Shown here: positions 1 to 64,000 of the stretch, piece after piece
Layout: every line of letters begins with the position of its first letter
How positions within the stretch are numbered: the first letter of the stretch is position 1
Assembly (NCBI GenBank): GCA_965218295.1
Contig: CBDCKN010000017.1
Coordinates: 1 to 64,000 of the forward strand
DNA: 64,000 nt
Direction: 5' to 3'
Source of the DNA: Longimicrobiales bacterium
GTDB lineage: Bacteria; Gemmatimonadota; Gemmatimonadetes; Longimicrobiales; Gaopeijiaceae
Notes under the pieces: model-generated
What the model was told of the DNA's origin: nothing
Seen by the model: only the letters and a program-made list of their open reading frames with translations
The model's database searches: none
Made by a program: the position numbers and the translations under genes

Positions 1-36
1 CGCCCCATACAGTATCACGAATAGAAGGAGGACTCG

Positions 37-315
37 ATGGGCGAGATGGTCGTAGGACTCTACGTCTTCGTCCTGGCTACCCTGGCCGGTCGGGAGGTGA
101 TCACGAAGGTGCCCCCGACCCTTCATACGCCACTCATGTCGGGGGCGAACGCCATCTCGGGCATCGCCATAGTCGGAGCCCTGGTGGTTTCCGCCCAGGT
201 CGATTCGGGGTTGTCGGAGATCCTGGGGATCACGGCCATCGTCATGGCCATGGTGAACGTGGTCGGTGGCTTCATGGTCACCGATCGCATGCTCCAGATG
301 TTCAAGAAGAAATAG
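37..315 (+). CDS. pntA: NAD(P) transhydrogenase subunit alpha, membrane part (PntA2/PntAB)
   Basis: VPPTLHTPLMSGANAISG and NVVGGFMVTDRMLQMF motifs; AAGGAGG RBS; directly upstream of pntB. Confidence 0.95.
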   Translation: MGEMVVGLYVFVLATLAGREVITKVPPTLHTPLMSGANAISGIAIVGALVVSAQVDSGLSEILGITAIVMAMVNVVGGFMVTDRMLQMFKKK

Positions 316-339
316 CCGCCCACTCAAAGGAGCAAACCA

Positions 340-1743
340 ATGGATCTCTCGCTTTGGGTGGAGCTCTCGTACCTCTTCTCTTCCGTCCTGTTCGTGGTGG
401 GGCTCAAGCGACTGCAGTCTCCCGCCACCGCTCGTGCCGGCAACCGGTTGGCCGCACTGGCCATGCTCATCGCCATCGTGGCCACGCTCGTGGAGAACCA
501 GGCCGTGAGCTGGACCGGAATCGTGGGCGGCATGATTCTGGGCGGCCTGATCGGCGGCGTGCTGGCGCGCACCGTGAAGATGACCGACATGCCGCAGCTG
601 GTGGGGGCCTTCAACGGGTTCGGTGGAGGAGCCTCGGCCCTGGTGGCCGCGGCCGAGCTGGTTCGAGTTCAGACCACCGGGGCCATTCTCGTCCTTGGCG
701 ACGGGCTAACCATCGCACTCTCATGCCTGATCGGAATGGTGACGTTCTCAGGGAGCTTCGTCGCGTTCGGGAAGCTCCAGGGTCTCGTCACCGGAAATCC
801 GATCACCTTCCCTCTCCAGAAGACGTTCAACGCCTTCCTTTTCCTGGCCCTCCTGGTCCTGGGCGCCTCGGTGATGGGTGTGTTCCAGGTCGGAGGACTG
901 TCCAGCCTGGTCACGTTCTCGATTTTCTCGGTCGTCGCGCTGCTTCTGGGCATACTGTTGGTGATCCCGATCGGGGGCGCCGACATGCCCGTCGTGATCT
1001 CTCTCCTCAACGCCTACTCGGGCCTGGCGGCTTCCGCGGCCGGATTCGTAATCGCCAACAACGTGCTCATCATCAGCGGTGCACTGGTCGGGGCTGCGGG
1101 GCTCATCCTCACGATGATCATGTGCAAGGCCATGAACCGCTCTCTGGCGAACGTGGCCTTCGGGGCGTTCGGAGCCGAGGGCGCCACGGCCGCGCAGATC
1201 GGTGCGGGTGACAAGACGGCCCGCTCCGTCGACCCGGAAGGGGCGGCCATGATACTGGCTTACGCCCAGTCGGTGATCGTGGTCCCGGGTTACGGGCTCG
1301 CCGTCGCCCAGGCCCAGCACGACCTCCGGAAGGTGATGGACAACCTGGAGGAGCGTGGCGTGGACGTGAAATATGCCGTGCACCCGGTCGCCGGCCGGAT
1401 GCCGGGGCACATGAATGTCCTGCTCGCGGAGGCCGACGTCCCCTACGACAAGCTGTTCGACCTCGACGAGATCAACGACGATTTCGGTCGCACGGATGTC
1501 GCGCTCGTGGTGGGAGCCAATGACGTGGTGAACCCCGAGGCCCACAATCCCGAGAGTGTCATCGCAGGGATGCCGATCCTCGACGTCGAGCGGGCCAAGA
1601 GCGTGATCATCATGAAGCGAAGCTTGTCACCGGGCTTCGCCGGGATCGACAACCCGCTGTTCTACATGGGTCACACTATGATGCTCTTCGGGGACGCCAA
1701 GGCCTCCATGACCGAGCTGGCCAAGGAGGTCAGAGAGGCCTGA
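340..1743 (+). CDS. pntB: NAD(P) transhydrogenase subunit beta
   Basis: IGGADMPVVISLLN, VPGYGLAVAQAQ, HPVAGRMPGHMNVLLAEA motifs. Confidence 0.97.
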   Translation: MDLSLWVELSYLFSSVLFVVGLKRLQSPATARAGNRLAALAMLIAIVATLVENQAVSWTGIVGGMILGGLIGGVLARTVKMTDMPQLVGAFNGFGGGASALVAAAELVRVQTTGAILVLGDGLTIALSCLIGMVTFSGSFVAFGKLQGLVTGNPITFPLQKTFNAFLFLALLVLGASVMGVFQVGGLSSLVTFSIFSVVALLLGILLVIPIGGADMPVVISLLNAYSGLAASAAGFVIANNVLIISGALVGAAGLILTMIMCKAMNRSLANVAFGAFGAEGATAAQIGAGDKTARSVDPEGAAMILAYAQSVIVVPGYGLAVAQAQHDLRKVMDNLEERGVDVKYAVHPVAGRMPGHMNVLLAEADVPYDKLFDLDEINDDFGRTDVALVVGANDVVNPEAHNPESVIAGMPILDVERAKSVIIMKRSLSPGFAGIDNPLFYMGHTMMLFGDAKASMTELAKEVREA

Positions 1744-1767
1744 CCCAGGGCGCGGCTCCGTGACTCC

Positions 1768-2023
1768 CTAGTGTTCCGTTGCCGAAGTTCGCGAGCCACC
1801 AAGAGGGTCGGGGCGCCGTGGGATCAAGGCGGGACGACGCGGCGTAGCGCAAGCGGCCACCGCGGCCGAAGGCCGTGGTCCGAGGAGGAGGAACGCCGCA
1901 GGGCCGAATGCATCGGTGTTCGAGCCGAGCGACCTTCATGCTCGTCGTGAGCGCCGAGTTGACCGCGAGACGATCGAGCGCAGCGGGATCAATGGCCGAG
2001 ACACTTCTGGGACACCACACTAG
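1768..2023 (+). mobile_element. MITE-like repeat, copy 1 (256 bp)
   Basis: Bounded by CTAG at both ends; left end CTAGTGTTCCGTTGCCGAAG, right end ACTTCTGGGACACCACACTAG; internal blocks shared with the copies at 16222, 25477, 25629 and 57314. Confidence 0.85.
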
Positions 2024-2027
2024 CACC

Positions 2028-3539
2028 TCAATCTGGTTGGGCCTCGGCAGTCGCAGAGGCCAGGAGCTCCCAAGCCCGGCGGACATGGGTCTCGGTGGAC
2101 CGCAGGTTCCCTACCGAGAACCGCAGCGCCACGCACCCGTGGAGTCGGGTGTGTGAAAGGAACACCTCCCCGCTTTCGTTCACTCGATCCAAGATCGCCA
2201 TGTTGAGTCGATCCTGGAGCTCGCCCGCGTCGGTGGCGTCGCCCGTACCGGGGGTGTCGCCAGAAGCGGCTGAGGGCGCATAGCGGAACACCACTGTACT
2301 GAAGGGGACCGGCGCCACCCGTTCCCATCCTGGCGCTTCGTCCACGAGGCCGGCGAAGATCGAGGCGAGCCGGCAGTGGGCTCGGATCCGCCCCGCGATT
2401 CCCTCGCTCCCGAAGTAGCGGAGAACGAACCACAGCTTGAGGGCCCGCATTCGACGGCCCAGTGACAGGCCATAGTCCATGAGGTTGGTGGCGCTCTCCT
2501 GCTCCCTCGTCCTCAGGAACTCCGGCGTCACACTGAAAGCTCTTCGCAGCTGATCAGGGCGCCTGCAGTATAGAATCGAGCAGTCGATAGGCGTGAACAG
2601 CCACTTGTGGGGATTAAGCACAATGGAGTCGGCCCGCTCCCACCCGGAGAAGTGCCGCCGGAGCTCGGGAACGATGGCGGCAGGGCCGGCATATGCCGCG
2701 TCCACGTGAAGCCACGCGCCGTATTCCTCCGCGATGTCTGCCAGCTCGTCGACCGGGTCCAGGCTGCTGGTCGAAGTCGTTCCCAGAGTGGCCACCAGGG
2801 CCACGGGACGGATCTCACGGGCCACATCCTCTCCCAGAGCTCTCCGGAGCGCATCCGTGTCCATTCGGAACTCGTCATCGGCCTCGATGCGCCGCACTCC
2901 CTCGAGTCCGAAGCCCAGAGTGATCGCCGACTTGTCGATGGAGGAGTGGGCTTCCTCAGAGGCGTAGATGCGGCCGACGGGAGTCCCGAAGAGACCCTTC
3001 TCTCTCGCTTCGGGAAAGCAGGCTTCGCGCGCTGCCGAGAGCGCATATAGGGAGCTGGACGAGGCCGTGTCGTTGATCGCACCCTGGAACGCCGCTGGGA
3101 GCTCCACGAGCTCGCGTAGCCAGTCGAGCGTGAGCTCCTCCAGCTCCGTGCCAGAAGGAGAGGTCCGCCACACCATGGCATTGACGTTGAGGGCCGCCGA
3201 GAGCATCTCGCCCAGGATCCCCGGCCCCGATCCGGTGACCGCGAAGTAGGCGAAGAACCCAGGGTGATTCCAGTGCGTGATACCGGGAAGGATCTTCGAG
3301 TCGAAGTCGTGGAGGATGTCCTCGAAGGGTTCGCCCCTCGACGGCGCTGAAGCCGGAAGGTTTTCGCGGATCTGCCCCGGAGAAACGGAAGGGACGACAG
3401 GATAGGACCCGACTCCTCCGAGGTAATCGGCGATCCAGTTCACCACCTCGTGCCCATGTCTCCGGAATTCCTCCGGGGGCATATCACCCACTCCCATCCC
3501 CCCCGCCGGGCTGGCTCCGGGGTGGCACGGCGTCGTCAT
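2028..3539 (-). CDS. PLP-dependent aromatic-L-amino-acid decarboxylase (DDC, group II)
   Basis: PGITHWNHPGFFAYF, WLHVDAAYAG, NPHKWL, LGRRMRALKLWF motifs; exact start uncertain. Confidence 0.92.
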   Translation of the reverse strand: MTTPCHPGASPAGGMGVGDMPPEEFRRHGHEVVNWIADYLGGVGSYPVVPSVSPGQIRENLPASAPSRGEPFEDILHDFDSKILPGITHWNHPGFFAYFAVTGSGPGILGEMLSAALNVNAMVWRTSPSGTELEELTLDWLRELVELPAAFQGAINDTASSSSLYALSAAREACFPEAREKGLFGTPVGRIYASEEAHSSIDKSAITLGFGLEGVRRIEADDEFRMDTDALRRALGEDVAREIRPVALVATLGTTSTSSLDPVDELADIAEEYGAWLHVDAAYAGPAAIVPELRRHFSGWERADSIVLNPHKWLFTPIDCSILYCRRPDQLRRAFSVTPEFLRTREQESATNLMDYGLSLGRRMRALKLWFVLRYFGSEGIAGRIRAHCRLASIFAGLVDEAPGWERVAPVPFSTVVFRYAPSAASGDTPGTGDATDAGELQDRLNMAILDRVNESGEVFLSHTRLHGCVALRFSVGNLRSTETHVRRAWELLASATAEAQPD

Positions 3540-3552
3540 CGTCGGGGGCGGC

Positions 3553-4161
3553 TCAGTGGGCGTCGGCCGACAGCTCCTCCTCGATGGCCTGGAGCTGCTC
3601 TTCCACCTCCGTCACCAGCTGGGCGGTGGGCACCTTGGGGACGCCGCTCCCCTGGAAGAGAGCGAAGAAGAGGGCGTCGGTGTGCCCGATGCTCGCATGC
3701 GTGACGCCAGTGTCGAGGAAGCGGTTGAGGCGCAGCGCGTCCGCGAGCGAAAACGCAGCGCCATACCGGGCCGGGGGCGTCTGGAACAGGAGTCGTATGA
3801 CGGCTTCCCGCAGAATCTGGAACTCCTCGACGATCTCCCCTGCTGCCAGGCCACGCTGGGCCCCCAGCGACCCATAGAGCTCCGCGGCTTGTCTCCACAG
3901 CGGAGCCACCTGTGCGTGATGCTGCCCGACAGCTTGCGGAAGCAGCCTGGTGAGGAACTCCAGGAACCGCTTGAGGAGCTGTTCCATTTCCGCGTCCAGG
4001 CTCGAGCGATGGCGAACCTCGTCGAGCCAGTGTCGTAGCAGGAATCCGGTCTGCTGCTCGAGCCACTCCCCGAGCCGACGGGTGCTGGATGATGTAGCGT
4101 GGGTTTGTGAAGGCGGTTGCGTGGGTTGGATCTCGGTCGGCTCGGCGACAGAATCCCTCAT
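3553..4161 (-). CDS. RsbRD N-terminal (globin-like sensor) domain protein
   Basis: All-helical; WRQAAELYGSLGAQRGLAAGEIVEEFQILREAV resembles RsbRD_N; GGAG RBS before ATG 4161. Confidence 0.6.
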   Translation of the reverse strand: MRDSVAEPTEIQPTQPPSQTHATSSSTRRLGEWLEQQTGFLLRHWLDEVRHRSSLDAEMEQLLKRFLEFLTRLLPQAVGQHHAQVAPLWRQAAELYGSLGAQRGLAAGEIVEEFQILREAVIRLLFQTPPARYGAAFSLADALRLNRFLDTGVTHASIGHTDALFFALFQGSGVPKVPTAQLVTEVEEQLQAIEEELSADAH

Positions 4162-4203
4162 GGTACTCCAGAATGAGGCAGGGAAGGCTCGCAAATGGAT
4201 GTT

Positions 4204-7200
4204 CTAAAGTGCCGAATCCTCCTGCCCGTCGCCAGGTTCTGCAGCAAGATCGACCTCCGCCGCGTCGTCGGCGCCGGCGGTGGCGGCCTGCGCCTTCTCG
4301 CCCTCCACGTCTTCCCTCGGGGACGTTGCTTCCTCACCGTCTTCGTCCGCCGGCGTCCTCTCACTCCCCTCCTCGCCGGAATCACCCCAGGGTCTCAGTT
4401 GCAGACGGATTACCGTGCCTTCTCCGCAACCGCTCTCCGCCGTCACTGTGCCACCCCAGGACTCGACTAGCTTTCGGACGATGGCGAGACCGAGTCCCGT
4501 ACCCGTCGAGCGCGTGCTGAATTGCGGCTCGAAAATGCGTCCGAGAAGCTCGGGCGGGATGCCCGTGCCATCGTCGTGAACCCGCACCTCAACCTCGGTG
4601 GGAACGGATACGGCCTCGATGACGACCTGACCGCCTCCTTCGATCGCCACCCGCGCGTTCTCCAGCAGGTTGAGGAGTACCTCTTTGAATTCGGTCTCCC
4701 GCGCACTCACACGGGGGAGGTCCTCGGGTACCCGGGCAGTGAAGCGCACCGGGCCTTCTTCATCCACCCGGTAGAGGGTCAGCACGTCCTGAGCCAGGGA
4801 TCCCACATCGACCGGCTCGAGGGGAATCTCCCCGGCCGCGGCCGGCGCTCCGAATCGTGAAAAGCCACTCGCAATCTCGGCGAGGCGGTCGATCTCGCTC
4901 AAGATCGCTCCCACGTTGCGATCCAGGATGGGCTCGAAGTCCTCTCGCTGATCCTGCCAAGCCCGGCGAATATGCTGGACGCTCAGCTTGATGGGCGTGA
5001 GCGGGTTCTTGACCTCGTGAGCGACCTGACGGGCCATCTCGCCCCAGGCCAGAATACGCTCCGTGCGAAGCTCGTCGGTCACGTCTTCGATGGAGAGCAC
5101 CACACCACCGGCCCCCTGCCGGGAGATCTCCCTGGACCGGACTCGAATCCGGCGCTCGCCGAACTGGAACTCGGCCGTCGCCTCTCGAAGACCGTCCCGA
5201 AGACACTTCTCAATCCATTGGACCAGCTCGGCACGTGTACCCTTCAGCTGCGGCAGGGGCTCACCCACCTCCACCTGACCTCCGAGAACGTTCTGGGCCC
5301 TCGGGTTCACCAACGTGACGTCCCCCGACCGGTCGAGTGCCACGACGCCGGTGGCCGCCTCATCGACGATGGCCTGGGTCCGACGCGTCGTCCGGACCAG
5401 TTCCCGACGAGCTCGGCTGATTCGAAGCACCATTCGATTGAAGGCCCGGAAGACCGACCCGAACTCGTCGGCCCGGGCTTCGGGAAGCTGCACGGCCAGG
5501 TTTCCGCCACCGACTCTCTCCGACGCAACCTGTAGCGTGCGGATCGGACTCGTGAGGGTCCTCCCGACGAGAAGGGCAAGCCCCAGCGACAGTCCGGCCC
5601 CCAGCAGAACCACGAAGGCGACCAACTCGGCCACCTCTCTCTGCCGTAGCGCCGTGGCGCCGGCCTGAAGGGGCACCTGCGTCGCCACGATGTCTCCGTC
5701 CGGAAGCCTCCGGAACGCCATGAGATACTGCCGCCGGCCGAGATTTCCGAGAGCTGTCTCCAAAAGCTCTTCACGGCGTTCGAGCTGCTGGTTCACCTCG
5801 AATGGGATCCATCCGTCGTACAGGCCCATCTCCACGAGGTCATCGACCGACCCACCACGAAGCTCCCCCGCCCGATACTCGAGCAGGTCGGCCCCCACCC
5901 GGCTGGAAAGGAGAGTCATGGAGCGCCCGGCCTGGTAGTAGAAGGCAGCGGCGTCAGCAGCGATCCGCGCAGCGATGGTTGCAGCGGTACGCACGGTCGC
6001 TTGGGAGAGGGTGCGGAACGCCAGGCTTCCGAAGAGGGCGGCAGAGAGGACGAAGAACCCGAACAACGCCCAGGTCACGCGCGCGCGGAAGGAAGCGAAC
6101 GGGTTCTTCCAGCTTCTGATCGCCGGCCGCCGGCCCACCAAGACGAACTGACCCAGTGTCCACAGGAGCAGGATGAAGGCCATGTCGCCCAGAATCAGCA
6201 GGGCTCCCCTTGCGGTCGCCAGCAACGGCCCGGGCAAGTCGATCACGTACTGGGCGTCGAACCCTCCGTCGAGGTATGAGATGCTCTGGCGAGCCTCCCA
6301 GCCGTCGGACGTGCGAACCCATGCCACCCGGTCCGTCTGGCTGGCTTCATCGCCCTGCAGAATGGGTACGAGCGTCAGCGGACTCTCGGTCGGCGCTGTC
6401 AGCCCCCCGAAGACGGGACCGAAAGGGGACGTATTGGGAAGCTCCCGCCGGGCAGGAAGGACGCCGGTGAGCACCCTCCCCCCCCGTAGAGGCACCTGCA
6501 TCATGTAGTTGGCGTCCCCGGCTGCGAGGCGACGAACGAAGGCGGGCTCGCCCTGGCGCGCCTGCTCGAGGAAGTCGGCGGCGCGTCCGGGGCGGCCACC
6601 ATCAACTCCGATGGTGATCTCGAATTCGGGCAGATCACCGGGAGACCACAGTGTCAGCCAGACTCCCGAGCCCTCTTCCGCTAGGCCGCTGCCGACCCAG
6701 CTCTCGTAGAGGAGCTCCGGGGGATCGGCGCCTCCAGCGTCGAGTGAATCCGCCGCGTCCACGAACCGGTGCAGCACATATTCCAGATACGGATCGGCCG
6801 GCGTCCCGAGCCGGGCGAGCTGAAGCTCGGCCGAATCCATCCGAGCCTCCACGCGTGCCGCCCAAGCAACGACCAGAGCTGCCGAAGCACCCAGGACCGC
6901 TGCCGAGCTCCACGCGATCCAGATCCGGCGCCACCCCCGAAGACCGGAGAGGCCGTAAGCTGCCAGCGCGCCCGGAAGGAACCATGCAGCCGTGCTCCAA
7001 GCGGGCAGTGAGCCTTCGACTCTCACCAACAGAGCACCCACCCCGGCGAGAGCCAAAGCGATCGCCAGGGCCCCAAGGAGGGGAATCTCCGCATGCGGCC
7101 GCCGCTTGGCTCGCTCGCCGAGTCGGAACGACGCCAGGCACAAGAGCGTGAGCACCAGTGCAAGGCCGGTCTGGTACGCCACCCACTTCCCCTCCCCACC

Positions 7201-8418
7201 TGACAGGAGGGCCGGGCCTGCCCCGCCCAGGAGGAGGACAGATGCTAACGGGAACGTGATGAGCACTCCCAGACCGGAGGCGACCGGCCCGAGACGGGCG
7301 GCGGGCGGAAGGTGAGCCGCCGCCACGACCGCAGCGGCGACCGACACGAGCAGGACGCGCTCGAAGGTCACGGGCAACGGCCCGGGAAGCACGAAATCAG
7401 CCGCGGTAAAGACGGGTAGCGATCCCATGGCCGCCCCCACCGGAACCAAGAACGCGAGACCCAGCGGCGTCAGCGCCGCCGCGGCCCGATCACCCTTCTC
7501 CACGCCTGCTGTGATGGCGAGGAGCAGCCAGGCGATGACCGCCAGAGCTCCCACCACCCTCGACCAAAAGGTCCGGACGTCACGGAGTCTCTCCTCCTGC
7601 GTCGGTCGGACGATCGAAACGCTGAAGAGCGCCTCGTCCTCCCAGCGCAAGTCGAGAACGTCGTCCCCAGTGGCCCGGTCGGCCCGAAGGATGCGGAGGT
7701 CCTCTCCCACCGCATCACGGAACGAGGTGACGAAGTCTCCCGGATCGGATTCCAAATTCCGCGGCAAGTTCGCCTTGATCAGCGCCGCCGCCATCACGGT
7801 CCCGCCCCCCGGAATCGGAGCTGTGAAGTACAGGTAGCTGAAGAGGGGACGATCGCGGTAGAGGTAGCGGATGTCTCCGTTCCTGAGCTCGGGCGGCACC
7901 ATTCCTCGGTGCGTGCCGTCCCAGACGATGAAGTCACCGGTCGGCCCGTAGATCGCGACCGCGGCCAGGCCGGTCCGGCGGCGGATGGCCCTCAGATCGT
8001 CAAGAAGGGTTGTGCCAGGATCGTCGACCGCGAGATTCCCAATGCTTGCAACCGCCTCCTCGCCCGTGGTCAGTAACCGCTCGAGTCTCTGGTCGAGCGC
8101 GATCTCGGCGCGGGCGTTGCGGGCCTCCCAGTACGTATGGAAGTCCTGTGACACTCGCCGGCTCACCTCGTGACCGACGAAGCCGGCCACGACCCCGGCG
8201 AGGACGACCATGCCCGCCACCGCGTGGGCCACTCCGCGCCGGGGCCGGGCGGAAAAAACCGAGAGGGACGAAACGCTGGAAAACGCCAGCCAGCCGACCC
8301 CGGGCCACCGTGTCCATGCGGCAAGGCCGAGAACGCCGAGCCAGGGACCGGCCCGGGTGAATGCGAGCCAGGGACCGGAGGAGAGGAATGGGGCAGACGG
8401 CTGATCCGGAGGGGTCAT
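4204..8418 (-). CDS. Large multi-TM sensor histidine kinase (HAMP-PAS-HisKA-HATPase, NtrY-like)
   Basis: WGEMARQVAHEVKNPLTPI H-box, NLLENA N-box, DDGTGI G1, GTGLGL G2; many TM segments; start uncertain. Confidence 0.93.
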   Translation of the reverse strand: MTPPDQPSAPFLSSGPWLAFTRAGPWLGVLGLAAWTRWPGVGWLAFSSVSSLSVFSARPRRGVAHAVAGMVVLAGVVAGFVGHEVSRRVSQDFHTYWEARNARAEIALDQRLERLLTTGEEAVASIGNLAVDDPGTTLLDDLRAIRRRTGLAAVAIYGPTGDFIVWDGTHRGMVPPELRNGDIRYLYRDRPLFSYLYFTAPIPGGGTVMAAALIKANLPRNLESDPGDFVTSFRDAVGEDLRILRADRATGDDVLDLRWEDEALFSVSIVRPTQEERLRDVRTFWSRVVGALAVIAWLLLAITAGVEKGDRAAAALTPLGLAFLVPVGAAMGSLPVFTAADFVLPGPLPVTFERVLLVSVAAAVVAAAHLPPAARLGPVASGLGVLITFPLASVLLLGGAGPALLSGGEGKWVAYQTGLALVLTLLCLASFRLGERAKRRPHAEIPLLGALAIALALAGVGALLVRVEGSLPAWSTAAWFLPGALAAYGLSGLRGWRRIWIAWSSAAVLGASAALVVAWAARVEARMDSAELQLARLGTPADPYLEYVLHRFVDAADSLDAGGADPPELLYESWVGSGLAEEGSGVWLTLWSPGDLPEFEITIGVDGGRPGRAADFLEQARQGEPAFVRRLAAGDANYMMQVPLRGGRVLTGVLPARRELPNTSPFGPVFGGLTAPTESPLTLVPILQGDEASQTDRVAWVRTSDGWEARQSISYLDGGFDAQYVIDLPGPLLATARGALLILGDMAFILLLWTLGQFVLVGRRPAIRSWKNPFASFRARVTWALFGFFVLSAALFGSLAFRTLSQATVRTAATIAARIAADAAAFYYQAGRSMTLLSSRVGADLLEYRAGELRGGSVDDLVEMGLYDGWIPFEVNQQLERREELLETALGNLGRRQYLMAFRRLPDGDIVATQVPLQAGATALRQREVAELVAFVVLLGAGLSLGLALLVGRTLTSPIRTLQVASERVGGGNLAVQLPEARADEFGSVFRAFNRMVLRISRARRELVRTTRRTQAIVDEAATGVVALDRSGDVTLVNPRAQNVLGGQVEVGEPLPQLKGTRAELVQWIEKCLRDGLREATAEFQFGERRIRVRSREISRQGAGGVVLSIEDVTDELRTERILAWGEMARQVAHEVKNPLTPIKLSVQHIRRAWQDQREDFEPILDRNVGAILSEIDRLAEIASGFSRFGAPAAAGEIPLEPVDVGSLAQDVLTLYRVDEEGPVRFTARVPEDLPRVSARETEFKEVLLNLLENARVAIEGGGQVVIEAVSVPTEVEVRVHDDGTGIPPELLGRIFEPQFSTRSTGTGLGLAIVRKLVESWGGTVTAESGCGEGTVIRLQLRPWGDSGEEGSERTPADEDGEEATSPREDVEGEKAQAATAGADDAAEVDLAAEPGDGQEDSAL

Positions 8419-9130
8419 ATCAACTGAACCACCTGTCTTGGCCCGAGGTTCGTGTATTCCTCGAGCGCGATCCGCGGCTCATTCTCCCGGTGGGCGCCCT
8501 CGATCACCACGGTCCCCACCTGCCGCTCGGCGCCAACACGCTCATCGCGGAGCGCGTGGCCCTCACCCTCTCTGTCCGTCTGCGCATTGTCGTCGCGCCA
8601 ACTTTCCATTATGGCCTCACAAAGCCGGACTGGACGCCGTATCCGGGCACAAGCACCCTTCGCCGAAAGACTTTCCATCGTGCCATCAACGAGCTCCTCG
8701 CGAGCTGGGACGACCACGGAATCACCGAGGTGGTCGTGATCACGGCTCAGCGTCACGAGCCGCACCTGGAGTCGCTCCTCACGGCCCTCACCAGCACGTC
8801 GACGACCGAAGTCGTGGACCTCATGACCATCGAGGTCGGAGACCTGGTCGAGGGTAGGCCCGAACACGAGCGCGGCGGAGAGCTGGAGACGTCCTTGCTC
8901 CTTTATCTGGCTCCCGAGCTCGTCCGCATGGACCAAGCCGTAGACTATACAGACCACTCGGGCTCCCCTGGAAAGTACGTTCAAGGTCGGGTCACATCAC
9001 CCCACCCCGACTTCCAGGGCGTGGTGGGGCGGCTGACGCTGGCCACCGTAGAGAGGGGGAAGCAGTCTTCGAGCGCTACATCACGGTTCTCGAAGGCGCG
9101 CTTTCACACGAATCGACAGTGGACCCATGA
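8388..9130 (+). pseudogene. Creatininase-family protein with a 1-nt frameshift in a G5 run at 9055-9059
   Basis: LILPVGALDHHGPHLPLGAN and GGELETS motifs; adding one G gives ERGEAVFERYITVLEGALSHESTVDP* ending at TGA 9128-9130; may be a sequencing error. Confidence 0.7.
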
Positions 9131-9167
9131 GGCCATACATCCGAACCGCACGCGAGGATCCGGTGTA

Positions 9168-9884
9168 ATGCGAGTCATGCGTATCGTGTCGGCGTTACTA
9201 CTGGTCGTGGGCTCTCTCCCCGTATCCACTGCGCTCCCCGCTCAAGCGGTGGTCCTCGACGAGGGGACATTCATGGTGGAGATCGACGGCCGTACCGTCG
9301 GGACCGAAAGCTTCCGGATCCGCCGCTCCGGCTTCGGCGAGAATGCGCAGGTCATCGCCCAGGGGAGCCTCGAGCTCACGCGCGAGGGCGGAAAACAGAC
9401 CGTCGAGTCCGCCCTCGGTACCGTGGGGGTCGGGATGTCCCTGGACGCGTACCAGGTGAAGGTATCGGGCTCCGGAGAGCTTCAGGTCCGGCTCCAGCGC
9501 CGCGGCGATAGGCTCGTCGCCGAGACGACCTGGGAGGCAGGCGTGGAGGAGCGTGAGTACAGGCGTCCCTCATCGCGAACGCCCACGGTGCTCCTCGATC
9601 GCTTCCTCGCGCACCACTACTTCTTCCTCGCCCCATACCAGAGGCCCGGAGAGACCCGCGTCTCCATCATCCATCCGCGGCCGGGCGGACAGGCGGAGGG
9701 CGTGCTGCGCATGGCCTCCGTGGAGCCCATCTCGCTGGGAGACCGCACCCTCCAGGCCCAGCGCTTGCAGCTGGTCCTGGCAGGAGCCGTCCACGAGATA
9801 TGGCTGGACAGTCAAAACCGGGTGCTCCGGGTGGAGATTCCCGGAGAGGACTATGTAGCCGTCCGGCGGGACCCGCCGACGTGA
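9168..9884 (+). CDS. Secreted hypothetical protein (beta-rich)
   Basis: Signal peptide MRVMRIVSALLLVVGSLPVSTALPAQA; GAGGA upstream; merged with the upstream gene in the ORF track. Confidence 0.7.
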   Translation: MRVMRIVSALLLVVGSLPVSTALPAQAVVLDEGTFMVEIDGRTVGTESFRIRRSGFGENAQVIAQGSLELTREGGKQTVESALGTVGVGMSLDAYQVKVSGSGELQVRLQRRGDRLVAETTWEAGVEEREYRRPSSRTPTVLLDRFLAHHYFFLAPYQRPGETRVSIIHPRPGGQAEGVLRMASVEPISLGDRTLQAQRLQLVLAGAVHEIWLDSQNRVLRVEIPGEDYVAVRRDPPT

Positions 9885-10006
9885 GCCCCCCCTTCGGCGT
9901 GTTCGCGAGAACCGCCGAAAGCGAGCGGGGTAGGCTCGTGAAGATCCGCCCCAGTCGACCCGTACGCCATGGTGTTGGTACGGACGTTCGCCCATCACGA
10001 ACCCTA

Positions 10007-10033
10007 TGAAACCGGCACACTCGGGTAGGCGTA
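10007..10033 (+). promoter_or_regulatory. Candidate ECF (sigmaW-like) promoter
   Basis: TGAAAC-N17-CGTA about 100 bp upstream of the TolC gene. Confidence 0.35.
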
Positions 10034-10137
10034 GGTCTGGTGCGACCCGTGTGTGTGCTCTCAGCGGGCCGCCCGCGATCTCCGAGAGACGCTTGATCAA
10101 CGTATACGCCATCCAAATCATACGGAGGCTTCACGTG

Positions 10138-11640
10138 ATGACTGGATCGTTCCTGGGCCGGGCCGCCCTGGCTCTGGTGCTCGTCTTCCCGGGTCGGGCG
10201 ACCGCGCAGGAAATCGTGCCCGTAACCCTGAGCTTGGAAGAGGCCATCGAGATCGCACGCTCGAACAATCCCCGCTTCCAGGCGACGCGAAACGATGAGG
10301 CCGTAGCGGACTGGAACGTGAGATCCGCATATGGCTCGCTCTTCCCATCGGCCTCGACGAACTTTAGGCTCGCGTGGCAAGGCGCCGGTGAGCAGGTGTT
10401 CGGAAGCCTGACCGCGGAGCAGCTCGGCTTCGCGAACCAGCCGTCGTTCGTCTTCTCGAACTACTTCCTGGGCCTGAGCTACAACATCGATGGCACAACG
10501 CTTCTCGCGCCAGGCCAGGCGAAGGCGAATCGGGTCGCCACGCGAGCGCAGGTGGCGGGAGCCGAAGCCGAGCTCGTCTTCCAGGTGACGCAGGGTTACA
10601 TCGAGGTGCTCCGCCAGACCGAGGAGGTGCGCGTCTCGGAGCAACAGCGGGAGCGGGCGCGCTTCAACCTCCGGCTCGCGCGGGCCCAGCTTGGGGTGGG
10701 GACCGCCACCGCGGTGGATGTCGCCCAGGCCGAGGTGGCGTCGGGGCGAGCCGAGGTCACCGTGCTCAAGACGACGAACGCCCTGGAGACGGCCCGCATC
10801 CGCCTTCTCCAGCAGATGGGAGTCGACCTCGACAGCCCCTTCGTTCCCACGACGCCATTCGTGCTCTCGGAACCACTCTGGAGCCGGGACGAGCTCTACA
10901 ACCTGGGGTTGGAGAGCAACCCGAATCTTCGGTCGCTTCGAGCCGGCCGGTCGGCCAGCAGCTACGGCGTGAAGATGGCCAAGAGCACCTACCTTCCGAC
11001 CCTGAGCTTCAGTGCCGGAATCAGCGGCTTCACACGTCAGACCTCGAGTCCGGCCTTTGAAATCCAACAGGCGGAGGTCCAGGCTCAGGGCTCCGTGCAG
11101 AACTGCCTCTTCGCCAACGATCTCTTCGAGCGGCTGGCCGATCCGTTGCCGACTCAGGATTGTTCGTCCTTCGCGTTCACCGACGAAGCCGCGCGGCGCA
11201 TCGAGGACGGGAACAGGTCGTTCCCCTTCGACTTCACCACCCAGCCGGCCTCGGCCGCACTAACCATCAGCTTGCCGCTGTTCCAGGGCTTTAACCGCCA
11301 GCGCCAGGTGGCGGAAGCTCAGGTGCAGCTCGAAGACCTGGACTACGACCTCCGGGAGCAGGAGCTGGCCCTGCGGGCGGATATCGCGGCTACGCTGGCC
11401 ACGGTCCGAGCCGCTTACCGGGCCGCGTTGATCGAGGACCAGAATCAGATCGTCGCCGACGAGCAGCTGCGGCTGGCCCGGGAGCGCTTCAGCGTGGGCC
11501 TCGCCGCTTTCCTGGAGCTCTTGGAGGCCGAGACTCTGAAGGTCGAGGCAGACCGCGAGCAGATCGCCGCTATTTTTGCGTACCACGACTCGCTGGCCAG
11601 CCTGGAGGCGGTGGTCGGGGGGTCCCTTGGCTTACAGTGA
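10138..11640 (+). CDS. TolC-family outer membrane efflux protein
   Basis: Signal peptide, LSLEEAIEIARSNNP, two OEP-like repeats, ISLPLFQG; GGAGG RBS. Confidence 0.92.
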   Translation: MTGSFLGRAALALVLVFPGRATAQEIVPVTLSLEEAIEIARSNNPRFQATRNDEAVADWNVRSAYGSLFPSASTNFRLAWQGAGEQVFGSLTAEQLGFANQPSFVFSNYFLGLSYNIDGTTLLAPGQAKANRVATRAQVAGAEAELVFQVTQGYIEVLRQTEEVRVSEQQRERARFNLRLARAQLGVGTATAVDVAQAEVASGRAEVTVLKTTNALETARIRLLQQMGVDLDSPFVPTTPFVLSEPLWSRDELYNLGLESNPNLRSLRAGRSASSYGVKMAKSTYLPTLSFSAGISGFTRQTSSPAFEIQQAEVQAQGSVQNCLFANDLFERLADPLPTQDCSSFAFTDEAARRIEDGNRSFPFDFTTQPASAALTISLPLFQGFNRQRQVAEAQVQLEDLDYDLREQELALRADIAATLATVRAAYRAALIEDQNQIVADEQLRLARERFSVGLAAFLELLEAETLKVEADREQIAAIFAYHDSLASLEAVVGGSLGLQ

Positions 11641-11655
11641 GGCATCGAACAGCCC

Positions 11656-12921
11656 ATGACCGCTAATCGTAAATTGATCATCGGCTTCGTAATCGTCGCG
11701 GTCCTGGGCACTGCAGCGGCCCTGAGCGTGACCCACCGCCGTGACCGCGGTGTGCCGGTCCGCCTCGAGGAGGTGACTCGCATGGACCTGGTTGAGACCG
11801 TGACGGCGAGCGGCAACATCCGCGCAGGTCGCGTGGTGGACATCAGCTCCGACGTGTCCGCGAAGGTGGTCACGCTTCTGGTCGACGAGGGCGACGACGT
11901 GAAGGCCGGGCAGCTGCTGCTCCGCCTCGATCCGACCCAGTTCGCAGCGACCGTCTCACGGGCGAGGGCAGCCTTGAACCAGGCGCTCGCCCAGGAGCGA
12001 CAGCAAGAGGCCAGTCTCAAGCGTGCGAGGAGAGACTACGAGAGGGTCAGGAGCTTGTTCGAGACCGACTCGGTTCTGATCGCCCGTCAGCAGCTCGACG
12101 ATGCCGAGACCGAAGTGGAGCTGGCCATGCGGCAACTCGAGTCCCTTCAGTTCGGTGTGGCCCAGGCGGACGCCGCCCTCGAGGAGGCCAGCGAGAGGCT
12201 CAGCAAGACGATCTTCACGGCCCCCATCTCGGGCAAGGTGACCCGATTGAATGTGGAGGAGGGTGAGACCGTCATCGTCGGGACCATGAACAACCCCGGC
12301 AGCCTGGTCCTGACCATCAGCGAGCTGTCCCGGGTCGAGGCGGTCGTGGAGGTGGACGAGACCGATATCCCGTACGTCGAGGTCGGTGACAGCACCCTCC
12401 TCGAGCTCGACGCTTTCCGCGATCAGCTCTTCAACGGTGTGGTGACCGAGATCGGGAACAGCGCCATCCGGCCGCCCGCCTCGACGGCCGGTAGCGGACA
12501 GACGGCGGCCATCAACTTCGAGGTCGTCATCGCCATGGACGATCCGCCGGGAGGCGTCCGGCCCGACCTCTCGGCGACGGCGGACATCGTGACGGCCAGG
12601 AGCACGAACGCCCTTTCCATACCGATCATCGCCCTCACGGTACGGGCATCGGACGAAGGCGAGAATCAGGAGAGCCAGGATCTGGGTCCTGTGGGACGCC
12701 GCCAGAACACCGACGTCGAGGGTGTGTTCGTAGTGGTGGACGGCAAGGTCACCTTCACACCCGTGGAGATCGGAATCACCGGGCAGGAGCACTTCGAGAT
12801 CCTGAGCGGAGTCAGCGAAGGGGACACCATCGTTGCGGGCCCGTATCGGCAGATCCGGCAGCTCTCGACTGGAGACGCCGTGCGGGCACAAGACGACCGG
12901 AGCGGCAACGGCTCCTCCTGA
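11656..12921 (+). CDS. Efflux periplasmic adaptor (MacA-like MFP)
   Basis: N-terminal TM, VDEGDDVKAGQLLLRLD lipoyl-like motif, TIFTAPISGKV, VDETDI. Confidence 0.93.
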   Translation: MTANRKLIIGFVIVAVLGTAAALSVTHRRDRGVPVRLEEVTRMDLVETVTASGNIRAGRVVDISSDVSAKVVTLLVDEGDDVKAGQLLLRLDPTQFAATVSRARAALNQALAQERQQEASLKRARRDYERVRSLFETDSVLIARQQLDDAETEVELAMRQLESLQFGVAQADAALEEASERLSKTIFTAPISGKVTRLNVEEGETVIVGTMNNPGSLVLTISELSRVEAVVEVDETDIPYVEVGDSTLLELDAFRDQLFNGVVTEIGNSAIRPPASTAGSGQTAAINFEVVIAMDDPPGGVRPDLSATADIVTARSTNALSIPIIALTVRASDEGENQESQDLGPVGRRQNTDVEGVFVVVDGKVTFTPVEIGITGQEHFEILSGVSEGDTIVAGPYRQIRQLSTGDAVRAQDDRSGNGSS

Positions 12922-12940
12922 TCACCAGAGAGGGAGATTC

Positions 12941-14179
12941 ATGCAGTTCGCTGAAGGCGTTCGACTGGCTCTCTACCAGATCCGCACGGAGAAGCTGAAG
13001 AGCTTCTTCAGCCTGCTGGGGGTCATCGTGGGCGTCATGTTCCTCATCGTGGTAGTAAGCGTCGTCGAAGGCATGGACCGCTATATCCGGGAGGATCTGT
13101 CCTCCGTGGTGTTCGGCGTGAATACGGCGACCCTTCGCAGGTGGTCGGACGGACCCACCTTCAATGGTGGAAGCTCTCGAGCCCGGCTCCGGCGGCCTCG
13201 GATCACGTACGAGGACTGGCAAGCCGTCCAGGAGCAGATCACGGTGCCGGCCAGGGTTGGGGCCGAGAGTGAAACCGGCGGCGAGGTCGTCGCCGACAAT
13301 GGGCGGAAGGTGGAGAACGTCAATATCTCGGGCGTCTCGCCGGAGATCCTCCGGATCAGAGACCTGGCGGTCGAAAAGGGCCGTCCTTTCTCCCCTCAGG
13401 AGGCCGAGCGAGGAACCGCCGTCGTGATTCTGGGAGTCGACACCGCCGAGCTCTTGTTCGAGACGCTGGACCCCATCGGTCGCCGGGTACGCATACGCGG
13501 ATCCCCCTATCGCGTCGTCGGTGTTCTCGAGGAACAGGGCAGCCTGTTCGGCTTTTCCCTGGACAATCGGGTCATCGCCCCCGCACGCTCACCCATCCAA
13601 GCCGTGACGAATCCACGAGGCATCGTCGACCAGGTCGTGGCACAGTCTCTGGATCCGGCTGACCTCAGAGACCTCCAGCGCGAGATCGAGGGCATCATGC
13701 GGGCTCGAAGGCGCCTCCGACCCGCAGAGGAGAACAACTTCTCAGTGGAGACGGCCGACGAGACGCTGAGCTTCTGGGACCGGATCTTGCGGATCCTCTT
13801 CCTGGCTCTCCCCGGACTGGTGGGGATCTCTCTGGTGGTCGGGGGAATCGTCATCATGAACATCATGCTGGTGTCGGTCATGGAGCGTACACGGGAGATC
13901 GGCGTTCGGAAGGCCATCGGCGCCCGACGGCGTGACATCCTCAGCCAGGTGCTCATCGAGAGCATCACCCTGTCGGGCGTGGGCGCGGTGGTGGGGGTCA
14001 CCATCGGGGTCGGCCTTACGTACCTGGTGGCCACCTTCTCGCCGCTTCCTGCGGCCGTGGATGCCAAGTGGATCGCACTGGGCGTGTCGTTGGGACTGAT
14101 CGTGGGGATCGCCTCCGGCGTCTACCCCGCCTCGCAAGCCTCCAAGCTGGATCCCGTCGACGCGCTGAGGCACGAGTGA
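12941..14179 (+). CDS. MacB/FtsX-family ABC transporter permease
   Basis: KLKSFFSLLGVIVGV, VGGIVIMNIMLVSVMERTREIGVRKAIGA, LDPVDALRHE. Confidence 0.93.
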   Translation: MQFAEGVRLALYQIRTEKLKSFFSLLGVIVGVMFLIVVVSVVEGMDRYIREDLSSVVFGVNTATLRRWSDGPTFNGGSSRARLRRPRITYEDWQAVQEQITVPARVGAESETGGEVVADNGRKVENVNISGVSPEILRIRDLAVEKGRPFSPQEAERGTAVVILGVDTAELLFETLDPIGRRVRIRGSPYRVVGVLEEQGSLFGFSLDNRVIAPARSPIQAVTNPRGIVDQVVAQSLDPADLRDLQREIEGIMRARRRLRPAEENNFSVETADETLSFWDRILRILFLALPGLVGISLVVGGIVIMNIMLVSVMERTREIGVRKAIGARRRDILSQVLIESITLSGVGAVVGVTIGVGLTYLVATFSPLPAAVDAKWIALGVSLGLIVGIASGVYPASQASKLDPVDALRHE

Positions 14180-14180
14180 C

Positions 14181-15440
14181 ATGAGCCGTCTGAGCACGCT
14201 GGACGAGGGCGTATCCATCGCTCTCGACTCCATCCGGGCCAACAAGATCCGCTCCAGCCTCACCATCCTCGGAGTCTCCATCGGTGTGGGCGTGGTGATG
14301 ATGATCGCGGCCATGGTGACCGGCATCCGGGAGTCCATCATGGACGGCTTCGAGGCCGCAGGTCCGGAGAACTTTGCGGTGGTGCGCTTCGACTTCACCG
14401 GCGTCCGCATCTCGACGGGCAACCAGCGACCCCCCTGGTGGAACCAACCCCGCGTCGTGCCGGAAGAGGCGCAACGCCTGGCCCGGCTTCCGGGTGTGGA
14501 GGTGGCCCTCTACAACTTCAACTTCAACACAACCATGTCGGTGGACGCCAGCCGCGTGAACGGGGTTCAATCCAACGCCTATTCGTCGGGATGGCCCGCC
14601 TACACCCCCGGGTACTTCGTCGTAGGTCGCGACTTCACGCCCCAGGAGGTCCGGCAGTCCCGCCCCTTGGTCGTACTCTCCGTGCCGCTGGCAGAGAACT
14701 TGTTCGGTGACCTGGATCCCATTGGCCGCAAGATCCGCGTGAGCGCCAGGAGACGGGCTGTCAACGAGGCCTTCACCGTGGTTGGTGTGTTCCAGAACGA
14801 GGAGAACATCTTCAGCGCCGCCATCAAGCACTGGGCCATCTTCCCGTATAGCTCCGCCATGAAGAGGCTGAAAGCCTCGCACTGGCAGGCGGGGGTCTGG
14901 GTCGTTCCCCGTGACTCGGTGGCCCTGGCCGACGTCATGGATCAGGTCATAGGCGCCATGCGCTCCATGCGAAGGCTCCGGCCCATGGAAGAGAATGACT
15001 TCTCACTCCTTCGCTCGGACCAGATCATCGAGGCGTTCAACAAGTTCACCGGTGTATTTTTCCTGGTCATGCTCGCGCTATCGTCCGTCGGCCTGCTCGT
15101 GGGCGGGATCGGCGTCATCGGCATCATGATGATCTCCGTTACGGAGCGGACGCGGGAGATTGGCATCCGCAAGGCAGTAGGGGCGACCCGCCGGGAGATC
15201 CTCTGGCAGTTCCTGGTGGAGTCGGCGGTGCTCACCCTCCTCGGTGGAGCGACCGGGATGGCTCTCGGCGCCGGCGCCGCCAAGGCCGTGGCTGCCATGA
15301 CGCCGATCCCGGCGGTGGTACCCGTGTGGGCCGTGATCGCCGCCCTCGCCATGGCTATCGTGACCGGAGTCCTTTTCGGTATCGTCCCGGCGTACCGAGC
15401 ATCGCGCCTCGACCCGGTTCACGCCTTACGCTTCGAGTAG
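14181..15440 (+). CDS. MacB/FtsX-family ABC transporter permease
   Basis: NKIRSSLTILGV, VGGIGVIGIMMISVTERTREIGIRKAVGA, LDPVHALRFE. Confidence 0.93.
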   Translation: MSRLSTLDEGVSIALDSIRANKIRSSLTILGVSIGVGVVMMIAAMVTGIRESIMDGFEAAGPENFAVVRFDFTGVRISTGNQRPPWWNQPRVVPEEAQRLARLPGVEVALYNFNFNTTMSVDASRVNGVQSNAYSSGWPAYTPGYFVVGRDFTPQEVRQSRPLVVLSVPLAENLFGDLDPIGRKIRVSARRRAVNEAFTVVGVFQNEENIFSAAIKHWAIFPYSSAMKRLKASHWQAGVWVVPRDSVALADVMDQVIGAMRSMRRLRPMEENDFSLLRSDQIIEAFNKFTGVFFLVMLALSSVGLLVGGIGVIGIMMISVTERTREIGIRKAVGATRREILWQFLVESAVLTLLGGATGMALGAGAAKAVAAMTPIPAVVPVWAVIAALAMAIVTGVLFGIVPAYRASRLDPVHALRFE

Positions 15441-15499
15441 GCTCGCACTCTTCCTCTCGACCCGACTCAGGCTTTCGTCTCGGAAAAGGACACCCGCAC

Positions 15500-16225
15500 G
15501 TGAGCGACGCCCTGGACATCCTGGCTATCATGGCTCACCCCGACGACGCGGAGCTGTACTGCGGAGGAGCCTTGGCGAAGGCCGCAGCTGCCGGAGATCG
15601 GGTAGGGATCCTGGACCTCACCCGTGGGGAGGGCGGCAGCCAGGGGTCCCCAGAGGTCAGGGAGCAGGAGGCTGCAACAGCGGCGGAGGTGCTCGGCCTG
15701 GCCGTCCGAAGGAACGCGGGTCTCCGTGACTCCGGTCTCGCGAACGACCAGGAATCGCGGGAAAGAGTCGTCGGGCTCATCCGCGAGCTGAGGCCCCGCG
15801 TCGTCGTCACCCATTGGCGCGAGGGCCGGCACCCGGATCACCGGGTCGCCGCCCAGCTCGCATACGACGCGTCGTTCCTCGCAGGCCTGAGGAGCTATCC
15901 GGCTCCAGGGCAGGCTCATCGTCCGACGAAGGTGGTCCACAGCCTGCTGTTCCGTGAGGACGCACCTACCCCGTCCTTCGTGGTGGACATCACGGATCAC
16001 ATCGATACGAAGCTGGCTGCCCTGGCATGCTTCGAGTCCCAGTTCGAGGGCAAGACCACGGCAGGGGAGGCTTTCGGGGGAGGTGATCGTCCCCTTCTGG
16101 AGCAAGTGAAGGTCCAGTGCGCCCACCACGGGTCGCGGATTCGATGCGCATATGGAGAGCCGTACTGGACACGTGAAACGGTCGCCCTGGAGTCGCTGGG
16201 CAGCGACCGGGTGTCGACCTTCTAG
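15500..16225 (+). CDS. bshB1: Bacillithiol biosynthesis deacetylase BshB1 (PIG-L family)
   Basis: AHPDDAE, DLTRGE, RHPDH, FVVDITD motifs; GTG start after AAGGA. Confidence 0.82.
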   Translation: MSDALDILAIMAHPDDAELYCGGALAKAAAAGDRVGILDLTRGEGGSQGSPEVREQEAATAAEVLGLAVRRNAGLRDSGLANDQESRERVVGLIRELRPRVVVTHWREGRHPDHRVAAQLAYDASFLAGLRSYPAPGQAHRPTKVVHSLLFREDAPTPSFVVDITDHIDTKLAALACFESQFEGKTTAGEAFGGGDRPLLEQVKVQCAHHGSRIRCAYGEPYWTRETVALESLGSDRVSTF

Positions 16226-16366
16226 TGTGGTGTCCCAGAAGTTCGCGAGCCACCGAGAGCGCCGAGGCGCCGGATCCGGGGCACCCGCGCCGTTAGGCGT
16301 GGGTCAGGCGCGACGACGAGGAGCGTGCCCTCGACTGGCCGAGACACCTTGGCAACGGGACACTAG
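16222..16366 (+). mobile_element. MITE-like repeat, copy 2 (145 bp)
   Basis: CTAGTGTGGTGTCCCAGAAGT...CCTTGGCAACGGGACACTAG; each CTAG supplies the stop codon of one of the two convergent flanking genes. Confidence 0.88.
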
Positions 16367-16701
16367 ACCAGGCAGTGGACCTCCAAGAGCAACCTTCTCC
16401 AACTCGGCACCTCCGAGCTGTGGATCTTGACGGCCTGGGCTTTCGCCCCCCCACCCTTCACGAGCCAGGGCGCCAGCCAGGAGCTGATCTCCGAGGGCAG
16501 GTGCCCGAGGAGGTCTCCGCCTTCACGGTGCACCCACACCTCGGGCTCCTCCTGATCCGGGGGATCGGGGATGAGGTAGAGAGGCTCTCCGGTTTCCAGG
16601 CTCTGTAGATGTTTGTCACGGCCAGCGAAGACCATGCCGTGAACGGTAGCTCTGAATTGTGGGGGCCGTCCTTCCGGAAACGGCGGTGGCGTGCTGGTCA
16701 T
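16363..16701 (-). CDS. Stand-alone HIRAN domain protein
   Basis: VHGMVF...LETGEPLYLIPDP...VWVH...LLGHLPSEISSWLAPWL matches the HIRAN pattern. Confidence 0.75.
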   Translation of the reverse strand: MTSTPPPFPEGRPPQFRATVHGMVFAGRDKHLQSLETGEPLYLIPDPPDQEEPEVWVHREGGDLLGHLPSEISSWLAPWLVKGGGAKAQAVKIHSSEVPSWRRLLLEVHCLV

Positions 16702-16756
16702 CGAGGGTCGAGGCTGGGATCAAGGTTCACCGTTCTGGGGTCATTGGGTATCTTGT

Positions 16757-16771
16757 CGAACATACAGCGAG
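16757..16771. promoter_or_regulatory. Candidate operator CGAACATACAGCGAG
   Basis: Matches the motif upstream of recA at 62919-62933. Confidence 0.4.
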
Positions 16772-16822
16772 GCCCTGGTTCGCCGAAACGGCCCCCCTCG
16801 CTTCACGGCTTCACGGAAACGC

Positions 16823-17980
16823 ATGCGACCGATCTATCTCGACAACGCAGCCACGACCCCTGTCCGAGATGAGGTGCGTGACGCGATGTTGCCGATTCTC
16901 CAGGAGGACTTCGGGAACCCGTCCAGTGCCCACACCTGGGGTCGCCGAGCATCCGCTCGGTTGGAGGAGGCCCGGGAGCGAGTGGCCGATGCCCTGGGAG
17001 CCCGCCGAGGCGAGATCTACTTCGTCCGTGGCGGCACCGAGTCGGACAACCTGGCGATTCTCGGTCGGGCGGAGGCGGTACGGGCCAAGGGGGAGTCCCC
17101 CTATGTGGTCATCACCGCCATCGAGCACCGCGCCATACTCGAGGCGTCGGCCAGGGTTCCAGAGCGAGGTGGGCGGCGCACCGTGCTCTCCGTCCGACCC
17201 GACGGTACGGTGGATCTCGACGCCCTCGAGCGAGCCTTGGAGGACAGGCCCGCAGTGGTGTCCGTGATGACCGTGAACAACGAGGTGGGCATCCACCTAC
17301 CCGTGGAAGAGATCGCCGAGCGCACCCGAGCGCATGGGGTGACGCTCCATACGGATGCGGTCCAGGCCATCGGTAAGGTCCCCGTCCGCGTGGACACCGT
17401 TCCCGCAGATCTCCTCACGCTCACCGGACACAAGATCTACGGCGCTAAGGGCACGGGAGTGCTCTTCGTACGAGAGGGGGTGGAGGTGGCCCCCCTTCTC
17501 TTCGGCGGAGGGCAGGAACACGCACTGCGGCCGGGAACCGAAGATGTGGCCGGCGCCGTCGGCATGTCCGTTGCCGTGGATCTGGTGGTGCATGAGCGGG
17601 AGTCCGAAGCCCCCAGGCTCCGCGCCCTGCGCGACGGCCTCCAAGAGCGCCTGCAGGACGGGCTCGACGACGTCAAGGTGCATGGAGAAATGGCGCGCCG
17701 CGCCCCTCACATTCTCAACGTGGGGATCCCCGGAGCGGACCCGCAGCTTCTTCTGGCCGGTCTGGACATGGAGGGGATCGCGGCCTCAGCCGGCTCGGCG
17801 TGCGAGAGCGGAGGCAAGGGAGGTAGTTACGTGCTCGAGGCCCTCTACGGCGCCATGGACGATATGGCGGCCCTGCGTTTCAGCCTCGGTCGCTCCACGA
17901 CGGAGGAGGATATCGTCCGCGTTGCCGAGGCGACCATCTCGGTCGTGGCGAGCATCCGAAACCTGGCTGCGTCGACATGA
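16823..17980 (+). CDS. iscS: Cysteine desulfurase (IscS/NifS family)
   Basis: IYLDNAATT, GNPSSAH, HTDAVQ, GHKIYG, SAGSAC; overlaps mnmA start. Confidence 0.93.
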   Translation: MRPIYLDNAATTPVRDEVRDAMLPILQEDFGNPSSAHTWGRRASARLEEARERVADALGARRGEIYFVRGGTESDNLAILGRAEAVRAKGESPYVVITAIEHRAILEASARVPERGGRRTVLSVRPDGTVDLDALERALEDRPAVVSVMTVNNEVGIHLPVEEIAERTRAHGVTLHTDAVQAIGKVPVRVDTVPADLLTLTGHKIYGAKGTGVLFVREGVEVAPLLFGGGQEHALRPGTEDVAGAVGMSVAVDLVVHERESEAPRLRALRDGLQERLQDGLDDVKVHGEMARRAPHILNVGIPGADPQLLLAGLDMEGIAASAGSACESGGKGGSYVLEALYGAMDDMAALRFSLGRSTTEEDIVRVAEATISVVASIRNLAAST

Positions 17981-19095
17981 AGGCCAAGCGCATCCTGGTC
18001 GCCATGTCGGGTGGCGTCGATTCGTCCGTGGCGGCGGCCTTGCTGGTTCAGGCCGGTCACGAGGTTGTGGGCGCCACCATGAAGACATTCTGCTACTCCG
18101 AGAGTGATGCCCCGTCCAAGACGTGCTGCGGGTTGGATGGCATCGCAGACGCTCGCCGGGTCGCCGACACTCTTGGCATGCCCCACTACGTCTTCGACGT
18201 CGAGGAGGACTTCACCCGGGACGTGATCGACGACTTCGTCTCGGAGTACGCCCGGGGTCGCACGCCCAACCCCTGCGTTCGCTGCAACTCCAACACGAAG
18301 TTCCAGGACCTGATGGAACGGGGACGTGCGCTGGGTTGCGACGGCATCGCGTCGGGACACTACGTCCGGATCGAGCACCTGGCCTCGGGCGACTCCACCC
18401 TTCACCGTGGGATCGACCGCGGAAAGGATCAGTCGTACTTCCTGTGGGGACTTCCGAAGGAGATGCTCCCTCTACTCCACTTCCCCCTCGGGGAGCTCAC
18501 CAAGCCCCGGGTGCGGGAGCTGGCGCGAGAGCTCGCCCTCACGACCGCGGACAAGCCCGAGTCCCAAGAGATCTGCTTCGTTCCCACGGGTGACTACAGG
18601 GATCTCTTGGGCACCCGACTCCGCTCGACGCACCCCGCGCTGGAGCCCGGCCTCCTGGTGACCTCGAGTGGCAAGGTCCTGGGCGAGCACAGTGGCTATG
18701 CGAACTTCACCGTAGGGCAGCGCAAGGGTCTCGGTGGCGGGTTCGACGAGCCCCTCTACGTCATCGAAATCCGCGCAGACACCAGGGAGGTGGTCGTGGG
18801 CACCAGTGAGGAGTGCCTCTCACCCGGCGTCGCGATCGGAGAGGTCAACTGGTTGGGCCTGCCTCCTCCCGAGGGCTCACGCATCCGGGTACAGATCAGG
18901 TATCGTGCTCCGGACGTTTCTGCCCTGGCTCTTTCTGTGGGGGAGAGCATGGTGCTCGCCTTCGACGAGCCTCAGCACGCCGTAACCCCCGGGCAGTCAG
19001 CGGTCTTTTTCGACAAGGAGCGGGTCCTTGGCGGCGGTCGCATCGCGCGGGCGATGAGGGGTGTGGAGCTGGAAGTCGGCGCGCCGACGGGGTAG
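17977..19095 (+). CDS. mnmA: tRNA 2-thiouridine(34) synthase MnmA
   Basis: AMSGGVDSS, TPNPCVRCN, KDQSYFL, ESQEICF, TPGQSAVF. Confidence 0.97.
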   Translation: MKAKRILVAMSGGVDSSVAAALLVQAGHEVVGATMKTFCYSESDAPSKTCCGLDGIADARRVADTLGMPHYVFDVEEDFTRDVIDDFVSEYARGRTPNPCVRCNSNTKFQDLMERGRALGCDGIASGHYVRIEHLASGDSTLHRGIDRGKDQSYFLWGLPKEMLPLLHFPLGELTKPRVRELARELALTTADKPESQEICFVPTGDYRDLLGTRLRSTHPALEPGLLVTSSGKVLGEHSGYANFTVGQRKGLGGGFDEPLYVIEIRADTREVVVGTSEECLSPGVAIGEVNWLGLPPPEGSRIRVQIRYRAPDVSALALSVGESMVLAFDEPQHAVTPGQSAVFFDKERVLGGGRIARAMRGVELEVGAPTG

Positions 19096-19143
19096 CCGGC
19101 GATACCTCTCGTTCCGCCCGCCGGTCGATAGCGGAGCGGGGCG

Positions 19144-20265
19144 CTAGTGTTTCAGGCCCGATGAGGACGCGAAGACTTCCATGGCCTGCTGCTGCTCTTC
19201 GGTGAGCTCCTCGGGAATATCCACCATCACCTCGACGTACTGATCACCGACGCGCCCACCCTTCTGCACGCCCTGTCCGCGAATACGGAACTTAGTCCCG
19301 CTCTGGGTACCGGGCGGGATGCGGAAATGGACCTTTTTCCCATCCACAGTCCTTACCGCCATCTTCGATCCCAGGGTGGCCTGGGCCAGGTTGATCGGCA
19401 CCGTCACATGGATGTCGAGCCCCTCTCGCTGGAAGAAGTCGTGGGGCTTGACCTTGAAGGTGATGATGAGATCGCCAGGCTTTCCACCCTGACTACCTCG
19501 CTCTCCCTGGCCCGACGCCCGGATCTTCGATCCCGTCTCCACACCCTTCGGGACAGTGATCTGGATCCTGCGGTCCTGACGGACCGACCCGCTGCCGGCA
19601 CACGACTTACAAGGCCTCTCGGGAATGCGGCCCCGCCCGAAACAGGCCGGACAAGGTCGGTTGACCGCAAAGCCACCCTGCCCGAACGAGATGGACCCGC
19701 TCCCGGAGCACTCGGTGCAGCGCTTGGTCCCCGTCCCTGGTGAAGCTCCCGACCCACCACAGGTGGCGCACTCCTCCGTGATGGGAACTTCGATGGAGAT
19801 CTTTCCGCCGTAGACGGCGGTTTTGAAGGAGATCTCCACCACGTACTCGACGTTCTGTCCTTTTCTCGGTCCCTTCGGCTTGGGCGAATCAGGCCCCTTC
19901 GACCCGCGATCGAATATCGAGCTGAAGATATCCCCGAGACCTCCAAACCCCTGGAGATCCTCGAAGGAAAAGCCACCCCCCGGCTGAGTCTCGAAACCAC
20001 CTCCCCTGGGTGCCGCCCGTCCCCTGCCGAAGCCGAAGCTCGAGAGTCGCCGCATGTTGTCGTACTGCTTGCGCTTCTCCGGATCGGACAGCACGCCGTA
20101 GGCCTCTCCGACCTCCTTGAAGCGCTCGTCTGACTTGGCATCCCCCGGATTCGCGTCGGGATGGTACTTCTTGGCGAGCGTACGGTACGTCTTCTTAATC
20201 TCTTCCTGACTCGCTTTGTCCGAGACCCCGAGGGTCTTGTAGAAGTCCTTGGTCGCAGTCGACAC
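19144..20265 (-). CDS. dnaJ: Chaperone DnaJ
   Basis: J-domain HPD, G/F-rich region, four CxxCxGxG repeats. Confidence 0.96.
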
Positions 20266-20286
20266 GAATTCTCCGCTGTCCTTGGG

Positions 20287-20925
20287 CTACTCGTGCTTGT
20301 AGACGCTGACCCGAGCGGGACGCACCAAGTGGCCCTTGAAGAGGTACCCCTTCTGGAATACGTCCTGGACCCTATGATCGTCGTCCGGCGACTCGGTGGG
20401 GACGGTGGCCATGGCCTCCATGCTGTTGGGATCGAACTCCTCACCGATGGGCTCGAGCACCTCTACCCCAGCAAGCTCCAGAGCCTGCCGGAACTTCCGC
20501 TCGACCAGGTCCACTCCCTCTACGAGGGCTTCTACGGTGGCGGATTCCGGCTGCCACGCCCCCACGCGCTGAAGATCGTCCAGGCCGTCCAGAAAGTTGC
20601 GAAGGAGGTCGGCCTGACCCCTCGCCCACGCATCCGAGAGCTCGGTTTCCGCCCTCCGGCGGTAGTTGGTGAATTCGGCCGCAAGACGCAGATGGCGATC
20701 GTTCAGGGCGGTCAACTCGGCCTGCATGTGGCCCAGGTCCCGGGCCAGCTCCTCTTCGGCCTCCTGTTCCTCCAAGGCCTCGGGCGAGACCTGGCCGTCG
20801 GGTGCCGAACCGTCCGTCGGGCCTGCGTTCACGCCGACCGCATCGCCCTGGCCCGAATCTACGGAGCCTTCGGCCGCGTCCGGCTCAGCCATCTCTTCAG
20901 GATTCTCGGCTACGTTTTCGCTCAT
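20287..20925 (-). CDS. grpE: Nucleotide exchange factor GrpE
   Basis: LRLAAEFTNYRRR, FDP, QKGYLFKGHLVRPARVSV. Confidence 0.95.
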   Translation of the reverse strand: MSENVAENPEEMAEPDAAEGSVDSGQGDAVGVNAGPTDGSAPDGQVSPEALEEQEAEEELARDLGHMQAELTALNDRHLRLAAEFTNYRRRAETELSDAWARGQADLLRNFLDGLDDLQRVGAWQPESATVEALVEGVDLVERKFRQALELAGVEVLEPIGEEFDPNSMEAMATVPTESPDDDHRVQDVFQKGYLFKGHLVRPARVSVYKHE

Positions 20926-21033
20926 TTTCGTCTCGCTGGTGGGTCCGATCAAGCACGCTTCCTCTTACGTGTTGGTGAATTTACTTCTTCTGAGACCAAG
21001 AGGGAGACCCCCGCGGTCGAACACGCCGCTCGG

Positions 21034-21891
21034 TCACGACACTCCGGCCAAGGGGAAATTGGTGTCGAGCCAGGTGCCCACCAGGGCGAAGACGTCCTCT
21101 CTCTCCGGTTCATTGTGAGGCTCGTGTCGAAGCCCCTCGAGCCGGCAGGTCTCGATTCCCGACCCTGAGGCACGCTGCACGAAGCGTAGGATCGTCTCCG
21201 GATCCACTACCTGGTCCGCTTCGGGGACGAGGAAGAGGACCGGCCCCGCGACACCTTCCGGATCGGCCAACGCCCGTTTCTGGGCATCGACGACCGCCCA
21301 GTAAAGACCGGGCGTGACGAACTGGTGCACCATAGGATCGTCGAGGTAAGCCCGCTGGCGCTCGGGGTCGCGCATCAGCGTTTCCGGAGGGAGTCGCACG
21401 GGCATCCGAACCGATGGCGCGATCCTGTTCAGTACCTTGCTCGGGGCGACCTTCCACCAAGGAACCTTCATCTTCGTCGCCAGCCATGGGGCGGAGACTA
21501 CCGCTCCCGAAACGGAGCCGGAGCGTGTCTGCAGGTAACGGAGCACTACGAGCCCCCCCATGGATTGTCCCCAGAGGATCACTGGAGCACCCGGAGGAGC
21601 CTCCATACGGACCTTCCCGAGTACGACCTCCAGGTCGGCAAGGAACTCGTCGAAGCGGGAGACGAACGCCGGCCGGCCTCCTGATCGCCCGTGTCCCCTC
21701 TGGTCATAGGCCACCACACGGAAGCCGACTCCGATCAGGAACTCCGCCACCAGGTCGTAGCGCCCACTGTGCTCTCTATAGCCGTGAATCAGCACCACGA
21801 CGCCTCGGGAGGCCGACATGGGCTGCCAACAGCTCCAGTGCAGAGGAACCCCGTCGGGTGCCTCAAGCACTCCCTCCTCCACAGGCCTCAA
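21034..21891 (-). CDS. Alpha/beta hydrolase (lysophospholipase family)
   Basis: HGYREHSGRY, DQRGHGRS, GQSMGG nucleophile motif, RHEPHNEPER. Confidence 0.9.
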   Translation of the reverse strand: MRPVEEGVLEAPDGVPLHWSCWQPMSASRGVVVLIHGYREHSGRYDLVAEFLIGVGFRVVAYDQRGHGRSGGRPAFVSRFDEFLADLEVVLGKVRMEAPPGAPVILWGQSMGGLVVLRYLQTRSGSVSGAVVSAPWLATKMKVPWWKVAPSKVLNRIAPSVRMPVRLPPETLMRDPERQRAYLDDPMVHQFVTPGLYWAVVDAQKRALADPEGVAGPVLFLVPEADQVVDPETILRFVQRASGSGIETCRLEGLRHEPHNEPEREDVFALVGTWLDTNFPLAGVS

Positions 21892-23156
21892 GTCTCGCCA
21901 CTCACCTTCTTAAAGAGCAGATTGAGCGCCGCCTGTGTCGCCCGCTCCCGGATGGCTTCTCGATCGCCAGGGAAGACCCTGTGGGAGGCCACCACCCGCC
22001 CCTGGTACGAGACTCCGTACCATACCGTCCCCACCGGTTTCTCTTCCGTGCCTCCCTCGGGCCCCGCGATGCCAGTGATGCCAATGCCGACGTCGGCGGC
22101 CAGACGCTCCGCCACTCCCCGGGCCATGCCCTCCACCACGGCCTCGGACACAGCGCCCTCTGCCTCCAGGACGGACCCTTCCACGCCCAGGATCTCGGCC
22201 TTGATCTCGTCGGCATAAGCGATGATCCCACCGCGGAAGTAAGCGGACGATCCCGGGCGGTCCGTGATCCGCTTCGCCAAGAGGCCACCGGTGCAACTCT
22301 CGGCCACCGCCAGGGACAACCCACGCCGGACGAGCTCCGCCGCCAACGCTTCCACGAGGTCCCCGCTCTCTGCATCGAATCGGTATGCCGCCAGGACTGG
22401 CCTCAAGACGCTCTCGGCCCCGTCCAGGCGCTCCCCTGCCTCCTCCGGGGTGCCCGCCGTGGAGATCCGTATCGACACGCCCCCCAGATACGGGAGAGAG
22501 GCGAGCGTCACCCCATCGGGCAGCTCCGGGAGGACGGCGTCCACCCGCTCACCCAGCACCGACTCGGAGATCCCGGTCGTGTGGAAGGTCCGATGGACCA
22601 GGGGGGTCAAACGCGGCCCGAAGTGGTCACGAACGCGGTACTCGATCTCCGACTCGTACATCTCGTATACCTCGCGAGGGACGCCTGGGGCAAGCACGAT
22701 TACCCGATCCTCGCGGTCGATCCAGAGACCTGGCGCGCTGCCGCGCGTATTCGGAATTACCAGGGCACCGCGGGGGACTTGCGCCTGAACGGCGTTGCTC
22801 GGTGGCAAGTCGCCGAAGCCCATGGCACGGAACCGGTCCCGCAGCTCCTCGAGCACGCCCTGATCCAACTGGAGGTCCAGTCCGAAGAGATCGGCTACGG
22901 CCGTTCTCGTGAGATCGTCGGCCGTCGGGCCGAGACCCCCAGTGACCAGAACCAACTCCGCCAGCCGCACTCCCTCAGATACCGCGCTCTTGATGGAGTC
23001 CGGATCGTCACCCACGACCCAGCGCTTCGTAACCGGAATGCCCAGAGAGGCCAGCCGCCTGCTGAGCCATGAACCGTTGGTCTCGACCGTCTCGCCGGAG
23101 AGCAGCTCATCGCCGACAGTGACGACCACCGCGTGTACCCCTTCACCCGCACTCAC
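21888..23156 (-). CDS. cinA: CinA-family competence/damage-inducible protein (NMN deamidase C-domain)
   Basis: VGDELLSG, GGLGPTADDLT, AESCTGG, ITGIAGPEGG. Confidence 0.94.
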   Translation of the reverse strand: MSAGEGVHAVVVTVGDELLSGETVETNGSWLSRRLASLGIPVTKRWVVGDDPDSIKSAVSEGVRLAELVLVTGGLGPTADDLTRTAVADLFGLDLQLDQGVLEELRDRFRAMGFGDLPPSNAVQAQVPRGALVIPNTRGSAPGLWIDREDRVIVLAPGVPREVYEMYESEIEYRVRDHFGPRLTPLVHRTFHTTGISESVLGERVDAVLPELPDGVTLASLPYLGGVSIRISTAGTPEEAGERLDGAESVLRPVLAAYRFDAESGDLVEALAAELVRRGLSLAVAESCTGGLLAKRITDRPGSSAYFRGGIIAYADEIKAEILGVEGSVLEAEGAVSEAVVEGMARGVAERLAADVGIGITGIAGPEGGTEEKPVGTVWYGVSYQGRVVASHRVFPGDREAIRERATQAALNLLFKKVSGET

Positions 23157-23162
23157 ACCGAG

Positions 23163-23804
23163 TCAGTCACGCACGCCGATCAGCGCACGATAGCTCCACA
23201 GGTAGTCGAACATGGAGTACACGGTGAGAATCAGCGCCAAGCCAAGGGTAAGACCGATCCACGCCGAATGAAGCTGTAGCCACGCTCCCCAAGGAAGGCC
23301 ACCCCATCCCCAGGCATCCGCACTCTCTCGGAGTGGATACCACAGAAGCAGACCCCCGGAAAAGAGACTCTGGATGAACGCCTTGTACTTGCCCGATTGG
23401 CCCGCGGCGATGACCACATCCCGGCGCGCCGCCCACTGACGAAAGACGGTCACCAGCAGCTCGCGACCGAAGATTACGATCATGACCCACATGGGAAGCA
23501 TGCCCCACCAGGGGATCAGCCACTCCTCTCCCCCACGGTGAGATATTATGTAGAAGGGGATGAACGTGGAAAGGAGAAGCAGCTTGTCCGCCAACGGATC
23601 GAGGAGCTTGCCGACATCCGTGATCCACCCGTGCTTGCGCGCCAGGTAGCCGTCCCAGAGATCGGAGAGTCCAGCCACCACGAAGAACACAAAGGCGACG
23701 AAGCGTGCGCCCACGGACGGGGTCAGTGCCAGGACAAAGATGGCAGGGCAAGCCAAGATCCGCCCAATGGTGATCAGGTTGGGGAGGTTGCGGCTCCCGT
23801 CCAT
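23163..23804 (-). CDS. pgsA: CDP-alcohol phosphatidyltransferase (PgsA-like)
   Basis: NLPNLIT, DLWDGYLARKHGWITDVGKLLDPLADK. Confidence 0.9.
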   Translation of the reverse strand: MDGSRNLPNLITIGRILACPAIFVLALTPSVGARFVAFVFFVVAGLSDLWDGYLARKHGWITDVGKLLDPLADKLLLLSTFIPFYIISHRGGEEWLIPWWGMLPMWVMIVIFGRELLVTVFRQWAARRDVVIAAGQSGKYKAFIQSLFSGGLLLWYPLRESADAWGWGGLPWGAWLQLHSAWIGLTLGLALILTVYSMFDYLWSYRALIGVRD

Positions 23805-23811
23805 GGTCGCC

Positions 23812-24390
23812 TCAGCTCAGGGTCTGAACAACCATCTTGCTGACGGCGCCGAGGGTCTCGAAGACCCCCTTCCCTTCGATCGCCACACCCTCGAAGTCGG
23901 AGACCTTCATGGGGTTGAGCTGCGCCCGCAACTCCTCGACCTCCATGGCGTTGGACAGGTCCCGTTTGTTGTACTGCACGGCGAACGGGATCTTGGCGAG
24001 ATCGTACCCGTACGACTCCAGGTTCTCGTAGAGGTTGTGCATGGCCTCGATGTTGGCCTCCATACGCTCCCTTTGCGAGTCCGCGACGAAGATGACTCCG
24101 TCCACCCCCTTGAGGATGAGCTTGCGACTCGCGTTGTAGTACACCTGTCCGGGAACGGTGTAGAGGTGGAAGCGGGCCTTGAAGCCCTTCACCTCTCCCA
24201 GGTCGATGGGGAGGAAGTCGAAGAAGAGGGTCCGCTCGGTCTCGGTGGCGAGGGAGATCATCTTCCCCTTCGCCCCTGGATTAACACGGGAATACACGTA
24301 CTCCAGATTGGTGGTCCTCCCACCCAGGCCGGTGCCGTAATAGACGATCTTGCAATTGATCTCCCGGCTGGCGTAGTTGATCATTGACAT
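23812..24390 (-). CDS. mglA: MglA-family small GTPase with degenerate P-loop
   Basis: [43 protein letters not shown]-loop reads GTGLGGRT. Confidence 0.9.
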
Positions 24391-24577
24391 GATCGGCTAC
24401 ACTCGTTTCCGGCAGCATAGGTGGGTCGATTCCGCCAAACGGTCCCCCGCGATCTCAGCCCCTACAGGTGGAGCAAGTTGGGATTCAGCGTCGTCTACGA
24501 CGGCGACGAAGATGAGGCATTCGTCCCTGGCGGTAAAGGGCCGTGTAAAGGTCGGACAACCAGACGATATGGGCAAC

Positions 24578-24880
24578 CTACCCGGCCGGCAGGACGCCGC
24601 GCATGGCGTCCCCCTCCATGCGTCCGATGATCGCCTGCGCACGACGGCGAAGCATGCCTCTCGCTTCCCACGCTACGAAGTCCTTCAGGAGGTTGATGTT
24701 GTCTACGGAGGCCTTGGCTTTCGCCATATAGCCGAGGGCGGCCAGGCGTCGCAGGAAGGACCGACTGAACAGATCTCTACTGTGCCGATAGATCTGATCT
24801 CGGACCACCAGGGCGGCTACGGCCCCCGCCGCTGCGGCGACCACCACTGCGAACCCAGCATTTCGAAGCCGTTTGTCCAT
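24578..24880 (-). CDS. Hypothetical protein with N-terminal TM
   Basis: Starts 3 bp after the recR stop; hydrophobic N-terminus. Confidence 0.7.
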   Translation of the reverse strand: MDKRLRNAGFAVVVAAAAGAVAALVVRDQIYRHSRDLFSRSFLRRLAALGYMAKAKASVDNINLLKDFVAWEARGMLRRRAQAIIGRMEGDAMRGVLPAG

Positions 24881-24883
24881 CCC

Positions 24884-25477
24884 CTACATCTCCCGTCGAC
24901 CGGTCAGGGCCTCTACGATGGTCGAACCGTCCACGTATTCGAGGTCACTCCCCACCGGAATGCCCCTCGCCAGGCGCGTCACGCGAGGACCCATGGACCG
25001 GATCAGACCGTCCAGGTACACGGCCGTGGCCTCACCCTCGACGCTCGAATTGGTGGCTAGGATCACCTCCTCGACTGTGCCTCCGGACTCCCGAATGCGG
25101 ACCAGAAGGGGATCCACGGACAGTTCCTCCGGTCCGATCCCGTCCAGGGGTGAAAGACGTCCTCCCAGCACGTGATAGAGGCCTCTATACTCGCCCGCTC
25201 GCTCGATGGCCCCAACCTCGAAGGCCTCTTCCACCACGCAGATCACCGTCCCATCGCGCCTCGGATCGCTACAGATCTCGCACCGCTCCGTTTCACTGAA
25301 ATTTCCACAGGCCACGCAGGGCCGAATCTGCTCGGCGACATCTCGAATCGCCGCGGCGAGCCTGATCGCCTCTTCGCGGGGCCGTTTCATGAGATGGTAC
25401 ACGAGGCGCTGCGCTGTCTTCGGACCGACGCCCGGAAGCCGCGAGAACTCGGAGGTAAGCTGCTGAATGACCGACAC
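24884..25477 (-). CDS. recR: Recombination mediator RecR
   Basis: LPGVGPKTAQR, C4 zinc finger, YHVLGGRLSPLDG, EVILATN, RLARGIPVG; GTG start at 25477 gives 197 aa. Confidence 0.96.
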   Translation of the reverse strand: MSVIQQLTSEFSRLPGVGPKTAQRLVYHLMKRPREEAIRLAAAIRDVAEQIRPCVACGNFSETERCEICSDPRRDGTVICVVEEAFEVGAIERAGEYRGLYHVLGGRLSPLDGIGPEELSVDPLLVRIRESGGTVEEVILATNSSVEGEATAVYLDGLIRSMGPRVTRLARGIPVGSDLEYVDGSTIVEALTGRREM

Positions 25478-25632
25478 TAAGAGCTGGCAGTTCCGTGTGG
25501 GAGAAGGGCGGGACGACGCAGCGTAGCGCAAGTGGGCACCGCGCGAAGCGTGGCCGCAAGGAGTTCCAACGGCGAACCCTCGGATGCACCGTGCCCTCGA
25601 CTGGCCGAGACACTTTGGTAACGGGACACTAG
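25477..25632 (+). mobile_element. MITE-like repeat, copy 3a (156 bp, divergent left end)
   Basis: CTAA...CTAG; shares GGCGGGACGACGCRGCGTAGCGCAAG with copy 1 and CGTGCCCTCGACTGGCCGAGACAC...ACGGGACACTAG with copy 2. Confidence 0.78.
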
Positions 25633-25839
25633 TGTGGTGTCCCAGAAGTTCGCGAGCCACCGAGAGTGCCGAGGCGCCGGATCCGGGGTACCCACACCGT
25701 TAGGCGTGGGTCGGGCGCGACGACGAGGAATAGCAACGCGGGCACCGCGGCCGAAGGCCGTGGTCCGAGGAGGAGGAACGCCACAGGACCGGATGCATCG
25801 GTGCTCGAATGGCCGAGAACTTCTGGGACACCACACTAG
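25629..25839 (+). mobile_element. MITE-like repeat, copy 3b (211 bp)
   Basis: Perfect 23-bp terminal inverted repeat CTAGTGTGGTGTCCCAGAAGTTC; right CTAG contains the ybaB stop. Confidence 0.9.
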
Positions 25840-26159
25840 AACAGGCCCGGAAGCTGGATCGGCATACCACCCGCCGCCTTCCGCATCTCTTCTTCGTACT
25901 GGCTCTGAGCCTTGCCCTGCGCCTCGGTAACGGCCGCCAGCACCAGATCCTCGAGCATCTCGACGTCGTCGCGGTCGACAACGGTGGGGTCGATGACGAT
26001 TCTCGATACGGTACCCTTCCCGTCGACCGTGACGGTGACCATTCCTCCACCGGCCGAGGCGGAGATTTCCCGGCCGGACAGCTCTTCCTGCAGCTTTGTC
26101 ATACGCGCCTGGAGCTCCTGGCCCATCTGCATAAGCTGTTGGAGATTCGTCATCGTCAA
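25836..26159 (-). CDS. ybaB: YbaB/EbfC nucleoid-associated protein
   Basis: SAGGGMVTVTVDG, EMLEDLVLAA; lies between dnaX and recR; start may be ATG 26153. Confidence 0.94.
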   Translation of the reverse strand: MTMTNLQQLMQMGQELQARMTKLQEELSGREISASAGGGMVTVTVDGKGTVSRIVIDPTVVDRDDVEMLEDLVLAAVTEAQGKAQSQYEEEMRKAAGGMPIQLPGLF

Positions 26160-26184
26160 GTCATTGCCTTACAACACGTTGCAA

Positions 26185-27915
26185 TCAATCCAGTAACTCC
26201 AAGTCGAGTTCTTCTACCGCGTGCTGGAGAAGCGGTTCCCGCTGGATCAGCTCCCGCAGCCGGTCGCTACGTATCGTCTCGGGCATGATTCGCTTCAACT
26301 TCTCCGACGACGGCTCACTCGTGGCCCGAACGACGATCTCCGGTCGTTCACCCATGAGGGCTTCGAGGGTATTCTGAATCGTCCTCAGCGCCGTCTGCTC
26401 CCTCAAGCGCTCAAGCCCCGGCCCATCCGGAAGCTCGACCACCAGGGCTCCATCCTCACCGAGCCCCACAACTGCCGCCCGCAGGAAGGGCCCCATTCCA
26501 GGAGGGATCCCCTTCCCTTGGTCCATCAGACGGGCCCAAGCCTCGGTGGCGCTCGCTACGACCGAAGCCGACCCACCGCCTTCCCCCGTCTCCGAGCCCT
26601 CGTCGGTCTCGGGCGAGACCTCGAGATCGGAAGCGCTTTCGACATTCCTCCTCGCCGGCACCGCGGACTCCTGTGCCACCGGCTCACCGGCCAAATCGGC
26701 CTCCGAGCTTCCCGACGAGCGCGCGTTCCCGCCATCCGGGGCCCCTGAAGGCGGGTCGGCGGCTGGTGACGCCCCGCCGAGACTCGTCAGCAGCTCCTCG
26801 AGCGTCACGGTGCGATCTACGTAGCTGAGCCGGAGAAGGAGCATCTCGAGGAGAACCTGTGGGTTCGCGCTGCGCCTGAGGCTTCCGGAGCTCTCGAGCT
26901 CCGAAGCCAGTGAGAGCATTCGCATGATGTCCGCGGATTGGAACGGCTTGAGGCGGGCCACAAATGCCTTCCGGATCTCCCCGTCCAGCTCCGGTGGGTC
27001 TCCACCGAGGGAGAGTCGGAGAAGCGACCTCAGCACATCCACGAGACCATGGTAGAACTCCACGAGATCGTAGCCTTCGTCGAGGAGTCGCTCCACGAAG
27101 GCGAAGACCTCGCCGTGCTGGCGGCTGGCCAGGATGTCCATGAACTCCAGATAACGCTCGCTCTCCACCAGGCCGAGCACCTGCCTCACGGACTCCTGGG
27201 TGATCTCCCCACCGGTCAGCGCGATGACCTGGTCCAAGAGCGAGAGGGCGTCTCGCATCCCCCCGTCGGCCTTATGGGCTATGGTCCGAAGCGCATCGTC
27301 GGGCGCTGCGGATCCTTCACCCTCAAGGACAACCGCGAGGCGTGACATGATGTCAGCAACACCAATACGCCGGAAGTCGAAGCGCTGGCAACGCGAAAGG
27401 ATAGGTGCGGCGGTCTGCTGAATCTTCTGCGGCTCAGTCGTGGCGAAGACGAAGATCACCCGGGGCGGCGGCTCCTCGAGGATCTTCAGGAGCGCGTTCC
27501 ACGCCTCCCGCGTGAGCATGTGCGCCTCGTCGACGATGTAGACTTTGTGCCGTCCCTCCTGTGACGGGGCGTACATGGCCCTTTCACGCAGCTGACGCGC
27601 GTCGTCCACACCCCGGTTGGATGCGGCATCGATCTCGACCACATCGAGGGCCGTCTGCCCACCCCAGATCCTGGAGCAGCTCTCACACTCGCCGCAGGGC
27701 TCACCCGAGTCCTCCCGCCGGGCACAGTTGAGGGCCATGGCGAGGACGCGAGCGAGGGTGGTCTTACCCACCCCACGAGGACCACAGAAGAGGTAGGCGT
27801 GTCCGACTCGACCGCCCGCCACGGCGCGACACAGGGTCTCGGAGACGTGCTCTTGAGTCGCCACATCGGCGAATCGCCGCGGGCGATACTTTCTGGCCAG
27901 GGCTGTGTGGGACAC
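26185..27915 (-). CDS. dnaX: DNA polymerase III subunit gamma/tau
   Basis: ALARKYRP, GPRGVGKTT, EIDAASNRGVD, DEAHML, SRCQRFDF. Confidence 0.97.
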   Translation of the reverse strand: MSHTALARKYRPRRFADVATQEHVSETLCRAVAGGRVGHAYLFCGPRGVGKTTLARVLAMALNCARREDSGEPCGECESCSRIWGGQTALDVVEIDAASNRGVDDARQLRERAMYAPSQEGRHKVYIVDEAHMLTREAWNALLKILEEPPPRVIFVFATTEPQKIQQTAAPILSRCQRFDFRRIGVADIMSRLAVVLEGEGSAAPDDALRTIAHKADGGMRDALSLLDQVIALTGGEITQESVRQVLGLVESERYLEFMDILASRQHGEVFAFVERLLDEGYDLVEFYHGLVDVLRSLLRLSLGGDPPELDGEIRKAFVARLKPFQSADIMRMLSLASELESSGSLRRSANPQVLLEMLLLRLSYVDRTVTLEELLTSLGGASPAADPPSGAPDGGNARSSGSSEADLAGEPVAQESAVPARRNVESASDLEVSPETDEGSETGEGGGSASVVASATEAWARLMDQGKGIPPGMGPFLRAAVVGLGEDGALVVELPDGPGLERLREQTALRTIQNTLEALMGERPEIVVRATSEPSSEKLKRIMPETIRSDRLRELIQREPLLQHAVEELDLELLD

Positions 27916-27970
27916 GGACGTACGCTTCGAGAGCCGGCTGGTGTGGCAGAGAGCCACACTAGAAGAAAAA

Positions 27971-28071
27971 TGCCCCAGGCGACCCGAAGCAACGATCACT
28001 GCACTTACCGCTGCTACCGGCAAGGTCCTGACGGAGTTCGTGAAGCTTTCGCCCTACGGACCTGGGGCACC
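27971..28071 (-). ncRNA. ffs: Small SRP RNA (4.5S)
   Basis: Terminal helix GCCCCAGG/CCTGGGGC, domain IV GTCAGG...AGCAGC, usual position upstream of dnaX, followed by a T-run. Confidence 0.9.
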
Positions 28072-28074
28072 GGA

Positions 28075-28103
28075 AAGTTAGAGTGCCTCAGACGGAGCGT
28101 CAA
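28075..28103 (-). promoter_or_regulatory. Sigma70-type promoter of ffs
   Basis: TTGACG-N17-TAACTT immediately upstream of the ffs 5' end. Confidence 0.7.
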
Positions 28104-28154
28104 CGGCTGGCAGTGCGAAAAAGTAGGAATTATGCGGGTTTTCGCCCTATCGGC

Positions 28155-28518
28155 TCACTCCATCCAGGCTCCCTCGATGTGCTCCACTTCGACGGTCCCG
28201 GCTCCGTCCGAGTACACCGAGACGGCATCGAATCGATAGGATCGTGCCTCCACACGGCTCCGGGCAATCCAAAGGCGAGCCGCCATGGAGATGGCCCGGC
28301 GCTTGCGCCACGTGATGGCCTCCAGGGGATGGCCGAAGGCCGGGCCGCTACGTCCCTTTACCTCCACGAACGCCACGAGCCCGTCCTTCTCCCTCCACGA
28401 CGAGATCGATCTCCTTCCGCAGGAAACGGATGTTCCGATCCAGAACCCTCCACCCCCGATTCCGAAGAAGGGCCTCGGCGAGATCCTCGAAATGTCTGCC
28501 GCAATCTACGGTGCTCAC
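28155..28518 (-). pseudogene. yraN: YraN-family protein, frameshifted
   Basis: N-half GRHFEDLAEALLRNRGWRVLDRN...EIDLVV and C-half VAFVEVKGR...RFDAV are in different frames; apparent GGAG duplication near 28389-28396. Confidence 0.85.
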
Positions 28519-28661
28519 GACACTGAGGCCCCAGGTCAAAGGATGAATGCCTAGAGGGCCTATGATCGCGGCAGGAACCGGGCCTGGACATAGCCACAGG
28601 GGTCGAGATCACCTCCCTTGTCGCCAGCCTGTGGCTCCGGATCCGGCTCCGGACCAGCCGT

Positions 28662-29691
28662 CTAGGAGGGTTCTCGCACCGACCGGCCGATGGCCTTCGC
28701 GATGACGCGGATCTGGTCCATGAGCTCACCGAACTGATTCGGGTACAGCGACTGGGCTCCGTCGGACAGCGCCTGGGGCGGGTTCGGATGAACCTCCACC
28801 ATAAGCCCGTCGGCCCCCGCCGCCACGGCAGCCCGGGCCATGGGGATCACCTTGTCCCGGATCCCCGTTCCGTGGCTCGGATCAGCGATGATGGGCAGAT
28901 GGGAGAGGGACTTCACCACCGGGATAGCGGTGAGATCAAGGAGATTCCGAGTGTGATTGTCGAAGCTCCACACCCCTCGCTCACAGAGGATGACATCATC
29001 GTTCCCCTCCGCCAGAAGGTACTCGGCGGCCAAGAGCAACTCGGTGAGGGTTGCCGACATGCCCCGCTTCAGGAGGACCGGCTTGCCGCACTGCCCCGCC
29101 CGCCTCAGCAGCGGGTAGTTCTGCATGTTCCGGGCTCCGATCTGAATCACGTCGGCATATTCCGCCACCAGATCTACGCCGTCTGGTTCCAAGGCCTCGG
29201 TGACGATGGCCAGTCCCGTGGCCTCCTTGGCCCGGGCCAGCATCTTGAGACCTTCTTCGCCCAGTCCCTGCCAGGAGTAGGGTGAGGTTCTCGGCTTGAA
29301 CGCCCCCCCAACGCAGGAGGCTGGCACCCATGTCCTTCAGTTGATGAGCGGTATCGAGGATCTGATCCTCACCCTCGACGGCACACGGTCCGGCGATGAT
29401 GGGGACTTCCGCTGCACCGAACCGGATCCCGCCTCCCAACTCGACAATCGTGTCCACGTCGCGCCATTCCCTGGAGACCAGCTTGTACGGCTTGGTTACG
29501 GAAATGATCTCGAGGACGCCGGGGAGCCCCTCAATCCGCGCCGAATCCACTCGCCCGTCGTTGCCCATGAGGCCGACGGTCGTCCGCTGCTTGCCGGGCA
29601 TGGACCGTGCCAAGTACCCCATGTCCTCTATTGCCTCGACCACGCCTCCAACCTCGGCTTCGGAGGCGTTGTGCTTCATGACTACCAGCAT
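28662..29691 (-). pseudogene. aroF: DAHP synthase type I-beta (with N-terminal regulatory domain), frameshifted
   Basis: IAGPCAVE in one frame; [26 protein letters not shown] in another; extra T in CGT-T-GGGGGGG near 29310. Confidence 0.88.
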
Positions 29692-29772
29692 GTGATTCTC
29701 GAATTCCGGGTCTTCAGGAGGTATCCGGTGTCTAGCACCGCACGGAAGTGTACGCGCGGGAACAGATGTAGT

Positions 29773-30564
29773 CTACCAGATGGACGGGGGCGCCCCTTGT
29801 TCGAGGACGACGCACATTCCGTCGTACCCCGCCAGCACGCGCCCGGTGTACCCCGATTGGCGGACCAGCTCCGGAACCTCATCGGGCGAAAGCGTGGGAT
29901 AGGCATGCGTCGTCACCACCAATGCCGGGGCGACCTCCCAGGCGAGTGCCGCCACCCCGCCGGGCGTCAAATGAGTATCAACGGATGGAGGATCCGGGTA
30001 CGCACACTCGGCGATCAGAAGGTCCGACCCCGCTAGAAAGCCCCCGAGGAGCGTGCTGTCCCCCGTGTCGCCCGTATACCCGACAGTCCCAGCCCCTCCG
30101 GCCCAACGATACGCGACCGAGTGCTCCGTGTGGACGGTCTCGCACGTCCTCAAGTCCACCGTGCCGTCGCTCCATCGGTCGTTCCGGGCCAGCTCCACCA
30201 CGGAGAGCTCGAAGCCGGGCTCGAGAACGTAGCCACCATAGGCCTCGACGAGGACGCTCAAAAGGCTGCCGAGGCCGGGTGGGCCGACAAGAGTGAGTGG
30301 GGTCGTGCGGGGCGGCGACACCCCGTGCGACAGAGCGAACATCAGAGGAGCCAGCCCACCGATGTGGTCAGTATGAAAATGGCTGAGGGCGATGTGAGTC
30401 AGGTCGGCCCACGGAATCCGGAACCGGCTCATGCCGTCCAGGACACCGGAGCCGCAGTCGAGGAGGAGGAGCGCGTCACCTTCCGCGACGAGGAACGCAG
30501 CCGGGTGGCGAAGATGGTCCGGCAACAGGGTGCCGGAGCCGAGGACCGTCACGCTGGCGGTCAT
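29773..30564 (-). CDS. MBL-fold metallo-hydrolase (RNase Z-like)
   Basis: VLGSG, LDCGSG, SHFHTDH, YTGDT, TH motifs. Confidence 0.85.
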   Translation of the reverse strand: MTASVTVLGSGTLLPDHLRHPAAFLVAEGDALLLLDCGSGVLDGMSRFRIPWADLTHIALSHFHTDHIGGLAPLMFALSHGVSPPRTTPLTLVGPPGLGSLLSVLVEAYGGYVLEPGFELSVVELARNDRWSDGTVDLRTCETVHTEHSVAYRWAGGAGTVGYTGDTGDSTLLGGFLAGSDLLIAECAYPDPPSVDTHLTPGGVAALAWEVAPALVVTTHAYPTLSPDEVPELVRQSGYTGRVLAGYDGMCVVLEQGAPPSIW

Positions 30565-30622
30565 AGTGATCTAGCCGACCCTGCGCCCCCCCGGGAACCG
30601 TACTATCGGCTCCGAGGTCCGA

Positions 30623-33600
30623 CTAGGCCGCCGAGCCGCCCACGTGCAGAGCCTCTTCGAGCTGCACCCCGACGACCGTGCTCACTCCGGGCTCCTCCAT
30701 GGTGACGCCGTAGATCCAATCGGCGGCCTCGATAGACCGCGGATTGTGGGTGATGATCACGAACTGCGTCTGCTCCTTGAACTCCTGGAGCAGGCGAATG
30801 AAGCGACCGATGTTGTTCTCGTCGAGCGGGGCATCGACTTCGTCGAGAATGCAGAACGGACTGGGCTTGACCAGGTAGATGCCGAAGAGCAGCGAGAGGG
30901 CTGTCAGCGCCCGCTCTCCACCCGACAGTAGGTCGATTCTCTGGGTCTTCTTCCCCCTCGGCGAGGCGTGGACTTCGATGGGCGATTCCAGCGGGTCTTC
31001 GGGATCGGCCAACCAGATGTCAGCCTCGCCTCCCTCGAACAGCCGATGGAAGGTGGACTGGAAGTTCCCCCGGATCTTCTCGAACGTGCTCTCGAAGAGG
31101 TCGATGGCAGTCTCATTGATCTGCTGGATGGCCGATTTCAAGTCGTTGTGCGCGGCTACCAGATCCTCGCGCTGCTCGTTGAGAAAGGCCAGCCTGGCAC
31201 TCTCCTCGGCATGCTCCTCGACCGCGAGCATGTTGACCAGCCCGATGCGCTCGAGCTTGACCACGAGCTCCTCGAGCTCCTCCCTCAGAGCCTCGGGCTC
31301 GCCCTCCACCGGCTCGGCCTCGTCGAGGAGACGCTCCAACGGACGACCCCACTCTCCCTCCAAGCGCTCCTGGATGAGTCCGATGCGGCCCGAGACCTCC
31401 TGTCGCTCCAGCTCGAGCTGATGACGCAGGTCCACCGCCTCGCGCTCGGCGCTGCGCGCCAGCCGAGCCGCCTTGTCCGCATCGGCCAACGCCTCGGCCA
31501 CGTCGGATAGCAGCTTGGTCCTCTCCTCGAGCACGCTCTCGGCTTCGTCACGCTCGCCGAAGAGCCGCTCCGTCGCGACCCGACCTTCCTCCTGGAGTCG
31601 CTGGGCCGTGTTCAGCTCGTCGGTGAGGACCTTCTCCTCGGCATCCAGCTCGCCCAGCCGATCGTCACCGACGGCAGCCTCACGAGCCAGATCCTGGAGT
31701 CGCTCCGCCATTCTCTCCGACTCGGCCTCCATGCGGGCCAGCGTCACCGACAGCCGCGACTCTTCTCCATGGGCCTCTTCCCATTCGTCCTGAACGCTGG
31801 CGAGGATCTCCCGCACTTTCTCGCGCTCGGCCCGGATATCACCCTCCTGGGCCAGGAGATTCTCACGATCCTCCCGCGCACTCTGGGCTCGCTCCAGAGC
31901 TCTGGCCCTGGCCGCCTTGCCTCCCTCCAGCTGTCTGGCAAGCTCGTCCCGGTGGGTGTCGACCCTGGCGCGGCGGTCCACCTGGGCCACCATCTCGGCG
32001 CTGGTTTGCCTCAGCTCATCCTCGGCCTCGAGGAATGAGATCCGGGCGACTGCGAGGACTTCTTCGGCCTTTTCCTCGGCAGCCTCTGCGTTCTCGACCT
32101 CTTGCCTCGCACCGGCCGCTTCGCCTACTGCCTCGTCCAGTGCCTGGCGGATTGACTCGACGCGAGCCCTTCGCTCGAGCACACCGGACGTGCCCGAGGG
32201 TCTACCGACCTTGATGAAGCCTCGTGGATCGGTGACCATCCCTGCGATTGAGAGCTGTGCGCGCTCGGGAGCGGGGCCGACGGACTCCTGGGTCTCGACC
32301 AGATCAACCTCGCCGAGTAGGGCTTCGATCCAGGGGGCTCCTTCTCCCTTGGCCTTGACGGCTTTCAGCAGAGAGCCCCCCGCCGGATCGGGAACTCGAT
32401 CGAGCGGAAGCAAGACCAGGCCGCCTCCCTCGGCCCAATCGTCGGCGAACCAACGAACGATCCGGTCGGCGGAGGCGCCATCGCGCACCACGAGAGCCTG
32501 TGCGAGGGGGCCCAGGTATGTCTCCACCACCGATGCCACCTCGCCCGGGGCTTCGATGAAGTCCGGGAGGGATCCCACGACGCCGGCGTCCTCGAGGGCG
32601 AGGGCCGCCTTGGCGGCGGGATCGATTCCCTCTCGTCTGAGGCCGAGGGCCTCCAGAGCCGCGACTTCCACCTCCATGCCCTGGACCGTCCGAACCGCAT
32701 CGAGCTCCCTACGCCTCGCTTCGTCGAAGGCCTTGCGCTGGCCGCCGAGAGCCTCCTGAGCCGCATCGAGGCGCTTCCGGACGTCCTGCACGGCCGCTTC
32801 CAGTCCGTCGAGGCGGGTCGTGAAAAGATCGCCCTGCGACTCCAGGTCATTCAGAACGTTGGAGGCGTCACTCAGCTCCGCGGTAATGTGCTTGATGCGG
32901 CGCTCGAGTTCGGCGGCCTGGCCCTGGGAAGCCTCGGCATCGCCCTCGAGCTGCGCGCCCCTCCGGACCAAATCCCGCTCCCGGTGCTCCTTCTCCTCTA
33001 CACGGTCGCGGGCTTCCTGGAGACGCGCCTTCACGACCGCGGACGCGTCCGCTTGACGACTCACCTCCGCCCTGACCCGCTCCAGCTCCCGTTCCTGCCC
33101 CTCGTGACTTCCCTGAAGCTCGGCCGATTCGCCCCTGACATCATCCAGGCGCTTCGACCAGGCCTCGCGGTCACCTCCGATCTGACTCAACCGTCGCATG
33201 GCGTAGCCTCCGCGCTCCTCCGCCACCGCGAGATCCCGCTCCCACTCGACGAGCTGAGCCTTCACCTGGGCGAGGGCCGCGGCAGCCTTTGCCCTGGAGC
33301 GCTCCGCCGTTACCTCCTTGAGCCGCAGCCTCTCGTAGGTCGCTTCCGCAGCACGGAGCTCGGCCACCATCCCCTGACCTGTCTTTCGATCGCCCTCCAG
33401 GGCCGCATCGAGCTCCTTCAGGCGCACCTCCAGATCGGCCAAGTTGTTGCGCACGACGGCGACCTCGACTGACAGCCGCCGCTCCCGGAGAGCCCCGTAC
33501 CGTTCTGCCTTCCCCTTCTGCCGAGCCAGAGAGCACACTTTGGTCTCGACCTCGGCGATGACGTCTTCCAAACGGGTGAGATCGTTCTCGGCGTGCTCCA

Positions 33601-34141
33601 GGCGACGGAGGGCGGCCTTTCGCCTGTCCTTGTACTTACCGATGCCCGAAGCCTCCTCGAAAAGCTGCCGCCTCTCCTCCGCCCGATCGGAGAGAATGGC
33701 GTCGATCATCCGGTTCTCGATCACCGAATAGGCGTTGGCGCCGAGCCCGGTGTCACGGAAGAGGTCGACCACGTCGCGCAGACGACAGGTCGAGCGGTTG
33801 AGCGAGTAATCGCTCCCCCCGTCTCGGTACACGGTACGGCCGATCTCGACCTCCTCGTACGCAACCGGGAGAACCCCGTCCTCGTTGCTCACCACCATGG
33901 TAACCGCGCCCCGGTTCACGGGGTGGCGATTCAGAGAGCCCTGGAAGATGGCCTCCTCCATCTTCCCTCCCCGGATGGCGGAGGGGCGTTGCTCTCCCAG
34001 TACCCAGCGAACGGCGTCGCTGATATTCGATTTTCCGCAGCCGTTGGGCCCGACGATGGCCGTGATGCCCTCGTGGAAGTCGATGACGGTGGCGTCAGCA
34101 AAAGACTTGAACCCATGTACGCGAAGTGATCGGAGTTTCAT
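30623..34141 (-). CDS. smc: Chromosome segregation protein SMC
   Basis: GFKSF, GPNGCGKSN, long coiled coils, LSGGE, LDEVDAPLD. Confidence 0.97.
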   Translation of the reverse strand: MKLRSLRVHGFKSFADATVIDFHEGITAIVGPNGCGKSNISDAVRWVLGEQRPSAIRGGKMEEAIFQGSLNRHPVNRGAVTMVVSNEDGVLPVAYEEVEIGRTVYRDGGSDYSLNRSTCRLRDVVDLFRDTGLGANAYSVIENRMIDAILSDRAEERRQLFEEASGIGKYKDRRKAALRRLEHAENDLTRLEDVIAEVETKVCSLARQKGKAERYGALRERRLSVEVAVVRNNLADLEVRLKELDAALEGDRKTGQGMVAELRAAEATYERLRLKEVTAERSRAKAAAALAQVKAQLVEWERDLAVAEERGGYAMRRLSQIGGDREAWSKRLDDVRGESAELQGSHEGQERELERVRAEVSRQADASAVVKARLQEARDRVEEKEHRERDLVRRGAQLEGDAEASQGQAAELERRIKHITAELSDASNVLNDLESQGDLFTTRLDGLEAAVQDVRKRLDAAQEALGGQRKAFDEARRRELDAVRTVQGMEVEVAALEALGLRREGIDPAAKAALALEDAGVVGSLPDFIEAPGEVASVVETYLGPLAQALVVRDGASADRIVRWFADDWAEGGGLVLLPLDRVPDPAGGSLLKAVKAKGEGAPWIEALLGEVDLVETQESVGPAPERAQLSIAGMVTDPRGFIKVGRPSGTSGVLERRARVESIRQALDEAVGEAAGARQEVENAEAAEEKAEEVLAVARISFLEAEDELRQTSAEMVAQVDRRARVDTHRDELARQLEGGKAARARALERAQSAREDRENLLAQEGDIRAEREKVREILASVQDEWEEAHGEESRLSVTLARMEAESERMAERLQDLAREAAVGDDRLGELDAEEKVLTDELNTAQRLQEEGRVATERLFGERDEAESVLEERTKLLSDVAEALADADKAARLARSAEREAVDLRHQLELERQEVSGRIGLIQERLEGEWGRPLERLLDEAEPVEGEPEALREELEELVVKLERIGLVNMLAVEEHAEESARLAFLNEQREDLVAAHNDLKSAIQQINETAIDLFESTFEKIRGNFQSTFHRLFEGGEADIWLADPEDPLESPIEVHASPRGKKTQRIDLLSGGERALTALSLLFGIYLVKPSPFCILDEVDAPLDENNIGRFIRLLQEFKEQTQFVIITHNPRSIEAADWIYGVTMEEPGVSTVVGVQLEEALHVGGSAA

Positions 34142-36552
34142 TGGGGCAGTCGGCCCCTCCGTTCAGTCAGACGTACGTCACCCAGGTCGTTCGCACGAAG
34201 GAGTCGCCCCATCGCAGCGGCCTGGAACTCGTCCACAAAAGCTCCGCCATAGACGCGCAGCCCCGTGGTTCCATCAGGATAGCTCACCTCCAGTACGTGA
34301 GCCGGTATGGAGAGAGCGGCCAGCGACTGGACCCTACCGGCCGCGGCCGCCGCCTCGGCGTACTCGTCGAAGAAGAACGAGTATCTCGCCTCCTGAACCG
34401 TCCACATAGCCGGATTGAGGCGGTCCAGGACCTGAGCCAGAGGCTCCTTCAGGGCGTCTGCCTCCACTGCGCTGAAGGCGGGGCCTGCGAGCAGCGCGTA
34501 TTGGTCGGCCCCGGCCACGTCGATAACGGTCACGAAGAACAGAAGCTCGGGAAGCCGCCCCCGGAGCGCGTCCACCGTACTCGAGGCCGTTTCCATGCTG
34601 CGCCAGGCATCGACCATGAGCACATGGCTTATCACTGGCGTCTCGGGCGTCGGGCCGGGTAGCTCTACCGGGGGTGGCACGCCAGAGCGCACGCGCTCAG
34701 GCGGTGTGACCCCGGGGATGTTGATGAAGCCGAAATACGCAGCCGTGATACCTCCGCCCCCCACGATCAAGGCTGTGGCCATACCCACCAGCAGCTGCCG
34801 GACCCTGGCTCCCCGCCTTCGCCGCCGATCCAACTCCTCCAACCCCGACATCTTGCGAGGCGGGCCTTCCTCCAGGTCGACGGCAGTCTCGCCTGCCGTG
34901 TCTTCGGGGAGCGCATCAGTGCCGGCTCCCATTGCCTCTACGGCCGCATCCACGGCGATGGACTCGTCGGCGCCTACCGAGGGATCCCCGGGAGGCGCGT
35001 CACTGGTGGCCAGGGATGCCACAGGCTCGGGCGAACCCAGATCGGGATCGTCGAATGCCAAGTCTCCCGCGGCCCCGCTGAGATCTTCCGCTGGCACCAG
35101 CTCCTCGTCGTCGAGCAGGTCGTCCTCCGCGAGGGGGCTGGCTTCCACCTCGAGGTCGCCGTCTCCGAAGCCGAGGTCGTCTGAGTCCTCGGCCTCCCCT
35201 ACCTGCTCCGCACCCGGACCGGCCTCGAAGCCGGCCGCGGCACCCTCTTCGACAACGCCACTCTCCAAGTCGTCCGGAGCGTCTTCCAGCTCGAATCCGG
35301 CCCCTGTCTCGAAGCCCTCCATGTCCAGATGGGCATCCTCGGCGGCTGCCGCCTCGTCCATCTCGATCGTGGATCCCCTCACACCCTCGACGGCTGGCAT
35401 GCCCGGCTCTTCGACGGCCGCCTCATCGGCAATTGCCGGTCCCTCCACCTCCGTGACCTCTACCTCCGCGGCCTCCGCCTCCGGGGGGGCCACCTCTACC
35501 GGCTCGACCTCCAAGGGCTCCATCTCATCAGGGGCTCCGACGAGAGGAGCTCGAGCCTCTGGCTCGGCTTCGTCAGACGCGTCGTACTGCGATCCCGCCA
35601 CACCTTCGAGACTGAACCCGTCCGAATCATCAACTTCGTCCGCCGCATTACCGGTTGAGTCGGGGAGTCCCTCCATGGTGAAGAGTCCCGCGTCACCAGC
35701 CGGCTCTTCCGTGACGCCGGCCGGAACGACTTCGGCCCCGAGGGGAGTCTCGACCTCCGGCTCCGGCTCGGACTCTATCGTCGGCTCCACCTCGAGCTCG
35801 GGCTCCCGTTCGTCATCAATTTCAGAGATCATCTCCACCTCCGGCTCTGCTTCTGACTCTGCCTCGAGCGGCGCTACGAACTCAGGCTCAGGCTCCGACG
35901 TCATGTCGACTTCCGGCTCCATGACCGGCGGGGCGATCTCGTCGGCGCCGACCTCCCCAGCGGCCTCCGGACCGAGCACGGCAAGGATGCGATCCGACGC
36001 GGAGCCCAGGATCGACGACACGTCCTCCGCCGCCTCCGCGACAACGATGACTCCCGCCGCCTGGTCGAGGAGGGCCCGAGCTCCGGTCGTGGCCGCTGAC
36101 AAATGCAGCAGGAGCACCGCCCCCGCCTCCTGGAAGCCGCTGATCACGGTATCCCACTTGGGATGCGCTAAGACTTCCGCGGCGTCGTCCACGGGGGTCC
36201 CGGCCGGGGCAAAGAGGATCCCGCCCCCGACGGATCGGGCCACACGCTTCACCGACGCTCCGTAGAGCATGACGTCGGACACGCCCTCATCATTCGTGCC
36301 GTCTACCGACTCGTGGAGAACCGGGTCCTCGAGGGACGCGTCCGCGAGCAGGACGCTTCGGCCCTTGGCGGCCCAGCCCCGGGCGACGAGCAGGCTCACC
36401 TCCGCCCCCCAGCGTCGATCGATCTCAGGTGCCACCAGGAGAACGACGCAGCCCGTGGTGGAATCGAAGGAATCCAGTGCGGCGTCGATGTGCTCGGGCA
36501 GACCCTCGTTGGCCGGATCTATGGGCTGCCAGGCTGGATTATATGGGCTCAT
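34138..36552 (-). CDS. Degenerate MinD/BY-kinase-like domain + long acidic linker + TM + SPOR-like domains
   Basis: VLLADASLEDPVLH...NDEGVSDVM resembles the MinD/CpsD DADL..P.LH segment but no Walker A; E/D/P-rich middle; RRRRR then TM; YALLAGPAF and LRVYGGAF SPOR-like ends. Confidence 0.7.
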   Translation of the reverse strand: MSPYNPAWQPIDPANEGLPEHIDAALDSFDSTTGCVVLLVAPEIDRRWGAEVSLLVARGWAAKGRSVLLADASLEDPVLHESVDGTNDEGVSDVMLYGASVKRVARSVGGGILFAPAGTPVDDAAEVLAHPKWDTVISGFQEAGAVLLLHLSAATTGARALLDQAAGVIVVAEAAEDVSSILGSASDRILAVLGPEAAGEVGADEIAPPVMEPEVDMTSEPEPEFVAPLEAESEAEPEVEMISEIDDEREPELEVEPTIESEPEPEVETPLGAEVVPAGVTEEPAGDAGLFTMEGLPDSTGNAADEVDDSDGFSLEGVAGSQYDASDEAEPEARAPLVGAPDEMEPLEVEPVEVAPPEAEAAEVEVTEVEGPAIADEAAVEEPGMPAVEGVRGSTIEMDEAAAAEDAHLDMEGFETGAGFELEDAPDDLESGVVEEGAAAGFEAGPGAEQVGEAEDSDDLGFGDGDLEVEASPLAEDDLLDDEELVPAEDLSGAAGDLAFDDPDLGSPEPVASLATSDAPPGDPSVGADESIAVDAAVEAMGAGTDALPEDTAGETAVDLEEGPPRKMSGLEELDRRRRRGARVRQLLVGMATALIVGGGGITAAYFGFINIPGVTPPERVRSGVPPPVELPGPTPETPVISHVLMVDAWRSMETASSTVDALRGRLPELLFFVTVIDVAGADQYALLAGPAFSAVEADALKEPLAQVLDRLNPAMWTVQEARYSFFFDEYAEAAAAAGRVQSLAALSIPAHVLEVSYPDGTTGLRVYGGAFVDEFQAAAMGRLLRANDLGDVRLTERRGRLPQ

Positions 36553-36699
36553 CCGTGCACCCTTCGCATGGTGAAGATTCCGCGCCGCGACGGGCACGAT
36601 GCACCAGAGGAACAGAGACCTCGCGATCCCCGTCTTGATGGCGGCAAAGGTAACCCACCCTCCAGAGGAGGTCCACTGGAATCGTAGGAGTATCGGCCC

Positions 36700-38025
36700 T
36701 CAACGCACATATCGACCTATCCGTCGCTCGAGCTCCGGTGCGCCCCCCGGCGAAGCATTCAACGCTGCCCCCATGACCTCGGCTTCCGCAGGGCTCTGAT
36801 AGGCTCCGGCATACACCCGGAACAGGGGCCTCTGCATGCCGCCGACCTCGAGGACATATGCGCCGATACCCGCGTTGCGGACCTCCGCCACCCGGACCTG
36901 CGCCGCCTCCGACGACTCGAACTCCCCGAAACCATATGCCAAAGGGGTCGGACGCACGATCCAACGAGCCGCGTTCTCGTCGGAAAGCGTCTCCGCCAGG
37001 GACGCCCGCAGGCGCTCGGCCCCCAGAGAGTCCTCGACGGGGCCGGCGAGGACCCGATGATAGACGCGGCCCGACACTCGCACCGGAGCGACGATGAAGA
37101 GCAGGTCTGGACGCCGTCGGGCCATCCTCTGGGCCTGCCGTCCGGCGGTCTCGCCCGCCTGGTAGGCAGCCAGTGCCAGCGAATACGCCTGGTGCGGCCC
37201 GGCCAGCGACGTCGATGGCGCCGAGGAAACGGGTGGCTGGGGAGCAGTAGCCTCCACTAACGGTGGTACGGGTTCCGAGGCTGTGAACATGACCTGCCAC
37301 AGGGCCAGGGCCCCCAGCCCCACGAGGGTACCGGCCAGGGCCGGCCGCCACAGGATGACCCTCGGCTCAGGACTGGGCTCTTCACCCATGGTCTCGGTCT
37401 CCTGCTGCACGTCTGCGACGGCGCTCGAATCAGCAGTGGAGCCGAAGTCATCCGCAGCGGGCTGCTGGGGTGCCTCCGGCGGCTCTGCCGCCTGCGCCCC
37501 CTTCGCACCCCGGTCCTCCACGAGGCCTGCCACATCGTCGAGAGCGAAGGACTGGGCCACCCACTCCGCCTCGGTGGGGTCGCCGGCCAAGAGCAGCGTC
37601 GCAGCGCTGCGGGCTACCAGAGCATCCACGCCCGGTAGTTCTGCGGGCACATAGAACAGGATCGTGGCCTGAGCGTCCCCCACCTCCTCCACGAAGGCGG
37701 CCCATTCATCACTCAGAGTGACTTCTGTGGGATCTTCGATCGGCGTCCCGACAGAAACGAACTGGAAGCCCGGCGTCCCCACCTGTTGTGCCACCGAAGG
37801 GATCGGTGCCTCTCGGAGGACGACACGGTGGCCCTGACCGGACCAAGCCCGGGCGAGGGCCACGGCAGCAGTGGGACTCCAGGATGACCGGATGACGTCC
37901 GGGGCGACGATGAGGGTGACGACGCCCCTCCCGGCGCCGGAGAGGAGTGCGCCGGGTGCCGCGATCACCGGTAGACGACCGGAGTCGGGGTCGAACGGGT
38001 ATAGTTGCGAGTGGCCCCGATCCAA
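36700..38025 (-). CDS. Shorter paralog: degenerate NTPase-like domain + TM + SPOR-like domains
   Basis: Collinear similarity to 34138-36552; YHRVLAGP and FRVYAGAY SPOR-like motifs. Confidence 0.7.
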   Translation of the reverse strand: MDRGHSQLYPFDPDSGRLPVIAAPGALLSGAGRGVVTLIVAPDVIRSSWSPTAAVALARAWSGQGHRVVLREAPIPSVAQQVGTPGFQFVSVGTPIEDPTEVTLSDEWAAFVEEVGDAQATILFYVPAELPGVDALVARSAATLLLAGDPTEAEWVAQSFALDDVAGLVEDRGAKGAQAAEPPEAPQQPAADDFGSTADSSAVADVQQETETMGEEPSPEPRVILWRPALAGTLVGLGALALWQVMFTASEPVPPLVEATAPQPPVSSAPSTSLAGPHQAYSLALAAYQAGETAGRQAQRMARRRPDLLFIVAPVRVSGRVYHRVLAGPVEDSLGAERLRASLAETLSDENAARWIVRPTPLAYGFGEFESSEAAQVRVAEVRNAGIGAYVLEVGGMQRPLFRVYAGAYQSPAEAEVMGAALNASPGGAPELERRIGRYVR

Positions 38026-38170
38026 CGGGCCCTACGCTCCTAGCGAGGGTTGGATTGCAGCCTCCGTCGATGCGTCCATGGGCAACTCGTTTCGGCTGCC
38101 ACCTCAAGCTACATGTCCACCCGGACGCTTGTAAACAGGCTTGACAGGGGGTGCGGTACGGCAGTCCTCG

Positions 38171-38539
38171 TCACTCGAACTCAAACATCGTAGCGTCCCC
38201 CCAAAGAACCTCGAGCTGGTAGAATTCCCGGGCCCCCGGGTGAAAGACATGCACCACGAACTCGATGTAATCGACGAGGACCCAGCGGCCCCCCTGCAGT
38301 CCCTCGACATGGGCCGGTCGGATACCCTCCTTCTTCAGTTCCCCGATGACGTGGTCGGCGATAGCTTTCACCTGGACGTGGGACTGCCCGGTGGCGAGCA
38401 GGAAGTAGTCCGTGGCGTTCGAGATGCCCCTCAGGTCGAGTGCAACCACGTCGGCTGCCTTGCGTTCGAGGGCGCACTCCGCTGCTCGCTGCACGTCTTG
38501 GCCAATCTCGGACACGTCGGTTCTCGACTGATCTCCCAT
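38171..38539 (-). CDS. rsfS: Ribosome silencing factor RsfS
   Basis: KAADVVALDL, DYFLLATG, WVLVDY, REFYQLEVLW. Confidence 0.94.
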   Translation of the reverse strand: MGDQSRTDVSEIGQDVQRAAECALERKAADVVALDLRGISNATDYFLLATGQSHVQVKAIADHVIGELKKEGIRPAHVEGLQGGRWVLVDYIEFVVHVFHPGAREFYQLEVLWGDATMFEFE

Positions 38540-38555
38540 GCCGACCTCTAGAGGC

Positions 38556-39011
38556 TTACTCCTCGCCTCGCTCCATACGAACCTCCACGTCGACCTCGAC
38601 CTGACTGTGGAGGCGAACCGGCACCTTGAAGGTCCCCAGGAGCTTCAACGGTTCTTCGAGTATGACGGTGCGTCGGTCCACCTCGAAATCCAGCTCTCCA
38701 TGGTTCAACTGATCGGCGACGTCTGCGTTCGTTACGGAGCCGAACAGCTTGCCGTCATCCCCCGCCCTGACGTGAAATACGAGCGACGTTCCTTCGAGCT
38801 GGGATGCCCGACGACGCGCCTCCAGGTAGTCGTGCCTGGCGCTCTCCTCGGCCCGCGCATGCTCCTCTTCCAACCTCTTCAGGTTGGCGTCACTCGCCAC
38901 GTACGCGAGTCCTTGGGGAATCAGATAGTTCCGCGCGTAACCCGGCCTTACGTCGATGATGTCGCCCTCACCTCCGAGCGTCTCCACCGCCTTCCTCAGA
39001 ATGAGCTTCAT
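38556..39011 (-). CDS. rplI: 50S ribosomal protein L9
   Basis: MKLILR...VRPGYARNYLIPQG, GKLFGSVT. Confidence 0.97.
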   Translation of the reverse strand: MKLILRKAVETLGGEGDIIDVRPGYARNYLIPQGLAYVASDANLKRLEEEHARAEESARHDYLEARRRASQLEGTSLVFHVRAGDDGKLFGSVTNADVADQLNHGELDFEVDRRTVILEEPLKLLGTFKVPVRLHSQVEVDVEVRMERGEE

Positions 39012-39024
39012 GGACCGTCTCCGT

Positions 39025-39966
39025 CTACGAGTCAGTGCCGCTGGCCGACGCCTCGGCCTTGGCGCGTAGGTCGAGCCAAGTATCGCCGACGCCGATGACC
39101 AGCGCCCCCATGATCAATACAGGCGCAAGGAACAACATGCCGAGCGCGACCGCCAAGAAACCGAACAGCGAGATACCACCGTTGAAGAACAGAACCACGG
39201 CGGCCCCTCGGATGGCATAGAGCCCGCCCATGAACACGACGGCGTTGGTCCCCGCCAACGTCCATGCCTCACCCAATCCGAGCACGATCAAGGTCAGCCC
39301 CACCAGTAACAGCCACACGAAGTGGTCGTTGAACCGGAAATCCTTGAGCGGCCCCAATCCCTGGTCACTCCCCGCAGCGAGTCTAACGTAGCCCCACCAG
39401 GCCACTCCGAGTCCCGCTAGTGACGACAGACCGAGAAGCGCCGGGAAGAGTCTTCCCTGCTGCGCCGCAGTCGCGAACACTGTGTTGACCATGGCAGTCG
39501 GGATGTCCCGTTCGGGGTTCAGGGCGGTCAGCAGGCTAATGGCCAGGCTGACACTCTTCATGATTCCGTCGGTAACGAGCCAGTCCACCATGGCCCAGGA
39601 GCCCGGTTGGAGCGCCAGAAGTGCCGCTACGAGGGCGAAGGTGCCCAGGACGGCCCCCAAGGCTCGCGGGAAGAACCGGCTGCCGGGCCAGCGCATCGTC
39701 AGGACCACGAACCATCCCGCCAAGACGACCGCCCACCCGCGCTCCAGATACCAGATACCGCCGCGTGCTGTAACCCCCAATGTGACCATCACGGCCAGAA
39801 TGGCGGCCATCACCGTCGGAAACCTGCGGGCACCCAAGACCAGCGCGAGGACCAGGAACGGTACCGCCACCAACACCCCTGCACTGACAACTGCCAGCGC
39901 GAGAGTGACGAGCAGGAGTGCGGCGGCGCGCAGCCATGTTCGCTCCGGCCGCGCCGTGGAATCCAA
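39025..39966 (-). CDS. DUF2232 (YybS-like) membrane protein
   Basis: Multi-TM; C-terminal GVGDTWLDLR; position between rpsR and rplI. Confidence 0.75.
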   Translation of the reverse strand: MDSTARPERTWLRAAALLLVTLALAVVSAGVLVAVPFLVLALVLGARRFPTVMAAILAVMVTLGVTARGGIWYLERGWAVVLAGWFVVLTMRWPGSRFFPRALGAVLGTFALVAALLALQPGSWAMVDWLVTDGIMKSVSLAISLLTALNPERDIPTAMVNTVFATAAQQGRLFPALLGLSSLAGLGVAWWGYVRLAAGSDQGLGPLKDFRFNDHFVWLLLVGLTLIVLGLGEAWTLAGTNAVVFMGGLYAIRGAAVVLFFNGGISLFGFLAVALGMLFLAPVLIMGALVIGVGDTWLDLRAKAEASASGTDS

Positions 39967-39987
39967 GAGATCTCGCTCCGAAGAGGC

Positions 39988-40644
39988 CTAGACCTCGTGG
40001 TCCCGGACGTATGGGATCAACGCCAGATACCGGGCCCGCTTGATGGCACGTCCGAGCTGTCGCTGGAAGCGGGCCGTGACCTTCGTCGTACGCTTCGGCA
40101 AGATCTTGCCCTGCTCGGTCATGAACTGAGACAGCGTCGAAACGTCCTTGTAGTTGAGGAGCTCGATGACCGGCCCCTCCATACGACGCCGGCGTCCCCG
40201 GCCACCGCTGAACTCAGGGGGGCTGTGCCGCACCGGTGCGTCGTCATCGGTCTCGGACGCTTCGTCCTCGGGATCCGCATGGTCGTCATCGTCGTCATCA
40301 TCTTCTTTTTGAGTGCGGGGGGGGCGCTCTCCGAGGGTCGACCTCCCGGACGTAGGCTCCCCCTCGTTCACGACGACCAGGTACCGCATGAGGTCGGTGT
40401 CGAGTCTGAGCACCCGCTCGAACTCCGGAAGTCCGTCGGAGCCGGCGCGAACCTGCGCCACCACGTAATTGCCTGTCTTCTGCTTCTTCACGGGGTAGGC
40501 CATCTGACGCACCCCCCAGTGATCGACAGCCATGACTTCGCCGTCGCTTCCGATCACGAGGGGATGGAACTTCTCCAGCTTCTTATTGACCGCATCTTCA
40601 TCGAGGGTAGCGTCGAAGATGTAGACGATCTCGTATAGCCGCAT
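39988..40644 (-). CDS. rpsF-rpsR: Fused 30S ribosomal proteins S6-S18 (218 aa)
   Basis: S6 motifs MRLYEIVYIF...WGVRQMAYPVKK...MRYLVV, acidic linker, S18 motifs NYKDVSTLSQFMTEQGKILPKRTT...QRQLGRAIKRARYLALIPY; no stop between. Confidence 0.92.
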   Translation of the reverse strand: MRLYEIVYIFDATLDEDAVNKKLEKFHPLVIGSDGEVMAVDHWGVRQMAYPVKKQKTGNYVVAQVRAGSDGLPEFERVLRLDTDLMRYLVVVNEGEPTSGRSTLGERPPRTQKEDDDDDDDHADPEDEASETDDDAPVRHSPPEFSGGRGRRRRMEGPVIELLNYKDVSTLSQFMTEQGKILPKRTTKVTARFQRQLGRAIKRARYLALIPYVRDHEV

Positions 40645-40650
40645 GGTTGT

Positions 40651-40701
40651 TCTCCCACGGTCCGTATGTACACGGGCCCCGCCACGCGGGCGGAGCGGGA
40701 T
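40651..40701 (-). promoter_or_regulatory. Putative S6:S18 autoregulatory leader RNA
   Basis: ATCCC can pair with the GGGAG SD; unpaired TCCG precedes hairpin CCCGC-GTG-GCGGG; second hairpin CCGTG-TACA-TACGG; TATATT -10-like hexamer at 40711-40716. Confidence 0.55.
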
Positions 40702-40813
40702 GAGCCAGTTAATATATGCCATGCCCGTGCGTTTTGTACCCCCGCGCAGCCACCGGCATGAGGGTGGTAAGCTACCGGGGATAGAGTTCCAAGACCGCCC
40801 GCCGGGACCATTC

Positions 40814-42010
40814 CTAGGAGAGCTCCTCTTGTAGCGCGAGGATCAGGTCCGGGTAACGGGCGTAGGCCCAACGGGCTTCCTCTACGTCGAGCCGCTCGCG
40901 ATTGGTGTGAGCGAAGCGCTCCTCACCCGGAGCGAACCCCACAGTGGGGATGCCGAAAACGCCTCGACTCCATCCACCGTCGGTGGCGAACGTCCACGGA
41001 CGCACCCTGGCTGGCCCCTCGCCGTCGCGGCGCCCCACCGCGGAAGCCGCAGCTAGGACCAGGGGATCGAGTGGCTCCATGAGGAAGCCGGGAGTGAACA
41101 GGCTCCGCTCACACGTTACTCCCGTGTAGGTCGCCTGCCGTTCCCTGGCCATGGATGTGGTTACGCTGAACCCGTCCGGAAGCTTCCCGAGCCGACGATC
41201 CACGGCCTCCCGCACGCGCGAGGTCATGGCCTCGTCGTCAGTGCCAGGCAGAACCCTCCAGTCCAGGACGATGGTGACGCGGTCGGGAATCACGTTCCGG
41301 CTCTCCGGCAGGACGTCCACACCAGTCGCCACCAGGCTAGACGCACCTAGAACCGGATCCTCCGGCTGGTCACGTGCCAGCTCGTGGACGGCGGCGAGTA
41401 CTTCAGGGACGGGGTCCAGGGCGTTGTGGGCCCGGTCCGGGGCGGAGGCGTGGCCGGCGAGACCGTGCACCACCACCTCGACCTCTCCCCGCCCCCGGTG
41501 GCCGATGCAGACGTCTCCTTGCGTCGATTCCCCGATCACCACGGCGCCCGGCTCCACACTCCCGGACTCGAGGAGGTGCTTCATGCCCAGACCACCCCGC
41601 TCCTCGAAGACCGTGTGCGCCACGACCACGTCTCCCGCGGCACGCCCGGTCAAGGCGGCGGCAGCGTACGTCTGCAGGGCCAGTGGACCCTTGATATCCA
41701 TGGACCCGCGACCATGAAGGAAACCCGCCGAGATGTCTCCTCCGAATGGCGGGTGCTCCCACTCGGCATGATCGCCCTCGGCCACCACATCGGTGTGGCA
41801 GTTGAGGAGCACGGGCGGGGCGGCTCCCCGGCCCATCACGCGGCCGATGACGTTCCCCACCTCGTCGATACGAACGTCTTGCAGGCCCAGGGCCTCCATC
41901 TCGCTGCGAATCCGATCGGCCACTTCACCTTCTTGCCCCGAGGGCGAGGGGATACGGATCAGGTCCTGGGCGAACGCCAGGGCGTTCTCGAAGCTGGGAT
42001 CTTTTGTCAT
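40814..42010 (-). CDS. M20/M25/M40-family metallo-hydrolase (ArgE/DapE/YgeY-like)
   Basis: NCHTDVV, GRGSMDIKG, FEE, GHAS, FATDG, AHTNRE. Confidence 0.88.
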   Translation of the reverse strand: MTKDPSFENALAFAQDLIRIPSPSGQEGEVADRIRSEMEALGLQDVRIDEVGNVIGRVMGRGAAPPVLLNCHTDVVAEGDHAEWEHPPFGGDISAGFLHGRGSMDIKGPLALQTYAAAALTGRAAGDVVVAHTVFEERGGLGMKHLLESGSVEPGAVVIGESTQGDVCIGHRGRGEVEVVVHGLAGHASAPDRAHNALDPVPEVLAAVHELARDQPEDPVLGASSLVATGVDVLPESRNVIPDRVTIVLDWRVLPGTDDEAMTSRVREAVDRRLGKLPDGFSVTTSMARERQATYTGVTCERSLFTPGFLMEPLDPLVLAAASAVGRRDGEGPARVRPWTFATDGGWSRGVFGIPTVGFAPGEERFAHTNRERLDVEEARWAYARYPDLILALQEELS

Positions 42011-42031
42011 GGCTCGTGGGTCCGGGCGGCC

Positions 42032-44149
42032 CTACCCGAACAGGCGGGCAACCCAGCCAAGGAGACCGGAGATCCGGCCGCCCGCGTCGATCTCGTGCAC
42101 TCGCACGAACCACGGCGCGAGCACGAGTGACACGACGCTCATCAGCTTGATGAGAATGTTGAGAGACGGCCCCGAGGTGTCCTTGAACGGGTCTCCCACC
42201 GTGTCACCGACGATCGCGGCCTTGTGGGGCTCGGAGCCCTTGCCTCCGTGGGCGCCAGCCTCGATGAGCTTCTTGGCGTTGTCCCATGCGCCCCCGGCAT
42301 TTGCCATGAAGAGCGCCATGAGCACGCCGGTGACCGTGGCACCGGCCAGGAGTCCGCCCAGGGCTTCGACGCCCAGGAAGCGGCCCACCAGCACCGGAGA
42401 GACGATGGCCATCACGCCGGGGAGGATCATCTCGCGAAGCGCGGCATCGGTGGAGATCTCTACACACCGTGCCGAATCCGGCTTCTCGGTTCCCTTCATG
42501 ATGCCCGGCCTCTCCCGGAACTGCCGACGGACCTCCTCGACCATGCCCTGAGCGGCGCGCCCCACCGCAGTCATGGTGAGCGCAGCTATGAAGAACGGGA
42601 GCATGCCACCGAGGAACAGGCCGATGACGACGATGGGCTTCACGAGATCGATCCCCGTCTCCGCCAGCCCGACCTTCGAGCTGTACGCCGAGAACAGCGC
42701 CAGCGCCGTGAGCGCGGCGGAGCCGATGGCAAAGCCCTTGCCCTGGGCGGCGGTCGTGTTGCCGATGGCGTCCAGCGAGTCGGTGATCGCGCGAGTCTCC
42801 GGTCCCAAGCCGCTCATCTCGCTGATACCACCCGCGTTGTCGGCAATGGGCCCGTAGGCGTCCACGGACATGGTGACACCCACCGTGGCCAGCATGCCGA
42901 CAGCGGCAATGCCGATGCCGTAGAGACCGGCGGACGTGAACGATGCGTAGATGGCGATACAGATGAGCAGGATGGGGACGACCGTCGACTCCATGCCCAC
43001 GGCCAGCCCGGTTATGAGATTCGTGGCCGCGCCGGTCTTGCTGGCCTCGGCGATCTTCCTGACGGGCTTCGAGGACGTGTAGTACTCGGTAACAAGCCCG
43101 ATGGCTGTACCCACCAGAGTGCCCGCGACGATGGCGAACCAGGGCCCCAGGGCAGGATAGATCCGGCCACCCTCCACCATCTGGAGGTCCAGCGCGCGGA
43201 CGATGAAGAACATGGCCACGAGGAAGAGGCCAGCGGCGATGAAGGTGACGTTCCGAAGAGCTGCGGCCGGGTCCGTGCGCTCGAGGGCCTTCATCATGCC
43301 GACTCCGACCAGCGAGGCGATGAGACCCACCATGACCGTAAAGATTGGGAGCGCTATGGCGTTGCCGACGTTTCCGGCCAGAGACGCCGCAGTCGCCGCG
43401 ATGGCGATGGTGGCGATGACCGAGCCGACATAAGACTCGAAGATGTCCGCCCCCATGCCCGCCACGTCGCCGACGTTGTCGCCGACGTTGTCGGCGATGG
43501 TCGCTGGGTTCCGGGGGTCGTCCTCGGGAATCCCCGCCTCGACCTTCCCCACGAGATCCGCTCCGACGTCTGCAGCCTTTGTGTAGATCCCACCTCCGAC
43601 GCGGGCGAAGAGGGCAATGGAACTGGCGCCCATGGCAAATCCAGAGATGATTTCCGCAAACCTGGCGTGCTCGGCAGCACCGATGGCCGTGGCCCCGAAG
43701 AACCAATAGAGCGCCCCAATGCCCACCAGGCCGAGGGCCGCCACGCAGAGTCCCATCACCGCTCCACCGAAGAACGCGACCCGGAGCGCCTTGCCCTGCC
43801 CTTCCTGGTTGGCCGCGGCGGAGGTTCGTACGTTCGCCCGCGTCGCGGCGGTCATGCCGAAGAACCCGGCCATGACCGAGCAGAGCACCCCCACAAGATA
43901 GGCGAGGGCCGTCAGGCCTGAGACCGCCCATGCCAACAGGGCGGCCACAATCACGACGAAAACGCCCAGCATGTAGTATTCTCGGCGCAGGAAGGCCATG
44001 GCCCCCTGATAGATCTGGTCGGCCAGCTCATCCATCGCCTCGCTTCCCACCGACTGACCCTTCACGTAGCGATAGATGATCCCGGCCACCACCAGGCCCA
44101 CGAGGCCCAGCGCCCAGGACCAGCTGGTAATCGTCACGAATTGGCTCAT
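42032..44149 (-). CDS. hppA: Membrane ion-translocating pyrophosphatase, K+-dependent type (probably Na+-PPase)
   Basis: [33 protein letters not shown] (Ala marks K+-dependence), [10 protein letters not shown]. Confidence 0.95.
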
Positions 44150-44216
44150 CAGGCTCCTCGTGCTGTTGACAGCGTCTTTGACAGCATCAGCGTGAAACGC
44201 ACGGCCTCCGCGCGGA

Positions 44217-44780
44217 TCACCGGTTGCACTGGTTCATCGCCTCCTCGATACCATCCGTCATCCAGACCTCCACGGCCTTGCTGAGCTCTGGAAGAAGCGC
44301 CACCACCACGTCCTCGTCCGCACTCCCCATGGGTGACAGCACCCAGTCGGAGAGGTCCTCGCCATCCTGCGCCTGCCCGACTCCCACGCGTAACCGCCCG
44401 TACTCCTCGGTGCCGAGGGCACCGGATACCGACTTCAGGCCCTTGTGGCCACCGGACCCACCTCCGGGTCGGAAGCGCACACGGCCCAGGCCCAGCGCCG
44501 CGTCATCCGACACGACCAACAGGTCCTGGCCGACGTCGAATTCCCGAATCGTAGCGAGGGCGACGAGGGCCGCCCCGCTATTGTTCATGAATGTGGTTGG
44601 CTTCATGAGGCGGGCTGGAACGTCGCCCACCATACCGTCTACCTGCAGGCTTCGGCCTTTCTTCTCGAAGGTCCCGAAGCCCCAGTCGTAGGCGAGCCGG
44701 TCCACGACCCACCAGCCCACGTTGTGCCGGGTGTCGTCGTATTCGGGCCCGGGATTGCCGAGCCCGACGATCACCTTCAC
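44217..44780 (-). CDS. pth: Peptidyl-tRNA hydrolase
   Basis: [35 protein letters not shown]. Confidence 0.95.
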
Positions 44781-44803
44781 GACACGAGATCCGACGAGTG
44801 CGA

Positions 44804-45508
44804 TCAGCCCTCGGAGTCCTCGTCTCCACCCGCGGAAGCATCGGCATCGTCGGCGGGGGCTCCCTCTGCACCCTCTGCACCCTCTTCCCCTTCGACCTCG
44901 ACGCCCTCTTCCAGCTCCTCCTCCTCTTCCTCTTCGACGACCTCGACCTTGGGCACAGCCACGAGGCACAGTGTCCGGATGGGATCGGTCAGGAGCTCCA
45001 CATCCCCCTCGACCTGGATCTCCCTGGCGTGGATCAAGTCACCGATCTCCAGCCCGGAGACGTCGACCTCAATGATCTCGGGGATCTTGGACGGGACGCA
45101 CTTGACCCGGAGCTCATGGAGGATCACTTCCAGAACGCCGCCATCCTTCACGCCCTCTGGAGTCCCCATGTAGTTGACGGGAACGTCGACTTCGATAGCC
45201 ACACCTCTCTGGATGCGGTAGAAATCGACGTGGACGATGTCCGGCCGGAACGAGTGCATCTGGATCTCGCGCACCAGCGTTTCCAACTCCTCGGCCTCGT
45301 CCTCGATCTTCACGTTAACGATCGTGTTCTCCACGGAGATGGAGTGGAAAAGGTGACCGGTTTCCTGAGCATCGACCGTAAGCGCGATGGGATCCTGACC
45401 CTTGCCGTAGAGCACAGCCGGGATCTGACCCGCCGCCCGAATCCTCCGCGCCGCACCCTTACCGGTCTCGCTGCGCCGCTTCGCCGTAAGTCCCGACTTA
45501 ACACTCAT
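44804..45508 (-). CDS. rplY: 50S ribosomal protein L25/Ctc
   Basis: GKGAARRIR..GQIPAVLYG, HVDF, acidic tail. Confidence 0.95.
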   Translation of the reverse strand: MSVKSGLTAKRRSETGKGAARRIRAAGQIPAVLYGKGQDPIALTVDAQETGHLFHSISVENTIVNVKIEDEAEELETLVREIQMHSFRPDIVHVDFYRIQRGVAIEVDVPVNYMGTPEGVKDGGVLEVILHELRVKCVPSKIPEIIEVDVSGLEIGDLIHAREIQVEGDVELLTDPIRTLCLVAVPKVEVVEEEEEEELEEGVEVEGEEGAEGAEGAPADDADASAGGDEDSEG

Positions 45509-45558
45509 TTTCTCGTTCCTGGTCTCTTGTAGTTCCGCCGAGACATGGGGCCTCTCGG

Positions 45559-46524
45559 CTACGCCTCGACGGCCAGCTCGAACAGCTTGGTCACCGATTC
45601 GTTCTTGTGAACGCACTCGATGGCCTTCGCGAAAAGACTGGCCACCGAAAGTATCTTCAGGCCCTCGAAGCGCCGCTCCTCCGGAACGTGGATCGTGTTG
45701 GTCACCACGAACTCTTCGAGGGGGGCCGCAGCCAGCTTCTCCACCGCGTTCCCGGAGAGCAGGGCGTGGGTGGCGCCTGCGTAGACACTCTTCGCCCCTC
45801 GGTCGCACAGCGCCTGCACGGCGTTTGCCAGCGTCCCACTCGTATCGACCATGTCGTCCACGAGAAGGCATGTCCGGCCGTCGACCTCACCGACCACATT
45901 CAGGACCTCGGCTTCGTTCGCGGCGGGTCGCCTCTTGTCGATGATGGCGAAGGTCCCGTCGAGCCGCTTCGCGAATCCCCTGGCCATCTTCGCCGAACCC
46001 ACATCGGGCGCCACCACTACCAGATCCGGCAGTCTCTTCTCCCGGAAGTAGTGGGTCAGGACCGGCGCGGCGTACAGATGGTCCACCGGGATGTCGAAGA
46101 ACCCCTGGATCTGATGCTGATGGAAGTCCATCCCGATGAGTCGGTCCGCACCGGCCGCCACCATGAGATTCGCCACCAACTTCGCCCCGATGGCCACACG
46201 AGGTTGGTCCTTGCGGTCCTGCCGGCCGTACCCGAAGTACGGGACGACTGCCGTAACCTGAGCCGCCGACGCGCGTTTCGCGGCATCGATCAGCAAGAGC
46301 AGCTCCATGATACTGTCGGCCGGAGCCACGGTCGGCTGAATGATGTAAACGTCGCGTCCACGGGCATTCCGATCGATACGAACGAAGATCTCCCCGTCGG
46401 CGAAATCACGGATAGTGGCCGACTCGGCGTCCTCCCCGAGGATCTGTCCGATCTCCACTCCGAGCGGGCGGTTGGCCCGTCCTGTAAGCAGGAGGAGCGG
46501 TCCTCTGCGAAACGTGTCGTCCAT
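45559..46524 (-). CDS. prs: Ribose-phosphate pyrophosphokinase
   Basis: FADGE, PYFGYGRQDRK, VAPDVG, DDMVDTSGT. Confidence 0.96.
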   Translation of the reverse strand: MDDTFRRGPLLLLTGRANRPLGVEIGQILGEDAESATIRDFADGEIFVRIDRNARGRDVYIIQPTVAPADSIMELLLLIDAAKRASAAQVTAVVPYFGYGRQDRKDQPRVAIGAKLVANLMVAAGADRLIGMDFHQHQIQGFFDIPVDHLYAAPVLTHYFREKRLPDLVVVAPDVGSAKMARGFAKRLDGTFAIIDKRRPAANEAEVLNVVGEVDGRTCLLVDDMVDTSGTLANAVQALCDRGAKSVYAGATHALLSGNAVEKLAAAPLEEFVVTNTIHVPEERRFEGLKILSVASLFAKAIECVHKNESVTKLFELAVEA

Positions 46525-46566
46525 TGACCTCAGCTCGAATGTGGCGCTAGGCAGCAACAGCCAAAA

Positions 46567-46594
46567 AAGTTAGAGCTAAGGAGGGGGGCGTCAA
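46567..46594 (-). promoter_or_regulatory. Sigma70-type promoter of prs-rplY-pth
   Basis: TTGACG-N16-TAACTT, the same hexamers as the ffs promoter. Confidence 0.6.
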
Positions 46595-46629
46595 CGCCAA
46601 ACCCCTTGTGGCTGGCTGCGTTCGGGCCT

Positions 46630-48480
46630 TCAAGGAGAGACGCCGACGGCCCTGGTTCGAACCAGCGGTTCGCGGCCTCGAATGGACACCTCGAGTCGAA
46701 AGAGATACTCCCCGGGCTCCAGGTCGGGCATGTCCACCTTCACAGAGCGGAACCAGGGTCCCGTCTCGACGGGACCGGGCTCTCTCCAACCGATCTGGAG
46801 AGGCTCGTCACGTCCTCCGCCGAAGCCCAGCCAGCGCCCCACCTTGCCGAAGAACCCCTCCCCTTCTTTGTAGAGGCTCAACACGAAGTCCACGTTCTCC
46901 TGCCGCCAGCCCAACCCGAAGATCTCCCAACCGACCGCTATCTCTTGCCCCGAGGACAGCTCGAGTGACGGTCGCATGAGCGGCAGGGCCAGGTCGAGCT
47001 GCTGCGGCAGTGAATCGGCGGAGTAGAGAATGATCAGGTCGGAGAGGGTGGCCAGATCCTCGGGGATCGTATCCGTCACGATCCCATGCCGCAGGCGTCC
47101 ACCCCGACCTGTCGTTGGCAACCAGGCCTCGAGGCTCAGAAGGTACCGACCCGCCGGCACGGAGAGTGCGAGCACGCTCTCGCTGTCGCCTCGATGCCGC
47201 GCTTCCCTGAATCGCCTCTCGGAATCGATCAGGAAGAGGCCTACCTGGTCGGGCTCGTCCAGGAGCCCCGGCTGCGCCCACGCAAACGGGCCATCCGGCT
47301 CGTCGGAGGGGACCTCGCTGGGAAACGACTGCGCGGCCGAAGAGTCTGATGGCTCGGGCATCCTCGTGGCGGCTGCCACCAGGATGGAGTCCCCCCGGTG
47401 AAAAACGGCTACCTGCCCGACCCCCGGCTCGAGATCGGGAGAGTACGCCGCGACGTGGGCGCTCCGGGGGTGCTCGGCCGGAATCCACGCACCGGGCTCG
47501 GTCTGCGACGGCCGCCCCAGCACGAACCCGGGTGGCACGAACTCCCGCGCATCCGGGTGGGAGTGTCCGATGGTGCTCCCGTCGGGACGGACGAAACCCA
47601 CGTTCGGTCGGCGTCTCTCCCAACCCTTCTCCCATCCGTAGCGAACCGTCAGTTCCTCGAGATCGCTTCCCCAGCGAAGTCTATGCGGGTTGCGGGCGCG
47701 ATCGCTCATCTGGGAGAACGTCCACCGAGCATAGTGCTCCGTCTCTCGATCGTTTCCCGGCATCAGGTACAGTGGATCGGCGAGATGCCAGAACGTGGCC
47801 CTCAGCGCCTCCCACTCCTCTTCGAAGGCGTCGTTCATCAGGTCTTGGGCCTTCCCGTCCAGGAGGATCTCGGGATCGCGCCACTTGCGCGCCTCCTCCG
47901 GATCCATGTCGGCGAGTCCGTGCCGGAAGGCCGCCATGGCCGGCCCGTAATCCCCCGCACCGTGAAGAGCGAACCCCGCGAGTACGTCGCACCACCAGTT
48001 CGGCTCGACGCCGCACGCTCCGGCCAACTGCGCAGCCTCTCTCCAGCGGCCCGCCTCGGCCAGGTAGAAGACCCGCTGCCCGAGTATCCACCTGTCACCC
48101 GTAATCTGCGCGGAAAGTTCGGAGAGCTCGGTCAGCAGTGCTTCCCGCAAATCCACCAGCTCCGGTGGATCCGGAATGGGTTTCCAGCTGTCGTCCCCGG
48201 AGTGCCACATGCAGAACCGCCCTACTCGGTTCTCGCAGGGGCGGCCGCTCTCGGCAAAAGCCCACGGCAGGAGGCGATGGCGTCGGCGCTCGAAGCGAGC
48301 TTGAGCGTCTCGGGCCTTTCCGAGCACGTCGGAGGAGTCGGGGCCCATGGGCCGGGGAGGCTCCTGTAGAACCCCCGGAGTCGAATCCCGCGCGGTGGTG
48401 GCGAGGGCTCTACTTTCCCCGGGTCCGAACCCCAATCCCATGGCCACGAAGAGTGCGGGTCCGATCAGGATCCGGGTCAT
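46630..48480 (-). CDS. Secreted protein with TPR-like and GWxTD-like regions
   Basis: Signal-like N-terminus; FWHLADPLYLMPGNDRETEHYARW...RWGSDLEELTVRYG resembles a GWxTD domain; beta-rich C-terminus. Confidence 0.55.
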   Translation of the reverse strand: MTRILIGPALFVAMGLGFGPGESRALATTARDSTPGVLQEPPRPMGPDSSDVLGKARDAQARFERRRHRLLPWAFAESGRPCENRVGRFCMWHSGDDSWKPIPDPPELVDLREALLTELSELSAQITGDRWILGQRVFYLAEAGRWREAAQLAGACGVEPNWWCDVLAGFALHGAGDYGPAMAAFRHGLADMDPEEARKWRDPEILLDGKAQDLMNDAFEEEWEALRATFWHLADPLYLMPGNDRETEHYARWTFSQMSDRARNPHRLRWGSDLEELTVRYGWEKGWERRRPNVGFVRPDGSTIGHSHPDAREFVPPGFVLGRPSQTEPGAWIPAEHPRSAHVAAYSPDLEPGVGQVAVFHRGDSILVAAATRMPEPSDSSAAQSFPSEVPSDEPDGPFAWAQPGLLDEPDQVGLFLIDSERRFREARHRGDSESVLALSVPAGRYLLSLEAWLPTTGRGGRLRHGIVTDTIPEDLATLSDLIILYSADSLPQQLDLALPLMRPSLELSSGQEIAVGWEIFGLGWRQENVDFVLSLYKEGEGFFGKVGRWLGFGGGRDEPLQIGWREPGPVETGPWFRSVKVDMPDLEPGEYLFRLEVSIRGREPLVRTRAVGVSP

Positions 48481-48730
48481 GATCCGCGTCCGTGCATCAT
48501 GCGCATTGCGGCAACGGCACCTCGAATAGCGGGAGCGGCCCGGATCGGGCCGACCTGTCCCCACCGGAGAACTCGACCTCCACAAAACGGCCTAACGTGG
48601 GCGGAGCGCCACACTTCCGGATACGGGTCGACCTCCTAGGGCACGACATCGGAGGAAAGGTTGTCCCGGCCCCTTGGATGGGCAAGAACAACCCCCGGGA
48701 AAGCCGAACGATCACGGGGGTTCTGGAGAG

Positions 48731-48801
48731 TTGGCCCGGATGGATTCGAACCATCACCGCCGGTGCCAAAGACCGGTGTCCTGCCATTAGACGACGGGCC
48801 A
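48731..48801 (-). tRNA. tRNA-Gln(TTG), CCA not encoded
   Basis: TGGCCCG acceptor stem, anticodon arm CCGGT-CTTTGGC-ACCGG, GGTTCGAATCC T-arm; usual ispE/prs neighbourhood. Confidence 0.95.
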
Positions 48802-48907
48802 TGAAGGAAAGTGCAGCTGTCCCTGCTGGACGGACCCTCGGGCACGAAGCAGGTGACACAATCCTACCCGAGGGCCGTCCTCGGTTCAACCCGTGACGCC
48901 CGAGGAT

Positions 48908-49795
48908 CTACGACGCGAAGGTGGGACTCGGCTGGGTCGCCAGCGTGTGTGTGACCACGAATCGGACGTCGCTCCAGGCGGCTGACAGCGACTCCCGCGC
49001 CGACTCCGCAGACGCCTTCTCGTCGAACAGTGCAAAGAGCGCCCCGCCGCTTCCCGCAAGCCGGGCCGTGAGGGCGCCCTGACAGTCCATCGCTTCCCTC
49101 AGCGCGCCCAGCCGTGGATGGCGAGCGAAGACCGAGGCCTCGAAATCGTTCACGGAAATCTCGGCGAGACCCTCGGATTGCTCGAACGCGACCGGGTCGT
49201 GAACAGACGGCGTGACCCCAGCCCGGGCGCCGAGCTCCCCATAGGCATCGGCTGTGGACACCTTCACGGATGATAGAGCCAACAGTACCGTGACGTCGTC
49301 GTGCCCGGGGATACTCAGGAGCCGCTCCCCGCGCCCCCGGGCCAGCGCTCTCCCGGCTCCGGACGCGAAGAAAGGAACGTCGGCGCCCAGGTCGACGCCC
49401 AGAAGGACCAGGTCCGACTGAGGCACCGGGCTGCCGAGGAGTACGTTCAGCGCCCGCAGCGTCGCCCCCGCATCCGACGATCCACCCCCCAGCCCGGCGC
49501 CTGCCGGGATGTTTTTCGTCAGGCGAATCCGAACACCCACATCTGCCGAGGCGGCCTCGAGGAATCTCCGCGCCGCCCGGTAGGCCAGGTTCTGCTCCTC
49601 CGGTCCAACGTCGGGCCCGACCACCTCCACCGACACACCGTCGCCCGCACGCTCCAGGCGTAGCTCGTCGCAGAAGTCGACGGCGGCGAAGAGCGTCTCA
49701 ATCTGATGATATCCGGAAGTCTCCTGAGCGAGGACCCGAAGGAAGAGGTTGATCTTGGCCGGGGCACGCACGTGCACAACGCCGTGATCAGGCAT
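48908..49795 (-). CDS. ispE: 4-diphosphocytidyl-2-C-methyl-D-erythritol kinase
   Basis: APAKINLFL, KNIPAGAGLGGGSSDA, GADVPFF, NDFE, GSG. Confidence 0.95.
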   Translation of the reverse strand: MPDHGVVHVRAPAKINLFLRVLAQETSGYHQIETLFAAVDFCDELRLERAGDGVSVEVVGPDVGPEEQNLAYRAARRFLEAASADVGVRIRLTKNIPAGAGLGGGSSDAGATLRALNVLLGSPVPQSDLVLLGVDLGADVPFFASGAGRALARGRGERLLSIPGHDDVTVLLALSSVKVSTADAYGELGARAGVTPSVHDPVAFEQSEGLAEISVNDFEASVFARHPRLGALREAMDCQGALTARLAGSGGALFALFDEKASAESARESLSAAWSDVRFVVTHTLATQPSPTFAS

Positions 49796-50894
49796 GGTCG
49801 GAGGGCCCGTGTCCACCATCCCGATGCCCGCCCTCACCGACAACATTCGCTTCCCTAGTGGGGAGTACCTCGGCTTCCATTGCGTGCCGAAGGGCCGCAC
49901 TTCCGCGTACGTCCGACACGGAAAAGCCCATGCGCCACGCATAGTAGAAGCCGATGATCGTGACCGGGAAGAAGCCGCCCAGGTGATATCCGAAGGCGAA
50001 GGCCAGCGTGGCGGGTGCTGCCACGCCGTAGACACCATTCAAAGCCAGGTCGGCGCCGAGCTGGAAGGTGCCGAAGAAGCCGGGAGCCGCTGGGATAGCC
50101 ACCGCGAAGCCCACCACGGCCGTGGTAAAGACGGCTGCGTCGAACCCGAGATCGATCCCGAACGCCTTCATGCCGAGCCAAAAGGACCAACCGTGCCACA
50201 GCCAGAAACCGAAGCTCCACACGATGGCCTCGGTGAGCAGCCTCGGATGCCGTAGAACCTTGAGAGCATGAAGGAAGGACTCCAAGGCCCCCACCAGCCT
50301 CTGGCCCAAGGGACCGGGCAGCCGGCCGCACAACGTTTCGGCTAATCGAATGAGAGGCTCTGGAAAGATCAGGAGTGCGATGAGCCCCAGCAGGAAAACC
50401 GCCAGCATCACGAAAGTGGTCTTGAGAACCGCCCCGACGGCTCCGGCCAGGAGATCCTCCGCGCCGGGAAAAGACGGAAGAGCCATCGCCACGAGGAACA
50501 GGGTCACCAGGACGATGGAGTCCAGGAAGCGCTCCACCACTAGGCTCCCGAAGGCTCCCGAGACCGTTACCGGCTCGGCCCGGCTCAGTGCGAAGGGCCT
50601 GGCCAGCTCCCCGAGCCTCGCCGGAAAGACGTTGTTGACGGCGAAGCCGATACAGATGGCTGCGAATCGGGACCGGAGCCTCGTGTCGGGGCTCACCGGT
50701 TGGAGGAGCACGTTCCAGCGGAGCGCGCGGATGAAGTAACCGGCCGTTCCCACCAGAATCGAGGCCAGGAAATACCACGGATTGGCCCGGGAGATCTGTT
50801 CCACGATCTGCCCGGGATCCTCCCCACGCAGCACCCACCAGATGAAGAACGCGCTGACGCCGATTCCGACGACGGCCTTCCAGCTCAGCCTCAA
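49788..50894 (-). CDS. Lysylphosphatidylglycerol synthase TM / flippase-like (UPF0104) protein
   Basis: [33 protein letters not shown]. Confidence 0.88.
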
Positions 50895-51634
50895 GTGCCG
50901 GTCACTCCACCCCTGGCGGCCCGGATGAGCTCACCCATCTCGCGGACTGCCCGTTCCATACCGACGAGAACCGCACGGGAGACGATGGAGTGTCCGATGT
51001 TCAGCTCCTCAATGGGTTCGATGGCGGCCACGGGCATGACGTTCTCATACGTGAGTCCGTGTCCTGCGTGAACCGCCAGGCCGATGCTCTCGGCGAGCCC
51101 GGCGGCATCTGCCAGGCGGGTGAGCTGAGCGTCGCCTTCCGCCTCCGACCACGTGTTGGCGTACTCACCTGTGTGCAGCTCGATGGCATCGACACCAAGG
51201 TCGGCGCAGATGCGGACGAGCTCCTCGTCGGGATCAATGAACAGAGAAGTGCGGATCCCGGCATCGGCGAGCCGCGCCAGAGCCGCACCGGTGGACGCAT
51301 GCACCCCGTCGTCCTGGAGCGCCAGCCCCCCCTCCGTCGTCACCTCCTCGCGCTTCTCGGGGACGAGCGTAGCCTGCATGGGCCGGAGCTCGCACGCGAT
51401 GTCGAGGACATCGGTGGCGGCAGCGAGCTCGAGATTGACCCCTGTGCGCACGGTCTCCATGAGAAGTCGGACGTCCCTCTCGTTGACGTGGCGCCGATCC
51501 TCACGCAGGTGCACCGTGATCCCATGGGCACCCGCCAGCTCGACGAACACGGCGGCACGAACCGGATCGGGTTCGTCAGTGCGACGGGCCTCTCGCACGG
51601 TCGCCACATGATCGATGTTGACGTAGAACCTCAT
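50891..51634 (-). CDS. pdxJ: Pyridoxine 5'-phosphate synthase
   Basis: [37 protein letters not shown]. Confidence 0.97.
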
Positions 51635-52500
51635 TGCTCGACCTCGAATAGCTTCCTGACCGATTGCATGGCTTCCTCATCGAGGTCCTGCGACGCCAGG
51701 AGCTCGAGCAGCTCGCGGCCGAGGACCTTGTATACCTCCCTCGATCGCGGGTCGAGACTCCTCAGGTGAAGGCTCAACGTCTCCACTTCCCCTCGGGTGA
51801 CGGGTCCGACCAGGGCCCGCTCCAGGCCCATCTCCTCGATGTTGTCGATCGTTCCGCGCGCCAACGCCAGCAGCGCGCCGACGGCCTCTTCCCCCGAGAC
51901 ACCGGCCGAGCCGAGAAGGCGAAATGCCGACGCGAGCACAGCAGCAAGATAATTCGATCCCAGCACGGCTGCTGCGTGCACCGTTGGACGGTGTCGGGTG
52001 GGTACCGAGAGCGACCTACAGCGCAAAGCACGCAGCAGCCGTTGGGCCACCTGCAGGGCCTGGGGCTCTCCTGCAATCGACACCGACGATCCCGGAAGTC
52101 GATCGGCTCCGGTCACCGGGTGGGCCACGGTCTGAAGCGGATAGAACGAGCCCACCTGGTACCCCACGGCATGGAGAGGGCTCAGGGCCTCGGTGCTCAG
52201 GGCGCCAGACATGTGGAACGCAGCGCAGCGATCGGGCGCCTCTCCCTGTGCGGCCAGAGCCCGAGCCAGCTCCGGGACGACGTCGTCGGGAACGGCGAGG
52301 AAGACCCCGGTCGTCCCCGAAGAGGGCCGCTCCAATCCATACACATAGCGGGCTACGCCCTGGTTGAAGAGCAGATGCGACGGCGGCTCCTGACGTCGTC
52401 CTTGGTACTCGAGGCTTTCCACGCCATCGGCCTGCCAGAGGGCGTGGCCGAGCGCAAGTCCGAGTCTTCCCGGGCCCATGATGACCAGACGGTCACTCAT
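51631..52500 (-). CDS. Rossmann-like / DUF2520 domain protein
   Basis: [31 protein letters not shown]. Confidence 0.85.
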
Positions 52501-53798
52501 GCGCCTGGGTCGTGCTCCCGGACCAACTCCACGCCCTGAATCCGAAGAAGCCGACCCGACAGCGCCGGAGTGACCCTGATCTCGAGCTCGAGGCTCGTCC
52601 CGTTCTGGGACTGTTCCAGCACCTCACCCTCCCTGTAGAGAAGTGCCAGCGTCTCCCCATCGTGAGCCGGGACCCGTACGGACAGATGCTGGAGTCCGCT
52701 GCGTATCCGAGCCTTCAGGACCGACGTGAGTCCCTCCAGGGTCAGGGGATCGAGAGCGGACAGGAAAACCGCCGGTGTCGGCTCCAGGGCACGAATCCGC
52801 CTTCCGAGGGCATCCTCTTCGCTATGGGTCAGGCGATCGATCTTGTTGAAGGCCAACATCTGCGGCCGATCGGCAAGGTCGAGGGCGTCCAAGGCCTCCT
52901 CGACGACCCGCTTCTGTTCCTCCCAGTCCGGATGGGACGCATCGATGACGTGAACGATGAGATTCGCCTCCCGGGCCTCCTCCAGGGTCGAGCGGAAGGA
53001 AGCCACGAGATGGTGCGGAAGCTTTCTGATGAAGCCCACGGTGTCGGTGACGAGCACCTCGAACCCGTCGCCGAGAGGCACAGATCGGGTCGTGGAGTCC
53101 AGTGTGGCGAACAGCCGGTCCTCTACGAAGAGCTCCGACCCCGACAGCACACGAAGGAGCGAGGACTTGCCGGCATTGGTATAGCCCATGAGAGCCACCC
53201 GAAAGCTCCCGTCACGGGAACGGCGCTGGATCTCCCGCGCACGGGCGACCCCCTCCAGCTTCTTACGTAGATCGGCGATTCTCCGACCGATCAAGCGACG
53301 GTCGGACTCGAGCTGGGTTTCACCCGGCCCCCGGAGGCCCATGCCACCACGGATTCTCGAGAGGTGGGTCCACATCCGCTTGAGACGTGGCAGCAGATAC
53401 TGAAGCTGGGCCAGCTCGACCTGCATCCTGGCCTCGCTGGTGCGAGCCCGGGTCGCGAAGATATCGAGAATGAGCTCGGAGCGATCCATCACCCGGACGC
53501 CTACGCGGTCCTCAATGGCCTTGCCCTGGGCAGGCGTCAGCTCCTCGTCGAAGATTACGAGGTCGGCCGCCTCCGCCTTCACACGCTCCCGAAGCTCGTC
53601 GACCTTCCCCTGGCCGATGTAGAAACGGGGATGGGGGGCGTCGATCCACTGCCGCACGACATCCACTACTTCCCCCCCGGCCGTGTCGGTGAGGCGTGTG
53701 AGCTCCTCGAGGTGCTCCTGAGCAACCCGCTCGTCGAGGGTCTTGAGCAGAGCTCCCACCAAGACGGCCCGGTCGACGGGCGTCTGGTTATCTATCAA
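52497..53798 (-). CDS. hflX: GTPase HflX
   Basis: RGPGETQLE, GYTNAGKS, LFATLD, DTVGFI, NKID. Confidence 0.96.
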   Translation of the reverse strand: MIDNQTPVDRAVLVGALLKTLDERVAQEHLEELTRLTDTAGGEVVDVVRQWIDAPHPRFYIGQGKVDELRERVKAEAADLVIFDEELTPAQGKAIEDRVGVRVMDRSELILDIFATRARTSEARMQVELAQLQYLLPRLKRMWTHLSRIRGGMGLRGPGETQLESDRRLIGRRIADLRKKLEGVARAREIQRRSRDGSFRVALMGYTNAGKSSLLRVLSGSELFVEDRLFATLDSTTRSVPLGDGFEVLVTDTVGFIRKLPHHLVASFRSTLEEAREANLIVHVIDASHPDWEEQKRVVEEALDALDLADRPQMLAFNKIDRLTHSEEDALGRRIRALEPTPAVFLSALDPLTLEGLTSVLKARIRSGLQHLSVRVPAHDGETLALLYREGEVLEQSQNGTSLELEIRVTPALSGRLLRIQGVELVREHDPGA

Positions 53799-55198
53799 CT
53801 GGGTGGGGATGATGACTCCTGGATATCCGAATCTCGCCGGCGAGCCTCTTCCTTGCAGGCTTTCCAGCGGTCGAGCCGATCCTTGATACTCTCTTCGAAG
53901 CCCGCTGATCCCGGCTGGTAGAAGTTCTGTCCCGCCACCTCGCCGGGAAGGTACTCCTGCGGCGTTATCCCCTCCGGCTCATCGGGGTCGTACCGATACC
54001 CCGTGCCATACCCCAGTTCCTTCATGAGGTCCGTGGGAGCATTGCGTATGTGGAGCGGGACAGGCGCCGACGGCGTCTCCCGCGCGCTCCGCAGAGCAGC
54101 CTTCCACGCTACATAGATGCGATTCGACTTGGGGGCGGACGCCAGGTAGACGGCGGCTTCGGCGAGAGCCAGCTCCCCCTCGGGAGGACCCAGGAAGTGG
54201 AAAGCGTCCCTGGCGGCGATGGCCACTCCTAGGGCTCCGGGGTCGGCCAGGCCGACGTCCTCGCTGGCCATGCGAACGAGGCGGCGGGCGATGTAGAGAG
54301 GATCCTCTCCACCTTCGATCATGCGGGCGAGCCAATAGATGGCGCCGTCTGGATCTCCGCCCCGAACGGCCTTGTGGAGGGCCGAGATCAGGTTGTAGTG
54401 CTCCTCCCCCGACTTGTCGTACAGGGCAAACCGATGCTGTACGGCCTCCTCCGCCCTCGATAGGTCCACGGTGCCTCGGGCCCCTGCCAGCTTGGCGGCC
54501 GTCTCCAAGATGCCCAGTCCCCTCCGTGCGTCTCCGTCGGCAGCCCGAGCCATGGCCTCGAGGGCGTCTGAGTCCACTTCGAGCTCCAGGCGGCCCATGC
54601 CTCGCTTCTCGTCCTCCAGCGCCGAGCGAAGGATGTCCGCAACATCTTCGGGAGAGAGCGGTTTCAGGGTGAACACCGGGGCCCGGGAGAGGAGAGGTCG
54701 CACGACCTCGAAGCTCGGATTCTCGGTCGTGGCCCCGATCAGGACAACGGTGCCACTCTCCACGTGGGGAAGAAAAGCGTCCTGCTGCGCCTTGTTGAAT
54801 CGGTGAATCTCGTCGCAGAAGAGGATCGTGCTTCGGTTCGTGGCCCTCCTCCGCTCCTTCGCCTCCTTGATGACCTCCCGCACCCTCGCCACGCCCTCGG
54901 TGACGGCCGAGAAAGCCACGAACGCAGCGTCCGTCCTGTCGGCAACCAGTCGGGCCAGCGTCGTCTTTCCGCTGCCCGGAGGTCCCCAGAGGATCATGCT
55001 CCCGGGATCGCCCTGCTCGATCATGGAGCGCAGGGCCTTTCCGTGCCCGAGGACGTGTTCCTGACCTCGAAACTCCTCCAGCGTTCGGGGGCGCATGCGG
55101 GCCGCGAGGGGAGCGTCGGTGGAGGCCTCGGGAGCGGCACTTCGCGCCGCCGCATCCGCCGGCGGCTCGCTCGCGGGAAACAGACTGAGATCACTCAT
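53795..55198 (-). CDS. rarA: Replication-associated recombination protein A (RarA/MgsA)
   Basis: PLAARMRP, GPPGSGKTT, DEIHRFNKAQQD, ATTENPSF, SEDVGLAD. Confidence 0.96.
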   Translation of the reverse strand: MSDLSLFPASEPPADAAARSAAPEASTDAPLAARMRPRTLEEFRGQEHVLGHGKALRSMIEQGDPGSMILWGPPGSGKTTLARLVADRTDAAFVAFSAVTEGVARVREVIKEAKERRRATNRSTILFCDEIHRFNKAQQDAFLPHVESGTVVLIGATTENPSFEVVRPLLSRAPVFTLKPLSPEDVADILRSALEDEKRGMGRLELEVDSDALEAMARAADGDARRGLGILETAAKLAGARGTVDLSRAEEAVQHRFALYDKSGEEHYNLISALHKAVRGGDPDGAIYWLARMIEGGEDPLYIARRLVRMASEDVGLADPGALGVAIAARDAFHFLGPPEGELALAEAAVYLASAPKSNRIYVAWKAALRSARETPSAPVPLHIRNAPTDLMKELGYGTGYRYDPDEPEGITPQEYLPGEVAGQNFYQPGSAGFEESIKDRLDRWKACKEEARRRDSDIQESSSPPS

Positions 55199-56543
55199 GG
55201 CCTTCGTGATCCGCGTCAAACGGCTCCGACATTTCCAAAAGGAATCCGCCCTTCCGCACGAGCGCCTCGAGCTGGGCCCGGGTGTTCGTCTCCGGGTGCT
55301 CCAGCACGTGCTCCAGCAAAAGCTCGAGGATCTCCCGGAATCTGGGACCCGGGCTGAGCCCCAAGGCCTGGAGATGCTCTCCGTTCAAGGCCAGGTCCGA
55401 GACGGCGAGAGGCGGCTTCGCTCTCAGAACGGAGCGGATGGCCTCGATGCGCCCGACCGCGGTGTCTGCCGACGAGGGACCGGAAACGCCGACCGGATCG
55501 ACGCCCGCACGTGCCTCAGCTAACCAGATCCGTGCCAGGTCCGGGAAGAGCGCAGCGCCGGTCCGGTTGAGCCAGCGCCGGATATCGGCCGATTCGTCAG
55601 ACGGGATCCCCAAGGTCCTGTTGGCCACCAGGGTCGAGACTCGCCTGGTGTCCGCGTTGGAGAACCTGAGCCGGCCCATGAGCCGTTCTACCGTCCCGCG
55701 CACCCCCCGGACGTCACCCGAACGGTCGCAGGCTATTGGCGAGAGGAGGGTCGCCAGACGAACCAGCGGCCGCCCGCGTCGCGCGGCGTCACAGGCCATG
55801 AGGGCGCCGTCCAGGGAGGATGGACCCGAGGTGGCGGTCGCCTCGGCGAGCTCCGGATACAGCTTCGTCAGGGCCCCGGAACGAGCGTAGAGATGGAGAG
55901 CGATCGACGGGCTGTCGGCCTGGGACAGCACCTTCATGAGGTCTTCCTGGATCCGTTCGGCCGACAGCGCGTGCAGCTGCGGTACCGCATCGCAAAGCGC
56001 CTGCCAGGTCTCTTCCTCTATGGTGAAGCCGAACTGGCCCGAGAAGCGGAGAGCCCTCAGCACGCGGAGAAAGTCCTCGCCGAAGCGGTCTGCGGGAGCG
56101 CCCACTGTCCGGAGGACACGCGCCTCCATGTCGGCGAGCCCCTCGCCAGGATCCCGGAGCTCCCCCCGGAGCGGGTGCCACGCGATGGCGTTGAAGGTGA
56201 AGTCCCGCCGGGCCAGATCCTCTTCGATGTCGTCGGCGAACTCCACCACGGCCCGGCGCCCGAACGTCTCTACGTCCCGGCGGAAGGTCGTGACCTCGTA
56301 GAGTGTTCCTCCTCGGGCGAGAACGCCTACCGTGCCGTGCTCGACTCCGATGGGTACGGTCCGGGAGAAGGCGGCCATGATCTCTTCCGGCCTCGCCCTG
56401 GTCGCCATGTCCCAGTCCCCTGCGGGGTGCCCGAGGAGGATGTTGCGGATGGCGCCTCCCACCACCCAGGTCTCGAACCCGGCGTCCTCCAGCGTGGTGG
56501 TGATCCAGCGCACGGCCTCCGGAGCGGCGAGGGTGAAGTCCAC
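55191..56543 (-). CDS. cca: CCA tRNA nucleotidyltransferase / poly(A) polymerase family
   Basis: VGGAIR, DWDMAT, EDLARRDFTFNA, FGEDFLRVLRALRF, SAERI. Confidence 0.88.
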   Translation of the reverse strand: MDFTLAAPEAVRWITTTLEDAGFETWVVGGAIRNILLGHPAGDWDMATRARPEEIMAAFSRTVPIGVEHGTVGVLARGGTLYEVTTFRRDVETFGRRAVVEFADDIEEDLARRDFTFNAIAWHPLRGELRDPGEGLADMEARVLRTVGAPADRFGEDFLRVLRALRFSGQFGFTIEEETWQALCDAVPQLHALSAERIQEDLMKVLSQADSPSIALHLYARSGALTKLYPELAEATATSGPSSLDGALMACDAARRGRPLVRLATLLSPIACDRSGDVRGVRGTVERLMGRLRFSNADTRRVSTLVANRTLGIPSDESADIRRWLNRTGAALFPDLARIWLAEARAGVDPVGVSGPSSADTAVGRIEAIRSVLRAKPPLAVSDLALNGEHLQALGLSPGPRFREILELLLEHVLEHPETNTRAQLEALVRKGGFLLEMSEPFDADHEGHE

Positions 56544-57313
56544 TACCCCACCAGCACCGCTCCCCCGTTGACGTTGAGAATCTCGCCGGTGATGTGGCGC
56601 GCCAGGGGTGAGCAGAGGAAGACGATGGGTCCGGCGATGTCGTCGGCGGTGGCGATCCTGCCCAGAGGGATTGTGGCCTCGATCCGGGGACTATCGTCGG
56701 CCTCCACGACCGGCTGGATCATCTCCGTGTCGATCCAGCCGGGGGCCACGGCGTTGACCGTTACACCCTTGGGGGCCAATTCGACACAGAGCCCCTTGAC
56801 AAGTGAGATGACGCCTCCCTTCGACGCAGCGTAGTCTCCGTGGTAGGCCTCGCCCCGCTGGCCCGCCGTGGAGCTCACCAGAACCATCGCTCCACCCGGT
56901 CGGAGACGTCGGGCCGCTTCTCGCGACGTATAGAAGATCGAGTCCAGGTTGCACGACAGCGTCTTGCGCCACTGGCTCTCGTCCATGTCCGCCAGCGCGA
57001 CATCCTCCGGGGGCCATATCCCGGCATTCCCTATGAAGAAGTCGAGACCGTCGAATTCCCGGTCTGCCCGCTCGAAGAGCCGGCCCGCGTCTTCCGATCG
57101 CGAGAGGTCCCCTGCCTCCGCCCACGCCTTCACCCCCAGGCCACGCAGCTCCTCCACCACCTCTGCGGCGTCCTGCTCACGGGTACGGTAGCCGATGCCG
57201 ACGTCGACGCCGGCCTCGGCCAGGAGTCGGGCCGTGGCGCGCCCCACACCCCGGGAGCCACCGGTTACGACTGCGGTCCGCCCCTTCAGATCGATGAGTG
57301 ACACGTGGTTCAC
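56543..57313 (-). CDS. SDR-family oxidoreductase
   Basis: TGGSRGVG, NAG, YAASK, VNAVAPG. Confidence 0.92.
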   Translation of the reverse strand: MNHVSLIDLKGRTAVVTGGSRGVGRATARLLAEAGVDVGIGYRTREQDAAEVVEELRGLGVKAWAEAGDLSRSEDAGRLFERADREFDGLDFFIGNAGIWPPEDVALADMDESQWRKTLSCNLDSIFYTSREAARRLRPGGAMVLVSSTAGQRGEAYHGDYAASKGGVISLVKGLCVELAPKGVTVNAVAPGWIDTEMIQPVVEADDSPRIEATIPLGRIATADDIAGPIVFLCSPLARHITGEILNVNGGAVLVG

Positions 57314-57504
57314 CTAGTGTGGTGTCACAGAAGTTCGCGAGCCACCGAGAGTGCCGAGGCGCCGGATCCGGGGTACCCGCGCCGCTAGGCGTGGGTCGGG
57401 CGCGACGACGAGGAATAGCAACGCTATTTCAAGGAGGAGGAACGCCGCAGGGCCGGATGCATCGGTGCTCGAATGGCCGAGACACTTCTGTAACACCACA
57501 CTGG
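57314..57504 (+). mobile_element. MITE-like repeat, copy 4 (191 bp)
   Basis: CTAGTGTGGTGTCACAGAAGT...ACTTCTGTAACACCACACTGG; interior nearly identical to copy 3b. Confidence 0.87.
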
Positions 57505-57540
57505 AAGCAAGCACGAGTGAAAGCCCGACTCCCGGCCGGA

Positions 57541-57807
57541 TCACCGGGATCCCTTAGTGGAGTGGACGAGGAGGAGGTCGCCCTCCCGGCCCAGCGCCTC
57601 CACCTGCCGCGCGAAGACATCCTCGAAGCCGAAGTCGTTCGCCGCAGCCGTCAGAACGGAGCTGTCAGTGGTGAACGCCAGCGCCCGCAGCGCCATGGAG
57701 GACACTATCTCGATGTCACCGGCCAGGTCGCGCGCGCACGTTGCCGCGAGCTCCGCCAGCTCGAGCAGTTCTCCCGATCCCTGCGCTTTGTCCGACAAGG
57801 GGCTCAC
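57541..57807 (-). pseudogene. gmhA: Phosphoheptose isomerase (GmhA/SIS) remnant
   Basis: [39 protein letters not shown] retained; GNGGSAADAQH segment and C-terminal half missing. Confidence 0.85.
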
Positions 57808-58622
57808 CCTTTGAATATGCTCTTGAAGCGATTCCAGAACCGACTCTGAATCACCAACGGCGGGACGGGTAGGGGCGCCTCACCCAGGAACACCCGCCAC
57901 GGGTTGCTCACCGTGAGAAGCCGAAGCTGCTCACCGCCACCACGCTCCCGGAAGAAGGCCTCGGATTCTCTAAGGTAGATGCCGAGATGGCGCCGGGCAT
58001 GGAAGTCGCTCGCAAGGTAGTCCACCCAACCCCGTGCGAGAAGCTTGCACGCCACGTCCCTGGCCTCTCTCCCGTAGCGGCCGGCGAAGGATCCGTGATT
58101 CACCTGCAAGTAGGCTCCGGACCTCCGCCAGGCGCCAGCGAGCTCGACTTCGTGCTCGATTCCCTGGTATCGCTCCGGGTGCGCAAGGATCGGTCGGTAC
58201 CCGTCAGCGCAGATCCGCTGGATGACGTGCTCGGTGCGAGGAGGAATCTGGAGTCGCAGCCATTCCACCAGAACGAAGGGCGTTCCAGCCAGCCGGAGCC
58301 GGGGATCCGAGAGGTCCGGATCCGGGACGTCGAGCATGATCTCGTATCCGCGCTGGAACTCAAGCTCGGGGAAGCGATCCGCCACCGCGCGAGACACCTC
58401 CTCCCATGCATCGTCGAGCTGTCCCAGCCGTTCGTCGAGCTTCGCGGGGTCGTGTGTGATGCTCGCGTTCAGGTGAGGAGTGGTGAGGATCCGGCCGATT
58501 CCGGCACTTGCCATCCGCTCCACCGCCTCCAAAGCCTCGTCCAGGGTGCGCGCACCATCGTCCACACCGGGCACGAGATGACTGTGGAGATCAGCCGCCG
58601 TCCCCGACTCACGGAACGTCAT
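57804..58622 (-). CDS. CpsB/CapC-type PHP protein-tyrosine phosphatase
   Basis: [30 protein letters not shown]. Confidence 0.9.
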
Positions 58623-58623
58623 G

Positions 58624-58943
58624 TCAGCGGCCCGTGGGTGGGGCGGGGCGGGCAGCGTCCGGATGGAGTCGGTCGAGAAGGTCGACGAGCGCGGCCTCCG
58701 TATCCTCCTCACCGGCTGCAGCCTCGCACGCGTAGGTGAGGAGAGCGTCGGCGGCCAGCAGGTGGAACGCTCCCTCCCGGTTTCGCCCCAGCCGTTTGAG
58801 CGCCTCGTCCACGTGGTGCGCTGCAGCGTCGCCCAGCGCCTCGCTGACCGAACTGCCCTGGAAAGGTCCAGGCTCGAGCCAGCGGCGCAGCTCCTCCGGT
58901 GCCGGAGGCTCCCGATCGGCCACCCATCCCTTCAGATCGTCCA

Positions 58944-58944
<1 letters not shown>
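58624..58944 (-). CDS. Hypothetical protein
   Basis: ATG overlaps the alaS stop; fills the gap to the cpsB-like gene. Confidence 0.65.
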
Positions 58945-61613
<2,669 letters not shown>

Positions 61614-61722
61614 GATGACGATTTGTAGGCGTCCATGGGCGCCAATTATAACGACTTGACGAGCCTGACCCAACAACGTCCGGGGCCCGGAAACGGGGCT
61701 TCGAGGAGCCCGCAGATCAACG

Positions 61723-61749
61723 AAAAAGCCCGGTCGCTCGACCGGGCTT
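61723..61749 (-). terminator. Intrinsic terminator downstream of recA
   Basis: Minus strand GCCCGGTC-GAGC-GACCGGGC followed by TTTTT. Confidence 0.8.
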
Positions 61750-61781
61750 CAGGAGACTCTCGGGGAGTGCTCTCCAGGTCG

Positions 61782-62870
61782 TCAGCCTTCGCCGTTCGCC
61801 GTAGCCTCCTTGAGTGGCTCGGCTTCCTGGGCATCGCCCCCCACTCCCAACGCTTCGCGAACACGGGCGTCCACCTCCTCGAGCACGTCGGGATTCTCCG
61901 TGAGGAACTCCCTGGTGTTCTCCTTCCCCTGACCCAGTCGCAGGTCCCCGTACGAATACCAGGACCCCGACTTCTCGAGGATTCCCTCTTCGACGCCAAT
62001 GTCGATGAGAAGACTCTCGTGGCTGATGCCGACGTCGTAGAGAATGTCGAATTCGGCTTGTCTGAAGGGGGGGGCGCACTTGTTCTTCACCACCTTCACG
62101 CGCGTCCGGTTGCCCACGATGTCCGTGCCGTCCTTGATGGCGCCGATGCGCCGGATGTCCAGACGAAGGGACGAGTAGAACTTGAGGGCACGGCCTCCCG
62201 ACGTCGTCTCCGGGTTCCCGAACATCACACCGATCTTCTCCCGGATCTGGTTCGTGAAGATCACGGCGGTCTGGGATCGAGCGACCGCACCGGTCAGCTT
62301 GCGCAATGCCTGGCTCATGAGTCGAGCCTGGAGCCCCACGTGGGAGTCGCCCATCTCCCCTTCGATCTCGGCCCGCGGGACGAGGGCCGCCACCGAGTCC
62401 ACCACGACTACGTCGACGGCACTGCTGCGAATCAGGACCTCGGTAATCTCGAGCGCCTGCTCGCCCGTGTCGGGCTGGGATACGAGCAGGTTGTCCACGT
62501 CCACTCCGAGCTTCTTGGAGTACGTCACGTCCAGAGCGTGCTCGGCGTCCACGAAGGCGGCGATCCCACCGGCCGCCTGCGCGTTGGCGATGACGTGCAG
62601 ACAGAGGGTCGTCTTACCGCTCGATTCGGGGCCGTAGATCTCGGTGATCCGTCCTCTCGGGATACCGCCGATCCCGATGGCGGCATCCAGATTGATGGCG
62701 CCGGTGCCGATGACGTTGATCTCGACCCTCATCCCGTCATCCCCCATCCACATGATGGAGCCCTTCCCGTAGGAACGCTCGATCTGGGTGATGGCCGTGG
62801 AGAGGGCCTTCTTCTTCTTGTCGCTCAACTTCTGGTCGCTCAACTCATGCGTGACTTCTGCGGTCGACAT
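61782..62870 (-). CDS. recA: Recombinase RecA
   Basis: [45 protein letters not shown]. Confidence 0.99.
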
Positions 62871-62905
62871 TCCATCCTCGCGGAAAAGCGGTGGGGTCGG
62901 AGGCT

Positions 62906-62933
62906 ATTCTACAACACCCGAAGAGAAAGCGAA
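62906..62933 (-). promoter_or_regulatory. Putative recA promoter with overlapping direct-repeat operator
   Basis: TAGAAT -10 at 62906-62911; TTCG-N7-TTCG at 62919-62933 covers the expected spacer/-35 position. Confidence 0.5.
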
Positions 62934-63124
62934 AGTCCTTTGACGCCCGGGAGGCGATCTGTGCAAAGTAAAGCAAGCCTGCGGGCCCAGGAATGTCGCT
63001 CCGCGACGTTCGCGCGTCGGCCCGTTAGGTGTCAGCTTGGGAACCGCACCACGCGCCGGCGGGTTGATGCACCGAACCGATCAGTTCTGGAGCGAAGCCG
63101 GTCGGACGGCCTCACGGGTAACGC

Positions 63125-64000
63125 ATGACCGTACAGGAACACGATCTCATCGCAGTGGGTGGCGGAACCGCCGGCCTCGTCTCCGCTGCAGGGGCCGCCT
63201 ATCTGGGTGTTCGCCCCGCCCTCGTCGAGCGGGCCGCCCTGGGGGGAGACTGCCTGTGGACCGGATGCGTGCCGTCCAAGGCCCTCCTGGCGTCGGCAAG
63301 GCTGGCCCACGCCATGCGCAACGCCGAGTCCCTGGGGCTCAAAGGGGCCACCCCAACCCAGGTGTTCTACAGCGTCATGGAGCGCATGCGCCGGGCTAGG
63401 GCCAGGGTCGCTCACCACGACGACCCCGAGCGCTTTCGCAAGATGGGAGTCCACGTCTACTTCGGCACCGCCCGGTTCATCGGAGCCGACACCCTGGACG
63501 TAGAGGGCGTGGGCGCCCTCAAGTCGAAGCACATCATCGTGGCGACAGGTGCGCGACCGGCGATCCCCCCGATCCCGGGTCTCGAGGAGGCAGGCTACCA
63601 GACGCACGAGACGATCTTCGATCTCGAGCGCTATCCCCAGAGAGTGGGAATCCTCGGAGGCGGACCCATCGGGCTCGAGTTCTCGCAGGTGTTCAGCCGT
63701 TTGGGTTCCGAGGTCGTCGTGCTCGAGATGCTCGATCGCATCCTTCCGAGCGAGGACCCCGACGTAGCCGAGGCCCTACTCGGGATCCTGAGACGTGAAG
63801 GCATAGACATAGAGCTCGGCTCGCGCGTCGTCGCCGTTCAGGTCGAGGGCGTTAGCAAGGTGATCCTCACGGAGGACGGGCGCCGCTTCCCCGTCGACGA
63901 GATCCTGGTGGCCACCGGAAGGCAGCCCATTACCCAAGGACTCGATCTGGAACGTGCAGGGATCGAGCAGGACGGCGCGGCGGTTCGCGTCGACTCCACG
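63125..64000 (+). CDS. Pyridine nucleotide-disulfide oxidoreductase (mercuric reductase/lipoamide dehydrogenase-like), truncated by the window end
   Basis: Read manually: MTVQEHDLIAVGGGTAG...LGGDCLWTGCVPSK...ATGARP...LGGGPIGLE; absent from the ORF track because there is no stop in the window. Confidence 0.9.
   Translation, partial: MTVQEHDLIAVGGGTAGLVSAAGAAYLGVRPALVERAALGGDCLWTGCVPSKALLASARLAHAMRNAESLGLKGATPTQVFYSVMERMRRARARVAHHDDPERFRKMGVHVYFGTARFIGADTLDVEGVGALKSKHIIVATGARPAIPPIPGLEEAGYQTHETIFDLERYPQRVGILGGGPIGLEFSQVFSRLGSEVVVLEMLDRILPSEDPDVAEALLGILRREGIDIELGSRVVAVQVEGVSKVILTEDGRRFPVDEILVATGRQPITQGLDLERAGIEQDGAAVRVDST

Follow-up and report, generated by a model that had tools for sequence, protein, structure and literature searches.

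A single open reading frame in the 64,000-nucleotide stretch of Longimicrobiales DNA that we analyzed (the window) encodes complete ribosomal proteins bS6 and bS18 joined through an acidic linker, and the same fusion was found in nearly every sampled genome of one family of this order. Judging from sequence comparison, the product of this fused rpsF-rpsR gene (39988..40644, minus strand; 218 amino acids plus a TAG stop codon) is probably an uncleaved, single-chain version of the bS6:bS18 heterodimer. S6 and S18 form a textbook obligate heterodimer on the platform of the 30S subunit and are normally separate chains from two genes, whereas here one frame holds the sole copy of each domain.

The initial annotation had described one 218-residue frame with a complete S6, an acidic linker, an arginine-rich stretch and a cysteine-free S18, a description borne out by Pfam and TIGR matches and by reading of the sequence, with the frame lying on the minus strand (the plus-strand frame at 39988..40644 is unrelated to S6–S18). 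Both Pfam domains scored above their cut-offs, Ribosomal_S6 over residues 4–91 (83.5 bits, cut-off 27) and Ribosomal_S18 over residues 163–210 (75.3 bits, cut-off 21), as did TIGR00166 for bS6 (residues 1–94, score 78.3, cut-off 42.9) and TIGR00165 for bS18 (residues 160–215, score 76.1, cut-off 38.75). On the minus strand, the gene comprises a bS6 core (residues 1–94, 40363..40644), recognized by these matches and by comparison of a structural model with solved bS6 chains; a bS6 C-terminal arm that begins GEPTSGRS (residues 95–110, 40315..40362) and is predicted to be ordered; an acidic linker (residues 111–141, 40222..40314) predicted to be disordered; a conserved motif, PPEFSGGRGRRRRxEGP (residues 142–158, 40171..40221), which includes Met155 (40180–40182) and takes the place of the native bS18 N terminus and its CxxC; and a cysteine-free bS18 core (residues 159–218, 39991..40170), delimited by profile match and alignment. 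An in-frame ATG lies further upstream at 40722, yet homologs align from the ATG at 40644. Both domains are complete and, as in the canonical heterodimer, the bS6 fold and the RNA-reading lysine and arginine of bS18 are retained: K202 and R205 align with E. coli K60 and R63, the residues that read CCG, and did not vary among the 69 proteins aligned. The genome, which is 90.7% complete, gave one match each for bS6 and bS18, both inside the fused frame, and none of the 60 PDB chains listed spanned both halves.

The initial annotation had also stated that neither a stop codon nor an obvious homopolymer lies at the join. There is indeed no stop, but the second part of the statement was wrong, as a run of eight G residues sits in the linker (40317–40324, plus strand). 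A stop codon lost, or an indel introduced at this run, during sequencing or assembly would create a spurious fusion, and many gammaproteobacterial S6+S18 database entries resemble read-throughs of this sort. However, no indel was listed inside the ORF in any of the eight public runs that we compared (all as assembled contigs), and contigs from three of the eight crossed the join (40180–40370) in frame and without gaps: X3 (40153–40583), X7 (two contigs, 40141/40153–40429) and the RNA library X15 (40099–40410), a form of support that consists of contigs instead of raw reads and in which the RNA-library contig alone is no proof of transcription. None of the substitutions listed for X3 or X15 creates a stop. 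The G8 run is not conserved, and homopolymers of at least seven bases occurred in just 12 of 115 fused linkers. We also considered a programmed frameshift at the G8 run and rejected it, given the lack of conservation of the run and the presence of a slippery heptamer pattern in only 3 of the 115 linkers.

The artefact reading, whose probability we place close to nil, was refuted by a survey of the family (f1), which is probably UBA6960/Gaopeijiaceae. The fusion was present, with divergent linkers, in 123 of 126 sampled f1 genomes (91 scored by a single full-length stop-free match and 32 by reading the locus), and not one of the 126 had a stop after the S6 tail, the arrangement that the initial annotation had told us to look for in close relatives. 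The three remaining genomes were undecidable, two because the locus breaks at an N gap or contig end and one because it had no match. Outside f1, all 157 other Gemmatimonadota genomes checked were split, either by direct reading or by an S18 frame shorter than 140 amino acids, a length that is only an upper bound (genome G377 is split despite equal open-frame lengths). Both Pfam domains were found in 120 of 120 proteins among the matches listed, out of 1691 protein matches. A set of 80 named GTDB loci (79 titled Gemmatimonadota or a subgroup of it and one titled Gammaproteobacteria) comprised 77 that were fused, two with S18 only, and one, L076, that was shifted by a single base in a C run, where it has one C fewer than L028, and that reads as split. 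Because these 80 loci had been found with query patterns, genomes were sampled by taxonomy as well. Locus L066, titled Gammaproteobacteria, has a typical f1 fusion and leader and probably represents a mislabelled or mis-binned contig. The records of f1 genomes come from marine, sponge and saline-lake sources, and the fusion is a sharp marker of the family.

To place the origin of the fusion, we used trees built from 160 columns of the two cores in a subsample of 68 rows (24 fused, 16 from family f3, 14 from family f2 and 14 outgroup). The f1 sequences formed one clade (support 100/100), which joined the split sister family f3 at 96/90, and trees built separately for S6 and S18 agreed. From these trees and the family survey, we conclude that the fusion is vertically inherited, has a single origin and is fixed in one Longimicrobiales family. 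In 52 of 59 split loci, the rpsF stop, which follows an acidic bS6 tail, and the rpsR start are separated by −4 to +4 nucleotides; because the two genes abut in this way, one small change would fuse them. At split locus L322 (G377:C218), rpsF and rpsR apparently share a frame with a single stop between them, one change away from a fusion. The ancestral rpsF stop would have been removed or bypassed in a locus where the two genes abutted and ssb was already missing; in the fused genome, ssb lies on another contig, unlike in the canonical rpsF operon.

Loss of the bS18 zinc site maps to the same branch as the fusion. All 116 fused S18 halves are free of cysteine and therefore have neither the CxxC nor the CxxH of zinc-binding (C+) bS18, whereas all 30 split Longimicrobiales loci and 25 of 29 other Gemmatimonadota keep both motifs. 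Zinc-free forms occur among the C+/C− bS18 paralogs described in the available text of PMC9976891, and the fused bS18 resembles these C− forms in its lack of CxxC and CxxH. It differs from them in being the sole copy, with no C+ gene alongside, in being joined to bS6, and in its placement beside the C+ genes of f3 in our trees. We likewise considered acquisition of a C− bS18 by horizontal transfer and set it aside, as the trees, which contained no bS18 from other phyla, favored descent with f3. Separately, four split Gemmatimonadota loci (L178, L182, L194 and L201) encode bS18 that lacks the zinc motif wholly or in part.

The linker varied from 23 to 165 amino acids in the 109 proteins measured and consisted of 43% aspartate plus glutamate, with no conserved sequence and with almost no aromatic or large aliphatic residues. 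Its likely ancestor is the acidic tail that bS6 has in split relatives, and this old tail would now form the loop between the two domains. The bS6 arm (GEPTSGRS...) resembles the start of the f3 bS6 tail (EGEPTAPMS...). In several f1 genera (loci L077, L080, L081, L116–L142 and L202–L205) the linker is greatly expanded and rich in Ala, Gly, Glu and Asp, giving proteins of up to 345 amino acids (L134); the similarly long acidic bS6 tails of split loci L326 and L327 indicate that tail expansion is independent of fusion. The motif that follows the linker is near-invariant: among 116 proteins, its two prolines were conserved in 115 and 112, its phenylalanine in 113 and its glycine in 115 (PPEFSGxRGRRRR), and its codons vary at third positions, which points to selection on the protein. 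GGRGRRRR may conceivably have originated from the acidic tail read in a shifted frame: upstream of Met, the S18 frame of split loci does encode GGRGR, but the present codons lack a GGA/CGA bias.

An AlphaFold2 model built from 69 sequences (pTM 0.72) was confident over both domains (pLDDT mostly 80–97 over residues 1–110 and 161–210, with values of 87 and 80 for the bS6 arm at residues 91–110), had pLDDT below 50 over most of residues 114–134, consistent with a disordered linker, and reached just 56–66 in the motif region. Its bS6 part matched chain 8cwo_F with a Z score of 16.2 and an rmsd of 1.6 over 96 aligned residues. The model suggests mutual docking of the two domains, with the proviso that such a prediction can lean on solved structures. 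In the single-chain reading that we favor, bS6 and bS18 would pair in cis and bind to the 30S platform in the normal manner, an incorporation that we infer from the sole-copy status and the conservation of the fusion; the Gly/Arg motif would stand in for the basic N terminus of bS18 on the RNA; and the likely gains would be a fixed 1:1 ratio of the two domains and, possibly, the steadying of a zinc-free bS18 by its tether.

The near-invariance of the motif next to a freely varying linker also fits a precursor polyprotein that a host endoprotease cuts, most plausibly at PPx(F/Y)|(S/T/Q/A)G, to release a bS18 that starts SGGRGRRRR. Native bS18 N termini are Gly/Arg-rich, as is the segment after the phenylalanine, and there is a precedent in the bL27 precursor of Firmicutes, which the protease Prp cuts after Phe. 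However, a search of 39 genomes, 23 with the fusion, found no Prp-family protease (Peptidase_Prp), whereas three control genomes were positive. In addition, the motif occurred in just four other of 2628 crude gene calls of genome G000, the M20-family hydrolase encoded directly upstream accompanies just 44 of the 136 fused loci (flanks of 1.5–3 kb), and a linker of at least 23 amino acids should need no cut. Of the two alternatives offered by the initial annotation, a pre-assembled covalent dimer or a precursor cut in the linker, our results thus favor the first. We regard a cleaved precursor, the leading rival of the single-chain reading, as unlikely, although a protease other than Prp may act. 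The same doubt, if anything slightly stronger, attaches to the more specific proposal of a ribosomal polyprotein, in which a non-Prp endoprotease would cut PPx(F/Y)|(S/T/Q/A)G as an assembly checkpoint of the 30S platform and release zinc-free bS18 with a new Gly/Arg N terminus. In the bL27/Prp system and in ubiquitin fusions, a ribosomal protein is likewise made within a longer chain, but here both halves are ribosomal partners and, with respect to bL27, the 39 genomes yielded no Prp.

A single-chain product would also be called into question if bS18 were made, additionally or mainly, from an internal start at Met155, with the long form representing bS6 with a dispensable extension. The ATG at 40182–40180 is shared by all 121 nearest proteins, and databases contain short S18-only calls from f1, some of them on long contigs; these calls, which include 64-amino-acid ones from Met155, have inconsistent starts. 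Family-wide, however, this start, which the initial annotation had named as a threat to its own interpretation, is not conserved: among 116 fused proteins, the column contains H in 50, V in 30, M in 29, I in six and F in one. Although ATG or GTG stands there in 39 of the 116, the other 77 have a non-start codon (CAC, GTC, ATC or another), and 59 of the 116 lack any start codon (ATG, GTG or TTG) between codons −30 and −4 upstream of YKD. The Gly/Arg codons that precede the column vary freely and contain no fixed Shine–Dalgarno (SD) sequence. With no stop codon in the frame, every bS6 carries bS18 in any case. Internal initiation as the general explanation is accordingly improbable, although an extra internal start is conceivable, from the sequence, in the sub-clade that bears Met155.

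A further reading starts from the Bacteroidia, in which, according to the available text of PMC9976891, bS6, bS18 and bS21 form a pocket that sequesters the anti-SD. The fusion would rebuild the 30S platform to do likewise and thereby alter mRNA selection, and the presence of a new motif with a conserved aromatic residue in the N-terminal region of bS18 is in keeping with such a role. Nevertheless, the anti-SD of genome G000 is canonical, and SD sequences precede 38% of its 2628 crude starts, compared with 15% in the background. The genome-wide lack of SD use typical of the Bacteroidia was not seen; instead, the signal was two to three times background, resembling that of split relatives, with SD fractions at ATG starts of 0.44, 0.30 and 0.29 in fused genomes and 0.35, 0.38 and 0.33 in split ones (400-kb samples except for G000, with crude start calls). 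Together with the presence of bS21 in 52 of 52 genomes, these results make anti-SD capture very unlikely.

The known S6:S18-binding rpsF leader (S6S18CBM) consists of a hairpin, an adjoining CCG and a stem that contains the SD, according to the available text of PMC3854524 and PMC3895269. The same elements occur just before the fused gene, in a likely S6:S18-binding leader RNA at 40652..40701 (minus strand), with a hairpin CUCCG...CGGGG (40695–40677), a CCG next to it (40675–40673), and a stem, UCCC/GGGA, over the SD (GGGAG, 40656–40652). The pattern, which was drawn from these same sequences, was present in 111 of 114 fused leaders compared with 19 of 2280 shuffles, and in 32 of 58 split leaders compared with 9 of 1160 shuffles. 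The hairpin also exhibited a paired change, from CUCCG/CGGRG (82 leaders) to CUCCA/UGGRG (13 leaders). The folding z-score of the window's leader taken alone (−0.87) was not significant, with the elements seen in its centroid fold; an Rfam search returned only a chance match and no relevant leader, and a promoter and terminator scan yielded nothing above shuffles. Compared with S6S18CBM, the ligand here would be one chain, and there is possibly an extra short hairpin, CCGU/ACGG. By these comparisons the fused gene looks to have retained the S6:S18 leader, and autorepression by the fused chain would continue through it.

The surrounding gene order, rpsF-rpsR-membrane gene-rplI, is that of the canonical operon. 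Downstream of the fusion are a gene for a hydrophobic, likely membrane protein of 313 amino acids (39025..39966, minus strand), rplI (bL9; 38556..39011, minus strand; identified by Pfam and TIGR), which is usually the last gene of the rpsF operon, and rsfS. The 313-residue protein had no Pfam match even at an E value of 1, but its gene was also found by tblastn near split rpsR in 26 of 30 split Longimicrobiales loci, and from its position we take it to be reminiscent of YybS/DUF2232. The M20-family hydrolase directly upstream (40814–42010, minus strand) was considered as a dedicated partner and rejected because of its patchy occurrence, which extends to 2 of 30 split loci (short flanks, 1.5–3 kb). 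Further along the minus strand, two genes encode proteins with a long acidic low-complexity middle: one of 819 amino acids with no Pfam match (34138–36597) and a SPOR-domain protein recognized by Pfam (36700–37920).

Fusions of S6 and S18 are probably not confined to f1. A profile search of 1.84 billion representatives returned 49 two-domain proteins among the best 150 matches, three in f1 and 46 outside it. Twenty-three two-domain proteins chosen by eye (22 of them non-f1) all passed both TIGR cut-offs, and the 22 fell into several groups away from f1 in a quick tree that came with long-branch warnings. Of 19 non-f1 fusions looked up, 14 were singletons and five had clusters of two to five members. 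The several groups away from f1 and the multi-member clusters make it likely, as judged from these protein entries, that S6–S18 fusions also arose separately in unrelated lineages, although some of the entries are probably assembly chimeras. These other natural fusions have the same domain order as the f1 fusion, but their linkers are unrelated and the f1 motif is absent by pattern. Only 1 of the 46 non-f1 fusions has a CxxC after residue 95, hinting that fusion accompanies zinc-free bS18, although many of the source lineages may be zinc-free anyway. Three cysteine-free singletons without the f1 motif (P0375, P0381 and P0382) grouped among split Gemmatimonadota in the quick tree, a placement that points to a possible second fusion within this phylum or close to it; among the 150 of 298 matches listed, they were not located in the 10 genomes searched, and the six of these genomes that were read directly were all split. 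A set of 27 proteins with both domains, from 120 long gammaproteobacterial-type S18 matches, was not counted as real, as most had an internal Met and scrambled linkers. The initial description of the fusion as unusual thus has to be tempered, because the fusion has reached fixation throughout f1, is annotated automatically and is apparently recurrent.

Targeted searches of the literature, with most subscription journals outside their reach, found no description of an S6–S18 fusion. Table S5 of PMC11651109, in its available part, marks UBA6960 genomes as lying within that paper's new taxon, and the main text, as far as available, mentions neither ribosomal proteins nor a fusion. The fusion is therefore probably undescribed in print, although databases annotate such proteins automatically: JGI labels them 'ribosomal protein S6/ribosomal protein S18', and an Atlas cluster, whose commonest taxon is Gemmatimonadota, is labelled 'Multifunctional fusion protein'. 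Many other database records of the fusion are named only S6 or only S18, which creates a trap for annotation.

As it stands, the fusion is a variant of a known heterodimer, and it would become a new kind of system only if cleavage or a new role of the motif were shown. From the available part of Table S5 of PMC11651109 and the title of locus L009 (UBA6960), the cultured Gaopeijia maritima probably belongs to f1, in which case experimental tests would be practical. The family offers a natural single-chain form of a textbook heterodimer, fixed across a large group of bacteria, and with it a natural test of whether tethering bS6 to bS18 alters 30S assembly, leader-mediated repression or the need for zinc.
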